From NCBI GenBank assembly GCA_963709345.1, contig CAVPVX010000007.1:672001-736000 (forward strand): 64,000 bases of DNA. The letters run 5' to 3'. The notes beneath the pieces are model-generated. The model ran no database searches, had not been told where the DNA came from, and saw nothing but the letters and a program-made list of their open reading frames with translations. The number at the start of each line of letters is the position of its first letter. Within the stretch, counting starts at the first letter, position 1. A program made the position numbers and the translations under genes. The DNA is from an uncultured Actinomycetes bacterium (GTDB lineage Bacteria; Actinomycetota; Thermoleophilia; UBA2241). Positions 1-64,000 of this stretch are shown here, in pieces.

Positions 1-14
1 TTCTGCTTGGCCAT
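1..14 (-). CDS. tuf: Elongation factor Tu, 5' end only (runs off window)
   Basis: ATG GCC AAG CAG AA = MAKQK; AGGAG RBS at 23-27; lies directly after fusA as in the str operon. Confidence 0.8.
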
Positions 15-95
15 GTCTGCTACTCCTTTTCCCGAAACCCGGAGGTTGAGGTCACACAAAAAGCGGTACGGCAGCCTGCCGCACCAAAGGTCGGC

Positions 96-125
96 AGTAT
101 ACACGACGCCGGCATGCTTGGGCAA
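96..125 (-). promoter_or_regulatory. sigma70-type internal promoter for tuf
   Basis: TTGCCC-N18-TATACT on the minus strand in the fusA-tuf gap. Confidence 0.6.
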
Positions 126-150
126 ACACCCCGGGGTTCACACCGGGTCA

Positions 151-2223
<2,073 letters not shown>

Positions 2224-2251
2224 GCCTCTTCCGTGTTCCTTCCATGCGAAA

Positions 2252-2281
2252 GCCCCTCACCGACGAAGGTCAGTGAGGGGC
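2252..2281 (-). terminator. GC-rich hairpin between rpsG and fusA (weak terminator or stabiliser)
   Basis: GCCCCTCACTGAC-CTTC-GTCGGTGAGGGGC followed by TTT on the minus strand. Confidence 0.45.
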
Positions 2282-2290
2282 CTCCGGGGA

Positions 2291-2761
2291 TTACCAGCGG
2301 TAGTGTGCGAACGCCTTGTTTGCCTGTGCCATGCGGAAGATGTCGTCCTTCTTCTTGAAGGCGCCGCCCTGACCGGCCAGCGCATCGAGCATCTCACCGG
2401 CCAGGCGCTCAGCCATGACCTTCTCGCGCCGGTCGCGGGAGAACGTGACCAGCCAGCGGATAGCCAGGGTGCGGGCGCGCCGCCCGGGCACCTCGACCGG
2501 CACCTGGTAGGTCGCGCCGCCGACCCGGCGGCTGCGCACCTCGAGGTGCGGCGTGAGCGCCTGGATGGAATCCTGCAGCACCTCGACGGGGTCGCGCCCC
2601 GTCTTCTCGCGGACGATCTCGAGGGCGCCGTAGACGATCTGCTCGGCGGTGCTCTTCTTGCCGCCGAGCAGGACCTTGTTGATGACCTGCGTGACGAGCT
2701 TGCTGTTGTAGACGGGGTCCGGGAGCACTTCCCGGCGCGTGATGGTACCTCTGCGCGGCAT
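2291..2761 (-). CDS. rpsG: 30S ribosomal protein S7
   Basis: MPRRG...[14 protein letters not shown]...[10 protein letters not shown]. Confidence 0.99.
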
Positions 2762-2769
2762 GGTCTACC

Positions 2770-3141
2770 TCACCCCTTCGCCTTGGACCCGTAACGCGAG
2801 CGGGCCTGCTTGCGGTCGGCAACGCCCGAGGCGTCGAGCGACCCGCGGATGACCTTGTAGCGCACGCCCGGAAGGTCCTTGACCCGGCCGCCACGCACGA
2901 GCACCACGGAGTGCTCCTGCAGATTGTGGCCGATGCCGGGGATGTAGGTGGTGACCTCCATGCCGTTCACGAGCCTGACGCGGGCGACCTTGCGCAGGGC
3001 GGAGTTCGGCTTCTTGGGAGTAACGGTGTACACGCGCGTGCAGACACCGCGCTTCTGGGGCGAACCCTTGAGCGCGGGGGTCTTGGAGCGCTTCGACTTG
3101 CTCTCACGCCCTTTGCGGACGAGCTGGCTGATGGTTGTCAT
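2770..3141 (-). CDS. rpsL: 30S ribosomal protein S12
   Basis: [20 protein letters not shown]. Confidence 0.99.
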
Positions 3142-3203
3142 CTGACCTCTCTGGTTACTCTGGCCTGCCGCTGAGGACAGCGGCCACGTAGTCTAACGAA
3201 ACG

Positions 3204-3243
3204 AGGCTGCGGCCGCAACATGTGATGCTCGCGACCGCAGCCT
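3204..3243 (-). terminator. Hairpin downstream of rpoC
   Basis: AGGCTGCGG...CCGCAGCCT inverted repeat followed by CGTTTCGTT on the minus strand. Confidence 0.5.
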
Positions 3244-3270
3244 TGCAGTCTCCTGGTGACGGTCCGGCTG

Positions 3271-7518
<4,248 letters not shown>

Positions 7519-7543
7519 TGTCGCTCCCTCTGCCTTGGCGGGG

Positions 7544-11290
<3,747 letters not shown>

Positions 11291-11382
11291 GCGAGTCTCC
11301 TCTGTCTACGCGGTGACCAGGGAAAAAGAGCACACCACACCAGAGGAAGTTCGGTATGGCCGCAGATAGCGCACGACCGAAA

Positions 11383-11411
11383 AAGTTACCACAACGCAAG
11401 ACGCGATGCAA
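11383..11411 (-). promoter_or_regulatory. sigma70-type promoter of rpoBC
   Basis: TTGCAT-N17-TAACTT with an extended TG motif. Confidence 0.55.
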
Positions 11412-11502
11412 GAGCGAGGTTCGCGGCTCGTGTCTGTCACCCCCGAGCCTTCCTGCGGCCGCTCGGCACGAACGACGGATGACGACACCAGGTCGCAAAG
11501 AA

Positions 11503-11538
11503 GGAGGGCCGGGGCGCCTGACGGCGCCCCGGCCCTCC
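11503..11538 (-). terminator. Intrinsic terminator after rplL
   Basis: Perfect 16-bp stem GGAGGGCCGGGGCGCC with a 4-nt loop, followed by TTCTTT on the minus strand. Confidence 0.8.
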
Positions 11539-11563
11539 GGGTCTTCACGCAGGAGAAAACGCT

Positions 11564-11953
11564 CTACTTGATCTCGACGCTCGCGCCGGCGTCCTCGAGC
11601 TGCTTCTTCGCGTCCTCGGCCTCGTCCTTGGTGACGCCCTCTTTGATCGCCTTCGGGGCACCTTCGACGACGTCCTTGGCCTCCTTGAGGCCCAGGCCGG
11701 TCAGAGCACGCACGACCTTGATGACCTGGATCTTCTGGTCGCCGAAGGCGGTGAGCACGACATCGAACTGGGTCTGCTCCTCGACCGGAGCGGCCTCGGC
11801 GCCGGCGGCGGGAGCCGCGGCGACGGCGACGGGCGCGGCGGCGCTGACGCCGAACTCTTCCTCGAGCGCCTTCACCATCTCGCTGAGCTCGAGCACGGTC
11901 ATGCCCTTGATGGCCTCGATGAGCTGGTCCTTGGTAAGTGTCTTGTCTGCCAT
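11564..11953 (-). CDS. rplL: 50S ribosomal protein L7/L12
   Basis: [30 protein letters not shown]. Confidence 0.99.
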
Positions 11954-12013
11954 TGTCAATTCACCTCACGTGGGGCTTGAAAGCCTTGCTGGACAGGATG
12001 GAGCGGCGAAGGC

Positions 12014-12544
12014 TCAAGCCTCGCCGGCGGCGGCCCTCTGCTCGGCCACCTGATTGAGAGCACGCACGAAGCCGCTGACCGTGCCCTGGAGCACGGTGAC
12101 CAGACCCGTCATCGGCGCGGCCATGGTACCGACCACCTGGGCGATGAGGACATCGCGCGTCGGGAGGCTGGCCAGCATCTTGACGCCGTCCGGGTCGATC
12201 AGGCTCGTGGCGAGCAGTCCGCCGCGCACCTCAAGCTGCGGGTGCTTCTTGGCGAAATCGGCGAGCGCCTTCGCGGCGCCGACCAAGTCGTCGCCACAGA
12301 AGGTGACCGCGGTGGGGCCGCTCAGCAGTTCCTTGATCGTCTCACGACCCGACTTGTCGGCGGCGATGCCACCGAGGGTGTTCTTCACGACCTTGAGGGT
12401 CGCGCCGCTCTCGCGGAGCTTGCCGCGGAGCTCGGCGAGCTCCGCCACCGTGAGCCCGCGGTAGTCGCTGACGAACAGGTTCTCGGTGTCCGTCAGCAGC
12501 TGCGCCACGTCGGCGATCACAGCGTCTTTCTCGTTTCTCAGCAT
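12014..12544 (-). CDS. rplJ: 50S ribosomal protein L10
   Basis: DYRGLTVAEL, VVKNTL; ATG at 12544 with GAGG RBS. Confidence 0.97.
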   Translation of the reverse strand: MLRNEKDAVIADVAQLLTDTENLFVSDYRGLTVAELAELRGKLRESGATLKVVKNTLGGIAADKSGRETIKELLSGPTAVTFCGDDLVGAAKALADFAKKHPQLEVRGGLLATSLIDPDGVKMLASLPTRDVLIAQVVGTMAAPMTGLVTVLQGTVSGFVRALNQVAEQRAAAGEA

Positions 12545-12565
12545 CTCGACCTCACAGTCGCAAGC

Positions 12566-12700
12566 AAAAAACCCGCTCCCCGAAGCGGGAAGCGGGCGCG
12601 GGCGCGAACACCGGCTCGTCTCGCCTCGGGTGGCGGACCCGTGTGGATCCATTCTGCTCCCGGAGGAGCACCGACCTTCATCGGCCGCGGCGCGCGAAGC
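12566..12700 (-). promoter_or_regulatory. L10 leader with attenuator hairpin
   Basis: Structured 5' UTR of rplJ (GAAGGTCGGT...CCGAGG) ending in CCCGCTTCCCGCTTCGGGGAGCGGG-TTTTTT. Confidence 0.7.
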
Positions 12701-12713
12701 ACCGCGAAGCGGC

Positions 12714-12742
12714 AGTATAGAGCAGCAAAGGGGCGCCGGCAA
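12714..12742 (-). promoter_or_regulatory. sigma70-type promoter of rplJL
   Basis: TTGCCG-N17-TATACT. Confidence 0.65.
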
Positions 12743-12773
12743 CTGCCGCCGTCGCCGGCGCCCCCGAGTGGCC

Positions 12774-13481
12774 TCAGCTCTCCATGAGGTCGCGCACGCG
12801 CGCCGGGTCCAGCTCGATACCGGGACTCATCGTCGCGGCGATGCTGACGCTCTTGATGTACTTGCCCTTGGCGGAGGCCGGCTTGGCGCGGACGATCTCG
12901 TCCAGAACGGCGCCGTAGTTCTCGACCAGCATCTCCTCGGTGAAGGACTTCTTGCCGATACTCAGATGGATGATGCCGGAGCGGTCGGTCCGGTACTCGA
13001 CCTTGCCGCCCTTGGCGTCGGCGACCGCCTTGCCGACGTCGAAGGTGACCGTGCCGGACTTGGGATTCGGCATGAGGCCGCGCGGGCCGAGGATGCGGCC
13101 GAGCTTGCCGACCGTGCCCATCATGTCGGGCGCGGCGATGGCGATGTCGAAGTCGAAGACGCCCGCCTGGATCTGCTTGGCGAGGTCGTCGCTGCCGACG
13201 ATGTCGGCCCCGGCCTCCTGCGCCTCGCGCGCCTTGTCGCCCTCGGCGAAGACGGCGACGCGCATCTCCTTGCCGGTGCCGTGCGGGAGCACGGTCGTGC
13301 CGCGCACGATCTGGTCGGCGTGGCGCACGTCGACGCCGAGACGGAAGTGGACCTCGACGGTCTCGTCGAACTTGGCGCCCTCGAGCGTCTTGAGCAGGCG
13401 CACACCCTCGAGCGGCGAGTATAGACGGCCGGGCTCGATGGTACGCTGGGAAGCGGTGTATTTGCGGCCATGCTTGGCCAT
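12774..13481 (-). CDS. rplA: 50S ribosomal protein L1
   Basis: [22 protein letters not shown]; ATG at 13481 with AGGAGG RBS. Confidence 0.99.
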
Positions 13482-13495
13482 TCGCGCTACCTCCT

Positions 13496-13527
13496 GTGGT
13501 ACAAGCGGCGACCTGGTCGCCTCCCAC
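13496..13527 (-). promoter_or_regulatory. L1 autoregulatory mRNA site upstream of rplA
   Basis: GTGGGAGGCGACCAGGTCGCCGCTTGTACCAC, matching the GUGGGAG...CCGC...ACCAC L1-binding pattern next to the RBS. Confidence 0.6.
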
Positions 13528-13623
13528 GTCGGCGGCCGGGCGGCGGAGCCTCCCCGGCCTTCAGGCTGACGGACTACCGGCACGCCGCCCGCGGCGGTCG
13601 CGACGATAGGTGGACTGCTTCTC

Positions 13624-14049
13624 TTAGCCTTCGACCTCGATGCCCATGTTGCGGGCGGTGCCCTCGATGATCTTCATCGCAGCGTCGATGTCGTTGGCGT
13701 TGAGGTCGGGCATCTTGGTCTCGGCGATGGTGCGCACCTGCTCGCGCGTCACGGTGCCGACCTTGATCCGGTTGGGCTCGCCCGAGCCCTTGTCGATGCC
13801 GAGGGCCTCGCGCAGCAGCACGGCGGCCGGCGGCGTCTTGGTGATGAAGGTGAACGTGCGGTCTTCGAACACGGTGATCTCGACCGGCACGATGGTGCTG
13901 CCCGACGCCTGCGTCTGGGCGTTGAACGACTTGCAGAACTCCATGATGTTGACGCCGTGCTGGCCGAGCGCCGGGCCTACGGGCGGCGCGGGGCTGGCGG
14001 CGCCGGCGGGGATCTGCAACTTGATCTTGGTGAGGACCTTCTTGGCCAC
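13624..14049 (-). CDS. rplK: 50S ribosomal protein L11
   Basis: [21 protein letters not shown]. Confidence 0.99.
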
Positions 14050-14072
14050 TGCTTGCCTCGCTTACTTCCTGG

Positions 14073-14597
14073 TTAGGACGTCTTCTTGACCTGGTCGAAG
14101 GCGAGCTCGACCGGGGTCTCCCGGCCGAAGATCGACACCATGACCTTGAGCCGGCTCTGGTCGAGGTTGACCTCGACGACTTCGCCGGAGAAATCGCTGA
14201 GCGGGCCGGAGGTGACGCGCACGTCTTCGCCGACGCTGAACTCGGCTTTCTGCTTGGGGCGCTCGACCGAAGCCGTGTGCATGATGCGGTCGACCTCGGC
14301 GCGCGAGAGCGCGACGGGCTTGTTCTGGGCGCCGACGAAGCCGGTGACGCCCGGTGTGTTCTTGACCAGCGACCACGTGTCGTCGGTGAGCTCCATCTGC
14401 ACGAGCACGTAGCCGGGGAACACGCGGCGTTCGCTCGTGACCTTCTCGCCGTCTTTGGTCTCGACGATCTGCTCGGTGGGCACGACGATCTGGTGGATGC
14501 GCTCCTCCTGGTTCATCGATTGACGACGATGTTCCAGGTTGGCCTTGACCTTGTTCTCGTGACCCGAATAGGTGTTGACGACGTACCAGCTGTACAC
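14073..14597 (-). CDS. nusG: Transcription termination/antitermination factor NusG
   Basis: WYVVNTYSGHENKV, FPGYVLV, KOW motif, IFGRETPVEL. Confidence 0.98.
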   Translation of the reverse strand: MYSWYVVNTYSGHENKVKANLEHRRQSMNQEERIHQIVVPTEQIVETKDGEKVTSERRVFPGYVLVQMELTDDTWSLVKNTPGVTGFVGAQNKPVALSRAEVDRIMHTASVERPKQKAEFSVGEDVRVTSGPLSDFSGEVVEVNLDQSRLKVMVSIFGRETPVELAFDQVKKTS

Positions 14598-14610
14598 GTG
14601 TGGGCCCCGA

Positions 14611-14985
14611 TCAGGTAAGAACGTTGACGACCGTGTTGACGATTCTGGAGAAGACGAAGTCGAGCACGCCCGTATAGGCGGTGGCGATGGCGACGGCGAC
14701 GAGCACGACGACGGTGGACTGCAGGAGGTCCTTGCGCGTGGGCCAGGTGACCTTGCCCAGCTCGATGCGGACGTCGCGCAGGAACTTCATGAGACCCTTC
14801 TTCTCGGCGGGCCGTGACGACCGCGCCGGGGCCTTCTGCTTCTGCTGCGACTGCTTCTGCTGCGACTTGCCGCGCGCGGGCTTGGCGTCGGCGCGCTTGG
14901 CCACGGACTTCTTGCCCTGGGCCTGCTTGCCGGTGGGCTTGCCCTTGCCGGATCCACTCTTGCTGTTGCCTGCAGACTTCGCCAC
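14611..14985 (-). CDS. secE: Preprotein translocase subunit SecE with a Lys/Gln-rich N-terminal extension
   Basis: ELGKVTWPTRKDL plus one TM helix; located between tRNA-Trp and nusG. Confidence 0.93.
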   Translation of the reverse strand: MAKSAGNSKSGSGKGKPTGKQAQGKKSVAKRADAKPARGKSQQKQSQQKQKAPARSSRPAEKKGLMKFLRDVRIELGKVTWPTRKDLLQSTVVVLVAVAIATAYTGVLDFVFSRIVNTVVNVLT

Positions 14986-15005
14986 TCAACCGCTCCGATG
15001 GTCAT

Positions 15006-15081
15006 TGGCAGGGCTGGAGGGGCTCGAACCCCCGACCCCCGGTTTTGGAGACCGGTGCTCTACCAATTGAGCTACAGCCCT
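15006..15081 (-). tRNA. tRNA-Trp (CCA)
   Basis: AGGGCTGTAGCTCAATTGGTAGAGCACCGGTCTCCAAAACCGG...GTTCGAGCCCC...GCCCTGCCA; cloverleaf, CCA anticodon, encoded CCA end. Confidence 0.97.
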
Positions 15082-15102
15082 AAAGAGGCGCACGGTAGAC
15101 GC

Positions 15103-15252
15103 TTAGCGCGTCTCCTTGTGCGCAGTGTGCGTCCCGCACCAGCGACAGTACTTCTTGAGCTCGATGCGGTCCGGGTCGTTCTTCTTGTTCTTGTTCGTAT
15201 GGTAGTTGCGACGCTTGCATTCCTGGCAAGCGAGCGTGACGAGTTGACGCAC
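15103..15252 (-). CDS. rpmG: 50S ribosomal protein L33 (Zn-ribbon form), missing from the ORF track
   Basis: Manual translation [49 protein letters not shown]; GTG start, GAAAGGA RBS. Confidence 0.97.
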
Positions 15253-15281
15253 GTCGTCATCCTTTCAAGCTGGAGCACGTA

Positions 15282-15311
15282 AGGATACCAAGCACCACGC
15301 GGGAGGGTCAA
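15282..15311 (-). promoter_or_regulatory. sigma70 promoter P1 of the rpmG-trnW-secE-nusG operon
   Basis: TTGACC-N18-TATCCT with an extended TG. Confidence 0.6.
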
Positions 15312-15368
15312 CGCGCCTCCCGGCGGCCCCTGAGCGCGGGCGTCAGCCCGAGCCGTCCACGGCGGCGC

Positions 15369-15397
15369 AGTATAGCAGGCCGGGAGGTACCGGGCAA
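15369..15397 (-). promoter_or_regulatory. sigma70 promoter P2 upstream of rpmG
   Basis: TTGCCC-N17-TATACT. Confidence 0.55.
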
Positions 15398-15570
15398 AAC
15401 CGCGCTGTTCCGGCAACGCTCCGTGGCTTCGCCGGCCGGGTCCCGGGGCAAGGCGAACCGGGGAGGATCACTTCTCCGCCGTCGCTCGGGTATGCTGTGC
15501 GACCGGCAGCCGGCTGGCGATCGCCGCCGCAGCGGCCGATACTCTGCGCAGACAGGCGAGAGGAGCGAGC

Positions 15571-16536
15571 ATCGACGAGCGGTGGCCGGCCGGCGACGCG
15601 GCGCCGGACGAGAGAGCGCCCCAGGAGCGCGGCGGGACCGGCGTGCCGGTCGCCGGCAGACGCGTGCCGCCGCCGGTCGTGCCGGGGCTCGGCGGTGCGG
15701 AGACGGCGCCGGCGGAGCGTGCCTGGACGGCCGCAGCAGTGCCGCCCGCGCCCCGGCCCGGGGAGCGGCCGGCAGTGGAGTCGCCCGGCGCGCTGCCGGC
15801 GGCGCCGCCGCTCGGAGCTCCGAGCGGCGACCGGCCGCGGGCGGCCGACCCGTTCCACGAGCCGGCGGCCGACTGGCGCTGGGGCCGAGCCCTCGCCGGT
15901 CTGGCCGTGGCTACGGCGCCGGAGGCGCTCCTGTACACGGCCGCACTGCTCGCCGGCGCCTCGACGCAGGCAAGCGACGAGGTGACCGCCGGCAGCGCCG
16001 CCGCCCTGGCCGTCGGCTCGCTCATCCTGTACGGCTGGCAGACGCTGGCGGCGTGGCTCTTCTCGCTGCGCACCGCCGGGCGCCGGTTCGCCCTGTGGGG
16101 CTTCCGGCGCCCGACGCTCGCCTTCTTCTGGACCATCCCCCTCGCGCTCGCCGTCGTCTATGCCGTCAGCATCGTGCACGAGCTCATCGTGCAGCCGGAG
16201 CAGCAGGACATCATCAGCGAGTTCCCGCGGAGCACGCTGGGAGTCGGCCTGTTCATCCTGGTCGCGGTCGTCATGGCGCCGCTCTTCGAGGAGATCGTCT
16301 TTCGCGGCTTTCTCTTCCGTGGCTTCGCCAACTCGTGGGGATGGAAGTGGGGGGCGCTCGCGTCGGGCGCGGTGTTCGCGCTCGCGCATCTGCAGCTCGA
16401 TATCTTCGTGCCGCTGGCCGTCCTCGGCGTGGCGCTGGCCTGGGTGTACCGGCGCACCGGCTCGCTGTGGACCTGCATCGTCATGCACGCCCTGTTCAAC
16501 AGCATCGCCGTGGCCGCCTGGGCCTTCACGGGCTGA
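15571..16536 (+). CDS. CPBP family intramembrane glutamic protease (CAAX protease-like)
   Basis: APLFEEIVFRG, FALAH, HALFN motifs; start is either ATC 15571 (AGGAG RBS) or GTG 15643. Confidence 0.9.
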   Translation: MDERWPAGDAAPDERAPQERGGTGVPVAGRRVPPPVVPGLGGAETAPAERAWTAAAVPPAPRPGERPAVESPGALPAAPPLGAPSGDRPRAADPFHEPAADWRWGRALAGLAVATAPEALLYTAALLAGASTQASDEVTAGSAAALAVGSLILYGWQTLAAWLFSLRTAGRRFALWGFRRPTLAFFWTIPLALAVVYAVSIVHELIVQPEQQDIISEFPRSTLGVGLFILVAVVMAPLFEEIVFRGFLFRGFANSWGWKWGALASGAVFALAHLQLDIFVPLAVLGVALAWVYRRTGSLWTCIVMHALFNSIAVAAWAFTG

Positions 16537-16601
16537 CGCCGCGACGGGACGACGCGACACGCAACGGCTCGGCGCGCCGGTCCGCGGTGGAGCGGCGGCC
16601 G

Positions 16602-17429
16602 TCAGCCCAGCAGCGTCGGCTTGCGCAGCTCGCGGCAGGAGCAGGCGTCGTCCGCCGGCAGCGCCGCCAGCGCCTCGAGCAGGATGCGACCCATCAGGCC
16701 GGCGTCTTCGTGGAAGATCTGCGCGAGCACGTCGTGCTCCCACTCCCGAACGACCCCTTCGCCGTAGTTGACGATGAGGTAGATGCCCGCGTAGCAGGCG
16801 CCGATGTCGCGAGCCAGCCAAACCTCGGGGCAGAAGCTCTGGCCGACCACGTCGCCGAGCGTCTGCAGAAAGCGGATCTCGGCCGGAGACTCGAAGCGCG
16901 GACCCTCCGTGACCACGTAGGTGCCGCGCGTGAACAGACGGCGCTCCGGGGCCAGGCGACGCGCCGCGCCGACCAGCGCCTCTCGTCCCGCGGCGCACAC
17001 CGCGTCGCGCATGATCAGCAGGTGGTCACCCGCGACGACCCCGTACCGGTCGCGGTCGGTGGTCATGTCGACGAAGTCGTCGACGACCACGAGGTCGCCG
17101 GGATCAAGCAGGTGGTCGAGACTGCCGACGCCGGCGTCCGAGAGGATGCGCCTGACGCCGGCGCGGTGCAGGACGCTGAAGACCTGGCGCGAGGCGCGCC
17201 CCCGCGAGACGCCTTTGCGCCAACCGTGCATGCGCACGTGCAACGCGCGCTGCCCGCCGAGCTCGAAGAGGGCGAACGGCGGGCTGTCCCCCCATGGCGT
17301 GTCGAAGACGAGGTCGCGCTCGAGCACCCGGGCGCCGGCGCGCCCGGGCGTGAGGATGTCGGCGGCGAAGGTTCCGGAGCCGCCGATCAGAGCACGGGTT
17401 GCGGCCGGGACGGCGCCGGGCGCGCTCAC
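16602..17429 (-). CDS. MTAP-family purine nucleoside phosphorylase
   Basis: IGGSG, DTPWG, EGPRFESPAE, PEVWLARDIGACYA. Confidence 0.88.
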   Translation of the reverse strand: MSAPGAVPAATRALIGGSGTFAADILTPGRAGARVLERDLVFDTPWGDSPPFALFELGGQRALHVRMHGWRKGVSRGRASRQVFSVLHRAGVRRILSDAGVGSLDHLLDPGDLVVVDDFVDMTTDRDRYGVVAGDHLLIMRDAVCAAGREALVGAARRLAPERRLFTRGTYVVTEGPRFESPAEIRFLQTLGDVVGQSFCPEVWLARDIGACYAGIYLIVNYGEGVVREWEHDVLAQIFHEDAGLMGRILLEALAALPADDACSCRELRKPTLLG

Positions 17430-18208
17430 AGGCCCGCCAGTTCGGGTGTGACACGCAGCAGAACGAACTGCACGTGATCACCGTTGTCCGAGGTGTACTG
17501 GCTGAGCGCCTGATCGAGCCCCGCCGGGAAGCCGCGGACCGCCCCGAGCACAGTCGTCCCGCGCTTCACGATCTGCCCGATCTCGACCTTGGGCTTCTGG
17601 ATGTGGGTGATCACGAGGAGCAGCGACGGGTCGCTCGCGAGACGGATGTCGATCTGCGTGTCGGCGTAGCGCCCCAGGATGCTGTACTCCTTGATCGCCG
17701 TGACCTTGCCGTCGACGGGAGATGCCACCGGTGAGCCGGGAACGGCGCCGACATCGAGTCCCGCGGTCGAGGAGGACGCGTCGTCGTCGCCGTCCATGAG
17801 GAAGTACTGCATCCCGCCGCCGGCGGCGAAGATGTCGGCGAGACGCTGCCGCAGGCCGCCGCCGCCCATCCGCTCCCCGACCGGGGAGAACGCCACCGTG
17901 TCGGGAGTGTCGACGGGGTGGAAGGCGACGGCCGTGGTCACTTCGCGCGCGACCGGGAGCAGGATGTCGATGCTGTCGACCCGCGCGACTACGACGGCCT
18001 CGTCGGGGTCGGCACTGCGACCGAACGTCGGTACGGCGGCGCCGGCGGGCACGCGGGCCGGCGTCTGGCCGGGAATGGCGTACGCGACCCATATCGCAAG
18101 CAAGATGAGGGTCACGAGAACGACCAGCGCGACCACACGCCGGCGGCGAATCTGGTTGCGCCGGCGAACGTGGTGCCGCCGACGCTGATTGGCCGGGCTT
18201 GTGTGCAT
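17426..18208 (-). CDS. Membrane-anchored M23-like (barrel-sandwich) domain protein
   Basis: Arg-rich N-terminus plus TM; GLDVGAVPGSPVASPVDGKV; metal ligands look incomplete. Confidence 0.6.
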   Translation of the reverse strand: MHTSPANQRRRHHVRRRNQIRRRRVVALVVLVTLILLAIWVAYAIPGQTPARVPAGAAVPTFGRSADPDEAVVVARVDSIDILLPVAREVTTAVAFHPVDTPDTVAFSPVGERMGGGGLRQRLADIFAAGGGMQYFLMDGDDDASSSTAGLDVGAVPGSPVASPVDGKVTAIKEYSILGRYADTQIDIRLASDPSLLLVITHIQKPKVEIGQIVKRGTTVLGAVRGFPAGLDQALSQYTSDNGDHVQFVLLRVTPELAGL

Positions 18209-18330
18209 ATCGGGCTTCAAGCTACAACGGCGGCCCGCCGGCCGCAAGCCGTCGTGGCCGCGCCGCTGCGCTCAGCCTCGCGATAGCCTCCGGTTCTGGT
18301 CAAGCCGCGACATGCCGATGCGATAGTCGT

Positions 18331-19160
18331 ATGGCGACCATCGCTCCCCTCATCCTCGGCCCTGGTCAGACTCAGCTAGGCGGAGGCCGGTCGGACGCCG
18401 ACCTCGTCGCCGGTCTGAGATCCGGACGCAGTCGCCGCCGCGGCCGGCGGCACCCTGGCCACAGCAGAGCGCCGGCGCGTCGTCGCCCGAGCGGCCCACT
18501 GCCCAGTCTGCCGCAAGACCGTCGAGACCTGGAGCCTGGGCGCGATGGGGCCGAGCATCGCCCTTGGGTCGGCGCCTCTGCCTGCGGCGCTCCAGGGGCG
18601 CTTCCCGCTCGGCCTCACCGAGCCGGGGCGGCGGTGGCGCCGCAGGAGTGGGCGCCGCAGGAGTGGGCGTCTCAGGTGCGGGCGCGGGAGGCGCCGCCGG
18701 AGCAACGCAGGGTCTCACACTCATGGCCGGCGGTCTCATCGCCAATGCCGGCGGTCTCGCCGCCGCCAAGATCGCGACCGTCGCCTACGAGGGGGCCCGC
18801 GCGGCGCAGGGGCACGGACGGCCAGATCCGTCCGCGCCGGCGACGGTGGCCGCGGACGGCGGACCTCAGGGCGACTCCCCGGAAGTCGCGCACGGCCGCC
18901 CGGCGGCGACGCCTCACGGCAATGGGCCCGGCGGCGACTGGGACAGAGGCAACGGGAACGCCGACGAGTGCGAATCGGCTTCATCCAAGGGTGAACCGGA
19001 GAAGCCGGACAAGGCGGGCCGACGTCGCGGCGGCCGGCGCGGCCGGCCTGCCGGGCACGCCGACACGCCAAGTCGGGTCTCGGAGCTCCGCACGCCGATT
19101 CACGGTCCACCTGCCCGCGGCGTACCGCGCACCGAATCGGCAGCGCGGCTGCACGCGTAG
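18331..19160 (+). pseudogene. Collapsed ECF sigma factor / zf-HC2 fusion remnant
   Basis: SDADLVAGLRSG (ECF N-terminus) joined out of frame to GTLATAERRRVVARAAHCPVCR (anti-sigma Zn finger), then a Gly/Ala-rich TM-like tail in a third frame. Confidence 0.5.
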
Positions 19161-19253
19161 CCCCTCCTCGACTCGCCCACCTCAGGCTCGACCCCGCCCG
19201 GAGACCGCCCCGGCCGTTGTCCGAATTGGCTAAGGAAGAGGGCCCGTGGGGCC

Positions 19254-19280
19254 TCAACCGATCCCCTGTCACGCCGATAC
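19254..19280 (+). promoter_or_regulatory. sigma28-like promoter upstream of the CAP gene
   Basis: TCAAC-N14-GCCGATAC. Confidence 0.5.
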
Positions 19281-19354
19281 CAGCAAGTGTCAGGGACCGA
19301 CCCACAGGCGGTCCGACGTGCGTGAGAGCGCGACGCTGGGCTCGGAGGTGAGCC

Positions 19355-19888
19355 ATGAAGACTCGGTGCGGCATGGTAGCCATGATCGCGGCGCTGGCCG
19401 TGATGCTTCTCATGACCGTCCCGGCAGCCGCACCCGCCGCGGTCACGCTGAACTCCTACGAGCGACAGGTCGTGAAGCTCGTCAACAAGGAGAGGGCCAA
19501 GCGCGGTCTCTGCGCGCTGCGCGTCAACGCCAGTCTCGTCCGGTCCGCCCGTAGCCACTCAGCCGAGATGGGTACCGAGAAGTACTTCGACCATTCGTCG
19601 CTGAGCGGCGAGACCTGCTTCAAGCGCATGATCCGCCACGGCTACAAGCGCTCCGGCTACCGCTACTGGAAGGCCGGCGAGAACATCTACTACGGCGCCG
19701 GCATCTATTCGAGTCCCTGCGTCGTCGTGAGCGGGTGGATGAAGTCGCAGTCGCACCGTGCCGTCATCCTCACCAAGGCATTCCGCAACATCGGCGTCGG
19801 GGCGGTCGAGACCAAGGATGGATTCCGCGCCTGCGGCGGCTCCGTATGGTTCTTCACACTCGACGTCGGGCGTCGCATCGCCAAGTGA
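19355..19888 (+). CDS. Secreted CAP (SCP-like) domain protein
   Basis: Signal peptide; LVNKERAKRGL, ARSHSAEM, GENI, WMKSQSHRAVIL; GGAGG RBS. Confidence 0.92.
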   Translation: MKTRCGMVAMIAALAVMLLMTVPAAAPAAVTLNSYERQVVKLVNKERAKRGLCALRVNASLVRSARSHSAEMGTEKYFDHSSLSGETCFKRMIRHGYKRSGYRYWKAGENIYYGAGIYSSPCVVVSGWMKSQSHRAVILTKAFRNIGVGAVETKDGFRACGGSVWFFTLDVGRRIAK

Positions 19889-19912
19889 CCCCGGAGACAG
19901 AGCCGACCGGTT

Positions 19913-19936
19913 GAAAGGGCGCGTAAGCGCCCTTTC
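19913..19936 (+). terminator. Hairpin after the CAP gene
   Basis: GAAAGGGCGC-GTAA-GCGCCCTTTC, perfect stem with a GNRA loop. Confidence 0.6.
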
Positions 19937-20003
19937 GCGTGGGATGAAGGGGAAGCGCGCACGGGCCGATGGGCGGCGCCGTCCACCGGAGTAGGATGGT
20001 GGC

Positions 20004-22305
20004 GTGGACGCCGACCGCAGAATGACCCCCGAAGCGTCGCGCCGCCTGCGCGCCCTCTTCACCGGTGGCGGGCACGAGCAGGTCGTGACGGTGGCGCACG
20101 AGGCGGCGCGGCGCGGGCACGCCGCCGACCTGCCCCCCGACCTCCCGGCCGAGCTGCGCGAAGCGCTGCTCGCGGCCGGCGTGCACTCGCTCTACGGCCA
20201 TCAGGCCGCCGCTCGGGAGCGGCTGGCGGCCGGCGACAACGTCGTCATCAGCACCGGCACGGCGAGCGGCAAGAGCCTCTGCTATCAGCTCGCCGTGCTC
20301 GAGACCTTCGCGGCCGAGCCACAGAGCCGCGCCCTCTTCCTCTTCCCCACCAAAGCGCTTGCGCAGGATCAGGCGCGCAAGCTCACGCGGCTCCACGTCC
20401 CCGGCGCCGTGCCCGGCGATCTACGACGGTGACACGCCGCAGGACCAGCGGGCCCTGCTGCGGCGCAGCGCGACGATCCTCCTCAGCAACCCCGACATGC
20501 TGCACGTCGGCATCCTGCCGGCGCACGAGCGCTGGGCCGAGTACCTGCACCAGCTCCGCTACGTGATCCTCGACGAGGCGCACGTGTACCGCGGCGTCTT
20601 CGGCAGCCACGTCGCCCAGGTCGTGCGCCGTCTGCGGCGGCTCTGCGCGCAGTACGGCGGACACCCGCAGTTTGTGCTCACCTCCGCGACCATCGCCAAC
20701 CCGCGGGCCTTCGCGGAGAAACTCACCGGGCTGCCGTTCGCCGTCGTCGACGGGGACGAGGCGCCGCGGCCGGAACGCACGGTCGTATTCTGGAACCCGC
20801 CGATCGAGGACCCGGCCGCCGGCACGCGGCGCAGCGCTCTCGCGGAGGCCGCGTACATCACCGCCGAGTGCGTGCTCGCAGGTGCGCGCGTGATCGCGTT
20901 CGCGCCCACTCGCAAGGCGGCCGAGCTGGTGTACGGCCACGTGAAGCGGCGCCTCGACGACCGGGCGCCGGGCGCGGCGGAGCGGGTACAGCCGTACCGC
21001 GCCGGCTACACGCCGGAGCAGCGCCGCGACATCGAGCGGCGCCTCTTCGCGCACGAACTGGACGCCGTGGTGGCAACGCAGGCACTGGAGCTGGGAATCG
21101 ACGTCGGCAGCCTCGATGTCTCGCTCGTGACCGGGTTTCCCGGCACGGTCACGAGCCTGCGACAGCGCTGGGGCAGAGCGGGCCGGGCCGGGCACGGCTA
21201 CGCCGTGCTGGTCGCCGGCCAGGACGCCTTGGACCAGTACTTCATGCGCGAGCCCGAGCGCCTCCTGAGCCGCAGCGTGGAGGAGGCGATCATCGACCTG
21301 CACAACCCGCAGATCAGTGCGCCGCACCTGGAGGCGGCCGCCTACGAGCAGCCGCTCACGCCGGCCGACGCCGCGTACTTCGGCGAGCAAGGCCTGCTGC
21401 AGGCCGAGCGGCTGGAGCAGGCCGGCAGGCTGCGGCGGCGCGGCGACGGTCTCGTGTGGGCGCGGCCATACTCGCCCGCCGCCGAGACCGGCCTGCGCAC
21501 CGCGAGCAACGAGCAGTTCGTCATCGTCGAGGGACGCCAGGGCGAGGTCATCGGCAGCGTCGAGCGCGAGCGTGTGCTGCGCTTCTGCCACCCCGGCGCC
21601 GTGTACCTGCACCTCGGGCGCAGCTACCTCGTGGCACACCTCGACCTCGACCACCGCACCGTCATGGTCGACGACTTCGACGGCAGCTACTACACGCAGG
21701 CCAAGACCGACAAGAACGTGCAGATCGCCGGGCAGGCAGGCATGCGCCCGCTGCCCGGCGCCTCCCTCTTCCTCGGTGACCTCGAGGTGACCGAGCAGGT
21801 GGTCGCCTACCAGCGCCGCGACATGACCGACGGTCACGTGCTCGACACCACCAGCCTCGACCTGCCCGAGCAGACCTTCTCCACACAGGCCTTCTGGCTG
21901 GCGATCGCACAGCCGGTGCTGGAGCGCACCCTCGCCGGCCTGAGCGAGACCGACGAGCTCGCCGCCCCCGGCTCGCTGCACGCCGCCGAACATGCGCTGA
22001 TCGCCCTGCTGCCGCTGTATGCGATGTGCGACCGCTGGGACATCGGCGGCCTGAGCACCGCGTGGCACTGGCAGACCGACGCAGCGAGCATCTTCGTCTA
22101 CGACGCCTACCCCGGCGGCATCGGCCTCTCGCGCCGAGGCTACGAGGCCTTCGAGAGCCTCGCCGCCGACGCCCGCACCCTCGTTGCCGAGTGCCCCTGC
22201 GAGAGCGGCTGCCCGAGTTGCGTGCAGAGCCCCAAGTGCGGCAACCTCAACGAGCCGCTGTGCAAGGCCGGGGCGGTCGCGCTGCTGAGGGCCGTCCTCG
22301 GATGA
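20004..22305 (+). CDS. DEAD/DEAH helicase with C-terminal DUF1998 Zn domain (MrfA/SftH/Hrq1-like); one frameshift near 20412
   Basis: TGTASGKS, PTKALAQDQ, DEAH, QRWGRAGR, CPCESGCPSCV; the two ORFs join if one C is removed from GTGCCCGGCG. Confidence 0.88.
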
Positions 22306-22324
22306 CCGCGGCAGAGCGGTGGGG

Positions 22325-22352
22325 TCAAGGTTACGAGCCCTCGGTCCGATGT
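22325..22352 (+). promoter_or_regulatory. sigma28-like promoter upstream of C1 protease 1
   Basis: TCAAG-N15-TCCGATGT. Confidence 0.4.
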
Positions 22353-22422
22353 ACAGAGGGAGGAACTCGATTCCCGGACCGGCACGCCGCGGGCCGGTGA
22401 CAGTCGTCGCGAGGGAGGCGCC

Positions 22423-25314
22423 ATGAGCATCCGCAGGACAAGCAGATGGACACCGGCGGCGAGGGCGTTCGTACTCCTTGCTCTCGCAACGCTGCTCCTG
22501 CTGATCGCGGCGCCGGCCGTGCCCGCGGCTCAGCCGGCGCAGACCGAGAAGCCGACGGCGGCGCGAGTGCGGGCAGCGCCTCTGAACCCCGACTTCGTGC
22601 TCTGGCAGGCCAGACGGGAGCTCAGCGCCGCACTCCGGAGTGCCGACGGGCTCGGGCTCGGCGAGCGGCCGGCGCCGCAGGCACTCGCCGCCGACGACGC
22701 CGCCGAGGCCGCACGCACGCTCGACGCCTACGCTCCCGACTACGACCTGCGCAGCCTGGGCAAGCTGTCTCCCGTCAAGAACCAAGGCAGCTACGGCACC
22801 TGCTGGGCATTCGCCACCTACGGATCCATGGAGTCGAGCCTGCTGCCCGGTGAGCTCGCCGACTTCTCCGAGGACAACCTGGTGCTGCAGAGCGGCTTCG
22901 ACACCGGCGCCACAGCGACGGAGAAGTACAACCACGGCGGCCACATCTGGTTCTCCACCGCCTACCTCGCCCGCTGGGGCGGCCCCGTCTGGCAATCCGA
23001 GGACGCCTACGGCGACGGCGTGACGCCCGGCGGCCTCTCGGCGCGCAAACACGTGCAGGACATCTCGTGGTACGCCCCGCGCGCCTCAGCCACCGACAAC
23101 GACCGCATCAAGTACGCTGTCTCCACCCACGGCGCCACCTACATATCGATGTCGTGGCAGGGCAGCTCAAGCGGCTCGTCCTACTACAACGCGACCACGC
23201 ACGCCTACTACTACAACGGCGGATCCGACACGAATCACGCAGTCCTCGTCGTCGGCTGGGACGACGGCTACGCGGCAAGCAACTTCGCGACCACGCCGCC
23301 GGGCAACGGCGCCTTCATCGTCAGGAACAGCTGGGGCACGGGCTTCGGCGAGAGCGGGTTCTTCTACGTCTCGTACTACGACACCAAGTTCGCGCGCACC
23401 AGCTACGCCGCCACCTTCGAGGGCGTCGCCCCGACGACCAACTACGACGCTGTCTACCAGTACGACCCGCTCGGGGACGTCAACTCCTTCGGATCGGGCA
23501 GCTCGACGACGCTGTGGGGCGCGAACAGGTACACCGCCACAGCCGCCTCGACGCTGAAGGCAATCGGCTTCTACGCCGAGGTGCCGAATACGGCATACGA
23601 GATCTGGCAGGGCCCGACGACCGCCGCCCTCACCAAGGTCACCCAGGGCACGCTGCCGCAGATGGGCTTCCACACGGTGACCCTGCCCTCGCCGGTGGCC
23701 CTGACCGGCGGCGCCGCCTTCGTGGTCGCGGTCAAGCTCACGACGCCGGGCTACGCCTACCCGTTGGCGGTCGAGTACGCCGAGCCTGGCTACTCGAGCG
23801 CCGCCACGGCCTCGCCCGGACAGAGCTACTACAGCGCGAACGGCACGACGTGGACCGACCTGACCACGTGGAAGTCCAGCGCCAACGCCTGCATCAAGGC
23901 CTATGCGACGACCGTCAGCGACACGACTCCGCCGGTCACTACCGACAACCACCTCTCCGTGTCCCTCGTCGCACCCTGCACGATCACGTTGACGCCGACG
24001 GATTCGGGCTCGGGCATGGTCGGCGGACTCGCCAAGGCCGAGTACAAGGTGGGCGGCGCGGCCTCCTACACGGTGGGCACCAGCGTCGTCCTCGGCGCCG
24101 GCACGCACACCGTCGCCTACCGCTCCACCGATGCCGCCGGCAACCGCGAGACGCCCGACAAGAGCTTCAGCGTCACGGTGGCGACGCCGCCGACGCCGCC
24201 GGCCAGCAGCAGCTCGTACGCCTTCGCCGCCGGCCCGGCCGGCGACTGGAGGACCACGGCGCAGTCGGTCACCGTAGACGCCATCGCGGGATCGGGGACA
24301 GGGCTCACCATCAACTACAGCATCGACGGCGGCACGACCTGGACCGCCGTCGCCGGCTCCACCGCCACCGCCTCGGTGAGCGGCGACGGGTCGCACCGGT
24401 TCCGGTTCTACGCCAGTGACTCACTCTCGACAGAGGCCGTGCACAGCCCCGGGTACGTCAACATCGACACGACCCCGCCGGTCACCGCGGACGACCATCT
24501 GGCCGCCTCGCTGGTCGCCCCGGCGACCATCACGCTCACACCCGCCGACGCCACGTCGGGCATGAGCGGCGGCCTCGCCAAGACGGAGTACAAGGTAGGT
24601 GGCGCAGCCGCCTTCACGGACGGCACGAGCGTCGTCCTCGGCGCCGGCACGCACACCGTCAACTACCGCTCCACCGACGCCGCCGGCAACCTCGAGACGC
24701 CGGACAAGACCTTCACCGTCACGGTGGTCGGCCCGCCGCCGCCGGTCAGCGGCAGCAGCTACGCCTTCGCCCCAGACGCCGTCAGCAGCTGGCGCAAGAC
24801 CACGCAGTCCGTGACGGTCACCGCCTCCGGCGGCACGGGTACGGGACGCACCATCCACTACAGCGCCGACGGCGGCGCCACCTGGGTGTCCGCAGCCGGG
24901 GACAGCGTCACCGCCGCGGTGAACGGCGAGGGCTCCCACGACTTCAGGTACTACGCCAGTGACTCACTGGCCACCGAGTCCGTCCACGAAGCCGGCTTCA
25001 TCAACATCGACACCGTCAGGCCGGCGACCAAGGCCGTCGCCGCGAAGGTCAAGAAGGGCAAGCGGGTGGCGCTGAAGTACCGTGTCGTCGACGGGCGCCC
25101 AGGCTGCGGCAAAGCGGTCGTCAAGATCCAGATCAAGAAGCGCGGCAGGGTCGTGAAGACGATCCGCGTCGGCACCAGAAAGACCAACGTCGCCCTGACC
25201 TACAGGTACAAGGCCACCATCGCAAAGGGCGTGTACACGTATCGAGTGCTGGCCACGGACATTGCCGGCAACGGGACTGCCCGTGTGCGCTCGGCGAAGC
25301 TGACCGTGAGATAG
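22423..25314 (+). CDS. Secreted papain-family (C1) cysteine protease with lectin-like domain, Ig-like repeats and a basic C-terminal domain
   Basis: Signal peptide; QGSYGTCWAF, NHAVLVVGWDD, RNSWG catalytic motifs. Confidence 0.92.
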   Translation: MSIRRTSRWTPAARAFVLLALATLLLLIAAPAVPAAQPAQTEKPTAARVRAAPLNPDFVLWQARRELSAALRSADGLGLGERPAPQALAADDAAEAARTLDAYAPDYDLRSLGKLSPVKNQGSYGTCWAFATYGSMESSLLPGELADFSEDNLVLQSGFDTGATATEKYNHGGHIWFSTAYLARWGGPVWQSEDAYGDGVTPGGLSARKHVQDISWYAPRASATDNDRIKYAVSTHGATYISMSWQGSSSGSSYYNATTHAYYYNGGSDTNHAVLVVGWDDGYAASNFATTPPGNGAFIVRNSWGTGFGESGFFYVSYYDTKFARTSYAATFEGVAPTTNYDAVYQYDPLGDVNSFGSGSSTTLWGANRYTATAASTLKAIGFYAEVPNTAYEIWQGPTTAALTKVTQGTLPQMGFHTVTLPSPVALTGGAAFVVAVKLTTPGYAYPLAVEYAEPGYSSAATASPGQSYYSANGTTWTDLTTWKSSANACIKAYATTVSDTTPPVTTDNHLSVSLVAPCTITLTPTDSGSGMVGGLAKAEYKVGGAASYTVGTSVVLGAGTHTVAYRSTDAAGNRETPDKSFSVTVATPPTPPASSSSYAFAAGPAGDWRTTAQSVTVDAIAGSGTGLTINYSIDGGTTWTAVAGSTATASVSGDGSHRFRFYASDSLSTEAVHSPGYVNIDTTPPVTADDHLAASLVAPATITLTPADATSGMSGGLAKTEYKVGGAAAFTDGTSVVLGAGTHTVNYRSTDAAGNLETPDKTFTVTVVGPPPPVSGSSYAFAPDAVSSWRKTTQSVTVTASGGTGTGRTIHYSADGGATWVSAAGDSVTAAVNGEGSHDFRYYASDSLATESVHEAGFINIDTVRPATKAVAAKVKKGKRVALKYRVVDGRPGCGKAVVKIQIKKRGRVVKTIRVGTRKTNVALTYRYKATIAKGVYTYRVLATDIAGNGTARVRSAKLTVR
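23920..25008 (+). repeat. Intragenic tandem duplication (546 and 543 nt units)
   Basis: Both units begin DTTPPVT and share TSVVLGAGTHTV.YRSTDAAGN.ETPDK and YASDSL.TE. Confidence 0.85.
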
Positions 25315-25334
25315 TGATCCGGCGAGGACCCGGA

Positions 25335-25412
25335 GACCTCTGCTGCGTCCGCTTGACGCCACAATCCTCGGTCTTGACGATGCGGCCGCCGTCATCCACC
25401 GCCGTGCCCGTC
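25335..25412 (-). pseudogene. Short fragment homologous to the YCF48-like gene at 28526-29527
   Basis: TGTAVDDGGRIVKTEDCGVKRTQQRS vs TGWAVGDGGRIVKTAKAGVSWTKQQS. Confidence 0.55.
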
Positions 25413-25675
25413 CTGGCGGCGGGAGTGCCGCCACGTGACAAGAGCACGCAGGAGTCACCGGCCGCGGCGACTCCTGCCGGGCGGGCTCGTGTGAGCTCCC
25501 GCGGCCGACTGCGACGCCGCGACCCGCCCCCGCCCGCGACGCGTCCGTCTCACTCTGGCGAACGGAGGGACGCAGCGTTAGACTGAAGACGCACCGTGAT
25601 CACGGAAGTGAGGGAGCTCGTCGTCGGCCACGCGCGGCCACGAAGGTACGTTCCCGTGGAGGAGGGGGGTCCCAC

Positions 25676-27788
25676 ATGAGTGCCCAGCACATCGTCAAGC
25701 GTGCGTGCGCAGTCACCGCGGCCGCATTCATGAGTCTCGTGGTGGTACTGCTGCTGTTCGGCGCAGCGGTCGCGGAGGCAACGCCGAACACATTGACGCA
25801 GGAGCCGGCGCCGGCAAAGGTGGGAGCGGCCCCCCTGAACCCCGACTTCGTCCTCTGGCAGGCCCGGCGCAACCTCGACGCCGTGTTCCGCAGCGTCGAC
25901 GGCCACGGACTCGGCGCACGACCGGCTCCGCATGCGCTGTTCTCCGCCGACGCGGCGCCGGCGCAGCGATCCACGCGCGGCTACGCGAGCAGCTTCGACC
26001 TGCGCACCACGGGCAAGCTCACGTCGGTCAAGGACCAGGACCCGTGGGGCACCTGCTGGTCGTTCGCCACCTACGGCTCGATGGAGTCGTGCCTGCTGCC
26101 CGGCGAGTCGCGTGACTTCTCCGAAGACCACATGGTCCTGACCAGCGGGTTCGACATGGGCAGCGACGGCCGCGGCCAAAGTACGACTTCGGCGGCCACT
26201 TCTGGATGTCCACCGCCTACCTCGCCCGCTGGGGCGGCCCGGTCTGGGAATCCGAGGACGCCTACGGCGACGGCGTCACGCCGGGCGGCCTTACGGCGCG
26301 CAAGCACGTGCAGGACGTCTCCTGGTACGCCGCGCGCTCTCGTCCACGGACAACGACCGCATCAAGTACGCGGTCTCCACCCACGGCGCGACCTACATCT
26401 CGATGTCGTGGCAGGGCAGTTCGAGCGGCTCGTCCTACTACAACCCGACCGACGCACGCCTACTACTACAACGGCGGATCCGACTCGAACCACGCCGTGC
26501 TGGTCGTCGGCTGGGACGACGACTACGCGGCGAGCAACTTCGCGACCACGCCGCCGGGCAACGGCGCCTTCATCGTCAGGAACAGCTGGGGCACGGGCTT
26601 CGGCGAGGGCGGCTACTTCTACGTCTCCTACTACGACACGAAGTTCGGACGCGACTCAGCTACGCCGCCACCTTCGAGGGCGCCCAGTCCCCGACGAACT
26701 ACGACACGATCTACCAGTACGACCCGCTGGGCGAGGTCACCGGTTTCGGCGCAGGCGGCACGACCCTTTGGGGCGCCAACCGGTTCACCGCCGGCGTCGA
26801 CCTCGACCCTGAATGCGGTCGGCTTCTACGCCGAGGCGCCGAACACCGCGTACGAGATCTGGCAGGGCCCGACGACCGCCGCCCTCACGAAGGTCACCCA
26901 GGGCACGCTGCCGCAGATGGGCTTCCACACGGTGACCCTGCCGGCGGGGCGCGCCCTGACGAGCGGCGCCGCTTTCGTGGTCGCCGTCAAGCTCACGACG
27001 CCGGGCACAACTTCCCGCTGCCGGTCGAGTACGCCGAGCCCGGCTACTCGAGCGCCGCCACGGCCTCGCCCGGCCAGAGCTACTACAGCTCGAACGGCAC
27101 GACGTGGACCGACCTGACCACGTGGAAGTCCAGCGCCAACGCCTGCATCAAGGCCTACGCGACGACCGGCGGCTCGCCGCCGCCGGGCACCGACACCACG
27201 CCGCCGGTCACGACCGTCACGGGCCTGGACAGCCGCTGGCACAACCGCGACGTGAAGCTCACGCTCACGGCCGTGGACGAGCCGGGAGGCTCGGGCGTCA
27301 AGTCGATCACCGGCCGCTTCAACGACGGCGCGGAACAGGTCATCGAGAGCGCCAAGGTCATCGCGACGATCGACGCTCTCAAGAGCCACTCGAACGACGG
27401 CCTGACGAGACTGACGTACTACGCGACCGACGTCGCCGGCGAACAGGGAGGCGGCGCGCACGCTCACCGTCAAGATCGACACGCGCGGGCCCACCTGCGC
27501 GGCGAAGAAGCTGACAGTCAAGCGCGGCAAGAAGGGCAGGCTGTACTTCGTCGTCCGTGACACGCTCAGCCCCCAGGTGACCTGCCTGGTGCGCATCAAG
27601 ACGCTGCGCGGAAAGACCGTGAAGACGTTGAGCTGGGGCTACGACACGCAGCCGGGAGCCGGACTGTGGTGGTACGTCAACTACCGCTGGACGCTCAAGA
27701 AGGGGACCTACAACGTCTTCGTCACCGGCAAGGACCTGGCCGGCAACAACTCCACGAAGATCGGCAAGGCGAGGCTCGTCGTTCGTAA
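25676..27788 (+). pseudogene. Second C1 cysteine protease paralogue with about 8 single-base frameshifts (possibly assembly errors)
   Basis: QDPWGTCWSF, NHAVLVVGWDD, RNSWG; long stretches near-identical to 22423-25314; the frame switches repeatedly. Confidence 0.85.
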
Positions 27789-27889
27789 GCGCGAGAGCGA
27801 AGGGGACGCCGCACTCGGGCCAGCCTCTCGCGGTGCGACGGGGTCATCGACTGAGGTAGTCTGCACGGTGACCGCGCGCGAAAGGAGCC

Positions 27890-28474
27890 GTGCCCGTGCC
27901 CGACGACATCGCCATCGACCTGCTGGACCCCGCCGACATCGAAGACGTGGCGCACCTGTGGAAGGCGTTGCTGGACCACGTGGCGGCACTGCCCGACTCG
28001 ATCGTGCCCGTGCGGCCGTCGGACGAGTCGTGGGAGCTCGAGCGCGCCGAGATGCTCCCGGCGCTCGAGAGCAGCAGCGCCTTCGCGCTCGTCGCCCGGC
28101 GTGGAGGCCGCGCCGTCGGGTACCTCTTCGTGCGCATCGAAGGGCCGGACCCCGTCTGGTACACCGGCGACACGCACGCGGAGCTCGCCCACCTCTGCGT
28201 CGCCGAGGGCGAGCGCGGCAACGGAGTGGGCTCCGCGCTCATGGACGCCATGGACGCCGAGCTTGAGCGCCGCGGCGTCGAAGACGTGGAGATCGGGGTC
28301 GACACCGGCAACGACGCCGCGGTGAGCCTCTACGAGGGTCGCGGTTACCGGCCCGACTTCAGGCTCTTCTACGGCTCGCCCGGCAGAAAGCCTTGGGCGT
28401 GCCTGCGGAGGGAGGCCGAGGACAAGGCGGCCGGGCGCGGCCGCTTCGCGCCGCCCGGCCGCCCGCAGGACTGA
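27890..28474 (+). CDS. GNAT family N-acetyltransferase
   Basis: LCVAEGERGNGVGSALM, NDAAVSLYEGRGY; AAAGGAG RBS. Confidence 0.88.
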   Translation: MPVPDDIAIDLLDPADIEDVAHLWKALLDHVAALPDSIVPVRPSDESWELERAEMLPALESSSAFALVARRGGRAVGYLFVRIEGPDPVWYTGDTHAELAHLCVAEGERGNGVGSALMDAMDAELERRGVEDVEIGVDTGNDAAVSLYEGRGYRPDFRLFYGSPGRKPWACLRREAEDKAAGRGRFAPPGRPQD

Positions 28475-28525
28475 CCGGCCGCTCCCGAGCCGACCGCAGG
28501 AGTGGCCGGAGGCGGCCTCAGCGCC

Positions 28526-29527
28526 TCAGAGCCGCCCGGTCCACGTCTTGCCGCCGTTCGTCGTGCGCAGCAGCACGCCGTTGTCGCCGGCGACCCAGCC
28601 GTGAGTCCGGTCGACGAAGCAGACCGCATTGAGCGACTTGGTGGTGCCCGTCTTGAGCCGCTTCCAGTGCCTGCCGCCGTCCGTCGTCTTGAGCACGCGG
28701 CCGCCGGCGCCCGCCGCGTAGCCCACCTTGGTGTTGACGAAGTCCACGCCCGTGAGGCGTGCCGTGCAGCCCGACTGCTGCTTGGTCCACGAGACGCCCG
28801 CCTTGGCCGTCTTCACGATACGGCCGCCGTCACCGACCGCCCAGCCCGTGAGTTTGCCGGGGAAGTCGAGGTCGTAGTAGTACCGGTACTTGACCTTGAA
28901 GGAGGGAAGGAGGCGCCGTACCCACTTGCCGCCGGCGTTGGCCGTAGCGTAGACGCCGCCGCTGCGGCCCCACTTGAGCACGTAGCACCTCTTCGTCGTG
29001 GGAGCGCTCACGCGCGAGAAGCCTCCCGATCCGTCGGGCGCCGGCTTGTCCAGTTGCGCCGTCCACGTCTTGCCGCCGTCGTCCGTCCGGGCGATGCCGC
29101 CCCCGGACTCGGACGTCCCGTTGGACCAGCCCGCCCAGCCACGCGTGAGGCTCACGAAGTCGGCCTGGTTGTAGTTGCCGCCCCCGGCGAACGCAGGATC
29201 CCAGGTGTCGCCGCCGTCGGTGGTGTACTCGACGCCGCCGTAGCCCCACACGCCGATCGTCTTGCTTGCGAACGCCACGAACGAGAGATCGTTACCGGCC
29301 AGGATCTGATCGGCGACGGGGAGCCAGACCGCTCCGCCGTCGGTCGTCCTCCACACCCTCTTGGTGCCGGTCGCATCGTCGACGCCGGAGACCCACCCGT
29401 GGGTGCGGGTGACGAACGACATGGACATGTAGTCGGGGCTTGCTCCGGCCACGCCGACGGGTAGCGCAAGCGCGCACAGCACAAGTACGAAGAGCCCCAG
29501 GATCACGAGGCGACGGACAGCATTCAT
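28526..29527 (-). CDS. Secreted YCF48-like / BNR (Asp-box) beta-propeller protein
   Basis: Signal peptide; repeated T-T-D-G-G-x-x-W Asp boxes and GW-x-x-G blades. Confidence 0.85.
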   Translation of the reverse strand: MNAVRRLVILGLFVLVLCALALPVGVAGASPDYMSMSFVTRTHGWVSGVDDATGTKRVWRTTDGGAVWLPVADQILAGNDLSFVAFASKTIGVWGYGGVEYTTDGGDTWDPAFAGGGNYNQADFVSLTRGWAGWSNGTSESGGGIARTDDGGKTWTAQLDKPAPDGSGGFSRVSAPTTKRCYVLKWGRSGGVYATANAGGKWVRRLLPSFKVKYRYYYDLDFPGKLTGWAVGDGGRIVKTAKAGVSWTKQQSGCTARLTGVDFVNTKVGYAAGAGGRVLKTTDGGRHWKRLKTGTTKSLNAVCFVDRTHGWVAGDNGVLLRTTNGGKTWTGRL

Positions 29528-29702
29528 GGCTCTCCCCTCCACGGTCGACCTCCACCATCACAAGCATACTCCCATGGTCCAACGATTCCAGGCGTCGGGG
29601 GGACGGCTCCGGCCTGTGCGCGCCCGGCGGACTGCGGTACGCTTGCCGCACCGACCCCCGGCGGGCGTCGCCCGCCGGGAGCGGAGATGAGCCGGAGGTG
29701 AC

Positions 29703-30185
29703 GTGGGCGCGACCCGGTACGTGAGCGTCATCGGCGCGAGCCGCGCCTCGGCGGAGCTGGCCGCGAAGGCCGAGGAGCTCGGGGAGCTCCTCGCAGAGCG
29801 CGGCTGCGTCGTCGTCTGCGGCGGCCGCGAGGGCGTCATGGAGGCCGTCGCTCGCGGGGCGAAGAAGATGGGCGGCGTCACGCTCGGCATCCTGCCGGAG
29901 GCCGACCGCCACCGCGCCGCCCCCGGCCTCACCTACAGCGTCTGCAGCGCCATGGGCCACGCGCGCAATCTGAGCGTCGTGGCCAGCGGCGACGTCGTCA
30001 TCGCCCTCGGCGGCGCCTGGGGTACGCTCAGCGAGATCGCCCTGGCGCGCAGCGTCGGCAAGCACGTGATCTTGCTGGACACGTGGGACGTCACGCCGCC
30101 GGAAGGCGGCGAGCTCGACGGGGTGCGACGGGCGGAGACGCCCGCCGAGGCCGTCGAGCTGGCGCTCGCCACGCTCGGTGACTGA
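29703..30185 (+). CDS. TIGR00725-type LOG-family Rossmann protein
   Basis: VVCGGREGVMEA, MGHARN, GAWGTLSEIA. Confidence 0.88.
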   Translation: MGATRYVSVIGASRASAELAAKAEELGELLAERGCVVVCGGREGVMEAVARGAKKMGGVTLGILPEADRHRAAPGLTYSVCSAMGHARNLSVVASGDVVIALGGAWGTLSEIALARSVGKHVILLDTWDVTPPEGGELDGVRRAETPAEAVELALATLGD

Positions 30186-30285
30186 ATCGTCCACCACCCG
30201 TACGGTGTCTGGGACACACCTGTGACCGTATCCCTGCTATAGTATCCGCCCCCTGGCGGGGCGATGCGCAAGTTCAGGAGAGACG

Positions 30286-33099
30286 GTGCGGAGCGACGAC
30301 TCGAGATGCAGGCCTGCCGACGCCAAGCTGCTCCATCCGCGGCTTGACGAAGCCAGCCTCCGCGACGACGCCGTCGCCGCGTTCGCGTCGGCCTTCAAGC
30401 GCCGGCTTACCTTGGTGTGCGCGCCGGCCGGATACGGCAAGACGACCACCACGGCCGCCGTGCTCGACCGCCTCGGCTGCCAAGCCGCCTGGTACAAGCT
30501 GGACGTGCTCGACCACGATCCACTCGTCTTCCTCATGGCGATCGTCCGTGCCCTGCGCAGCCGTACTCCCGGCTTCGGCGAGACGCTGCTCCGCGAACTC
30601 GAAGCCGGCTCGGCGACCGACCTGCCCGCCGAGAGCCTCGCAGCTCTGTTCGTCTCCGCCTGCGAAGCATCGCTCCGCTCCAGACAACACCTCGTCCTCG
30701 ACGACTACCACGAGGCCGCCGGCTCCCGTGACCTCGACCGGATGCTGTCCTACCTGCTGGCCAACTCGCCGGCCGACCTCCACTTCGTCGTCCTCACCCG
30801 CTACGAACCGTCCTTCCCCGTGGAGAAGATGCACCTCGAAGGCGATCTGTCGCGTATCGACAGCCAGCTCCTGCGCTTCGACGCGGACCAGGTAGCCACC
30901 GTCATCCAGCAGCGCTCCGGGCAGCGCCACGACCCGGAGCACATCACCCGCCTCCTCGCGCTCACGGAAGGATGGCCGGCAAGCGTAGTCCTTGCCGGGA
31001 TGGCCCTGACCTGGCTGGACGCGGCCTCTCTCGAGAGCGCACTGGCCGACCCGAGACTGAAGACCGACATGTACTCCTACCTCGCCGAGCAGGTGTTCCA
31101 GCGAGAAGCGGCGGACGTTCGCGCCTTTCTCCTGCGCACCTGCTGCCTCGAGCACCTCACCCTCGAACTGGCGGAACTGCTGGCGCCGGCCGGAGACTCC
31201 CACCGGCACCTGCGCCACCTGTCCAGCAACCGGGTGTTCACGTTCGTCGCCGATCGGCAGGGTGCATTTCGCTACCACACCCTGTTCCGCGAGTTCCTCC
31301 GCCAGCGCGTCGTCCAGGATGAGGGTGAGCGTGCGTTCCACGCCCTGCAGGTCGACACCGCGGTGGCGCTCGAAGAGTCGGGTGACAGCCGGCGAGCGGT
31401 GGAACTGCTGCTCGCCGCCAACTCACCCGGAGCCGCCCTCGACGTGATCGCGCGCGCCGGCGAAGCGGGTCTGGATCGCTGCACGACGGAGCAACTCGGC
31501 TCGTGGCTCAAGCGAATCCGCCCGTCGCCGACGGGCGACCGGCCCTGGGCGCTCATCCTCTCCGGAGCGCTGGGCGCGCGCGACGGCGGCTTCGGCGCCG
31601 CCCTGTCGGATCTGCGGCGCGCGTGCGCGCTCCTCGAGCGAGCCGGCGACACGGCGGGGCTGTACGAGGCTCTCTCGATCACCGAGTGCACGGAGTTCTG
31701 GGCCGACGACCCGGAGGCGTGCATCAAGACCTGCCACCGAGCGCTTCCGCTCGCGCAGACGGACGCGCAGAGACTGCACACGCTCCTGAGTCTTCTCTCT
31801 GCCGCCCTGGACATGCGGACGTGGGACGAGGTCGATTCGGCGTCTCGCCAGACCGCGGCCTTCCTTCCCCACGCCCAGCCCGACGAGATCATGCGAGCCC
31901 AGGCGCTGCGGGCACACGCTTCTTTCTACCAGGGCGACATCCGATCTGCCCGGCGCACGATAATCGTGAGCCACCACCCGGGTCAGACGATCGGACTGAA
32001 GTCCGCGGCGCTCAACACCCACGGCATGATCGAGATGGCGCTGGGGGAGTACGACGCCGCCGCGCGGCTCCTCCGCGAGGCGGCCGAGACGAGCGCGCGG
32101 CACGGGCACGCTGCGGCCTCGTACATGATCCGGGACAACATCGCGTTTCTGCGTGCGTGCACGGGCGCCGTGAACGAGGGGCTCGAGTCACTGGAAGCGC
32201 TGTGCAACGACGACGACGGCGCCCACGAGCCGACCCTGCTGTGCTTCGCACTCAGCCACGAAGCCAGTGTGCTCCGCCGTTGCGGCCGGGTCGAGGCCAG
32301 CCTCGACCCGTGCCGGCGCGCAGCGCAGGCCGTCCCCGTCGAGCGCGACCCGTACCTCGCACTCAACGCGGCCACCAACCTCGCGTTCGTCGAAGGCATC
32401 CTGGGTGAGTCGAGACACCGTGAGCTCGCGGGATTGGCGCGAACGGCGGCGACGGCCCGCCTCAGCTTCGTGGAGCTCAAGGGGCACCTCTACGACGCGA
32501 TCCTGCTCTTCAGGGCCGGCGACAGAAGAAGGGCCGTCGAGAAGCTCGAGCGCTGCCTGCCGCGCCAGCTCGCCCTGGGTCACATCAACCTCGTCGCCCA
32601 GGAGCTCGGCCCGCGCGCCGACGTGGCGGCGGCCGTCCTCCGCCGGAACCGGAGCAACGGACTCGGACCGCGGCTGCTGGACGCCCTCAGCCGGCATTGG
32701 CAGTTCGAGAAGGTCAGGGAGCAGTTGCGGCGCGACTGCCCGTCGGAGGTCGGCACGTGGCTCCGCTATCTCGACGAGCGGGGGCGCGTCGGCACCCCGG
32801 TCGCCGGCGCCGGAAGACGTGCCGACACCAGGGACGGCCTGGCCAGACGGCGCGTAGCGGAGGGCGAGGCCGGTGACACCCGTGACCCGCTCGCCGAGCT
32901 CACGCGGCGGGAGCGCCAGGTCCTGGAGTTGATGGCGGAGGACAGGACGAACGCGGAGATCGCCGGGGAGCTCTACCTGGCGCTGCCGACCGTGAAGACA
33001 CACGTCACCCGGATCCTCCGCAAGCTCGGCCAGACCACGAGGCTCGGCGCGGTGCTGGAGTACCATCGCGCGATCGGCCTCATCGGCCGGTCGGCCTGA
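30286..33099 (+). CDS. MalT-like LuxR-family transcriptional regulator (STAND ATPase, TPR, HTH)
   Basis: APAGYGKTT Walker A, LVLDDYH, TEGWPA; C-terminal LTRRERQVL...TVKTHV..ILRKLG. Confidence 0.9.
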   Translation: MRSDDSRCRPADAKLLHPRLDEASLRDDAVAAFASAFKRRLTLVCAPAGYGKTTTTAAVLDRLGCQAAWYKLDVLDHDPLVFLMAIVRALRSRTPGFGETLLRELEAGSATDLPAESLAALFVSACEASLRSRQHLVLDDYHEAAGSRDLDRMLSYLLANSPADLHFVVLTRYEPSFPVEKMHLEGDLSRIDSQLLRFDADQVATVIQQRSGQRHDPEHITRLLALTEGWPASVVLAGMALTWLDAASLESALADPRLKTDMYSYLAEQVFQREAADVRAFLLRTCCLEHLTLELAELLAPAGDSHRHLRHLSSNRVFTFVADRQGAFRYHTLFREFLRQRVVQDEGERAFHALQVDTAVALEESGDSRRAVELLLAANSPGAALDVIARAGEAGLDRCTTEQLGSWLKRIRPSPTGDRPWALILSGALGARDGGFGAALSDLRRACALLERAGDTAGLYEALSITECTEFWADDPEACIKTCHRALPLAQTDAQRLHTLLSLLSAALDMRTWDEVDSASRQTAAFLPHAQPDEIMRAQALRAHASFYQGDIRSARRTIIVSHHPGQTIGLKSAALNTHGMIEMALGEYDAAARLLREAAETSARHGHAAASYMIRDNIAFLRACTGAVNEGLESLEALCNDDDGAHEPTLLCFALSHEASVLRRCGRVEASLDPCRRAAQAVPVERDPYLALNAATNLAFVEGILGESRHRELAGLARTAATARLSFVELKGHLYDAILLFRAGDRRRAVEKLERCLPRQLALGHINLVAQELGPRADVAAAVLRRNRSNGLGPRLLDALSRHWQFEKVREQLRRDCPSEVGTWLRYLDERGRVGTPVAGAGRRADTRDGLARRRVAEGEAGDTRDPLAELTRRERQVLELMAEDRTNAEIAGELYLALPTVKTHVTRILRKLGQTTRLGAVLEYHRAIGLIGRSA

Positions 33100-33224
33100 T
33101 CGGTGGACGCGCGGCGATCGTCCCGGCCGCGACGAGACGACAAATACGACCTGGGTATGATTCACAAAGGATTCCGACAGGCTAGCCTCCTGGCGTAGCG
33201 TCTATGCCCCCGAAGGAGAACCTT

Positions 33225-34244
33225 ATGGAATCGCCCGTTTCCGTCACCTACATCGAGTCGACCAACATGAGCCAGCGCAAGCAGACCGTCATCGACATCC
33301 TTCGCGACAGCCGCGACTTCGTCTCGGGCGAGGCGATGAGCGACGTTCTCGGTATCTCCCGCAACGCCGTGCACAAGCACATCAAGTCGCTGCGCAAGCG
33401 TGGCTACCGCATCACCGGGGTTTCGCGCAGAGGCTACCGGCTCGAGGACGAGCCCTGCCGGCTCTCCATGGCGCACGTCACGACCCGCACCGAGAAGACG
33501 GTGTTCGGGCACTCCTTCCGCTACCACGACGAGATCGAGTCGACCAACATCGAGGCCAAGGCGCTGGCCACCAGAGGCGCCCCCGAGGGCACGGTGGTCG
33601 TGGCCGAATCGCAGACGGCCGGCCGCGGCCGGCTCGGCCGCCGCTGGACCTCGCCGGCCGGCAAGGGCCTCCTCTTCTCCGTCATCCTCCGCCCCCCGCT
33701 GCCGATGAACGAGGCGCACCTTCTCACCATCGTGGCCGCCGCGGCGGCGGCCGAGGCGATCGAGAAGCACGTCACCGCCGGCGTGGCGATCAAGTGGCCG
33801 AACGACCTGTTCATCGGCGACCGCAAGGTCGGTGGCATCCTCATGGAGATCGCGGGCGAGCAGGACGAGGTCGATTGGGTCGTGCTCGGCATGGGGCTCA
33901 ACGTGAACACCGAGTACAGCGAGCTCCCCGTGGCCCTGCGGCGCACGGCCACATCGCTCAAGATGGTCGGCGGCGAGACCGTGGACCGCAGCGAGATCCT
34001 CGCCGGCCTGTTGCTGAGCCTCGAGTCCCACTACAAGACGGCCTCCCGCGGCGGGTTCGAGCGTGCCCTCACCGCCTTTCGCGAGCGCGACTACCTGCTC
34101 TCTCGCACCATCAGCGTCGAGACACGCCAGGGGCCGGTGGTCGGCGCCGCAGCCGGCATCGACGACCGCGGCGCGCTGCTCGTCCAGCTCCCCGAGCGTC
34201 GCATCCGCAGCTTCCACTCGGGCGACGTGACGTTGCACTCATGA
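33225..34244 (+). CDS. birA: Bifunctional biotin ligase / repressor
   Basis: N-terminal HTH (VSGEAMSDVLGISRNAVHKHI), QTAGRGRLGRRW, KWPND. Confidence 0.95.
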   Translation: MESPVSVTYIESTNMSQRKQTVIDILRDSRDFVSGEAMSDVLGISRNAVHKHIKSLRKRGYRITGVSRRGYRLEDEPCRLSMAHVTTRTEKTVFGHSFRYHDEIESTNIEAKALATRGAPEGTVVVAESQTAGRGRLGRRWTSPAGKGLLFSVILRPPLPMNEAHLLTIVAAAAAAEAIEKHVTAGVAIKWPNDLFIGDRKVGGILMEIAGEQDEVDWVVLGMGLNVNTEYSELPVALRRTATSLKMVGGETVDRSEILAGLLLSLESHYKTASRGGFERALTAFRERDYLLSRTISVETRQGPVVGAAAGIDDRGALLVQLPERRIRSFHSGDVTLHS

Positions 34245-34300
34245 CGCCCCGCTCGTAGCCGGAGAAGAACGCGGAACCCCCGGGCGGCAGACGGTCCGTC

Positions 34301-34329
34301 TTGACAGCCGCCCGGGGGCTCACTACATT
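34301..34329 (+). promoter_or_regulatory. sigma70 promoter of bioY
   Basis: TTGACA-N17-TACATT. Confidence 0.8.
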
Positions 34330-34362
34330 GTCACCTCTCTCGATTCCAGTGAGGTTGACAAT
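34327..34362. promoter_or_regulatory. BirA operator
   Basis: ATTGTCACCT-N15-AGGTTGACAAT, close to the TGTnAAC-N14/16-GTTnACA consensus; sits between birA and bioY. Confidence 0.75.
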
Positions 34363-34922
34363 TGCAGAGTACCGCGAGCCCGGTCACGACCCGCGATATC
34401 GCCGCCGCCGCCGTCTTCGCCGCGATGATGGCGGCGGGGGCCTACGTGGCCATCCCCGTCGGCTCCGTGCCGTTCACGCTCCAGACGCTCTTCGTGCTGC
34501 TGGCGGGGATGGCGCTCGGACCGCGACTCGGGGCTCTGAGCGTCGTCGCCTACCTGGGCCTCGGCCTGATCGCCCCCGTGTACGCCGGCGGCGCCTCGGG
34601 CCTCGGGGTGTTGCTCGGACCGACCGGCGGCTACCTCTGGGGGTTCATCCCGGCGGCGCTGGTGGCCGGCGCCATCGCCGGCGCCGGCCGGGCCTCGCTC
34701 CCGCGCCTGACGGCCGCCGGCCTCGCCGGCCTCTGCCCCATCTACGCCCTGGGCGCCCTGTGGCTGGCGCTGCAGCTGGGCGTCGGCCCGCGCTCCGCGT
34801 TGCTGCTGGGGGTGGCGCCCTTCGTGTGGGCGGACGTACTGAAGGCCGTGGCGGCGGCGCTCGCGGCGCGCGCGCTGGTCAGCCTGCCGCTGGATCTTCC
34901 CGCGCTGCAGAGAGACCGCTGA
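34362..34922 (+). CDS. bioY: Biotin transporter BioY
   Basis: VPFTLQTLFVLLAG, GPTGGYLWGF; follows birA. Confidence 0.93.
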   Translation: MQSTASPVTTRDIAAAAVFAAMMAAGAYVAIPVGSVPFTLQTLFVLLAGMALGPRLGALSVVAYLGLGLIAPVYAGGASGLGVLLGPTGGYLWGFIPAALVAGAIAGAGRASLPRLTAAGLAGLCPIYALGALWLALQLGVGPRSALLLGVAPFVWADVLKAVAAALAARALVSLPLDLPALQRDR

Positions 34923-36309
34923 CGTCGGCCAGCGCCTGGCCGCGCAGGCGCAGATTGATGCGGCCGCGCTCGTACTCGACCGTGAAGTCGGTGGAACTGC
35001 CGTCGCGGTAAGCGAGATTCTTGTCGCGAAGCACGCGCGCCAGCGCCTCGACGTACTTCTCATCCAGCGTCACGCCGCCCATCATGCGGAGCTCCTTGAG
35101 CGCCTCGAATGAGCTCCGCGCCGCGCGGTACGGGCGGTCTGACGTCATCGCGTGGTAGCTGTCCGCAACCGCGAGGATCTTGCTCAGCTCGGGGATCGCC
35201 TCGCCTTGGATCCCGTGCGGGTAGCCGCTGCCGTCGAGCCGCTCGTGGTGATAGCGGACGATGTCCGCCACCTCCTGGTACGCGGCCAGGTGCGAGAGCA
35301 CCTCCGCGCCCTTCTCCGGGTGCTGGCGGATGAACTGCCACTCCGCGTCGTCGAGCGCCGTCGCCTTGCGCAGGACCGCGTCGGGAACGCCCACTTTGCC
35401 GAGGTCGTGGAGCAGGCCGGCGAGGTGCAGCGCCTGCTCCTGCTCGTGAGGCAACTCGAGCACGGCGGCCATGTCGCGGCAGTACATGGCCACGGCCGCC
35501 GAATGCTGCGCCGTGTACTCGTCCTTGCTGTCGAGCAGCACCACCATGGCGGCGGCCAGGCCGATGTTCATCTCGAGGTACTGGTCGCTCAGCTCCGTCT
35601 GCCGGGCCACGTGCTCGCGCTCGCGCACCAGCAGCTTGAACATGTACTGGCTCGCGAACAGGGGGATGAACAGGAGTGCGACGGCGATGATGCCGGCGGC
35701 GGCGTAGAGCGCCGCGATCCCGAGGCCCAGCAGCAGCAGCACGCCCAGGGACCGGACGAAGGGCGGCATCTCCTCGCGCCAGAACGCGGCGAAGTGCCGC
35801 TTGTACTTGATGCGCATACCCAGGCTCAACAGCGCCAGGTTGGTCGCCTCGAAGACGACGGCCGTCGCCGCCCCCGCCACGATGAGCCCGAACGTCACCT
35901 CGTCGAGCTTCACGCCGAGCGGCCCCAGAAGAGCGTCGAACACCAACGAGGCGAGAAAGACGGAGACCACGAAGTTCGCGGTGTTGTAGACGACCACCAC
36001 TCGCGTGCTCTCGCGCCAGGCGCCCCACAGCCCGACGCCGATGGCGACGGCGATCGCCGGCAGGCGCCCGGTGAACATGATCGCCAGCAGGATCGGCAGA
36101 TTGAACGCCGCCAGGGTGACCCTGTCGGAGACCTCCACGGCCATCTCGTCGGCGATGATCGCCAGCACGAGGAAGACGGCGGCGTCGCGGATGGCGGCCG
36201 GTGAGAGCGGGATCGGACCGGGGAAGAAGGATGCGTACGCGGCCACGAACCCGGCGCACAGCGCCAGGCTCGTGGTGAGCACGCGGTAATTACGCTCGGC
36301 TATGGACAC
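34879..36309 (-). CDS. Membrane-bound HD-GYP domain cyclic-dinucleotide phosphodiesterase
   Basis: About 6-7 N-terminal TM segments; HS, LLHDLGK, HHERLDGSGYP, DSYHAMTSDRPYR; GTG start with GAGGT RBS. Confidence 0.93.
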   Translation of the reverse strand: MSIAERNYRVLTTSLALCAGFVAAYASFFPGPIPLSPAAIRDAAVFLVLAIIADEMAVEVSDRVTLAAFNLPILLAIMFTGRLPAIAVAIGVGLWGAWRESTRVVVVYNTANFVVSVFLASLVFDALLGPLGVKLDEVTFGLIVAGAATAVVFEATNLALLSLGMRIKYKRHFAAFWREEMPPFVRSLGVLLLLGLGIAALYAAAGIIAVALLFIPLFASQYMFKLLVREREHVARQTELSDQYLEMNIGLAAAMVVLLDSKDEYTAQHSAAVAMYCRDMAAVLELPHEQEQALHLAGLLHDLGKVGVPDAVLRKATALDDAEWQFIRQHPEKGAEVLSHLAAYQEVADIVRYHHERLDGSGYPHGIQGEAIPELSKILAVADSYHAMTSDRPYRAARSSFEALKELRMMGGVTLDEKYVEALARVLRDKNLAYRDGSSTDFTVEYERGRINLRLRGQALADVSGLSAAREDPAAG

Positions 36310-36338
36310 GGCACCTCGCGGGGTGTGCAGTGCCCCGT

Positions 36339-36366
36339 CTATCGGCACCAAACCGGCAACGCTTGA
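36339..36366 (-). promoter_or_regulatory. sigma28-like promoter upstream of the HD-GYP gene
   Basis: TCAAG-N15-GCCGATAG. Confidence 0.55.
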
Positions 36367-36370
36367 ACAG

Positions 36371-36451
36371 TCAGTGCATCTTGCTGCCGCCGCCGCTCGT
36401 GACGAGGGCGAACAGCAGGGACGCGAGTGTCTTTTCGATCTTCTTGCTCAT
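36371..36451 (-). CDS. 26-aa signal-peptide-like small protein MSKKIEKTLASLLFALVTSGGGSKMH
   Basis: ATG with GAGGT RBS; basic, hydrophobic, then Gly-rich; shares AAG ATG CAC TGA ending with the upstream peptide ORF. Confidence 0.8.
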   Translation of the reverse strand: MSKKIEKTLASLLFALVTSGGGSKMH

Positions 36452-36482
36452 GAGCGGACCTCAATCGATCGACAACTCGCGG

Positions 36483-36557
36483 TCAGTGCATCTTCCCGCC
36501 GAAACGGATGTGCATCTTGCCACCGGACCTGATGTGCATTTTTCCACCGAAGCGCAT
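36483..36557 (-). CDS. 24-aa tandem-repeat peptide MRFGGKMHIRSGGKMHIRFGGKMH
   Basis: AGGAGG RBS; three 24-nt repeats differing almost only at synonymous positions. Confidence 0.85.
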   Translation of the reverse strand: MRFGGKMHIRSGGKMHIRFGGKMH

Positions 36558-36566
36558 GTTCCCTCC

Positions 36567-36593
36567 TAAAGGTTCTCGGCCTCATGCCGATAC
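36567..36593 (+). promoter_or_regulatory. sigma28-like promoter pointing toward the MFS gene
   Basis: TAAAG-N14-GCCGATAC, close to the FliA/WhiG consensus. Confidence 0.5.
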
Positions 36594-36873
36594 ACAATGG
36601 TTGACAATCGTGCAGCGACTCTACGGAGACACGCCGGGTCGTGCCTAGCCAACGCATTTGGACATAGTGGGCAAGTCTCTCCGTCTCAGTTGCCATTTTG
36701 GACAACGCTTCCCGCTGCCGCCTGCATCGCCGCTCGCGCCGTCACCCGCGGACCGGGACATGCGACCCCGCATGTTGTAGGCTTCGTGCGCGGTCGCGCG
36801 GAGATCGGCCGCAGGGGCACGCCAGCGCGCCCGCCTCGCCCGAGTCGCGGCGCGCAGCAAGGGGGAACACACA

Positions 36874-38100
36874 ATAGAGGCGAACGCCGCCGCCACGGAG
36901 ACACCGGACGCATCCCTGGCCCGCAACAGCAGCTTCCTGCTGCTCTGGGTGGGCCAGTTCGTCTCGCAGATAGGCGACCGGCTGGCCGCGCTCGCCTTTC
37001 CGTGGCTCGTCTACACGACCACGGGCTCGGCCGTAGGCACCGGCGCCGTGTTCGCTCTTTACACGCTGCCCTACGTCCTCTTCGGCGCCTTCGCCGGCGT
37101 GCTGGTCGACCGCTACAACAAGCGCAGCCTGATGGTCCTCGCGGACGTGGTCCGCGCGGGCCTGGTCCTGCTGGTGCCGCTCGTCGCCTCCCGCTCGCTG
37201 CCGCTGGTTTACGTGCTCAGCTTCGCGATGGCGACGGCCGGTGTGTTCTTCGACCCCGCCAAGCTCGCCATCGTCCCGGAGATCGTGCCTCGGGCGCGGC
37301 TCATGCGCGCCAACTCTCTGCTCGCCACCGCCGAGAACCTCACCGAGATCCTCGGATGGGCCTTCGCCGGCCTCCTCCTCGCGTCGGTGAGCACGACGAC
37401 CGCTTTCGAGCTTGACGCCGTCACGTTCGTCGTCTCGGCCGTGGCGCTGCTGCTGATGCGCTACCGGACACCCGCACACGCGGCCGTCGAGCGAGGCGTG
37501 CGTGCGCTCTGGAACGAACTGAGCGAGGGGTTCGCCTTTCTTCGCGGTCACCCCGGTCTGCGTGCCAACACGATCATGATCATCGTCTGCGTCTCGGGCC
37601 TCGGGGCCGCCTACCCCCTCACCTTCATGCTCGCCGTCCGCGTGCTGGGCGGCGGGACCAGAACGTTCGGCCTCCTCGAGGCGGCCATCGGAGCGGGATA
37701 CCTCGTCGGCTCACTCGCGCTCGCCGCTCTCGCGCCGCGCGTGCGCAAAGGCTGGACGATGGTCGTCGGACTGGCGTTCATGGGGGTATGCCTCGTAGCC
37801 GTGGCCGCCGCGGAGTCGGTCTGGCAGGCGAGCATCCCCTTCCTGCTCTTCGGGGTAGCCAACGCCGTCGCCCTGATCGCCGTCGACACGTACCTGCAGG
37901 AGGTCGTGCCCGAGGGCATGCTGGGCCGGGTGCTGGGCACGCGCTTCACGCTCACGCAGGGCACCTACGCGCTCTCGGTGCTCGTGGGCGGCGCGCTTGC
38001 GGGCGTCTTCGACGTGCGCGCCCTCTTCGTGGTCGCCGGGGCGATCGTCGCCATGTCGGCCCTCCTGGGGCTGCTCTCCCGCGACGTGCGCGAGACCTGA
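36874..38100 (+). CDS. MFS efflux transporter (MefA/EntS-like)
   Basis: RNSSFLLLWVGQFVSQIGD, GVLVDRYNKR motif A; likely ATA start at 36874 behind AAGGGGG. Confidence 0.88.
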   Translation: MEANAAATETPDASLARNSSFLLLWVGQFVSQIGDRLAALAFPWLVYTTTGSAVGTGAVFALYTLPYVLFGAFAGVLVDRYNKRSLMVLADVVRAGLVLLVPLVASRSLPLVYVLSFAMATAGVFFDPAKLAIVPEIVPRARLMRANSLLATAENLTEILGWAFAGLLLASVSTTTAFELDAVTFVVSAVALLLMRYRTPAHAAVERGVRALWNELSEGFAFLRGHPGLRANTIMIIVCVSGLGAAYPLTFMLAVRVLGGGTRTFGLLEAAIGAGYLVGSLALAALAPRVRKGWTMVVGLAFMGVCLVAVAAAESVWQASIPFLLFGVANAVALIAVDTYLQEVVPEGMLGRVLGTRFTLTQGTYALSVLVGGALAGVFDVRALFVVAGAIVAMSALLGLLSRDVRET

Positions 38101-38240
38101 CGCGCCGGCAGCTCCCCCAGGAGCCGGCCCTCCCGCGGCGGCTGCGGCGTCCCGGGTACAGATGATACCCTTGTGGCCATGTCCGTAGGGCGGCCGAAGA
38201 ACGCCGGGCCGAAGCCCTCGGGCGCGAACGCAAAGGCGCC

Positions 38241-39560
38241 ATGACCTCCCCCGGCACCACACAGACTTCCGGACTCCCGGCGACGCCACGCACGAGCTGG
38301 CTCCAGCTCGGCGTGGTCAGCGCGGCAGAGTTCGTGGTCTGGACGGGCTTCGGCGCGATCATGCCGTTCCTGCCCATCTTCCTCAGAGATGAGGCGCACA
38401 GCTCGCTGTTCATGATCGGTCTCATCTCCGCGATGTTCTACCTGGGTACGCTCCTGTTCTCCTCGCCCTTCGGCTGGCTCAGCGACATGATCGGCCGCAA
38501 GCCGGTGATGATCGGCGGCGTCACGCTCTTCGCCGTGGCGATGCTGCTCTTCACCACGACCATGAACCCCTGGTGGTTCGTGGTGTTCCGGCTGCTCGAA
38601 GGGGTCGGGACGGCAGCGGTGGCGCCGGCGGCCATGGCCTTCGTCGCCGACGTCACCACGGATTCCAACCGTAGCAAGTCCTACGGCATCCTCATGTCGG
38701 CGCAGTTCGGCGGGCTCATCGTGGGCCCGGCCATCGGCGCCATCGCCCTGCGCTTCCTCGGCGACGGCACCTCCGGCTTTCACGCCATCTTCTACTTCGG
38801 GGCGATCCTCGCGGCGCTGACCGCCGTGGCGCTGGTCGCCTTCATTCGCGAGCCGGCCCAGCTCCAGGAGCGTCGCCGTGCGCGGCGCGGAGCGAAGGCC
38901 GAGAAGCCGCCCTACGGCCAGATTCTCACGCCGGCCATCCTGGCCTTCCTGCTGGTCGGCTTCACCAGCCACTTCGCGATGGGCGCGTTCGAGGTCGTGT
39001 GGAGCCTCTACCTGCGCGACCTCGGCGCCTCGAACACCTACATCTCGGCCACGTGGATCGCCTTCAGCGTGCCGATGCTGTTCGCCTTCTTGGGCGGGAT
39101 CGTCGCCGACCGCTACAGCCGCTTCATCCTGATGTTCACCGGCTACACGATATCCGCAGCTGCGTGGGTCATCTACGGCACGACCACGAGCCTCGTGGTC
39201 TTCATCCTCGTCAACGTGATCGAGGGATTCGCAATCGCGTTCTCCTACCCGGCCAAGCAGGCCTTCCTCGTCCAGGTGAGCCCCAAGCGGTTCGTCGGGA
39301 CGGTGACGGGACTCGAGACGACCTCCATGCAGCTCGCCGGCCTGATCGGTACGCTGGCGGCGCCGGTCATGTACGGGTGGATGTCCGGCTACGTGATGGC
39401 CTTCGGCGGAGTCGTCAATTTCATCGGCCTGGCGATCGCCGCGCCGATACTCGCCCGCGCGTGGCGCCGCGTCCGGGCGGCGCCGGCGCCGGGAGCCGCC
39501 CCCGGCGAGACGGAGCCGCCGCCGGTGGCCGCCGCCCAGCCGCCGTTCGGAATCAAGTAG
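38241..39560 (+). CDS. MFS transporter (DHA1/TetA-like)
   Basis: GWLSDMIGRKPV, FRLLEGVG, GLIVGPAIG. Confidence 0.9.
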   Translation: MTSPGTTQTSGLPATPRTSWLQLGVVSAAEFVVWTGFGAIMPFLPIFLRDEAHSSLFMIGLISAMFYLGTLLFSSPFGWLSDMIGRKPVMIGGVTLFAVAMLLFTTTMNPWWFVVFRLLEGVGTAAVAPAAMAFVADVTTDSNRSKSYGILMSAQFGGLIVGPAIGAIALRFLGDGTSGFHAIFYFGAILAALTAVALVAFIREPAQLQERRRARRGAKAEKPPYGQILTPAILAFLLVGFTSHFAMGAFEVVWSLYLRDLGASNTYISATWIAFSVPMLFAFLGGIVADRYSRFILMFTGYTISAAAWVIYGTTTSLVVFILVNVIEGFAIAFSYPAKQAFLVQVSPKRFVGTVTGLETTSMQLAGLIGTLAAPVMYGWMSGYVMAFGGVVNFIGLAIAAPILARAWRRVRAAPAPGAAPGETEPPPVAAAQPPFGIK

Positions 39561-39621
39561 CGGCGCAACGGAAACGGCGACGCGAGGGGCGGGCCGGCGC
39601 AGCCACACCCGCCTCAGGCGC

Positions 39622-40671
39622 TCAGAAGCGCCGGACCTCTCGGTACAGCGTGTCCCGCTGCACCGGCGTGCGGCCGGCGGCGCGAATGAGCCGCACCATC
39701 TCGTCCACGTCGCACTGGTTGCGCACGCCGGCGGCGGCGACGACGTTCTCCTCGATCATGGTGGAGCCCAGGTCGTTGGCGCCGAAGGCCAGCGCGACCT
39801 GCCCGAGCCTCAGGCCCTGCGTGACCCACGACGCCTGGATGTTCGGAACGTTGTCGAGGTAGACGCGGCTGACGGCCAGGAGCCGCAGGTAGTCGAAGCC
39901 GGTGGCGGGCGTGTGGCCGGCCGCGAGCTCCGTGTTGCCGGCCTGGAAGGTCCACGGGATGAAGGCGGTGAAGCCACCGGTCTCGTCCTGCAGGTCGCGG
40001 ATGCGACGCAGGTGCTCGACGCGCTCCGCCGGCGTATCCAGCGAGCCGAACATCATCGTCGCCGTGGTCTTCATGCCGAGGCCGTGCGCGACACGCATCA
40101 CGTCGAGCCAGGTGTCGGTGGGGATCTTGTGCGGGCTGATGGCGGTGCGCACCCTGTCGACGAGCACCTCGGCGCCGCCGCCGGGGACGCTGTCGAGACC
40201 GGCGGCGTGGAGGCGGCGCAGCGTCTCGTCCACGGTCAAGTCGCTCGTCTTGGCGAGGTGCGCGATCTCGGGTGGCGAGAGCGAGTGGATGTGGATGGGG
40301 TAGCGTGCCTTGATGCCGCTGAAGACACGCTCGAACCAGCAGATGTCGAGGTCCGGGTGCAAGCCGCCCTGCATCATGATCGCGGTGCCGCCGAGGGCGA
40401 GCGTCTCCTCGATCCTGCGGTGGATGTCATCCTCGGAGAGCAGGTAGCCCTCCCCGCTCCCCGGCTTCTTGTAGAAGGCGCAGAAGCGACAGCCGGAGAT
40501 GCAGTAGTCCGTGTAATTGATGTTGCGGTCGACGATGAAGGTGACGTCGTCGCCGGGGTGGAGGCGTCGACAGACGGTGTCGGCGCGGGCGCCCAGAGCC
40601 AGCAGATCGCCGCCCTCAAGCAGGGCGAGGGCCTCGGGGTCGGAGATCCGCCCTGGCGCCTGCTCGCTCAC
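39622..40671 (-). CDS. mqnC: Cyclic dehypoxanthine futalosine synthase (radical SAM)
   Basis: DRNINYTDYCISGCRFCAF, QGGLHP, QASWVTQG; mqn context. Confidence 0.9.
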   Translation of the reverse strand: MSEQAPGRISDPEALALLEGGDLLALGARADTVCRRLHPGDDVTFIVDRNINYTDYCISGCRFCAFYKKPGSGEGYLLSEDDIHRRIEETLALGGTAIMMQGGLHPDLDICWFERVFSGIKARYPIHIHSLSPPEIAHLAKTSDLTVDETLRRLHAAGLDSVPGGGAEVLVDRVRTAISPHKIPTDTWLDVMRVAHGLGMKTTATMMFGSLDTPAERVEHLRRIRDLQDETGGFTAFIPWTFQAGNTELAAGHTPATGFDYLRLLAVSRVYLDNVPNIQASWVTQGLRLGQVALAFGANDLGSTMIEENVVAAAGVRNQCDVDEMVRLIRAAGRTPVQRDTLYREVRRF

Positions 40672-40898
40672 GAGACATCCCGGTCAAGCCGCTTGACCAT
40701 GACGACCAAGTCGAAGCCGGCGAGAAAGCCGACCAGCCCTCCATCTTCCTCGCCGATGATGCAGGTGTCGCCGAGATGCTCGAACAACTGCGGGCACACC
40801 GCGTGCACCATGTGGCGGCCCGGCCACCAGTCGTCGATGGCCTGTGCGACCGCCCCCGCGTCCGTGGGCTCAGCGGCGTGCCACGCCACGGCGCTCAC
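40668..40898 (-). pseudogene. Internally deleted YqjY-like GNAT paralogue (76 aa)
   Basis: DDWWPGR...LFEHLGDT...LVGFLAGF fused directly to DLVVMVKRL; acetyl-CoA binding core absent. Confidence 0.65.
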
Positions 40899-41398
40899 GC
40901 GCCGGCCTTCGGTTCGAGGAGCAGCTGAAAGCGCACCCGTTGGTCGCCGTGCGGCCCGCGCTCGGTGGTGACCGGGACGCCTTCGATCTCGTCGTCGCCG
41001 GGCAGGAGCGTGAACCCGAGCGCGGTGTGGAAGGCGATGGAGCCGGTGTTGACCGGAGCCGTGACGGCGCGGACCACGGAACGGCCGTCCGCGCGCGCCA
41101 TGTCGAGGAAGCGGCGGTAGAGGTCGCTGGCGAGACCGGCGCGCCGCCACTCGGGAGCCACACCGGCGAAGTGCACGTACGCCTCGTCGGCATGGTCCGG
41201 GCAGAAGAAGCCGACGAGGAAGGCGATGAGCCTGTCCTCGTGCTCGACGAGCAACGAGGTGCCGCGGAAGTGCTCGAAGAAGACGCGCGGCAGCAGCGCG
41301 CGCAGGTCGCGGCCGTCCCACCAAGCCGGCAGGACGGCCATCACGCGCTCCCAGTCGTCCGGGATCGGCCGGCGGAAGATGATGCCGGAACAGCTCAT
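40895..41398 (-). CDS. YqjY-like GNAT acetyltransferase
   Basis: WWDGRDL...LPRVFFEHF, AYVHFAGV, TAPVNTGSIAFH. Confidence 0.85.
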   Translation of the reverse strand: MSCSGIIFRRPIPDDWERVMAVLPAWWDGRDLRALLPRVFFEHFRGTSLLVEHEDRLIAFLVGFFCPDHADEAYVHFAGVAPEWRRAGLASDLYRRFLDMARADGRSVVRAVTAPVNTGSIAFHTALGFTLLPGDDEIEGVPVTTERGPHGDQRVRFQLLLEPKAGA

Positions 41399-41409
41399 CG
41401 GCGCCGGCC

Positions 41410-42274
41410 TCAGGCGCCGCCGGCCGCGGCGGCCGGTCCGTCCAGGTCGGGGACGCGCGCGAGCTCGCCGATGACGGCGGCGCGCCGGTAGAACTCGCTC
41501 AGCCCCTCCCGGTACTCGGGCGTGAAACCGAACTTGAGCTTGTCGAAATAGTCCATGAGGTACGCCTGGCTGAAATCGTAGACCTGGGCGGCCGCGGCGG
41601 CGGTGGCCCCGGGAGCCGCCGCGCACGCGTCGCGCGACGCGAGAAGCGCAGCGCCGACCGCAGCCGCCGCCTCGGGGCGCGCCTCCACGAAGTCCCGGCG
41701 CGCGGCGCACACCGCGTACACCATCGGCAGGCCCGTGACGCTCTTCCACTCGGCGCCGAGGTCGAAGTGGTGCGGGTAGGCCTCCACGCGCAGCAGGTGC
41801 AGCGCCTCGTCGCCGATCAGGAGCAGCGCGTCGAAGTCCTCGAGGACCTCCGACAACGGGCCGCGGCGCGGCGCGAACTCCGGATCGATTCCCCACTCGC
41901 GGCAGAGCACCTTGAGCAGGCAGATGGAGGTCGCGCTCTTCTCCGTCAGCGCGACTCTGCGGATGCGCGCGAGCGGGGTGCGCGCGAACAGCTGGATGGA
42001 GTCCACGGCGCCGAACGAACTGATGGAGATGTGCGGCAGCAGAACCTGCTCCTCGGCGTTGCGGGCGAAGGCGATGGAGGATGACAGCGTGACGTCGATG
42101 GTCCCGTCGACCAGCATGTCGTTGAGCGCCGCGGGATAGCCCTCGACGATCTCGGCGCCGACGCCGCGGGCGGAGAGCTCGCCGCTGAAGTGGTGGTAGA
42201 GCGGAAAACAGTTGACGAACTCGATGCGCCCAACGCGCACGGGAGCGTCGACCGGCGCACCTGCGGCGGCCGGC

Positions 42275-42285
<11 letters not shown>
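41410..42285 (-). CDS. mqnA: Chorismate dehydratase (futalosine pathway)
   Basis: GRIEFVNCFP, SATSICLL, LLIGDEAL, DLGAEW...LPMVYAV. Confidence 0.9.
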
Positions 42286-43396
<1,111 letters not shown>

Positions 43397-43415
43397 GGAA
43401 TGGACTCCAGGTTCG

Positions 43416-44396
43416 TCAGCTGTAGCGGTCGACTACCTGCGCCGCCACCTGGCCGAGCAGGTCGCGCTCGACGGTGTCGGGGCAGGAAGCAAGGACCGAC
43501 CGGGCCTCTTCAATGTACCGCAAAGCGGTGGCCCGGGCACGCTCGAGGGCGCCGCACTCGGCCACCGCGCGCAGGACGGCCGCCACGTCTTCGTCCGTGG
43601 CCGGCATCGCCAGGAGTCCCGCCAGCTCGGGCCGAGCCTCGAGAGCGTAGATGAGCGGCAGCGTGATCGTGCCGCCCCGCACGTCGGTCCCCGGGCGCTT
43701 GCCGGTGTTCGCCTCGTCACCCTCGCAGTCGAGGATGTCGTCGAAGACCTGGAAGGCCAGGCCCATGAGGCGGCCGAACTCGCCGACGGCGGCCACCGCG
43801 AGCGGCCCGGCCGCCGAGAGCATGGCGCCCAGCGAGCACGCGGCGGCGAACAGGTCGGCCGTCTTGCGTTCGCAGCGCCGCCCGTACGCCGACTCGTCGA
43901 CGGCGGTGTCGAAGGCCTCGGCGCGCTGCAGCACCTCGCCTTCGCTGAGGCCGACGGCGGTCGCACTCAGGATGTCCACGGCCGCCGGCTCGCCGGCGCC
44001 GACGAGCTCGGAGAAGGCGCGGGCGAGCAGGTAGTTCCCGGCGGACACCGCCGTCGACGCGCCGTAGCGGTGCGCCACCGTGGGCCGCCCCCGCCGCACC
44101 TCGGCCTGGTCGAGCACGTCGTCGTGCACAAGTGTCGCCATGTGCAGAAGCTCGACCGCCGCGGCTCCGCGGAGCACGGACTCACCCAGCGGGACACTCC
44201 GGCGCGCGCACAGGAGCACGAGCAGCGGCCGCATGCGCTTGCCTCCGGCTTCCAGTGTGGTCGCGCACGCCTTGCCGAGCGGACCCGGGTACTGCCCGGT
44301 CACGGTCGCGAGCCGCGCCTCGACGAGTTCGAGACCGCGCGCGTAGCGGCGCCGCTGAGCGGCCGAGCGCCACGAGAGGGCGGGGCGAGGCTTCAC
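43416..44396 (-). CDS. Polyprenyl diphosphate synthase (HepT-like catalytic subunit)
   Basis: GGKRMRP, LVHDDVLD, RRG, FQVFDDILD. Confidence 0.92.
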   Translation of the reverse strand: MKPRPALSWRSAAQRRRYARGLELVEARLATVTGQYPGPLGKACATTLEAGGKRMRPLLVLLCARRSVPLGESVLRGAAAVELLHMATLVHDDVLDQAEVRRGRPTVAHRYGASTAVSAGNYLLARAFSELVGAGEPAAVDILSATAVGLSEGEVLQRAEAFDTAVDESAYGRRCERKTADLFAAACSLGAMLSAAGPLAVAAVGEFGRLMGLAFQVFDDILDCEGDEANTGKRPGTDVRGGTITLPLIYALEARPELAGLLAMPATDEDVAAVLRAVAECGALERARATALRYIEEARSVLASCPDTVERDLLGQVAAQVVDRYS

Positions 44397-45181
44397 CTCG
44401 GCGCCTCGCCCACGTGCAGAGCCACGGCGCCGAACCCGAGGCGACGGAAGCGCACGTTGCGCAGCCCGGCGGCCGCCATGATCGCCGCCAGTCCCTCGGC
44501 GCGCGGGAAGGCGGCGACCGATGCGGGAAGATACGCGTACGCCGCCCGATCGCCGGTCACGACCCGGCCGAGAAGCGGGACGACCATGCCCATCCAGACT
44601 TGGTGGAAGCGCCGGCCGGGGCCGGCCGGCGCTTGCGTCGACTCGAGGCATACCACACGGCCTCCCGGGCGCGTGACGCGGGCCATCTCACGAAAGGCCC
44701 GCGCGACGTCCGGGACGTTGCGGACCCCCCAGCCCACCGTGACGGCCGCAAAGCTGTCGTCGTCGAAGGGCAGGTCGAGCAGGTCTCCGACGACGAAGGC
44801 GGCGGGCGCGGGCCTGCCGCGGCGCTCCCGCGCCGCGGCCTTCTCCCGCGCCCGGTCGACCATGGCCGCGGTGAAGTCGAGGCCGGTGACCGCGCAACCC
44901 GGACACGCGTCGAGCAGGCTGAACGTGAGATCGCCGGTGCCGCAGCACGCGTCGAGGACCGAGTCGCCGGAAGAGACCTGGGACTGGAGAGCTGCCGTCC
45001 GCCGCCACCGGCGATCGAGACCCGCGGTCATGAGCCGGTTCATGACGTCGTACCGTGCCGCGATGCCGCCGAACATCGCCTCGATCCGGCCGGGATCGCG
45101 ATCCATCGGCAGACCGCCCGTGCCGGCCGGCGCGGGCCGGCCTCCTGAGCCGGGCTCGTCGACCGGCTCGTCCACCGGCAT
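44393..45181 (-). CDS. menG: Demethylmenaquinone methyltransferase
   Basis: MFGGIAARYDVMN, LDACCGTGD, YAYLPASV. Confidence 0.88.
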   Translation of the reverse strand: MPVDEPVDEPGSGGRPAPAGTGGLPMDRDPGRIEAMFGGIAARYDVMNRLMTAGLDRRWRRTAALQSQVSSGDSVLDACCGTGDLTFSLLDACPGCAVTGLDFTAAMVDRAREKAAARERRGRPAPAAFVVGDLLDLPFDDDSFAAVTVGWGVRNVPDVARAFREMARVTRPGGRVVCLESTQAPAGPGRRFHQVWMGMVVPLLGRVVTGDRAAYAYLPASVAAFPRAEGLAAIMAAAGLRNVRFRRLGFGAVALHVGEAPR

Positions 45182-45792
45182 CAGCGCCGGCCCCCGTCCC
45201 ACGGCGGGAAGAGGGTCTGGGCGAAACCGAGGGCGCTCATCACCTTGCCGGCGATGTGATCGACCGCGTCCTGCAGCGACTGCGGCCGCGTGTAGAAGCC
45301 GGGCATGGCCGGGACCACGACGGCGCCGGCCTCGGCCAGTTCGAGCAGCCGGCGCAGGTGGATCTGCGTGAGCGGTGTCTCGCGCGGTACGAGCACCAGC
45401 GGTCGCCGCTCTTTGAGGGCGACGTCTCCGACGCGGTGCATGAGCGTGCGCGTCGTACCCAGCGCAAGGTGTGCGGCCGTCGACATCGAGCACGGGCACA
45501 CGACGGCGGCGTCGGGGAAGCTGCTGCCGCTCGCCGCCGGCGCCGCGAGGTCGTCGGGCGCGTACACCTCCGCGGTGGCGCCGGCGCGCTCGAGAAAGGC
45601 CGCAGTGACCGCCTCACGTCCCTCGGCGGGCAGCTCGAGTTCGTGCTGAAGAACGAGCACGCCGCTCTCCGAGACGCTGAGCTGCATGGCGCAGCCGGCC
45701 TCTGCCAGCGCCTGCACGAGACGCAGCGCGTAGGGCGCGCCGCTGGCGCCGCTCACGCCGACGAAGACGCTCTGTGGAGGGCGACCGGTCAT
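45181..45792 (-). CDS. ubiX: Flavin prenyltransferase UbiX
   Basis: GVSGASGAPY, ASGS, PCSMST, VPRETP, PAMPGFY. Confidence 0.93.
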   Translation of the reverse strand: MTGRPPQSVFVGVSGASGAPYALRLVQALAEAGCAMQLSVSESGVLVLQHELELPAEGREAVTAAFLERAGATAEVYAPDDLAAPAASGSSFPDAAVVCPCSMSTAAHLALGTTRTLMHRVGDVALKERRPLVLVPRETPLTQIHLRRLLELAEAGAVVVPAMPGFYTRPQSLQDAVDHIAGKVMSALGFAQTLFPPWDGGRR

Positions 45793-46436
45793 GTCTCACG
45801 CTCCGTACGCCGGCGCCCGCAGCCGGCTGTTGCCTCAGGGATCGATGCCCCCTGCGTGTCACTGACCACCGTAGCAGCCCTTTGCCCGGTGCCGCCGTTG
45901 CCGTGGCGCGATACGGAGCGGTGGCACCGCACGCAGGTGCTCTTGGGGACGCGCTTCCGCGCCTTGTGGAACGTGCCGGCTTGACACGACCAGCAGGTGT
46001 CGTCGGGGTAGCTCCGGAAGTCGGTATGGCATGCGCTGCAGGTGGCGTCGGTGGGTGCCCCGCCGCTGTGGCAACTGCACCCGGCAGCGCCTTCGTGGCC
46101 CCACGCCCCGAGCGGCCGCTCTTGCTTGTAGTGATCGACGGGCGGCGACCCCGCGAAGACCACCTTGTCGAACGGCCAGTTCTCGGGCTTGAGGTGAGCG
46201 CTGAAGAAGTGGGGGAAGATGAAGATCACGCTGATGAGTGTGATGTACGCAGCGTGGAAAGACCAGGCCGGCAGCGACGAGCGCGGGCTCCGTCGCCTTG
46301 CACGACGCGCAGTACGTGGGTGTATCGGTGACCCAGACGGGGATGACCACGACGACCGCGAGCACGGCGATGAAGCCGATGGCGGCGGCGGCGGAGACCC
46401 ACGGCGACCGGTACCACGGACGCGGCCTCGGCTCAT
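45789..46436 (-). pseudogene. Chimeric remnant of multiheme cytochrome c / cytochrome b genes
   Basis: TM plus TDTPTYCASCK, then PHFFSAHLKPENWPFDKVVF, then CSCH, CSACH, CWSC, CVRCH; frameshifted. Confidence 0.6.
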
Positions 46437-46610
46437 AGCGGCAACGCGGGCGGCCCTAAGGCAAGATCGCGGACCTCTCTGGCTCAAGGCTCTGACAGTG
46501 CGGCCGGGCGATAGAGTCCCCACTCTTCGGTCCGGCAGACCGGATCGTGCCATCCCGGGTATACGGCGGCGAGTGCTTGTTGCCTTGATCCGCCGCCGCG
46601 GCGCCGCGCC

Positions 46611-47489
46611 TCAGTGCACCGTCACGGACAGGATGACCACGGCGCCGTAGAGCAGGCCGACGGCGCCGTTGACGGTCATGAAGCCCATGCCGACCTCGCG
46701 GAGGCCCCGCCGGGCGATATCGACGTGCGACCAGGCGAGGATCGCCGCGACCAGCGCCAGGCCGCACCAGTACACCCAGCCGAGCCCTGCGAGCGCGCCG
46801 ACGGCGGCGAGCAGCGCCACGGTGGCGATGTGTGAAGCAGCAGCGGCCAGGATCGCGCCGCGCTCGCCGGCGGCGACGGGCAGCGAGTGCAGGCCGTGAG
46901 CGCGGTCGAACTCGAGGTCGAAGACCGCGTACAGCACATCGAACCCCCCGACCCAGAGCCCGACGGCGAAGAACAGCAGCCAGGCCTCCGCGGCGACCGA
47001 GCCCGTGACCGCCACCCACGCGGCCGCCGGCGCCAGCCCGAGGGTGAGGCCGAGGAAGTAGTGGCAGAACCAGGTGAAGCGCTTGGTGTACGGATACAGG
47101 ACGAACGCCGCCAGCGGGATCGGCCAGAGGTAGCGGCACGGCGCGGAGAGGTTGATGGCGGCGACCACGAGCAGAGCCACGGAGACGGCGGTGAACAGCC
47201 AGACCTCGCGCCGGGCGAGGCGCCCCGTGGGCAGCTCGCGCTCCGCGGTCCGCGGGTTGCGCGCGTCGATGCCGGCGTCGATGAGGCGGTTGAGCGCCAT
47301 CGCCGCGCTGCGCGCGCCGACCATCGCCACGGTGATCCAGAGGAGCTGACTCCAGGTCGGCGCCCCGTCCGCGGCCAGGAAGGCGCCGGCATAAGCGAAC
47401 GGCAGGGCGTAGACGCTGTGCTCGATCTTGACGAGCCGGGCGAAGAGCGTGGGCCTGGAGACGCGGCCGGCGTCGCCGGAGGACGACAC
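46611..47489 (-). CDS. UbiA-family prenyltransferase (MqnP-like)
   Basis: KIEHSVYALPFAY, ARSAAMALNRLID..IDARNPRT, YPYTKRFT. Confidence 0.92.
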   Translation of the reverse strand: MSSSGDAGRVSRPTLFARLVKIEHSVYALPFAYAGAFLAADGAPTWSQLLWITVAMVGARSAAMALNRLIDAGIDARNPRTAERELPTGRLARREVWLFTAVSVALLVVAAINLSAPCRYLWPIPLAAFVLYPYTKRFTWFCHYFLGLTLGLAPAAAWVAVTGSVAAEAWLLFFAVGLWVGGFDVLYAVFDLEFDRAHGLHSLPVAAGERGAILAAAASHIATVALLAAVGALAGLGWVYWCGLALVAAILAWSHVDIARRGLREVGMGFMTVNGAVGLLYGAVVILSVTVH

Positions 47490-47496
47490 CCGAGGG

Positions 47497-47727
47497 TCAG
47501 ACGCCGGGCGCGGCGGGCTTGCCTGCCGCCTTGTCGGCGGACTCGGCCTCGGGCTTCTCGGCCGGTGTCGAGGCGGGTGCGCTCGCGTCCGCATCGACCA
47601 CGCCCGCCGCCACGACGGTGGGCGACGTGATCCCCAGGTACGCGCTGATCGTCCAGCAGACGATGGCGATCGCCCAGTTGGCGAGCGACAGGATCAGCAG
47701 GTGGCGATGGATGTTCCCGTGAAACAC
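47497..47727 (-). CDS. Small single-TM membrane protein
   Basis: GAGGAGG RBS; one hydrophobic helix plus an Ala/Pro/Glu/Lys tail; lies inside the mqn operon. Confidence 0.6.
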   Translation of the reverse strand: MFHGNIHRHLLILSLANWAIAIVCWTISAYLGITSPTVVAAGVVDADASAPASTPAEKPEAESADKAAGKPAAPGV

Positions 47728-47831
47728 GGCCGCCTCCTCACGTTGCCCGTGGCTTCGTCACGACGGCCCCAGTCTAGAAGCGCGTCGCTCCTGCGTAAAG
47801 CGTCGCGGGGAGACGCCGTTCGCGGGCGGCC

Positions 47832-49274
47832 TCACGTGAACGGCAGCCCGAGCTCGGCCCAGCGGGCGTCCACGCGGGCGACGACCTCCGGGCTCATACC
47901 CAGCTCGTCGGGCCAGTCGCGGGTGTGACCCTCCTCGGGCCAGGTCCTGGTCGCGTCGATACCCATCTTGGCTCCGTAGCGCGCCAGCGTGCTGGAGTGG
48001 TCGAGCACGTCGAGCGGGCCGTCGACCACGACGCAATCGCGGGCCGGGTCGACGTTGTTGAACACCCGCCAGGTGACGTCGCTGTAGTCGTGGACGTCCA
48101 CGTGCTCGTCGACGACCACGACGAACTTGGTGAACATCATCTGCCCCATGCCCCACACGGCGTTCATGATCTTGCGTGCCTGACCGGGATACTCCTTGCG
48201 GATGCTGATGATGGCGCAGTCGTGGAAGACGCCCTCGATCGGCAGGTCCATGTCGACGATCTCGGGCTGGACCAGCTGCAACAGCGGGAGGAAGAGGCGC
48301 TCTGTCGCCTTCCCGAGGTACGCGTCCTCCATCGGCGGCTTGCCGACGATGGTGGCCGGATAGATGGGGTCGCGGCGATGGCTCATGGCGGTGAGATGGA
48401 AGACCGGGTACTGGTCGGCCAGCGAGTAGTAGCCGGTGTGGTCGCCGAACGGCCCCTCGAGCCGCGTCTCTCCCTTCTCGACGTAGCCCTCGAGGACGAT
48501 CTCGGCGTCGGCCGGCACCTGCAGGTCGACCGTCTGGCAAGGGGCCATGTCGACCGGCTCGCCGCGCAGGAAGCCGGCGAACATGAACTCGCTGATGCCC
48601 GGCGGGAGCGGCGCCGTGGCGGCGTACGTGACGGCCGGGTCGGTGCCGAGGGCCACCGCCACCTCCATGCGGTCGCCCGCCTCGCGGAAGTTGGCCGCGC
48701 CGTCGTGGTGGACGTGGATGTGCATGCCGGTGGTCCGGCCGTCGAAGACCTGCAGACGGTACATGCCGGCGTTCTGGCGGCCTTGGCGGTCCTTGGTGAC
48801 GACGATCGGCAGGGTGATGAAGGGGCCGCCGTCGCCGGGCCAGGTGGTGAGCACCGGCAGGCGCGCAAGGTCCGGCGGGTCGACGACGACCTCGCGCCAG
48901 GCGGCCTTCTTGCCGTACCTGGGCCCGTAGGAGGCGAGTTCCTTGAGCTGGCCGAGCGCCTTGACCTTGCCGACGAGGCCGCTCGGCACCTGCAACTCGA
49001 GCAGGCCGCCGATGCGCTCTGCGATGTCGTCGAGCGGTGCGCCGAGCGCCAGCTCGAGACGCCTGTACGAGCCGAGCTGATTCATGAGAACGGGCACGGC
49101 CGGGCCGGCTCCGCCCGCCGGCCGCTTGGGCTGCTCGAAGAGCAACGCGGGGCCGTGGGCCTTGCTGGCCCGGTCGGCGATCTCGGCCATCTCGAGGTAT
49201 GGGTCGACCTCCGGACGCACGCGGGCGAGCTCGCCCTCGCGTTCCAGCAGACTGATGAAGGCGCGCAGGTTCAC
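47832..49274 (-). CDS. UbiD-family menaquinone biosynthesis decarboxylase (MqnL-like)
   Basis: LPVLTTWPGDGGPFIT, GMYRLQ, EGPFGDHTGYY, KMGIDAT. Confidence 0.92.
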   Translation of the reverse strand: MNLRAFISLLEREGELARVRPEVDPYLEMAEIADRASKAHGPALLFEQPKRPAGGAGPAVPVLMNQLGSYRRLELALGAPLDDIAERIGGLLELQVPSGLVGKVKALGQLKELASYGPRYGKKAAWREVVVDPPDLARLPVLTTWPGDGGPFITLPIVVTKDRQGRQNAGMYRLQVFDGRTTGMHIHVHHDGAANFREAGDRMEVAVALGTDPAVTYAATAPLPPGISEFMFAGFLRGEPVDMAPCQTVDLQVPADAEIVLEGYVEKGETRLEGPFGDHTGYYSLADQYPVFHLTAMSHRRDPIYPATIVGKPPMEDAYLGKATERLFLPLLQLVQPEIVDMDLPIEGVFHDCAIISIRKEYPGQARKIMNAVWGMGQMMFTKFVVVVDEHVDVHDYSDVTWRVFNNVDPARDCVVVDGPLDVLDHSSTLARYGAKMGIDATRTWPEEGHTRDWPDELGMSPEVVARVDARWAELGLPFT

Positions 49275-49276
49275 GG

Positions 49277-49900
49277 TCACCTCCCGATGTCGGTGGTGGG
49301 GGTCGGGTCGGCGGTGGCCGGCCCAGCGACGGTATCGAGCGCGCGGAGCAGCGGCGAGGCGTCGGCGAGGCCGAGACGGCCGGCCGCCCGCGTGACGGCG
49401 GCGGGAACGTCCGCCTGGCGCGACCCTCCGAGGGCCGCGTCCACCTCGTCGAACAGCGCGGCGACCGCGGCGGGCTCGGCGCCGGCGTGCTGCGCCGCCA
49501 GCCCGCCCATCGTGTACGCCCACAAGGCGTCGTCGTCGGCGAACGGAGCCCGGCTGCCGCGAAGGTACGAGCAGGCGGCCATGAGCCGTGCCAGCAGGCC
49601 GACGGCGTCGATGTCGCCGCGCGCGGCGATACCGCGCAGGCCGCGCGCGTAGAAGTAGTCGCCGGCGAGCAGCCGTGCCGCAAGGTTATCCGCCTCCAGC
49701 GAAACCGCGCGGCTCTCACGGTAGTGGAGCAAGTACCCCTCGTAGATGAGCTCGATGGCGACGGCGAAGCCCGGGTCGATGCCGGCATCCAGCGTGGTGT
49801 ACAGCACGCCCCACCGGGGCTCGGGCGGCACGGAGAGGGGCGGGCCGAACTTCTCCCCGGCGTCGATCAGCGCCGCCGCCACGCCGGGAGCGATGTCCAT
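49277..49900 (-). CDS. Degenerate prenyl-synthase-fold protein (possible HepS-like small subunit)
   Basis: AIELIYEGYLLHY and LLAGDYFYARGL, without DDxxD motifs. Confidence 0.55.
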   Translation of the reverse strand: MDIAPGVAAALIDAGEKFGPPLSVPPEPRWGVLYTTLDAGIDPGFAVAIELIYEGYLLHYRESRAVSLEADNLAARLLAGDYFYARGLRGIAARGDIDAVGLLARLMAACSYLRGSRAPFADDDALWAYTMGGLAAQHAGAEPAAVAALFDEVDAALGGSRQADVPAAVTRAAGRLGLADASPLLRALDTVAGPATADPTPTTDIGR

Positions 49901-49902
49901 CG

Positions 49903-50553
49903 TCAGTCCTGTTCCCTGTCGAGGTAGAACGTCAACGACATCAGCTCGCTGGAGAGGTCGACCTGGCGCACAAGCACGCCCTCGGGCGTGGGAACCTTGA
50001 CCGGCGCGAAGTTGAGGATCGCCCGCACGCCGGCCGCGGCCAGCCGCTGGATCGTGGCCTCGGCCTCGGTCGCGGGCACCGTGACCATGGCGATGTCGAC
50101 CTTTTCGCGACGGCAGAACTCGTCAAGCTCCGTGATGCTGCGCACGCGTCCGTCGTCGCCCGCCGCGTACCGGGCGCCGATGACGGTGGCAGAGCTGTCG
50201 AAGATGCCCGCCACGCGAAAGCCCTGCTCGCCGAAGCCGCGGTACCGAGCGAGGGCGCGGCCCAGCTGCCCGGCGCCGATGATGACCACGTTCCATGTGT
50301 GATCGAGGCCGAGGCAGCGGGTGATCTCGTCGACCAGCAGCGGCACCTCGTAGCCCACGCCGCGTGTGCCGAACTCGCCGAAGTACGAGAAGTCCTTGCG
50401 GATCTGCGCGGCGTTCAGGTCGATCATCTCCGCGAGGTCCTTGGATGAGACGCGGTCGACACCCCTGGCGCGCAGCTCGCGCAGCTTGCGCAGGTACAGC
50501 GCCAGCCGGGGGACGGTGACGCTGGGGACGTCGTTCTTGTCGACGTTGCGCAC
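49903..50553 (-). CDS. rex: Redox-sensing transcriptional repressor Rex
   Basis: RLALYLR, QIRKDFSYFGEFGTRGVGY, GAGQLG, ILNFAP. Confidence 0.96.
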   Translation of the reverse strand: MRNVDKNDVPSVTVPRLALYLRKLRELRARGVDRVSSKDLAEMIDLNAAQIRKDFSYFGEFGTRGVGYEVPLLVDEITRCLGLDHTWNVVIIGAGQLGRALARYRGFGEQGFRVAGIFDSSATVIGARYAAGDDGRVRSITELDEFCRREKVDIAMVTVPATEAEATIQRLAAAGVRAILNFAPVKVPTPEGVLVRQVDLSSELMSLTFYLDREQD

Positions 50554-50555
50554 GG

Positions 50556-51848
50556 TCAGGCCTCCGCCGCGATGAACCACTCGCACGCCGCCGCGGCGGC
50601 GTGCTCGAGGTCGGCATCGGTGAGCGCCAGCGAGATCATCGCCGCCTCGAACTGCGACGGGGCGAGGTAGACGCCGCGCTCGAGCATGTGACGCCAGTAG
50701 GAGGCGAAGGCCGCGGTGTCGGCGGCCTTCGCCTCGGCGAAGCTGCGCACCGGCCCTTCACAGAAGAACACGGTGAGCATCGGGCCGACGCGGTTGATGG
50801 TCACCGCGCGGCCGGCGGCCTCCGCCGCGGTGCGCAGACCGTCGACGGCCCGGGCGGCGAGCGCCTCGAGGCGCTCGTAGGTGTTCGGTTCGCCGAGCAC
50901 GCGCAGCGTGGCGGCTCCGGCCGCCATCGCCAAAGGGTTCCCCGAGAGAGTGCCCGCCTGGTAGGTGGAGCCGAGCGGCGCGACCGTCTCCATGATCTCA
51001 CGGCGGCCGCCGAAGGCGCCAACCGGGAGACCGCCGCCGATGATCTTGCCGAGTGTCGTGAGGTCGGGGGTCACGCCGAAGCGCTCCTGGGCGCCACCCC
51101 AGGCGACGCGAAAGCCGGTGATGACCTCGTCGAAGACGAGCACGGCCCCGTACTCGGTGCAGAGATCGCGGCAGGCCTCCAGGAAGCCCGGCTCCGGCGG
51201 CACCACGCCCATGTTGCCGGCCACCGGCTCCACGATGAGAGCGGCGATCTCCTCGCCGCGCGCCGCGAACAGGTCCGTGAGCGCGGCGACGTCGTTGTAC
51301 TCCACGAGCAGCGTATCGGCGGTCGTGCTCCTCGTGACTCCCGGGCTGTCGGGCAGCGCCAGCGTGAGCGCCCCGCTGCCGGCGGCGGCCAGGAACCCGT
51401 CGGAGTGCCCGTGGTAGCAGCCGATGAACTTGACGATCTTCTCGCGGCCGGTGAAGCCGCGGGCGACGCGCACGGCGCTCATCGTCGCCTCGGTCCCGGA
51501 GTTGACCATGCGCACGAGCTCGACGGAGGGCACCGCCTCGCAGATGAGGCGTGCCAGCTCGACCTCCAGCTCCGTGGGCGCGCCGTAGCTGGTGCCACGG
51601 TCCACCTGCTCCTTGAGCCGGCCGACCACCTCGGGGTGCCCCCAGCCGAGGATCATCGGACCCCACGACGAGACGAAGTCGACGAACTCGTTGCCGTCGG
51701 CGTCCCAGATGTGCGCGCCCTCGGCCCGGGCCATGAAGAGAGGGTGCGGCACGCCGACGCCCTTCATGGCGCGGACCGGCGAGTTGACCCCGCCCGGGAT
51801 GTAGAGCTGCGCCTCGGCAAAGAGACGAGCGGAGGTTTCGGTGTTCAC
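50556..51848 (-). CDS. hemL: Glutamate-1-semialdehyde 2,1-aminomutase
   Basis: PGGVNSPVRA, NSGTEAT, FDEVITGFR, GKIIGGGLP, GTLSGNP. Confidence 0.97.
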   Translation of the reverse strand: MNTETSARLFAEAQLYIPGGVNSPVRAMKGVGVPHPLFMARAEGAHIWDADGNEFVDFVSSWGPMILGWGHPEVVGRLKEQVDRGTSYGAPTELEVELARLICEAVPSVELVRMVNSGTEATMSAVRVARGFTGREKIVKFIGCYHGHSDGFLAAAGSGALTLALPDSPGVTRSTTADTLLVEYNDVAALTDLFAARGEEIAALIVEPVAGNMGVVPPEPGFLEACRDLCTEYGAVLVFDEVITGFRVAWGGAQERFGVTPDLTTLGKIIGGGLPVGAFGGRREIMETVAPLGSTYQAGTLSGNPLAMAAGAATLRVLGEPNTYERLEALAARAVDGLRTAAEAAGRAVTINRVGPMLTVFFCEGPVRSFAEAKAADTAAFASYWRHMLERGVYLAPSQFEAAMISLALTDADLEHAAAAACEWFIAAEA

Positions 51849-51961
51849 TCGGGTCCTCCCTGAGCGTGAGAAAGCCTGTGCGAGACTGTGGACTATACTA
51901 CGTGCCTCGGGGCTGCCTGTGCCTCGGGGCACAATGTACCCGATATTCGCGAGGGGGCAGC

Positions 51962-52402
51962 ATGACCGTGACGATTCGCCACGCCGGTCCCGGCGACGAG
52001 CCCGCCGTCGTCGATCTGGTCCAGGAGATGGCCGTCGCCGAAGACTACCCGACGACGGTCGACGAGCACTACGTGCGCCACTTTCTCGCGTCGCCGGTCA
52101 GCGGCGTGCTGCTGGCCCTCGACGACGGCGCGCCCGTCGGTCTGCTCAGCTACGCCGTAGTGCCGGAGCTCTTCCACGCGGCCGACTCCGCCCTCATCGA
52201 GACGCTCATCGTGACGGAGGGCCGGCGAGGCGAGGGCATCGGGCGGCAGCTCGTCGAGACGGCGGTCCGCCTTTTCCGCGAGGCCGGTTGCGCCGAGGCC
52301 TCGGTGAGCACCGGCGCCGACAACGCGGTCGCCCAGAAGCTGTACTGCGATGCAGGGCTGACGGAGGCGTCGGTGCTCCTGGAGGCTCATTTCAGAGACT
52401 GA
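51962..52402 (+). CDS. GNAT family N-acetyltransferase
   Basis: RRGEGIGRQLV, NAVAQKLY; GAGGGGG RBS. Confidence 0.85.
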   Translation: MTVTIRHAGPGDEPAVVDLVQEMAVAEDYPTTVDEHYVRHFLASPVSGVLLALDDGAPVGLLSYAVVPELFHAADSALIETLIVTEGRRGEGIGRQLVETAVRLFREAGCAEASVSTGADNAVAQKLYCDAGLTEASVLLEAHFRD

Positions 52403-52501
52403 CTGCACCAAGTCTTACCCTCGACTCGAACGTTAGACTTATCGAGCAAGGCATCCGGTCTTTCCGCTCGTGGCCGGACCTGAAGGCGCCGGAGGGCGCG
52501 G

Positions 52502-53638
52502 TCAGCCGCTCGCCGGCGCACACCAGCCCTTGGGCACGTAGGCGCAGTAGGGCTCCTCGGCCATGTAGTCGCCGGTCGCCTCGTAGGCCCGCGCGCGGCA
52601 GCCGCCGCAGACCTTCTTGTACTCGCACACGCCGCACTTGCCCTTGAGCCCGTCGAAGTCGCGCAGCTCGTTGAAGAGCGGCGAGTCGCGCCAGACCTCG
52701 GGGAACGGCTGCTCGAGCACGTTGCCGGCGACCTTGTCGAAGTAGCCGCAGCCCTGCACGTCGCCGACGTGGCTGATGAAGCAGAAGCCGATGCCGGCGA
52801 GGCAGCCGCGGCTGAGCGTGTTCATGCCGCCATGACTGTGCGGGTGCACCTCGATCTTGCGGCCCTGCGCCTTGGCGCGCTGGCGCATGACGCGCCAGTA
52901 GTGCGGCACGTCGGTCGGCTTCATGAACAGATCGCTCTCCTGCTGCGCGTCATACATCCACTCGAGCGCGCGCTCGTACTCCTCCGGCGGCAGCTCCTGC
53001 TCCTCGAGCTCCTTGCCGCGTCCGGTGGGCACCAGCATGAACGGGTGGAAGCTGACGGCGCCGAGGTCGTCGGCGAGTTGCAGGAGGGCCGGAAGGTGGT
53101 GCACGTTCAGTTTCGTGATCGTCGAGTTGATCTGCACCTCTACGCCGGCGTCGAGACACGTGCGCACTCCGCGCACGGCGCCGTCGAAGGCGCCGGGGAC
53201 GCCGCGGAACTCGTCGTGCTCCGCGCCGTTCGGGAAGTCGATCGAGATGCTGACGCGGGCGATGCCGACGTCGTGCATGCGCCGCGCGACCTCGGGAGTG
53301 ATCAGGGTCCCGTTCGGCGACATCACCGTGCGCAGGCCCTTGCCGACGGCACGCTCGGCGATGTCGAAGACGTCGGGGCGCATGAGCGGGTCGCCGCCGG
53401 TGAGGATCAGGATGGGGTTCGCGAACGAGGCGATCTGGTCGACCAGCGTGAAGGCCTGTTCGGTGGTGAGCTCGCCGGGGTACGGCCCGTGCACGGCGCT
53501 GGCGCGGCAGTGTTTGCAGGCGAGGTTGCAGCTGCGCGTGACCTCCCAGGCGATGACGCGCGGGGGCGCGCCGCCGCCCCCGGCGTCGCCGGGCTGCAGA
53601 TCCGCGCCGTGAGGGTTTTCAGCATGTGGATGGTGCAA
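52502..53638 (-). CDS. ahbD: Radical SAM/SPASM heme b synthase (AhbD/NirJ2-like)
   Basis: IAWEVTRSCNLACKHCRA, RGCLAGIGFCFISH, CGVCEYKKVCGGCRARA; heme gene context. Confidence 0.75.
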   Translation of the reverse strand: MHHPHAENPHGADLQPGDAGGGGAPPRVIAWEVTRSCNLACKHCRASAVHGPYPGELTTEQAFTLVDQIASFANPILILTGGDPLMRPDVFDIAERAVGKGLRTVMSPNGTLITPEVARRMHDVGIARVSISIDFPNGAEHDEFRGVPGAFDGAVRGVRTCLDAGVEVQINSTITKLNVHHLPALLQLADDLGAVSFHPFMLVPTGRGKELEEQELPPEEYERALEWMYDAQQESDLFMKPTDVPHYWRVMRQRAKAQGRKIEVHPHSHGGMNTLSRGCLAGIGFCFISHVGDVQGCGYFDKVAGNVLEQPFPEVWRDSPLFNELRDFDGLKGKCGVCEYKKVCGGCRARAYEATGDYMAEEPYCAYVPKGWCAPASG

Positions 53639-53749
53639 ACCGGACTCAGTGTGCCAGAGACGTCGGGGCGGCGCAACGCGTGCCTGCCGCTCCGCCTTTC
53701 GCCCCGGCGGACCGGGCCGGACCTGCCGCTCGGCGTCCGGCCCGAGCGG

Positions 53750-54721
53750 TCACGCCAGCCAGACGGCGATGTCCTTGGCGTGGTAGGTGATGATGAGGTC
53801 CGCGCCGGCGCGCTTGATGCCGGTGACGGCCTCCATGACGGCGCGCTGCTCGTCGATCCAGCCGTTGGCCGCCGCCGCCTTGATCATCGAGTACTCGCCG
53901 CTGACGTTGTAGGCGGCGAGCGGGAACTTCGTCTCCTGCTTCACGGCGTGGATGACATCGAGGTACGGCAGCGCCGGCTTGACCATGACGATGTCGGCGC
54001 CTTCTTCGATATCGAGCAGCGCCTCGCGCACGGCCTCCTCGCCGTTGGCCGGGTCCATCTGGTAGGTCTTCCGGTCGCCGAACGCCGGCGCCGATTCGGC
54101 CGCCTCGCGGAACGGCCCGTAGAAGGCCGAGGCGAATTTGCTCGAGTACGACATGATGATCGTATCGGTGAGACCGTCGTCGTCGAGCGCGTTGCGGATC
54201 GCGGCTACGCGGCCGTCCATCATGTCGCTGGGCGCGACGATGTCGGCGCCGCTCTCGGCGTGGGTGATCGCCATCTTGGCGAGCAGCTCGAGCGTGACGT
54301 CGTTGACGATCTCGCCCTCCTGGATGACACCGCAGTGGCCGTGGTCCATGTACTCGCACAGGCAGACGTCGGTGATCACGACCAGATCGGGGAACTCGTC
54401 CTTGATGGCGCGCACCGCCATCTGGATCACACCCTCCGAGTCGTAGGCGCCGCTGGCGGCCGAGTCCTTGTGCGACGGGATGCCGAAGAGCAACACGGCG
54501 GGGATCCCAAGGCGGACGATCTCGCGCACCTCGGGCAGGAGGTTGCCGATCGAGAGCTGGAAGCAGCCGGGCATCGACGAGATCGGCGTCTTGAGATTCT
54601 CACCGGCGATCACGAACAGCGGGTAGATGAGGTCCTCGATGTGGAGCTTGGTCTCACGGACCATGGAGCGGATCGCCGGCGTGCGGCGCAGGCGCCTCAT
54701 GCGGTAGCTGGGGTAGTACAT
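53750..54721 (-). CDS. hemB: Porphobilinogen synthase
   Basis: [35 protein letters not shown]. Confidence 0.97.
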
Positions 54722-54864
54722 GTGGAGGAGTCCTTTCTTCGTGCGGGCGCAAACGGGGCCCGCCTGCGCCCGCAATCTTCGCGCGCGCGGCCGGTGATGA
54801 CAAGCGTGGTACGGCGCGAAGCGGCGGACAGCGCGGCGGCGGCGCCCTGCGGGCCCGCCGCGCC

Positions 54865-56142
54865 TCAGCCCGCAGGCGACGCGGCCGCCAGCTCCAGCGC
54901 CGCGCGGACCACCCTGGTGACCGACTCGCGGTCGCGGAGATGGCAGGACAGCACGGGAATCGACGCGCCGAGTCCAAGCGCCCTCGCGATCTGTTTCGGC
55001 GTCAGCTCGTCGTCGGCCATCGAGACGTAGGTGGCGACGACGAAGGGGACGTCGCCCATGCTCTTGACGAAGCTCAGGTCCGCCTTCGTGGCGCGCAGGC
55101 TGTCGGCGTCGTTGGCGTTGGCGAGGATCACCCAGGCGGAGCTCTCGCCGGCGAGACGCCGCCACGCCTGCTCCGGGCAGGACGAGGCGGCGGTGAAGAC
55201 CAGCGCGTCACCGGCGGACGACCCTGCCCCGCGCTCGTCGCCGTTCTCGGCCGCGGGCAGCTGGCCGGCGACCACGGGAATCTCCATCTCTTTGTCGTCG
55301 ATGAGCTCCACGCGCAGCTGCTTGACGACGTTCGAGTCGGTGAGCGTGTTCAGGAAGACCTCGTTGTAGAGGTCGATCGGTCCGCGCACGGCCACGCTGA
55401 GCCCCTTGCCGATGCCCTCGATCACCGGTTCGCTCACGGTGATGAGCCCGCTCGAGTAGAGCCCGTGGATGACCTTGGCGCCGCGAAAGCGGTCGAGGCC
55501 GGAGTCGCGCAGGACGACGTTGATGTCGGCGCGCCCGTCGATGCGCACGACGACGCGCCACTCCTCGGCGGTCAGCCTGAGCTCGCCATCCTCCTCCACG
55601 CGGTCGCTGGTGGAGAGGTGCGGCACGCGCTCGAGCGAGCCGAGGTGCTCGAAGATGAGCGCCCACTCGTCGATGCGGCGGCAGCCCTCCATCACAACCG
55701 TCTCGACGCTCATCTCGACGAGGATGTCCTCCTGGGCGATGCTGTCGTCGACACCGAACTCGAACTCCCCGTCGGACCAGCTGAAGAAGTTGAAGGCGGC
55801 GTCCTGGATCTGCTCCCGCACCGCCTGCTCCAGCGTGGCGCGGTCGATGCGCCCCTTCTCGAGGAGGATCCCACCGATGCGTGCGCCCTCCCCGGCCTTC
55901 TTCTGCGCGGCGAGCGCCTGCTTGAGCTGGTCGCCGGTGATCGCACCCGCCTTGACGAGCCGCTCGCCGAGCGGCAGCTGCTGCGGCACCGAGAACGCGT
56001 AGCAGATCATCCCGTTGCGGAAGAAGATCTTGCCCCACTCGCCTTCCCGGCGGATGGTGAGCGAACCGCTCTTGGCGCTCATCTTCACGAGCTGGAAGAT
56101 GTTGGGGAGACTGAACTCCTGCAGGTTGCCCTGGAGCAGCAC
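54865..56142 (-). CDS. DUF4388 (PatA-N-like) protein with a C-terminal degenerate small-GTPase-like domain
   Basis: [35 protein letters not shown]; C-terminus VPFVVA...ALGL...[13 protein letters not shown]. Confidence 0.75.
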
Positions 56143-56210
56143 GACACGCCTTTCGTGAGGGATGACCGCGGGCGCGCGTGGATCCGCGCACGGCGCGCGT
56201 CTCGTAACCT

Positions 56211-56237
56211 ACATCGGCAACGGCACCGACGACTTGA
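56211..56237 (-). promoter_or_regulatory. sigma28-like promoter upstream of the DUF4388 gene
   Basis: TCAAG-N14-GCCGATGT. Confidence 0.5.
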
Positions 56238-56239
56238 GG

Positions 56240-57681
56240 CTACGTCGCGGCGTCGCCGGCGGGCGCCGGGCGGGCGCCGTCGGGGCCGCGCGGCGTCACG
56301 CCGGGATCGCGGGTGGGACCCTCGGGACCGCGGTGCGAGCCGCCGACCTCGACGGCTTCGCCGAGGGCGTCGCCCGCGGCCGGGCCGTCCGGCAGACACA
56401 CCGGCGCTTCGCAGCAGCCCCCGAGCAGGCGGCTGCGCCGCAGCGCGAGTGTGGCGCCGGCGGCGGTCGCAAGAGCGGCGACGCCGCCGACCGCGACCGC
56501 CCAGCGCACGCCAAACCCGCGCACCAGCAGCCCGGTGACCGGCCCGCCGATAGGCGTGCTGCCGAGGAAGACCATCGACCAGAGCGCCATCACGCGGCCG
56601 CGCATGGCGCCCTCCGCGTTGACCTGCAGCAGCGCGTTGGTCGTGCTGACGAACAGCACGCCGGCGCCGCCGAGCAGCACCAGCAGCGCAAGGGCGAAGT
56701 AGAACCCCGGCGCCACGGCAAGCGCTACCGTGACGACGCCGAACGCGAAGGTGCTGGCCATGAGCAGACCGACGAGAAGGCTGCCCTCGGCTCGCCATGA
56801 GCAGGGCGCCGGCGAGCGCCCCGACGCCCATGGCCGCGGAGAGCGCGCCGTAGGCGCCGCCGCCGCGGCCGAACACGTCCTTGGTGAGCAGCGGGAGGAT
56901 CACGGAGTAGTTGTAGGCGAGCGTGCTCACCACGGCCATCATGAGCAGCGGCACGCGCAGGGACGGCGTGCTCCACGCGTAGCGCAGCCCGGCGCGGACC
57001 TGGCCCGGCAGGCGGCGCACCGGCTTGCTGCCCTGCAGATCCCCCGTGCGCATCACCAGGAGCGCCACGATCACGGCGCCGAACGACACCGCGTTGATGA
57101 AGAAGCACGGCGACACCCCGACGCCGGCGATGAGCAGGCCGCCGATCGCCGGCCCGACGATGCGCGACGCGTTGATGATCACCGCGTTGAGCCCCACCGC
57201 GTTGGCGAGGTCGTCGGGGCCCACCATCTCGTAGACGAAGCTCTGGCGCGAGGGCATGTCCATGGCCACGGCGGCGCCCGTCAGGCCGGCGAGCACCCAG
57301 ATCATCCATACGGTAACGACGTCGGTGACCGTGAGCACGCCGAGGATGAGTGCAAAGACCGCCGCCACGGACTGAGTGACGATGAGCAGCTTGCGCTTGT
57401 CCACGCGGTCGGCGAGCACTCCGGCCCAGGCGCCGAGCACCAGCACCGGCCCGAACTGAAGACCGACGGTGATCCCGAGGTCGACGCCGCTGCCGGTGAG
57501 CTGGAGGACCAGCCATCCCTGGGCGACGGACTGCATCCAGGTGCCGCTCATCGACACCACCTGGCTGATGAAGAACAGCCGGTAGTTGTAGATGCGCAGG
57601 GAGCGGAAGGTGCGGCGCAGCAGAGCCGGGCCGTCGCTCCGCCGCGGCCGCCCCGGCGTCTGCCCGGCGCGTGTCGCTCAC
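56240..57681 (-). pseudogene. MFS transporter (MFS_3-like) with frameshifts near 57625 and 56780
   Basis: RTFRSLRIYNYRLFFISQVVSMSGTWMQSVAQGWLV...MRGRVMAL split over three frames. Confidence 0.8.
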
Positions 57682-57712
57682 CTGCCCGCAGGCGCCCGGG
57701 AGACCGGCATCG

Positions 57713-57961
57713 TCACCCGCGCCGGAGGTACACGAGGTCCGCGCGCGAGACGACCTTGATCCCCGTGCCGGACGCCGCCGCCGCCTTGCGCAACCCGAGG
57801 GCCAGCGCCTGCGGCTTGCGCCCCGGCATCTCGACCAGGACCGAGGGCAGTCCCGAGGCGACGAAGTCCGCGACCGCCTCGGCGTAGACGCCGGAGCCGC
57901 GGCCACGCCGCGGCGGCACCTCGGCGGGGACGAGCTTGTAGGGCTTCGCGGTGCGGGACAT
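57713..57961 (-). CDS. Small basic hypothetical protein (82 aa)
   Basis: GGAGGT RBS, ATG, high GC3; MSRTAKPYKLVPAEVPPRRGRGSGVY. Confidence 0.65.
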   Translation of the reverse strand: MSRTAKPYKLVPAEVPPRRGRGSGVYAEAVADFVASGLPSVLVEMPGRKPQALALGLRKAAAASGTGIKVVSRADLVYLRRG

Positions 57962-58118
57962 GGACGGCACCTCCAGTGGGCGTCTTCCGGCCGTCGCGCG
58001 GCCATGCGACGTGCCGGTTGAGTCTACGTCAGACCGCTTGCGGGAACAGCGTCGGGTGAGGAGACCTGCCGGGCGGGCGCGGCGGAGCGCCCGGCCCGCC
58101 CCACCGAAGGAGTCGCCG

Positions 58119-58502
58119 ATGACCCTCAAGAACGAGACGCTGGTTCCCCTCTTCGCCGAGGCGAAGGCGCTGCTGACGCCCTACGCGGAGGATTTCACGG
58201 CGCGCCGCGACGAGCCCGGGTACTACGACCTCTGGTCCGAGAAGGACGTCGTGGTCGCCGGGCGAAAGCGCAAGGATGTCTTCTTCGCCGGGCTCGCCAT
58301 CCGGAAGAGCTACGTCGGCTTCTACTTCATGCCGCTCTACGCCGACGAAGACCTGGCGAGCGTCTTCGGCCCCGAGTTGGTGGCAACGCTCAAGGGCAAG
58401 TCGTGCTTTCACATCAAGGTGCTGACGCCCGAGCTGAAGGAGCAGATCGCGGACGCACTCGCCGCGGGCTATCGCCTGTACGAGGAGCGCGACTGGGTGT
58501 GA
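58119..58502 (+). CDS. DUF1801/YdhG-like protein
   Basis: [29 protein letters not shown]; AAGGAG RBS. Confidence 0.7.
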
Positions 58503-58651
58503 CCGCGGCGCCGCGGACCGCTCACAGGGGGCTCCGGGCCCCGAACCCCGGCCTTGACGCGGCGGCGCCACCGACGAACGATGAGGCGGTGAACGCGAGC
58601 GCGGCGGCGGCGCAGCCGCTCCGCCGATGCAGGAGCCCGGAAGGGGACGCC

Positions 58652-59649
58652 ATGAAGAAGCTCATCAACCGGCCGGAGGACGTCGTCAGGGAGGAGCTCG
58701 CGGGCATCGCTCTGGCGCACGCCGGCAAGCTCCGCGTCCATACCGATCCGCACTACATCGTGCGCGCCGACGCGCCCGTGGGGGGCAAGGTGGCGATCGT
58801 CTCGGGAGGCGGCTCCGGACACGAGCCCATGCACGGCGGCTTCGTCGGGCCGGGCATGCTCGACGCCGCCTGCCCCGGCGAAGTGTTCACGTCACCGACG
58901 CCCGACCCCATCCTGGAGGCGACGAAGGCCGTCGACGGCGGCGCCGGCGTGCTCCACATCGTCAAGAACTACACCGGCGACGTCATGAACTTCGAGATGG
59001 CCGCCGAACTGGCTGTGGCTGAGGGGATCACCGTCGAGCAGGTCGTGGTGGACGACGACGTCGCCGTTCGGGACAGCCTGTACACGGCCGGGCGGCGCGG
59101 CGTCGGGGCGACGGTGCTGGCCGAGAGGATCTGCGGAGCGGCGGCCGAGGCGGGCCGGCCCCTCGCAGAAGTGGCCGGCCTCGCGCGCACCGTCAACGCG
59201 TCCGCGCGAAGCATGGGCGTGGCCCTCACGTCGTGCACCACGCCCATGGCCGGCAAGCCCACCTTTGAGCTCGGCGACGACGAGATCGAGTTCGGCGTCG
59301 GCATCCACGGCGAGCCGGGGCGCGAACGGCGCGCGCCGGCCCCGGCCCGCGACATCGTCGACGCGCTGGCCACGGCGATCGTCGACGATCTGCCGTTCGC
59401 GCGGGGGGACCACGTCCTGGCCTTCGTCAACGGCATGGGGGGCACGCCGCTCATGGAGTTGTACGTGGTGTTCAACGAACTGCACCGATTCCTCGAGGGG
59501 CGGGGTATCACGATCGCGCGCAGCCTCGTCGGCTCGTACATGACGGCGCTCGACATGGCCGGCTGCTCGCTCACGTTGCTGCGTCTCGACGACGAGCTCA
59601 CGGCGCTCTGGGACGCGCCGGTTGACACACCGGGGCTGCGGTGGGGCGC

Positions 59650-59653
<4 letters not shown>
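58652..59653 (+). CDS. dhaK: Dihydroxyacetone kinase subunit K
   Basis: [28 protein letters not shown]. Confidence 0.96.
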
Positions 59654-60348
<695 letters not shown>

Positions 60349-60350
60349 CC

Positions 60351-62924
60351 GTGATCGGGCTCGTCCTCGTCAGCCACAGCGCGAAGCTCGCCGAGGGCGT
60401 GGCCGAGCTGGCCGCTCAGATGGCCGGCCCGGAGGTCCGGATCGCGGTCGCCGGCGGCTTGGACCAGCCCGGGCGACCCCTCGGCACCGACGCCACTCTC
60501 GTGGCGCGAGCCATCGACGAAGCGTGGTCCGATAACGGAGTGCTGGTACTCATGGATCTCGGCAGCGCAGTGCTCTCCGCCGAACTGGCGCTGGAACTGC
60601 TCCCCGGGGAGCGCCGGGACCGCGTGCTGCTCACGGAGGCGCCGCTCGTCGAGGGCGCCGTCGCCGCGGCGGTCGCCGCCGGCCTCGGCGAACCCCTGAG
60701 CGCGGTCGCCGAAGAGGCGCGCGGCGGGCTGGCGGCGAAGGCGGAGCACCTCGCTCCGGAGGCGGATCGGGACGCTGCTTCGGCGGCGACGTCGAACGCC
60801 GCCCCGGGCAGGCCGCCGACCGGCCGCGAGACCGCGGACGCTCCTGCGCCGGCCCTGCGCATCACGGTCCGTAACCGCCTCGGCCTCCATGCCAGACCGG
60901 CGGCCCTGCTGGTCCGGACGGCCGCCGGCTTCGACGCCGACATGACTGTGGCGAACGCATCCGCGGCGCGCAGTCCCGTGAGCGCACGCAGCCTCAGCGC
61001 GGTCGCCACGCTCGGCGTCCGCCAGGGCGACGAGATCGTCGTGACGGCCTCGGGGCCGCAGGCCGGTGAGGCCCTCGTGGCCGTACGCCGGCTGGCCGAC
61101 GACGCGTTTGGAGAACCGCGCGAGGCGACGCCTCCGGAGGCCGCCCCGGACCACGCGACGCCTGGTCCCCAAGCGCCGTCCGTTGCCGGGGTTGAAGGGG
61201 CTTCGCCGCCACCCCCGGGCACGGTGCTCCGCGGCCTGGCCGCCTCGCCGGGCGTGGCCGTCGGCGCGGCGAAGCTCCTTCGGCCCGCGCCCGCCACCAT
61301 CGCGGACCTGCCCGCCGGAGATCCCGAGACGGAGCTGGAGGCGCTGGAGCGCGCTCTGACGGCCACCGCCGCCGATATCCGGCGAACGAGAGCGTCGCTG
61401 GCCGGCCGCGCCGGCGAACGCGACGCCGCCATCTTCGACGCTCACCTCCTCTTCCTGGAGGACGACGCGCTGCTCGCGCCCGCACGCGACGCCATCGCGC
61501 GTGGCCACCTCGCGGCGGCGCGCGCCTGGGCCGACGCCGTATCCGCGGCTGCGGCGGCTTGGTACGCGCTGGACGACCCATACCAGCGGGCGCGCGCCGC
61601 CGACCTGCGGAGCGTCGGCGAACAGGTCCTGCGCCACCTCGCGGGAGGCGCCTCCGCCGCGTCCCACGGCGACGGTATCGTCGTCGCCGCCGACTTCACG
61701 CCGGCCGAGACCGCCGCCCTCGACCGATCCGCTGTGCGCGGCATCGCCTGCGCCTTGGGGGGACCCACCGCTCACAGCGCGATACTGGCGCGGTCATTCG
61801 GAATCCCGGCAGTCGTCGGCTGCGGCGCGGAGCTCCTCGCCGTGGAGGACGGCACGCTCCTCCTGCTCGACGGCGAAGCCGGGACGGTGATCGTGGACCC
61901 GCCGGTCGACGCGGTCCGGACGGCCGAAGCCCGGCAGGCCGCCTGTGAGCGGCGGAGGGCCGGCGCACAGGCGCAGGCACACCTCCCCGCCGCCACGCGT
62001 GACGGCCTCGTCGTGCCCGTGGCGGCGAACATCGCCACAGCCGGTGACGCCCCGGCTGCCGTCGCCGCCGGAGCCGACGGCGTCGGCCTGCTGCGCACCG
62101 AGTTCCTCTTCCTCCAGACCGGCCACCCCCCGGACGAGGACGAGCAGGAGCGGGCCTACCGCGCGGTGGCGGAGGCGCTCGCGGGCCGGCCGCTCACCAT
62201 CCGCACGCTCGACGCCGGCGCCGACAAGCCACTGCCCTACCTCTCTCTCGCGCGCGAAGCCAACCCCTTCCTGGGGGTCAGGGGCCTGCGCCTCGGGCTC
62301 CGCCACCCCGAGTTCCTGCTCACCCAGCTTCGCGCGATCCTCCGCGTCGCTGCCGACCACCCCGTACGTATCATGTTCCCGATGGTCTCGACGGTGGAGG
62401 AGCTGCTGCGAGCCCGGGGACTGCTGGACGAGGCGCGGTCGTCACTCGGCGCCGGCCGTGTCGCCGCGACCGATGGCCTCGAGGTCGGCATCATGGTCGA
62501 GGTGCCGGCGGCCGCCCTGACCGCTGAGGCTTTCGCTCCGCACGTCGACTTCTTCTCGGTGGGCACGAACGACCTGACCCAGTACACGCTCGCCGCGGAG
62601 CGGGGCAACGCCGGTCTGGCGACGCTCGCCGACCCGCTGCATCCGGCTGTGCTCCGGTTGATCGACGTCACGGCGCGGGCGGGCGCGAACGGCGGCGCGT
62701 GGGTCTCGGTGTGCGGAGAGATCGCCGGAGAGCCGGCGGCGATCCCGCTGCTGCTGGGACTCGGCGTCGCCGAACTCTCGATGGCGCCGGCCCGGATCCC
62801 GCTCGCGAAGGAGGCGGTCCGAACGACGGACGCGGGCGCGGCGCGGCGGCTCGCCGGGAGCGCCCTGGCCGCCGCATCGGCCGCCGACGTTCGGCAGCTC
62901 TGCGGCGCCCCCCCGAACGACTAG
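60351..62924 (+). CDS. DhaM(EIIA)-HPr-Enzyme I fusion
   Basis: LVSHS and MDLGSA (EIIA), GLHARPA (HPr), PTAHSAILAR, GLLRTEFLF, GTNDLTQY, CGE (complete EI). Confidence 0.93.
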   Translation: MIGLVLVSHSAKLAEGVAELAAQMAGPEVRIAVAGGLDQPGRPLGTDATLVARAIDEAWSDNGVLVLMDLGSAVLSAELALELLPGERRDRVLLTEAPLVEGAVAAAVAAGLGEPLSAVAEEARGGLAAKAEHLAPEADRDAASAATSNAAPGRPPTGRETADAPAPALRITVRNRLGLHARPAALLVRTAAGFDADMTVANASAARSPVSARSLSAVATLGVRQGDEIVVTASGPQAGEALVAVRRLADDAFGEPREATPPEAAPDHATPGPQAPSVAGVEGASPPPPGTVLRGLAASPGVAVGAAKLLRPAPATIADLPAGDPETELEALERALTATAADIRRTRASLAGRAGERDAAIFDAHLLFLEDDALLAPARDAIARGHLAAARAWADAVSAAAAAWYALDDPYQRARAADLRSVGEQVLRHLAGGASAASHGDGIVVAADFTPAETAALDRSAVRGIACALGGPTAHSAILARSFGIPAVVGCGAELLAVEDGTLLLLDGEAGTVIVDPPVDAVRTAEARQAACERRRAGAQAQAHLPAATRDGLVVPVAANIATAGDAPAAVAAGADGVGLLRTEFLFLQTGHPPDEDEQERAYRAVAEALAGRPLTIRTLDAGADKPLPYLSLAREANPFLGVRGLRLGLRHPEFLLTQLRAILRVAADHPVRIMFPMVSTVEELLRARGLLDEARSSLGAGRVAATDGLEVGIMVEVPAAALTAEAFAPHVDFFSVGTNDLTQYTLAAERGNAGLATLADPLHPAVLRLIDVTARAGANGGAWVSVCGEIAGEPAAIPLLLGLGVAELSMAPARIPLAKEAVRTTDAGAARRLAGSALAAASAADVRQLCGAPPND

Positions 62925-62979
62925 CCGCGCCGGCGCGAGTCCCGCTCACGAACCCGCACAGCAGCGACGTGCCGCTCCG

Positions 62980-64000
62980 TCACAGTCCCTTCTCGGCCGT
63001 CAGCCGCCCGGACTTCACGGCCCGGGTGAACGCCTCGTAGTCGCGCTCGTTCTGGTCCGCGTACGCGACCGAGAAGCCGGCGATCGCCCGGTCGAAGGCA
63101 TCGCCTGTGCCCAGATACGCGGCGATCGCGACCCTGTCGCCCAGGCGCGCGTGCGCCCTGGCCAGGGTCGCGCCACACAGCCGCGCGTACAGCGTCAGCC
63201 CCGGAGCGCGCATCGTCTCGACATCGACGCTGCCCTTCCAGTCGTGCAGCTGGCGCACGTAGAAGTCGTGCATCCGGCCGTCCAGACCCTTGAAGCGCAG
63301 CCAGCCGAGGAAGACGTCGCTGGCCGCCTGCATCAGGCGCTGTCCCTCGACCACGCGCTGGCCGTGGTTGCGGTACTCGCTCCTGCCCACGAACCGCTCC
63401 AGAACCGAAGCCTGCGCCTCCTTCGCCTGCAGGAACAGCGGGGCCTGCTTCTGGCGCCCGCTCATGAGGAGGATCCACGCCCGCGTCCCGACGCTACCGA
63501 CGCCCACGACCTTGCGCGCCGTGTCGACGTAACGGAACTCCTCGATCGGGTGGTGTCGCTGCGCCAGCGAGTGCCGGTACGACCGGACCAGCCCGCGCAT
63601 CCATTTCTCCTTGGCCTGGCGGGTCGTCCCCGGGGGAAGCAGCTCCGCGAGCGGGACGATGAGCGGCGGGTCGGCGATGATGCGCAGCTGACCATCGACC
63701 TCCCCGGTCAATCTGGAGAGCGAACGGGTGTGGACGCGCCTCCTGGCCTTGGCCAGGTCCCGCTCCGCAGCACGCGCCTCGCGCTTGCCGATGCGCCCCT
63801 CGCGCACCTCCCGGCCGATCCACGACGTGATCTCCTCGGCGGTCAGGTGCGCGTACCAGGCGTCCAGCGCGCCCATGTCCGCGGCCCGGCGCATGGCGTC
63901 GCGGTACTCGTACACGCCGCCGGTGACCACGGCTCGCCGGTCGGCGGCCGACAAGCCGAGGTGGCGACCGGCGATCTCGAAGCTGGCCGCCAGGCGCTTG
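62980..64000 (-). CDS. DUF2252 family protein (5' end outside window)
   Basis: RKVVGVGSVGTR, LFLQAKEA, FYVRQLHDWKGS, LARAHAR, YADQNERDY. Confidence 0.88.
   Translation of the reverse strand, partial: KRLAASFEIAGRHLGLSAADRRAVVTGGVYEYRDAMRRAADMGALDAWYAHLTAEEITSWIGREVREGRIGKREARAAERDLAKARRRVHTRSLSRLTGEVDGQLRIIADPPLIVPLAELLPPGTTRQAKEKWMRGLVRSYRHSLAQRHHPIEEFRYVDTARKVVGVGSVGTRAWILLMSGRQKQAPLFLQAKEAQASVLERFVGRSEYRNHGQRVVEGQRLMQAASDVFLGWLRFKGLDGRMHDFYVRQLHDWKGSVDVETMRAPGLTLYARLCGATLARAHARLGDRVAIAAYLGTGDAFDRAIAGFSVAYADQNERDYEAFTRAVKSGRLTAEKGL

What the first reader, a model, noticed from the sequence alone, without database searches (positions are those of the whole stretch)
34879..36557. Candidate new peptide-signalling system: two 'GG(S)KMH' micropeptides upstream of a membrane HD-GYP phosphodiesterase
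Seen: two ORFs absent from the ORF track lie head-to-tail on the minus strand just 5' of the HD-GYP gene. They are MRFGGKMHIRSGGKMHIRFGGKMH (36557-36483, AGGAGG RBS) and MSKKIEKTLASLLFALVTSGGGSKMH (36451-36371, GAGGT RBS). Both end in the same Gly-Gly-(Ser)-Lys-Met-His-stop. The next gene has about 6-7 TM helices fused to an intact HD-GYP domain. Known: HD-GYP domains hydrolyse c-di-GMP/cGAMP, and peptide signals (Phr, AgrD, SHP) are typically encoded as tiny ORFs beside their receptor. Inference: the KMH-ending peptides are ligands or membrane partners that set the activity of this receptor, linking a peptide signal directly to cyclic-dinucleotide turnover. The divergent MFS (36874) is a candidate exporter. 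I know of no described system with this layout.
Basis: partly seen in the sequence, partly recalled or inferred. Interest (0 to 1): 0.92.

Follow-up and report, generated by a model that had tools for sequence, protein, structure and literature searches.

The report
Micro-ORF partners of MASE9 HD-GYP sensor
Two tiny conserved genes sit in front of a membrane-bound c-di-GMP-degrading enzyme, and the larger one belongs to an undescribed family of about 25-residue membrane peptides that accompany this type of sensor across the Actinomycetota, so they may be its long-sought partner or ligand.

Summary
Both micro-ORFs exist, and KMH-stop occurs only twice in the 3.1-Mb genome, both times here.

The window and all 48 usable related Thermoleophilia loci carry at least one small ORF ending [KR]-[MLIV]-His-stop. 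47 of these 49 rows carry two or more. Codon usage varies while the peptide is kept, and ORF2 has dN/dS 0.24.

ORF2 belongs to an undescribed, phylum-wide family of signal-peptide-like micro-ORFs. 42 of 68 profile hits in 301 genomes lie directly upstream of a MASE9 sensor gene. The downstream gene is usually an HD-GYP and sometimes a histidine kinase. The KMH tail is one family's version of a basic-plus-aromatic tail. ORF1 is a core-less, amplified copy of that tail.

The sORFs appear to have their own sigma-A-like promoter. A conserved WhiG (sigma-28)-type promoter separates ORF2 from the HD-GYP gene, whose start is at 36309. A second WhiG-type promoter faces the MFS genes. Short metatranscriptome contigs from four studies cover just the sORF unit.

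My best reading is that the peptides act in trans on the MASE9 domain. Whether they do so as a membrane partner or as a cleaved ligand is open, and nothing biochemical is shown.

The parts
36618..36647 (-). Candidate sigma-A-type promoter of the sORF unit: -35 TAGGCA (36647-36642), 18-nt spacer, -10 TAGAGT (36623-36618)
   Evidence: In the alignment of 23 loci the -10 keeps the form TAnnnT (TAGAGT, TACCAT, TAGCAT) and a T(A/T)GSCR block lies 17-18 nt upstream. RNA-library contigs of relatives end at about 36582-36601, just downstream of it. Inference only; no TSS mapping.
36567..36592 (+). WhiG/sigma-28-type promoter P1 (TAAAG-N15-GCCGATA) pointing to MFS1/MFS2. It overlaps the 5' UTR and SD region of ORF1 on the other strand
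   Evidence: The strict regex finds it in 29 of 49 rows on this strand. It matches the consensus -35 TAAA / -10 GCCGATAA quoted in PMC8325347. It is one of 10 genome-wide matches.
36483..36557 (-). ORF1: 24 aa, three in-frame 8-residue units (M/I)R(F/S)GGKMH, preceded by SD AGGAGG at 36567-36562
   Evidence: Orthologues are single 8-9-aa ORFs, in-frame repeats of 2-4 units, or two separate copies, and always end [KR][MLIV]H-stop. Arg codons CGC/AGG/CGT and Gly codons differ between the repeats.
36371..36451 (-). ORF2: 26 aa with an N-terminal KK..K, a hydrophobic core, GGG, and the tail SKMH. It is the local member of the MASE9-associated micro-ORF family
   Evidence: The A1 profile hits 67 of 89 genomes of the order. 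dN/dS is 0.24 in frame, against 2.4 and 0.95 in the shifted frames. No Pfam or NCBIfam family matches.
36340..36366 (-). WhiG/sigma-28-type promoter P2 (TCAAG-N16-GCCGATA) in the gap between the ORF2 stop and the HD-GYP start
   Evidence: It is the most conserved block of the gap in 43 aligned loci. The strict regex finds it in 38 of 49 rows. The same motif precedes a PilB-like T2SSE+MshEN ATPase elsewhere in the genome.
34879..36309 (-). TM-HD-GYP phosphodiesterase, 476 aa. Residues about 1-235 form a MASE9-like helical membrane domain, followed by a long helix and the HD-GYP domain
   Evidence: Pfam HD_5 4.9e-43; MASE9 21.6 bits, below the 24.3 cut-off. Start codon. Invariant H301 D302 and H354-P364 HHERLDGSGYP. 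AF2 model helices 3-28, 37-55, 70-99, 103-128, 140-169 and 173-205. Closest solved structures are 5z7c, 4mcw and 4r8z.
36949..39560 (+). Divergent MFS1 (MFS_1/MFS_3; real start probably upstream of 36949) and MFS2. Their link to the system is by synteny only
   Evidence: Pfam. Syntenic in the f1 loci. MFS1-like genes also lie next to the HD-GYP homologue in the f3/f4 loci L139-L142, but not in 13 f5 loci or 46 phylum loci.

Best explanation
ORF2 is a genuine micro-gene. Its 26-residue product is a single-span membrane peptide: a Lys-rich N-terminus facing the cytoplasm, about 16-20 hydrophobic or small residues, and a short basic-plus-His tail at the outer face. It acts in trans on the MASE9-like membrane sensor domain of the neighbouring HD-GYP enzyme, as an intramembrane partner or auxiliary subunit, and so helps to set c-di-GMP hydrolysis.

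ORF1 is a lineage-specific derivative. It keeps the start and the tail but has lost the hydrophobic core, and here it is amplified three times in frame. It supplies or titrates the same tail and may be exported by the adjacent MFS_3 pumps.

The two sORFs form their own small, probably abundant, sigma-A-type transcript. The HD-GYP gene and the divergent MFS genes have WhiG (sigma-28-type) promoters. This places the enzyme in the c-di-GMP-controlled RsiG-WhiG circuit known from the related Rubrobacter.

Shown here: the ORFs, their purifying selection, their phylum-wide pairing with MASE9 genes, and the promoter-like motifs. Inferred: translation, membrane topology, binding to MASE9, any effect on activity, and the roles of ORF1 and the MFS pumps.
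For: 1. Not chance: KMH-stop occurs twice in the genome, both here, and [KR][MLIV]H-stop is expected 0.002 times per 600 nt.

2. Coding selection:
- All 49 rows (window plus 48 loci) have at least one such ORF, and 47 have two or more.
- Lys is replaced only by Arg, using the codons CGC, CGT, AGG and AGA. The middle residue uses ATG, CTN, ATY or GTN. His uses CAC or CAT. The stop is TGA, TAG or TAA.
- ORF2 has dN/dS 0.24 in frame, against 2.4 and 0.95 in the shifted frames.
- 7 of 8 differences inside ORF2 in RNA-library contigs fall on third codon positions.

3. Link to the sensor rather than to the locus:
- Family f5 has the HD-GYP at 39-48% identity (13 loci) with no BirA, BioY or MFS neighbours, yet 13 of 13 loci carry an ORF2-type sORF upstream.
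- 20 of 29 MASE9 loci across the phylum carry such an sORF, against 38 of 2337 (1.6%) long ORFs in the window's own genome.
- 42 of 68 sORF-profile hits (E<=1e-4, 301 genomes) lie less than 900 nt upstream, on the same strand, of a MASE9 match. 11 of 17 others that I examined precede weaker MASE9 proteins.

4. It follows the sensor, not the output domain. Two loci (L177, L185) are MASE9-HisKA_3 kinases.

5. Specific residues inside the hydrophobic core are kept: S11, A15, G20 and G21 in A1, and L9 and G20 in A3. Galperin and Chou propose that MASE9 binds its ligand within the membrane (passages read).

6. Contigs of 86-309 nt from four metatranscriptome studies cover only 36283 to about 36601, which is the sORF unit.

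7. The WhiG-type motifs fit the consensus and the targets (type IV pilus genes and DGC/PDE genes) reported in PMC8325347.
Against: - There is no direct evidence of translation, membrane insertion or binding.
- The small-residue site before the tail (AGA, SGA, GGA, SGG) looks like a signal-peptidase site, which favours a cleaved product.
- Tandem identical sORF copies (L157, L159, L166) and an sORF transcript that seems more abundant than the sensor mRNA suit a secreted signal better than a 1:1 subunit.
- Core-less mini-ORFs cannot be membrane partners and remain unexplained. These are ORF1 here, MK(Y/S)xxW in three f3 loci, and two 8-aa ORFs ending KLR with no ORF2 in G424.
- ORF2 has decayed in G404 while the enzyme gene looks intact.
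- 50 of 87 MASE9 matches had no sORF-profile hit upstream.
- The profile was built partly from loci of the same genome sample.
- The RNA evidence comes from assembled contigs of relatives, and DNA carry-over in those libraries is not excluded.
Confidence: 0.4

Rival explanations
1. Exported peptide signal. ORF2-type sORFs are Sec signal peptides cut at the small-residue site. This releases a 4-6-residue basic-aromatic peptide (here GSKMH or SKMH). ORF1 gives leaderless tail peptides that are exported by the MFS_3 pumps. The peptides act from outside on MASE9 as an autoinducer-like ligand.
For: - The architecture is n-region MK(K/R), a 12-14-residue h-region, a c-region with small residues at -1 and -3, then a very short tail.
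- The only library matches, all weak, are to signal-peptide-type models: LPAM_1 in 5 of 21, the LptM signal model in 6 of 21, and Phr_nterm in 2 of 21.
- Tails differ by lineage, as pherotypes do.
- There are tandem copies and in-frame amplification of the tail.
- Tail-only mini-ORFs co-occur with adjacent MFS_3-like genes in f1 and f3, while f5 and 46 phylum loci with Sec-type sORFs show no such MFS gene in the flanks held.
- ORF1 and ORF2 tails are identical in 33 of 47 rows. Excluding KMH/KMH rows, 7 of 21 are identical against 3.8 expected, shuffle P about 0.05, not corrected for kinship.
Against: - MASE9 has short, poorly conserved outer loops.
- Conserved Ser/Ala/Leu positions and a conserved Glu in the n-region of ORF2 are unusual for a mere signal peptide.
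- A 4-residue signal would be shorter than any known peptide pheromone (recalled).
- No cleavage predictor could be run.
- The MFS correlation rests on three or four lineages and on short flanks.
Confidence: 0.28
2. Cis-acting leader peptides. Ribosomes pause on the basic-hydrophobic-His tail, which resembles the +x+ motif of Erm-type leaders, or pause at its stop codon as on TnaC. This would control expression of the downstream ORF2 or HD-GYP on the read-through transcript.
For: - Single-unit ORF1 forms are 8-9 aa long, with a variable N-terminus and a fixed C-terminal tripeptide followed directly by a stop.
- G424 has MRQSWKLR and MRKSWKLR, and f3 has 6-aa MKxxxW ORFs with very strong SDs.
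- No terminator-like site was found between ORF2 and the HD-GYP gene, so read-through is possible.
- The resemblance to ErmDL and TnaC is recalled, not tested.
Against: - A conserved promoter lies between ORF2 and the HD-GYP gene.
- The fold of the 351-nt leader is no more stable than shuffles (z -0.55), and there is no Rfam match.
- Across the phylum the tail is followed by 0 to 5 further residues, so the stop is not part of the motif.
- A conserved hydrophobic core has no role in this model.
- RNA contigs stop about 70-90 nt after ORF2.
- sORFs occur as tandem identical copies.
Confidence: 0.12
3. The micro-proteins have a function of their own, for example as membrane-active or metal-binding peptides or as a small subunit of the MFS pumps. 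They sit next to MASE9 genes only because they share regulation.
For: - The sORFs have their own promoter and seem to form a separate short transcript.
- His, Met and Lys, or Trp and Arg, in the tails could bind metals or lipid head groups (inference).
- 6 of 17 examined non-adjacent profile hits have no sensor gene downstream.
Against: Pairing with MASE9 genes survives complete turnover of the other neighbours and a change of output domain. MFS genes are missing from most sORF loci.
Confidence: 0.1
4. The region is not coding. The AAGATGCAC repeats would be operator sites or an RNA element between two divergent WhiG promoters.
For: The motif lies between two divergent promoter-like elements. 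AAG-nTn-CAC-T is fairly constant at the DNA level.
Against: - All non-Lys variants use Arg codons that differ at up to three bases from the Lys codon.
- TGG never replaces the stop.
- Start codons and SDs are kept.
- Repeats stay in frame.
- dN/dS is frame-specific.
Confidence: 0.03

Closest known systems
Small membrane proteins that regulate membrane sensors (MgrB and SafA with PhoQ; recalled from the literature, not tested here)
   Same: A micro-protein with one hydrophobic span that is thought to act on the membrane domain of a signalling protein.
   Different: About 25 aa rather than 47-65. Encoded next to its presumed target. A new sequence family. The target is a MASE9 domain fused to HD-GYP or to a HisKA_3 kinase. 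No interaction is shown.
Signal-peptide-like peptide pheromone precursors of Firmicutes (Phr, SHP, enterococcal iAD1/iCF10 type; recalled; NCBIfam Phr_nterm scanned)
   Same: Tiny ORFs beside a receptor gene, with a basic N-terminus, a hydrophobic stretch and a short active C-terminal end. Tails are lineage-specific.
   Different: No RRNPP receptor and no Opp link. The presumed receptor is an integral-membrane MASE9 sensor. The match to Phr_nterm is only E 0.085 against a cut-off of 25 bits. The phylum is Actinomycetota.
WhiG (sigma-28-type) regulon with the RsiG-(c-di-GMP)-WhiG switch in Rubrobacter and Thermoleophilia (PMC8325347; passages read)
   Same: Promoters with -35 TAAA and -10 GCCGATAA in front of DGC/PDE genes and type IV pilus genes. 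This genome has a WhiG-family sigma gene, a PilB-like gene behind the motif, and no flagellin.
   Different: The targets here, a TM-HD-GYP and an MFS pair, are only predicted. The -35 is often TCAAG. The sORF unit wedged between the two promoters is not part of the described regulon.
MASE9-HD-GYP proteins (Galperin and Chou, bioRxiv 10.1101/2021.11.05.467447; HdgA of Streptomyces venezuelae)
   Same: The same architecture: a helical membrane sensor domain plus HD-GYP. The ligand is unknown and binding is proposed to occur within the membrane.
   Different: The window's protein scores below the Pfam cut-off for MASE9. The text of that preprint never uses the word 'peptide' (0 occurrences), so the sORF partner appears to be new.
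Regulatory leader peptides (Erm-type +x+ leaders, TnaC; recalled)
   Same: Length of 8-26 codons and a conserved C-terminal tripeptide next to a stop.
   Different: A promoter separates them from the enzyme gene. No alternative RNA structure was found. ORF2 has a hydrophobic core. The distance from tail to stop varies across the phylum.

Membership tests
HD-GYP phosphodiesterase (Pfam HD_5, PF13487) | Profile match above the cut-off | tested here: met
   147.3 bits against a cut-off of 27.2.
HD-GYP phosphodiesterase (Pfam HD_5, PF13487) | HD dyad and HHExxDGxGYP motif intact | tested here: met
   H301 D302 and H354-P364 HHERLDGSGYP are invariant in 22 sequences.
HD-GYP phosphodiesterase (Pfam HD_5, PF13487) | Hydrolysis of c-di-GMP or cGAMP | not testable with these tools
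   The closest solved chains are V-cGAP3 (5z7c, 6e-39), PmGH (4mcw) and PA4781 (4r8z). The substrate is not determined.
MASE9 membrane sensor domain (PF20972) | Profile match above the gathering score | tested here: not met
   21.6 bits against a cut-off of 24.3, E 2.3e-4, residues 68-235. The genome search at 1e-6 misses it. Several sORF-linked relatives score 21.6-26.9 bits.
MASE9 membrane sensor domain (PF20972) | Multi-helix membrane domain with short helices forming an intramembrane hairpin and charged residues in the core | tested here: inconclusive
   The AF2 model has helices 3-28, 37-55, 70-79/82-99, 103-128, 140-169 and 173-205 with pLDDT mostly 83-95. Acidic residues lie in hydrophobic segments. 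The topology was not verified.
WhiG/sigma-28-dependent promoter | -35 TAAA and -10 GCCGATAA about 15-16 nt apart, in front of a gene | tested here: met
   P2 is TCAAG-N16-GCCGATA and P1 is TAAAG-N15-GCCGATA. They are found in 38 and 29 of 49 rows.
WhiG/sigma-28-dependent promoter | The cognate sigma factor is present and transcripts start at the promoter | tested here: inconclusive
   A FliA_WhiG match lies in two adjacent frames (142.3 + 117.4 bits), neither above the 189.6 cut-off alone. There are no TSS data.
Phr/SHP-type secreted peptide pheromone precursor | Cleavable signal peptide followed by a short active C-terminal peptide | tested here: inconclusive
   The composition fits. Only weak model matches were found: Phr_nterm E 0.085 and LPAM_1 E 0.01. 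No cleavage predictor was available.
Phr/SHP-type secreted peptide pheromone precursor | Cognate cytoplasmic RRNPP receptor next to the gene | tested here: not met
   The neighbours are TM-HD-GYP, MFS, BioY, BirA and LuxR-type genes.
Ribosome-arrest or attenuator leader peptide | Same transcription unit as the regulated gene, with an alternative RNA structure that masks its SD or a terminator | tested here: not met
   A promoter-like element lies between ORF2 and the gene. The fold z-score is -0.55. No terminator was found in the gap.
RiPP precursor | A modifying enzyme encoded in the conserved neighbourhood | tested here: not met
   No such gene is among the conserved neighbours in f1, and f5 shares only the sORF and the HD-GYP gene.
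MASE9-associated micro-ORF family (defined here) | 19-32 aa, M-K/R start, hydrophobic core, Gly/Ala/Ser turn, basic plus aromatic/His tail, upstream of a MASE9-type gene on the same strand | tested here: met
   ORF2 scores 31.7 bits, E 8.2e-7, with the A3 profile, of which it is a member. It aligns over its full length. It precedes the MASE9-like HD-GYP gene.

The most novel reading that the evidence does not exclude
Actinomycetota possess a widespread, so far unnoticed peptide-MASE9 signalling system. Micro-ORF products of 4-8 active residues, with a basic and an aromatic or His residue at the end, are exported by Sec or by MFS_3 pumps for the leaderless forms. These peptides would be the missing ligands of MASE9 sensors. 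Through HD-GYP enzymes and histidine kinases they would couple cell-cell or envelope information to c-di-GMP and to the RsiG-WhiG switch. This would be a new class of peptide signalling outside the Firmicutes.
Probability: 0.25. Interest if true: 0.95.

Novelty: new variant of a known kind. Interest (0 to 1): 0.82.

Why it matters
MASE9 is a common membrane sensor domain of c-di-GMP enzymes and kinases, and no ligand is known for it. A conserved micro-gene sitting in front of it in many actinobacterial families gives a concrete, testable candidate for its partner or ligand. It would be the first small-peptide input described for an HD-GYP enzyme.

The finding also shows that gene callers miss a conserved gene family of about 25 codons. 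In addition, it adds a predicted HD-GYP feedback arm to the RsiG-WhiG c-di-GMP switch in the Thermoleophilia.

Tried and rejected
**Complex prediction.** The full-length HD-GYP alignment A2 was folded with the ORF2 alignment A1. The result was no verdict: scores 0.03 and 0.02 against a mark of 0.32, controls not run, and the partner is under 30 residues. This counts neither for nor against binding.

**RNA element.** Rfam at E<=10 gave only chance-level matches. The fold of 351 nt had z -0.55. I rejected a long-range pairing of UAUCGGCA/CUUUAG with CUAAAG/UGCCGAUA, because only the two promoter hexamer blocks are alike and the spacers are not.

**Terminator or sigma-70 scan.** No sigma-70 consensus promoter was found, and there is no terminator between ORF2 and the gene.

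**Internal-initiation idea.** I considered that a GGNGG SD plus AUG inside each repeat could give a tiny MH ORF. I rejected it because the residue before Lys varies widely and Met is often Leu, Ile or Val.

**RiPP and metal-binding (ATCUN-like) ideas.** No enzyme partner is present and these ideas could not be tested.

**Split-off first helix of MASE9.** Rejected, because the protein already aligns from profile position 33 at residue 68.

**Paralogue check.** A TM-domain paralogue in the same genome (C7:263940, about 31% identity) has no such sORFs within 800 nt upstream.

**Searches that could not be made.**
The other large libraries need 30 aa or more and were not tried.
- Supplements of PMC8325347 (lists of WhiG targets) and of the MASE9 preprint (Figure S5) could not be seen and may bear on the promoter and topology claims.

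**RNA runs.** The four runs hold only 5-7% of the sampled words. Parts of the stretch without cover (the HD-GYP body and the MFS leader) are not evidence of silence.

**Tail co-variation.** The ORF1/ORF2 tail co-variation test is weak (P about 0.05) and not corrected for kinship.

Full report
**The observation**

On the minus strand the window holds ORF1 (36557-36483, 24 aa) and ORF2 (36451-36371, 26 aa), each with a Shine-Dalgarno sequence and each ending in K-M-H-stop. ORF1 is three in-frame copies of a 24-nt unit.

In a six-frame translation of the whole 3.1-Mb, 69% G+C genome, KMH-stop occurs twice, both here. The wider motif [KR][MLIV]H-stop occurs 20 times in 6.22 million codon positions. 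That is about 0.002 expected per 600 nt. This locus is the only same-strand pair within 250 nt.

The downstream protein is an HD_5/HD-GYP enzyme with intact HD and HHERLDGSGYP motifs and a helical membrane domain. The membrane domain resembles MASE9 but stays under the Pfam cut-off: 21.6 against 24.3 bits.

**Conservation and coding**

The search for related loci returned 54 loci. I dropped two unrelated ones (L053, L054) and four without upstream DNA (L034, L035, L043, L044).

- The window and all 48 remaining loci have at least one small ORF ending [KR]-[MLIV]-His-stop upstream of the HD-GYP gene. 47 of the 49 rows have two or more. The two exceptions are L023, which has only 290 nt upstream, and L025, in which ORF2 has decayed.
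- ORF2 is recognisable with an ATG start in 43 rows and a GTG start in 3. It is frameshifted in L018 and L027.
- ORF1 varies. It is a single ORF of 8-9 codons, or 2-4 in-frame repeats of a 6-9-residue unit, or two separate copies (L015, L018).

The conservation lies in the peptide, not the DNA.
- The basic position uses AAG, AAA, CGC, CGT, AGG or AGA.
- The middle position uses ATG, CTN, ATY or GTN.
- His uses CAC or CAT.
- The stop is TGA, TAG or TAA and never TGG.
- For ORF2, mean dN/dS over 700 pairs is 0.24 in frame, against 2.4 and 0.95 in the two shifted frames.

Several MAG loci show frameshifts in the repeats. Many of them carry MFD-labelled record names, so I read these as likely assembly errors.

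**Distribution in the order**

All these loci are one syntenic locus: LuxR-type gene, BirA, BioY, then HD-GYP, ORF2 and ORF1 on the other strand, then two divergent MFS genes.

An ORF2 profile (A1) hits 67 of 89 genomes of the order, which is a single family, f1. This covers 11 of 11 genera and 25 of 32 high-quality genomes. Outside f1, the nine matches in a 401-genome phylum sample apart from the window's own genome and its same-genus relative G355 were all weak (E 8e-4 to 9e-3), and most lay inside long ORFs.

Of the 22 genomes without an ORF2 hit:
- 17 also lack an orthologue-level match to the membrane domain.
- 1 has only a fragment at a contig edge.
- 4 have the orthologue. Of these, one has a frameshifted ORF2, one has a divergent ORF2, one (G404) keeps a 5-codon ORF1 but has a decayed ORF2, and one (G424) has no ORF2 but two 8-codon ORFs ending K-L-R.

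**Architecture of the intergenic regions**

Alignment of 43 loci shows that the HD-GYP gene starts at the GTG/TTG at window 36309. The strongest conserved block in the gap after ORF2 is T(A/C)AAG-N15/16-GCCGATA.

The same bipartite motif lies in the opposite orientation in front of ORF1, pointing to the MFS genes. The strict pattern is found on the HD-GYP strand in 38 of 49 rows and on the opposite strand in 29 of 49.

It matches the flagellar/WhiG consensus, -35 TAAA and -10 GCCGATAA. According to passages I read in PMC8325347, that consensus marks WhiG targets in Rubrobacter, namely type IV pilus genes and five DGC/PDE genes. The same paper reports RsiG-WhiG pairs in the Thermoleophilia.

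In this genome:
- The loose pattern occurs 10 times, once before a PilB-like T2SSE+MshEN ATPase.
- A FliA_WhiG-family gene is present, but its match lies in two adjacent frames.
- No flagellin was found.

Upstream of ORF1, on its own strand, a TAnnnT block (TAGAGT here, 36623-36618) with a -35-like block 18 nt before it is conserved. I read this as the sORF promoter. It overlaps the opposite-strand WhiG-type promoter, so the two may exclude each other. That last point is inference.

**RNA evidence**

One search found four metatranscriptome runs from four studies, three of sediment and one of ice, each holding 5-7% of the sampled words. Laid on 36100-36900, their contigs are 86-309 nt long and 85-97% alike, so they come from relatives.

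- They cover only 36283-36582, with loose ends reaching about 36601.
- That span runs from just after the proposed -10 to about 70-90 nt past the ORF2 stop.
- 7 of the 8 differences inside ORF2 fall on third codon positions.

These are assembled contigs, DNA carry-over is possible, and no DNA run was laid beside them. I take this as a moderate hint that the sORF unit is a short and relatively abundant transcript, not as proof.

**Beyond the family**

With the membrane domain as query, 14 of 24 genomes of another Thermoleophilia family (f5, about 49% G+C) have a homologue. The whole protein is 39-48% identical.

- All 13 loci fetched carry, upstream and on the same strand, an ORF2-type sORF of 25-27 codons: MK.K(I/L)F..., then AA(S/G)GG, then tails such as RWTW, RWGH, SWKF or SWWY. 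One is cut by a contig end.
- None of the f1 neighbours is there. This was checked in 3-kb flanks of three genomes and in the roughly 1-kb flanks of all 13.
- The promoter block before the enzyme gene is of TATAAT type.

In family f3, three loci have instead a 6-codon ORF, MK(Y/S)xxW, with a very strong SD. It is followed by a WhiG-type motif and the HD-GYP homologue.

**The phylum-wide family**

Pfam MASE9 matches 72 of 301 sampled Actinomycetota genomes. I scanned 29 fetched loci, leaving out L174, which comes from an unpublished genome.

- 20 of the 29 have, 100-500 nt upstream on the same strand, an sORF of 19-32 codons. It has an M-K/R start, a hydrophobic core, a small-residue turn (AGA, SGA, GGA, IAG) and a tail ending in a basic plus an aromatic or His residue. 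Most have a clear SD, and three loci have 2-3 identical tandem copies.
- The same filter passes upstream of 38 of 2337 (1.6%) long ORFs in the window's own genome. With a tail rule added it passes 3 of 2337.
- A profile of 21 such sORFs (A3) gives 68 hits at E<=1e-4 in the 301 genomes. 42 of them lie less than 900 nt upstream, on the same strand, of a MASE9 match, and 37 of 87 MASE9 matches have such a hit. About 17 of the adjacent loci were in the training set, and at least 18 were not.
- Of 17 of the remaining 26 hits that I examined, 10 precede proteins with a weaker MASE9 match plus HD_5, one precedes a MASE9-HisKA_3 kinase, one precedes an HD_5 protein without a MASE9 match, and five precede nothing relevant. 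The window's own locus is also among the 26.
- Of 8 sORF-linked proteins scanned earlier, 7 are MASE9-HD_5 and 1 is a MASE9-HisKA_3 kinase. Two loci without an sORF are MASE9-GAF/PAS kinases.
- No Pfam or NCBIfam model fits the sORFs. Only weak signal-peptide-type matches appear.

**Interpretation**

The pairing survives complete change of neighbours, of promoter type and even of output domain. The sORF therefore belongs with the MASE9 sensor domain.

I commit to a trans-acting peptide, at about 0.68 for the two trans models together.

- **Uncleaved single-span partner (0.40).** I put this first because specific core positions are conserved, and because Galperin and Chou argue from short outer loops and buried charges that MASE9 binds its ligand within the membrane.
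- **Cleaved, exported tail peptide (0.28).** The small-residue site, the lineage-specific tails, the tandem copies and the tail-only ORFs keep this close behind.

ORF1 looks like ORF2 with the core deleted, M-R-F + GGKMH against ...SGGGSKMH, and amplified. Its role is open.

One correlation is worth testing. Leaderless mini-ORFs (f1, f3) co-occur with an adjacent MFS_3-like gene. That gene is divergent in f1 and f4 and lies downstream in f3. Loci with Sec-type sORFs only (13 in f5 and 46 across the phylum) show no such gene in the flanks held.

A cis-acting leader-peptide model remains possible for the mini-ORFs (0.12). It is weakened by the intervening promoter, the lack of RNA structure and the variable distance from tail to stop.

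**Novelty**

- Searches for HD-GYP with small ORF and peptide found nothing relevant.
- A search for MASE9 found two papers, one of them relevant. Its text has no occurrence of 'peptide'.
- Searches for c-di-GMP with small membrane protein and a six-term sORF/sensor search (listing only) found no description of this pairing.
- Subscription journals and supplementary files were not searchable.

The kind of system, a small peptide or micro-protein beside a membrane sensor, is known. The family, the sensor domain and the link to an HD-GYP enzyme and to WhiG-type promoters appear to be new.

Noticed in passing
G000:C7:111175 (outside the window), locus L092: A WhiG-type motif TAAAG-N16-GCCGATA lies 180 nt upstream of a 653-aa T2SSE + MshEN (PilB-like) ATPase. 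This fits the WhiG control of type IV pili reported for Rubrobacter.
   Followed up: partly
G000:C7:51093-51771 (outside the window), loci L077/L079: The best FliA_WhiG-family match is split over two adjacent reading frames (142 and 117 bits). This is either a frameshift in the assembly or a broken gene.
   Followed up: no
window 36689-36706: The inverted repeat GTTGTCCA-AAA-TGGCAAC, with a second TTGCCCACTATGTCCAA block, is conserved across f1 loci between the MFS1 start and the sORF promoter. It is a candidate operator for an unknown regulator.
   Followed up: no
window 36874-36949: MFS1 probably starts upstream of the GTG at 36949. The frame stays open, encodes a conserved N-terminus and follows an AAGGGGGAA SD, but no canonical start codon is evident there.
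   Followed up: no
window 34879-34922: The 3' ends of BioY (plus strand) and the HD-GYP gene (minus strand) overlap convergently by 44 nt.
   Followed up: no
window 19254-19885: Another loose WhiG-type motif (TCAAC-N14-GCCGATA) lies 75 nt upstream of a secreted CAP-domain protein.
   Followed up: no
L072 (G424:C4:204000-206600): In this 100%-complete relative, ORF2 is missing and two 8-codon ORFs (MRQSWKLR, MRKSWKLR) take the place of ORF1. They end in Arg instead of His.
   Followed up: partly
L126-L132, about 250-330 nt upstream of the f5 sORF: Conserved blocks (AACCGTCC-TTTACCCC...CTATCACTTCATACGTACC) and a stem-loop with compensating changes (CCCATCAGGACCAC...GTGGTCGTGATGGG) precede the f5 sORF. 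Their function is unknown.
   Followed up: no
L137 (G571:C1), about 186 nt upstream of the HD-GYP homologue: A 5-codon ORF, MGYRH, with an SD lies in a family f6 genome. This is a single case and may be chance.
   Followed up: no
L004, L013, L018, L020, L027, L030, L037-L040, L042, L045-L047: The repeats of ORF1, ORF2 or the HD-GYP gene are interrupted by frameshifts in these MAG records. These are most likely assembly errors, so the counts of intact ORFs are lower bounds.
   Followed up: partly
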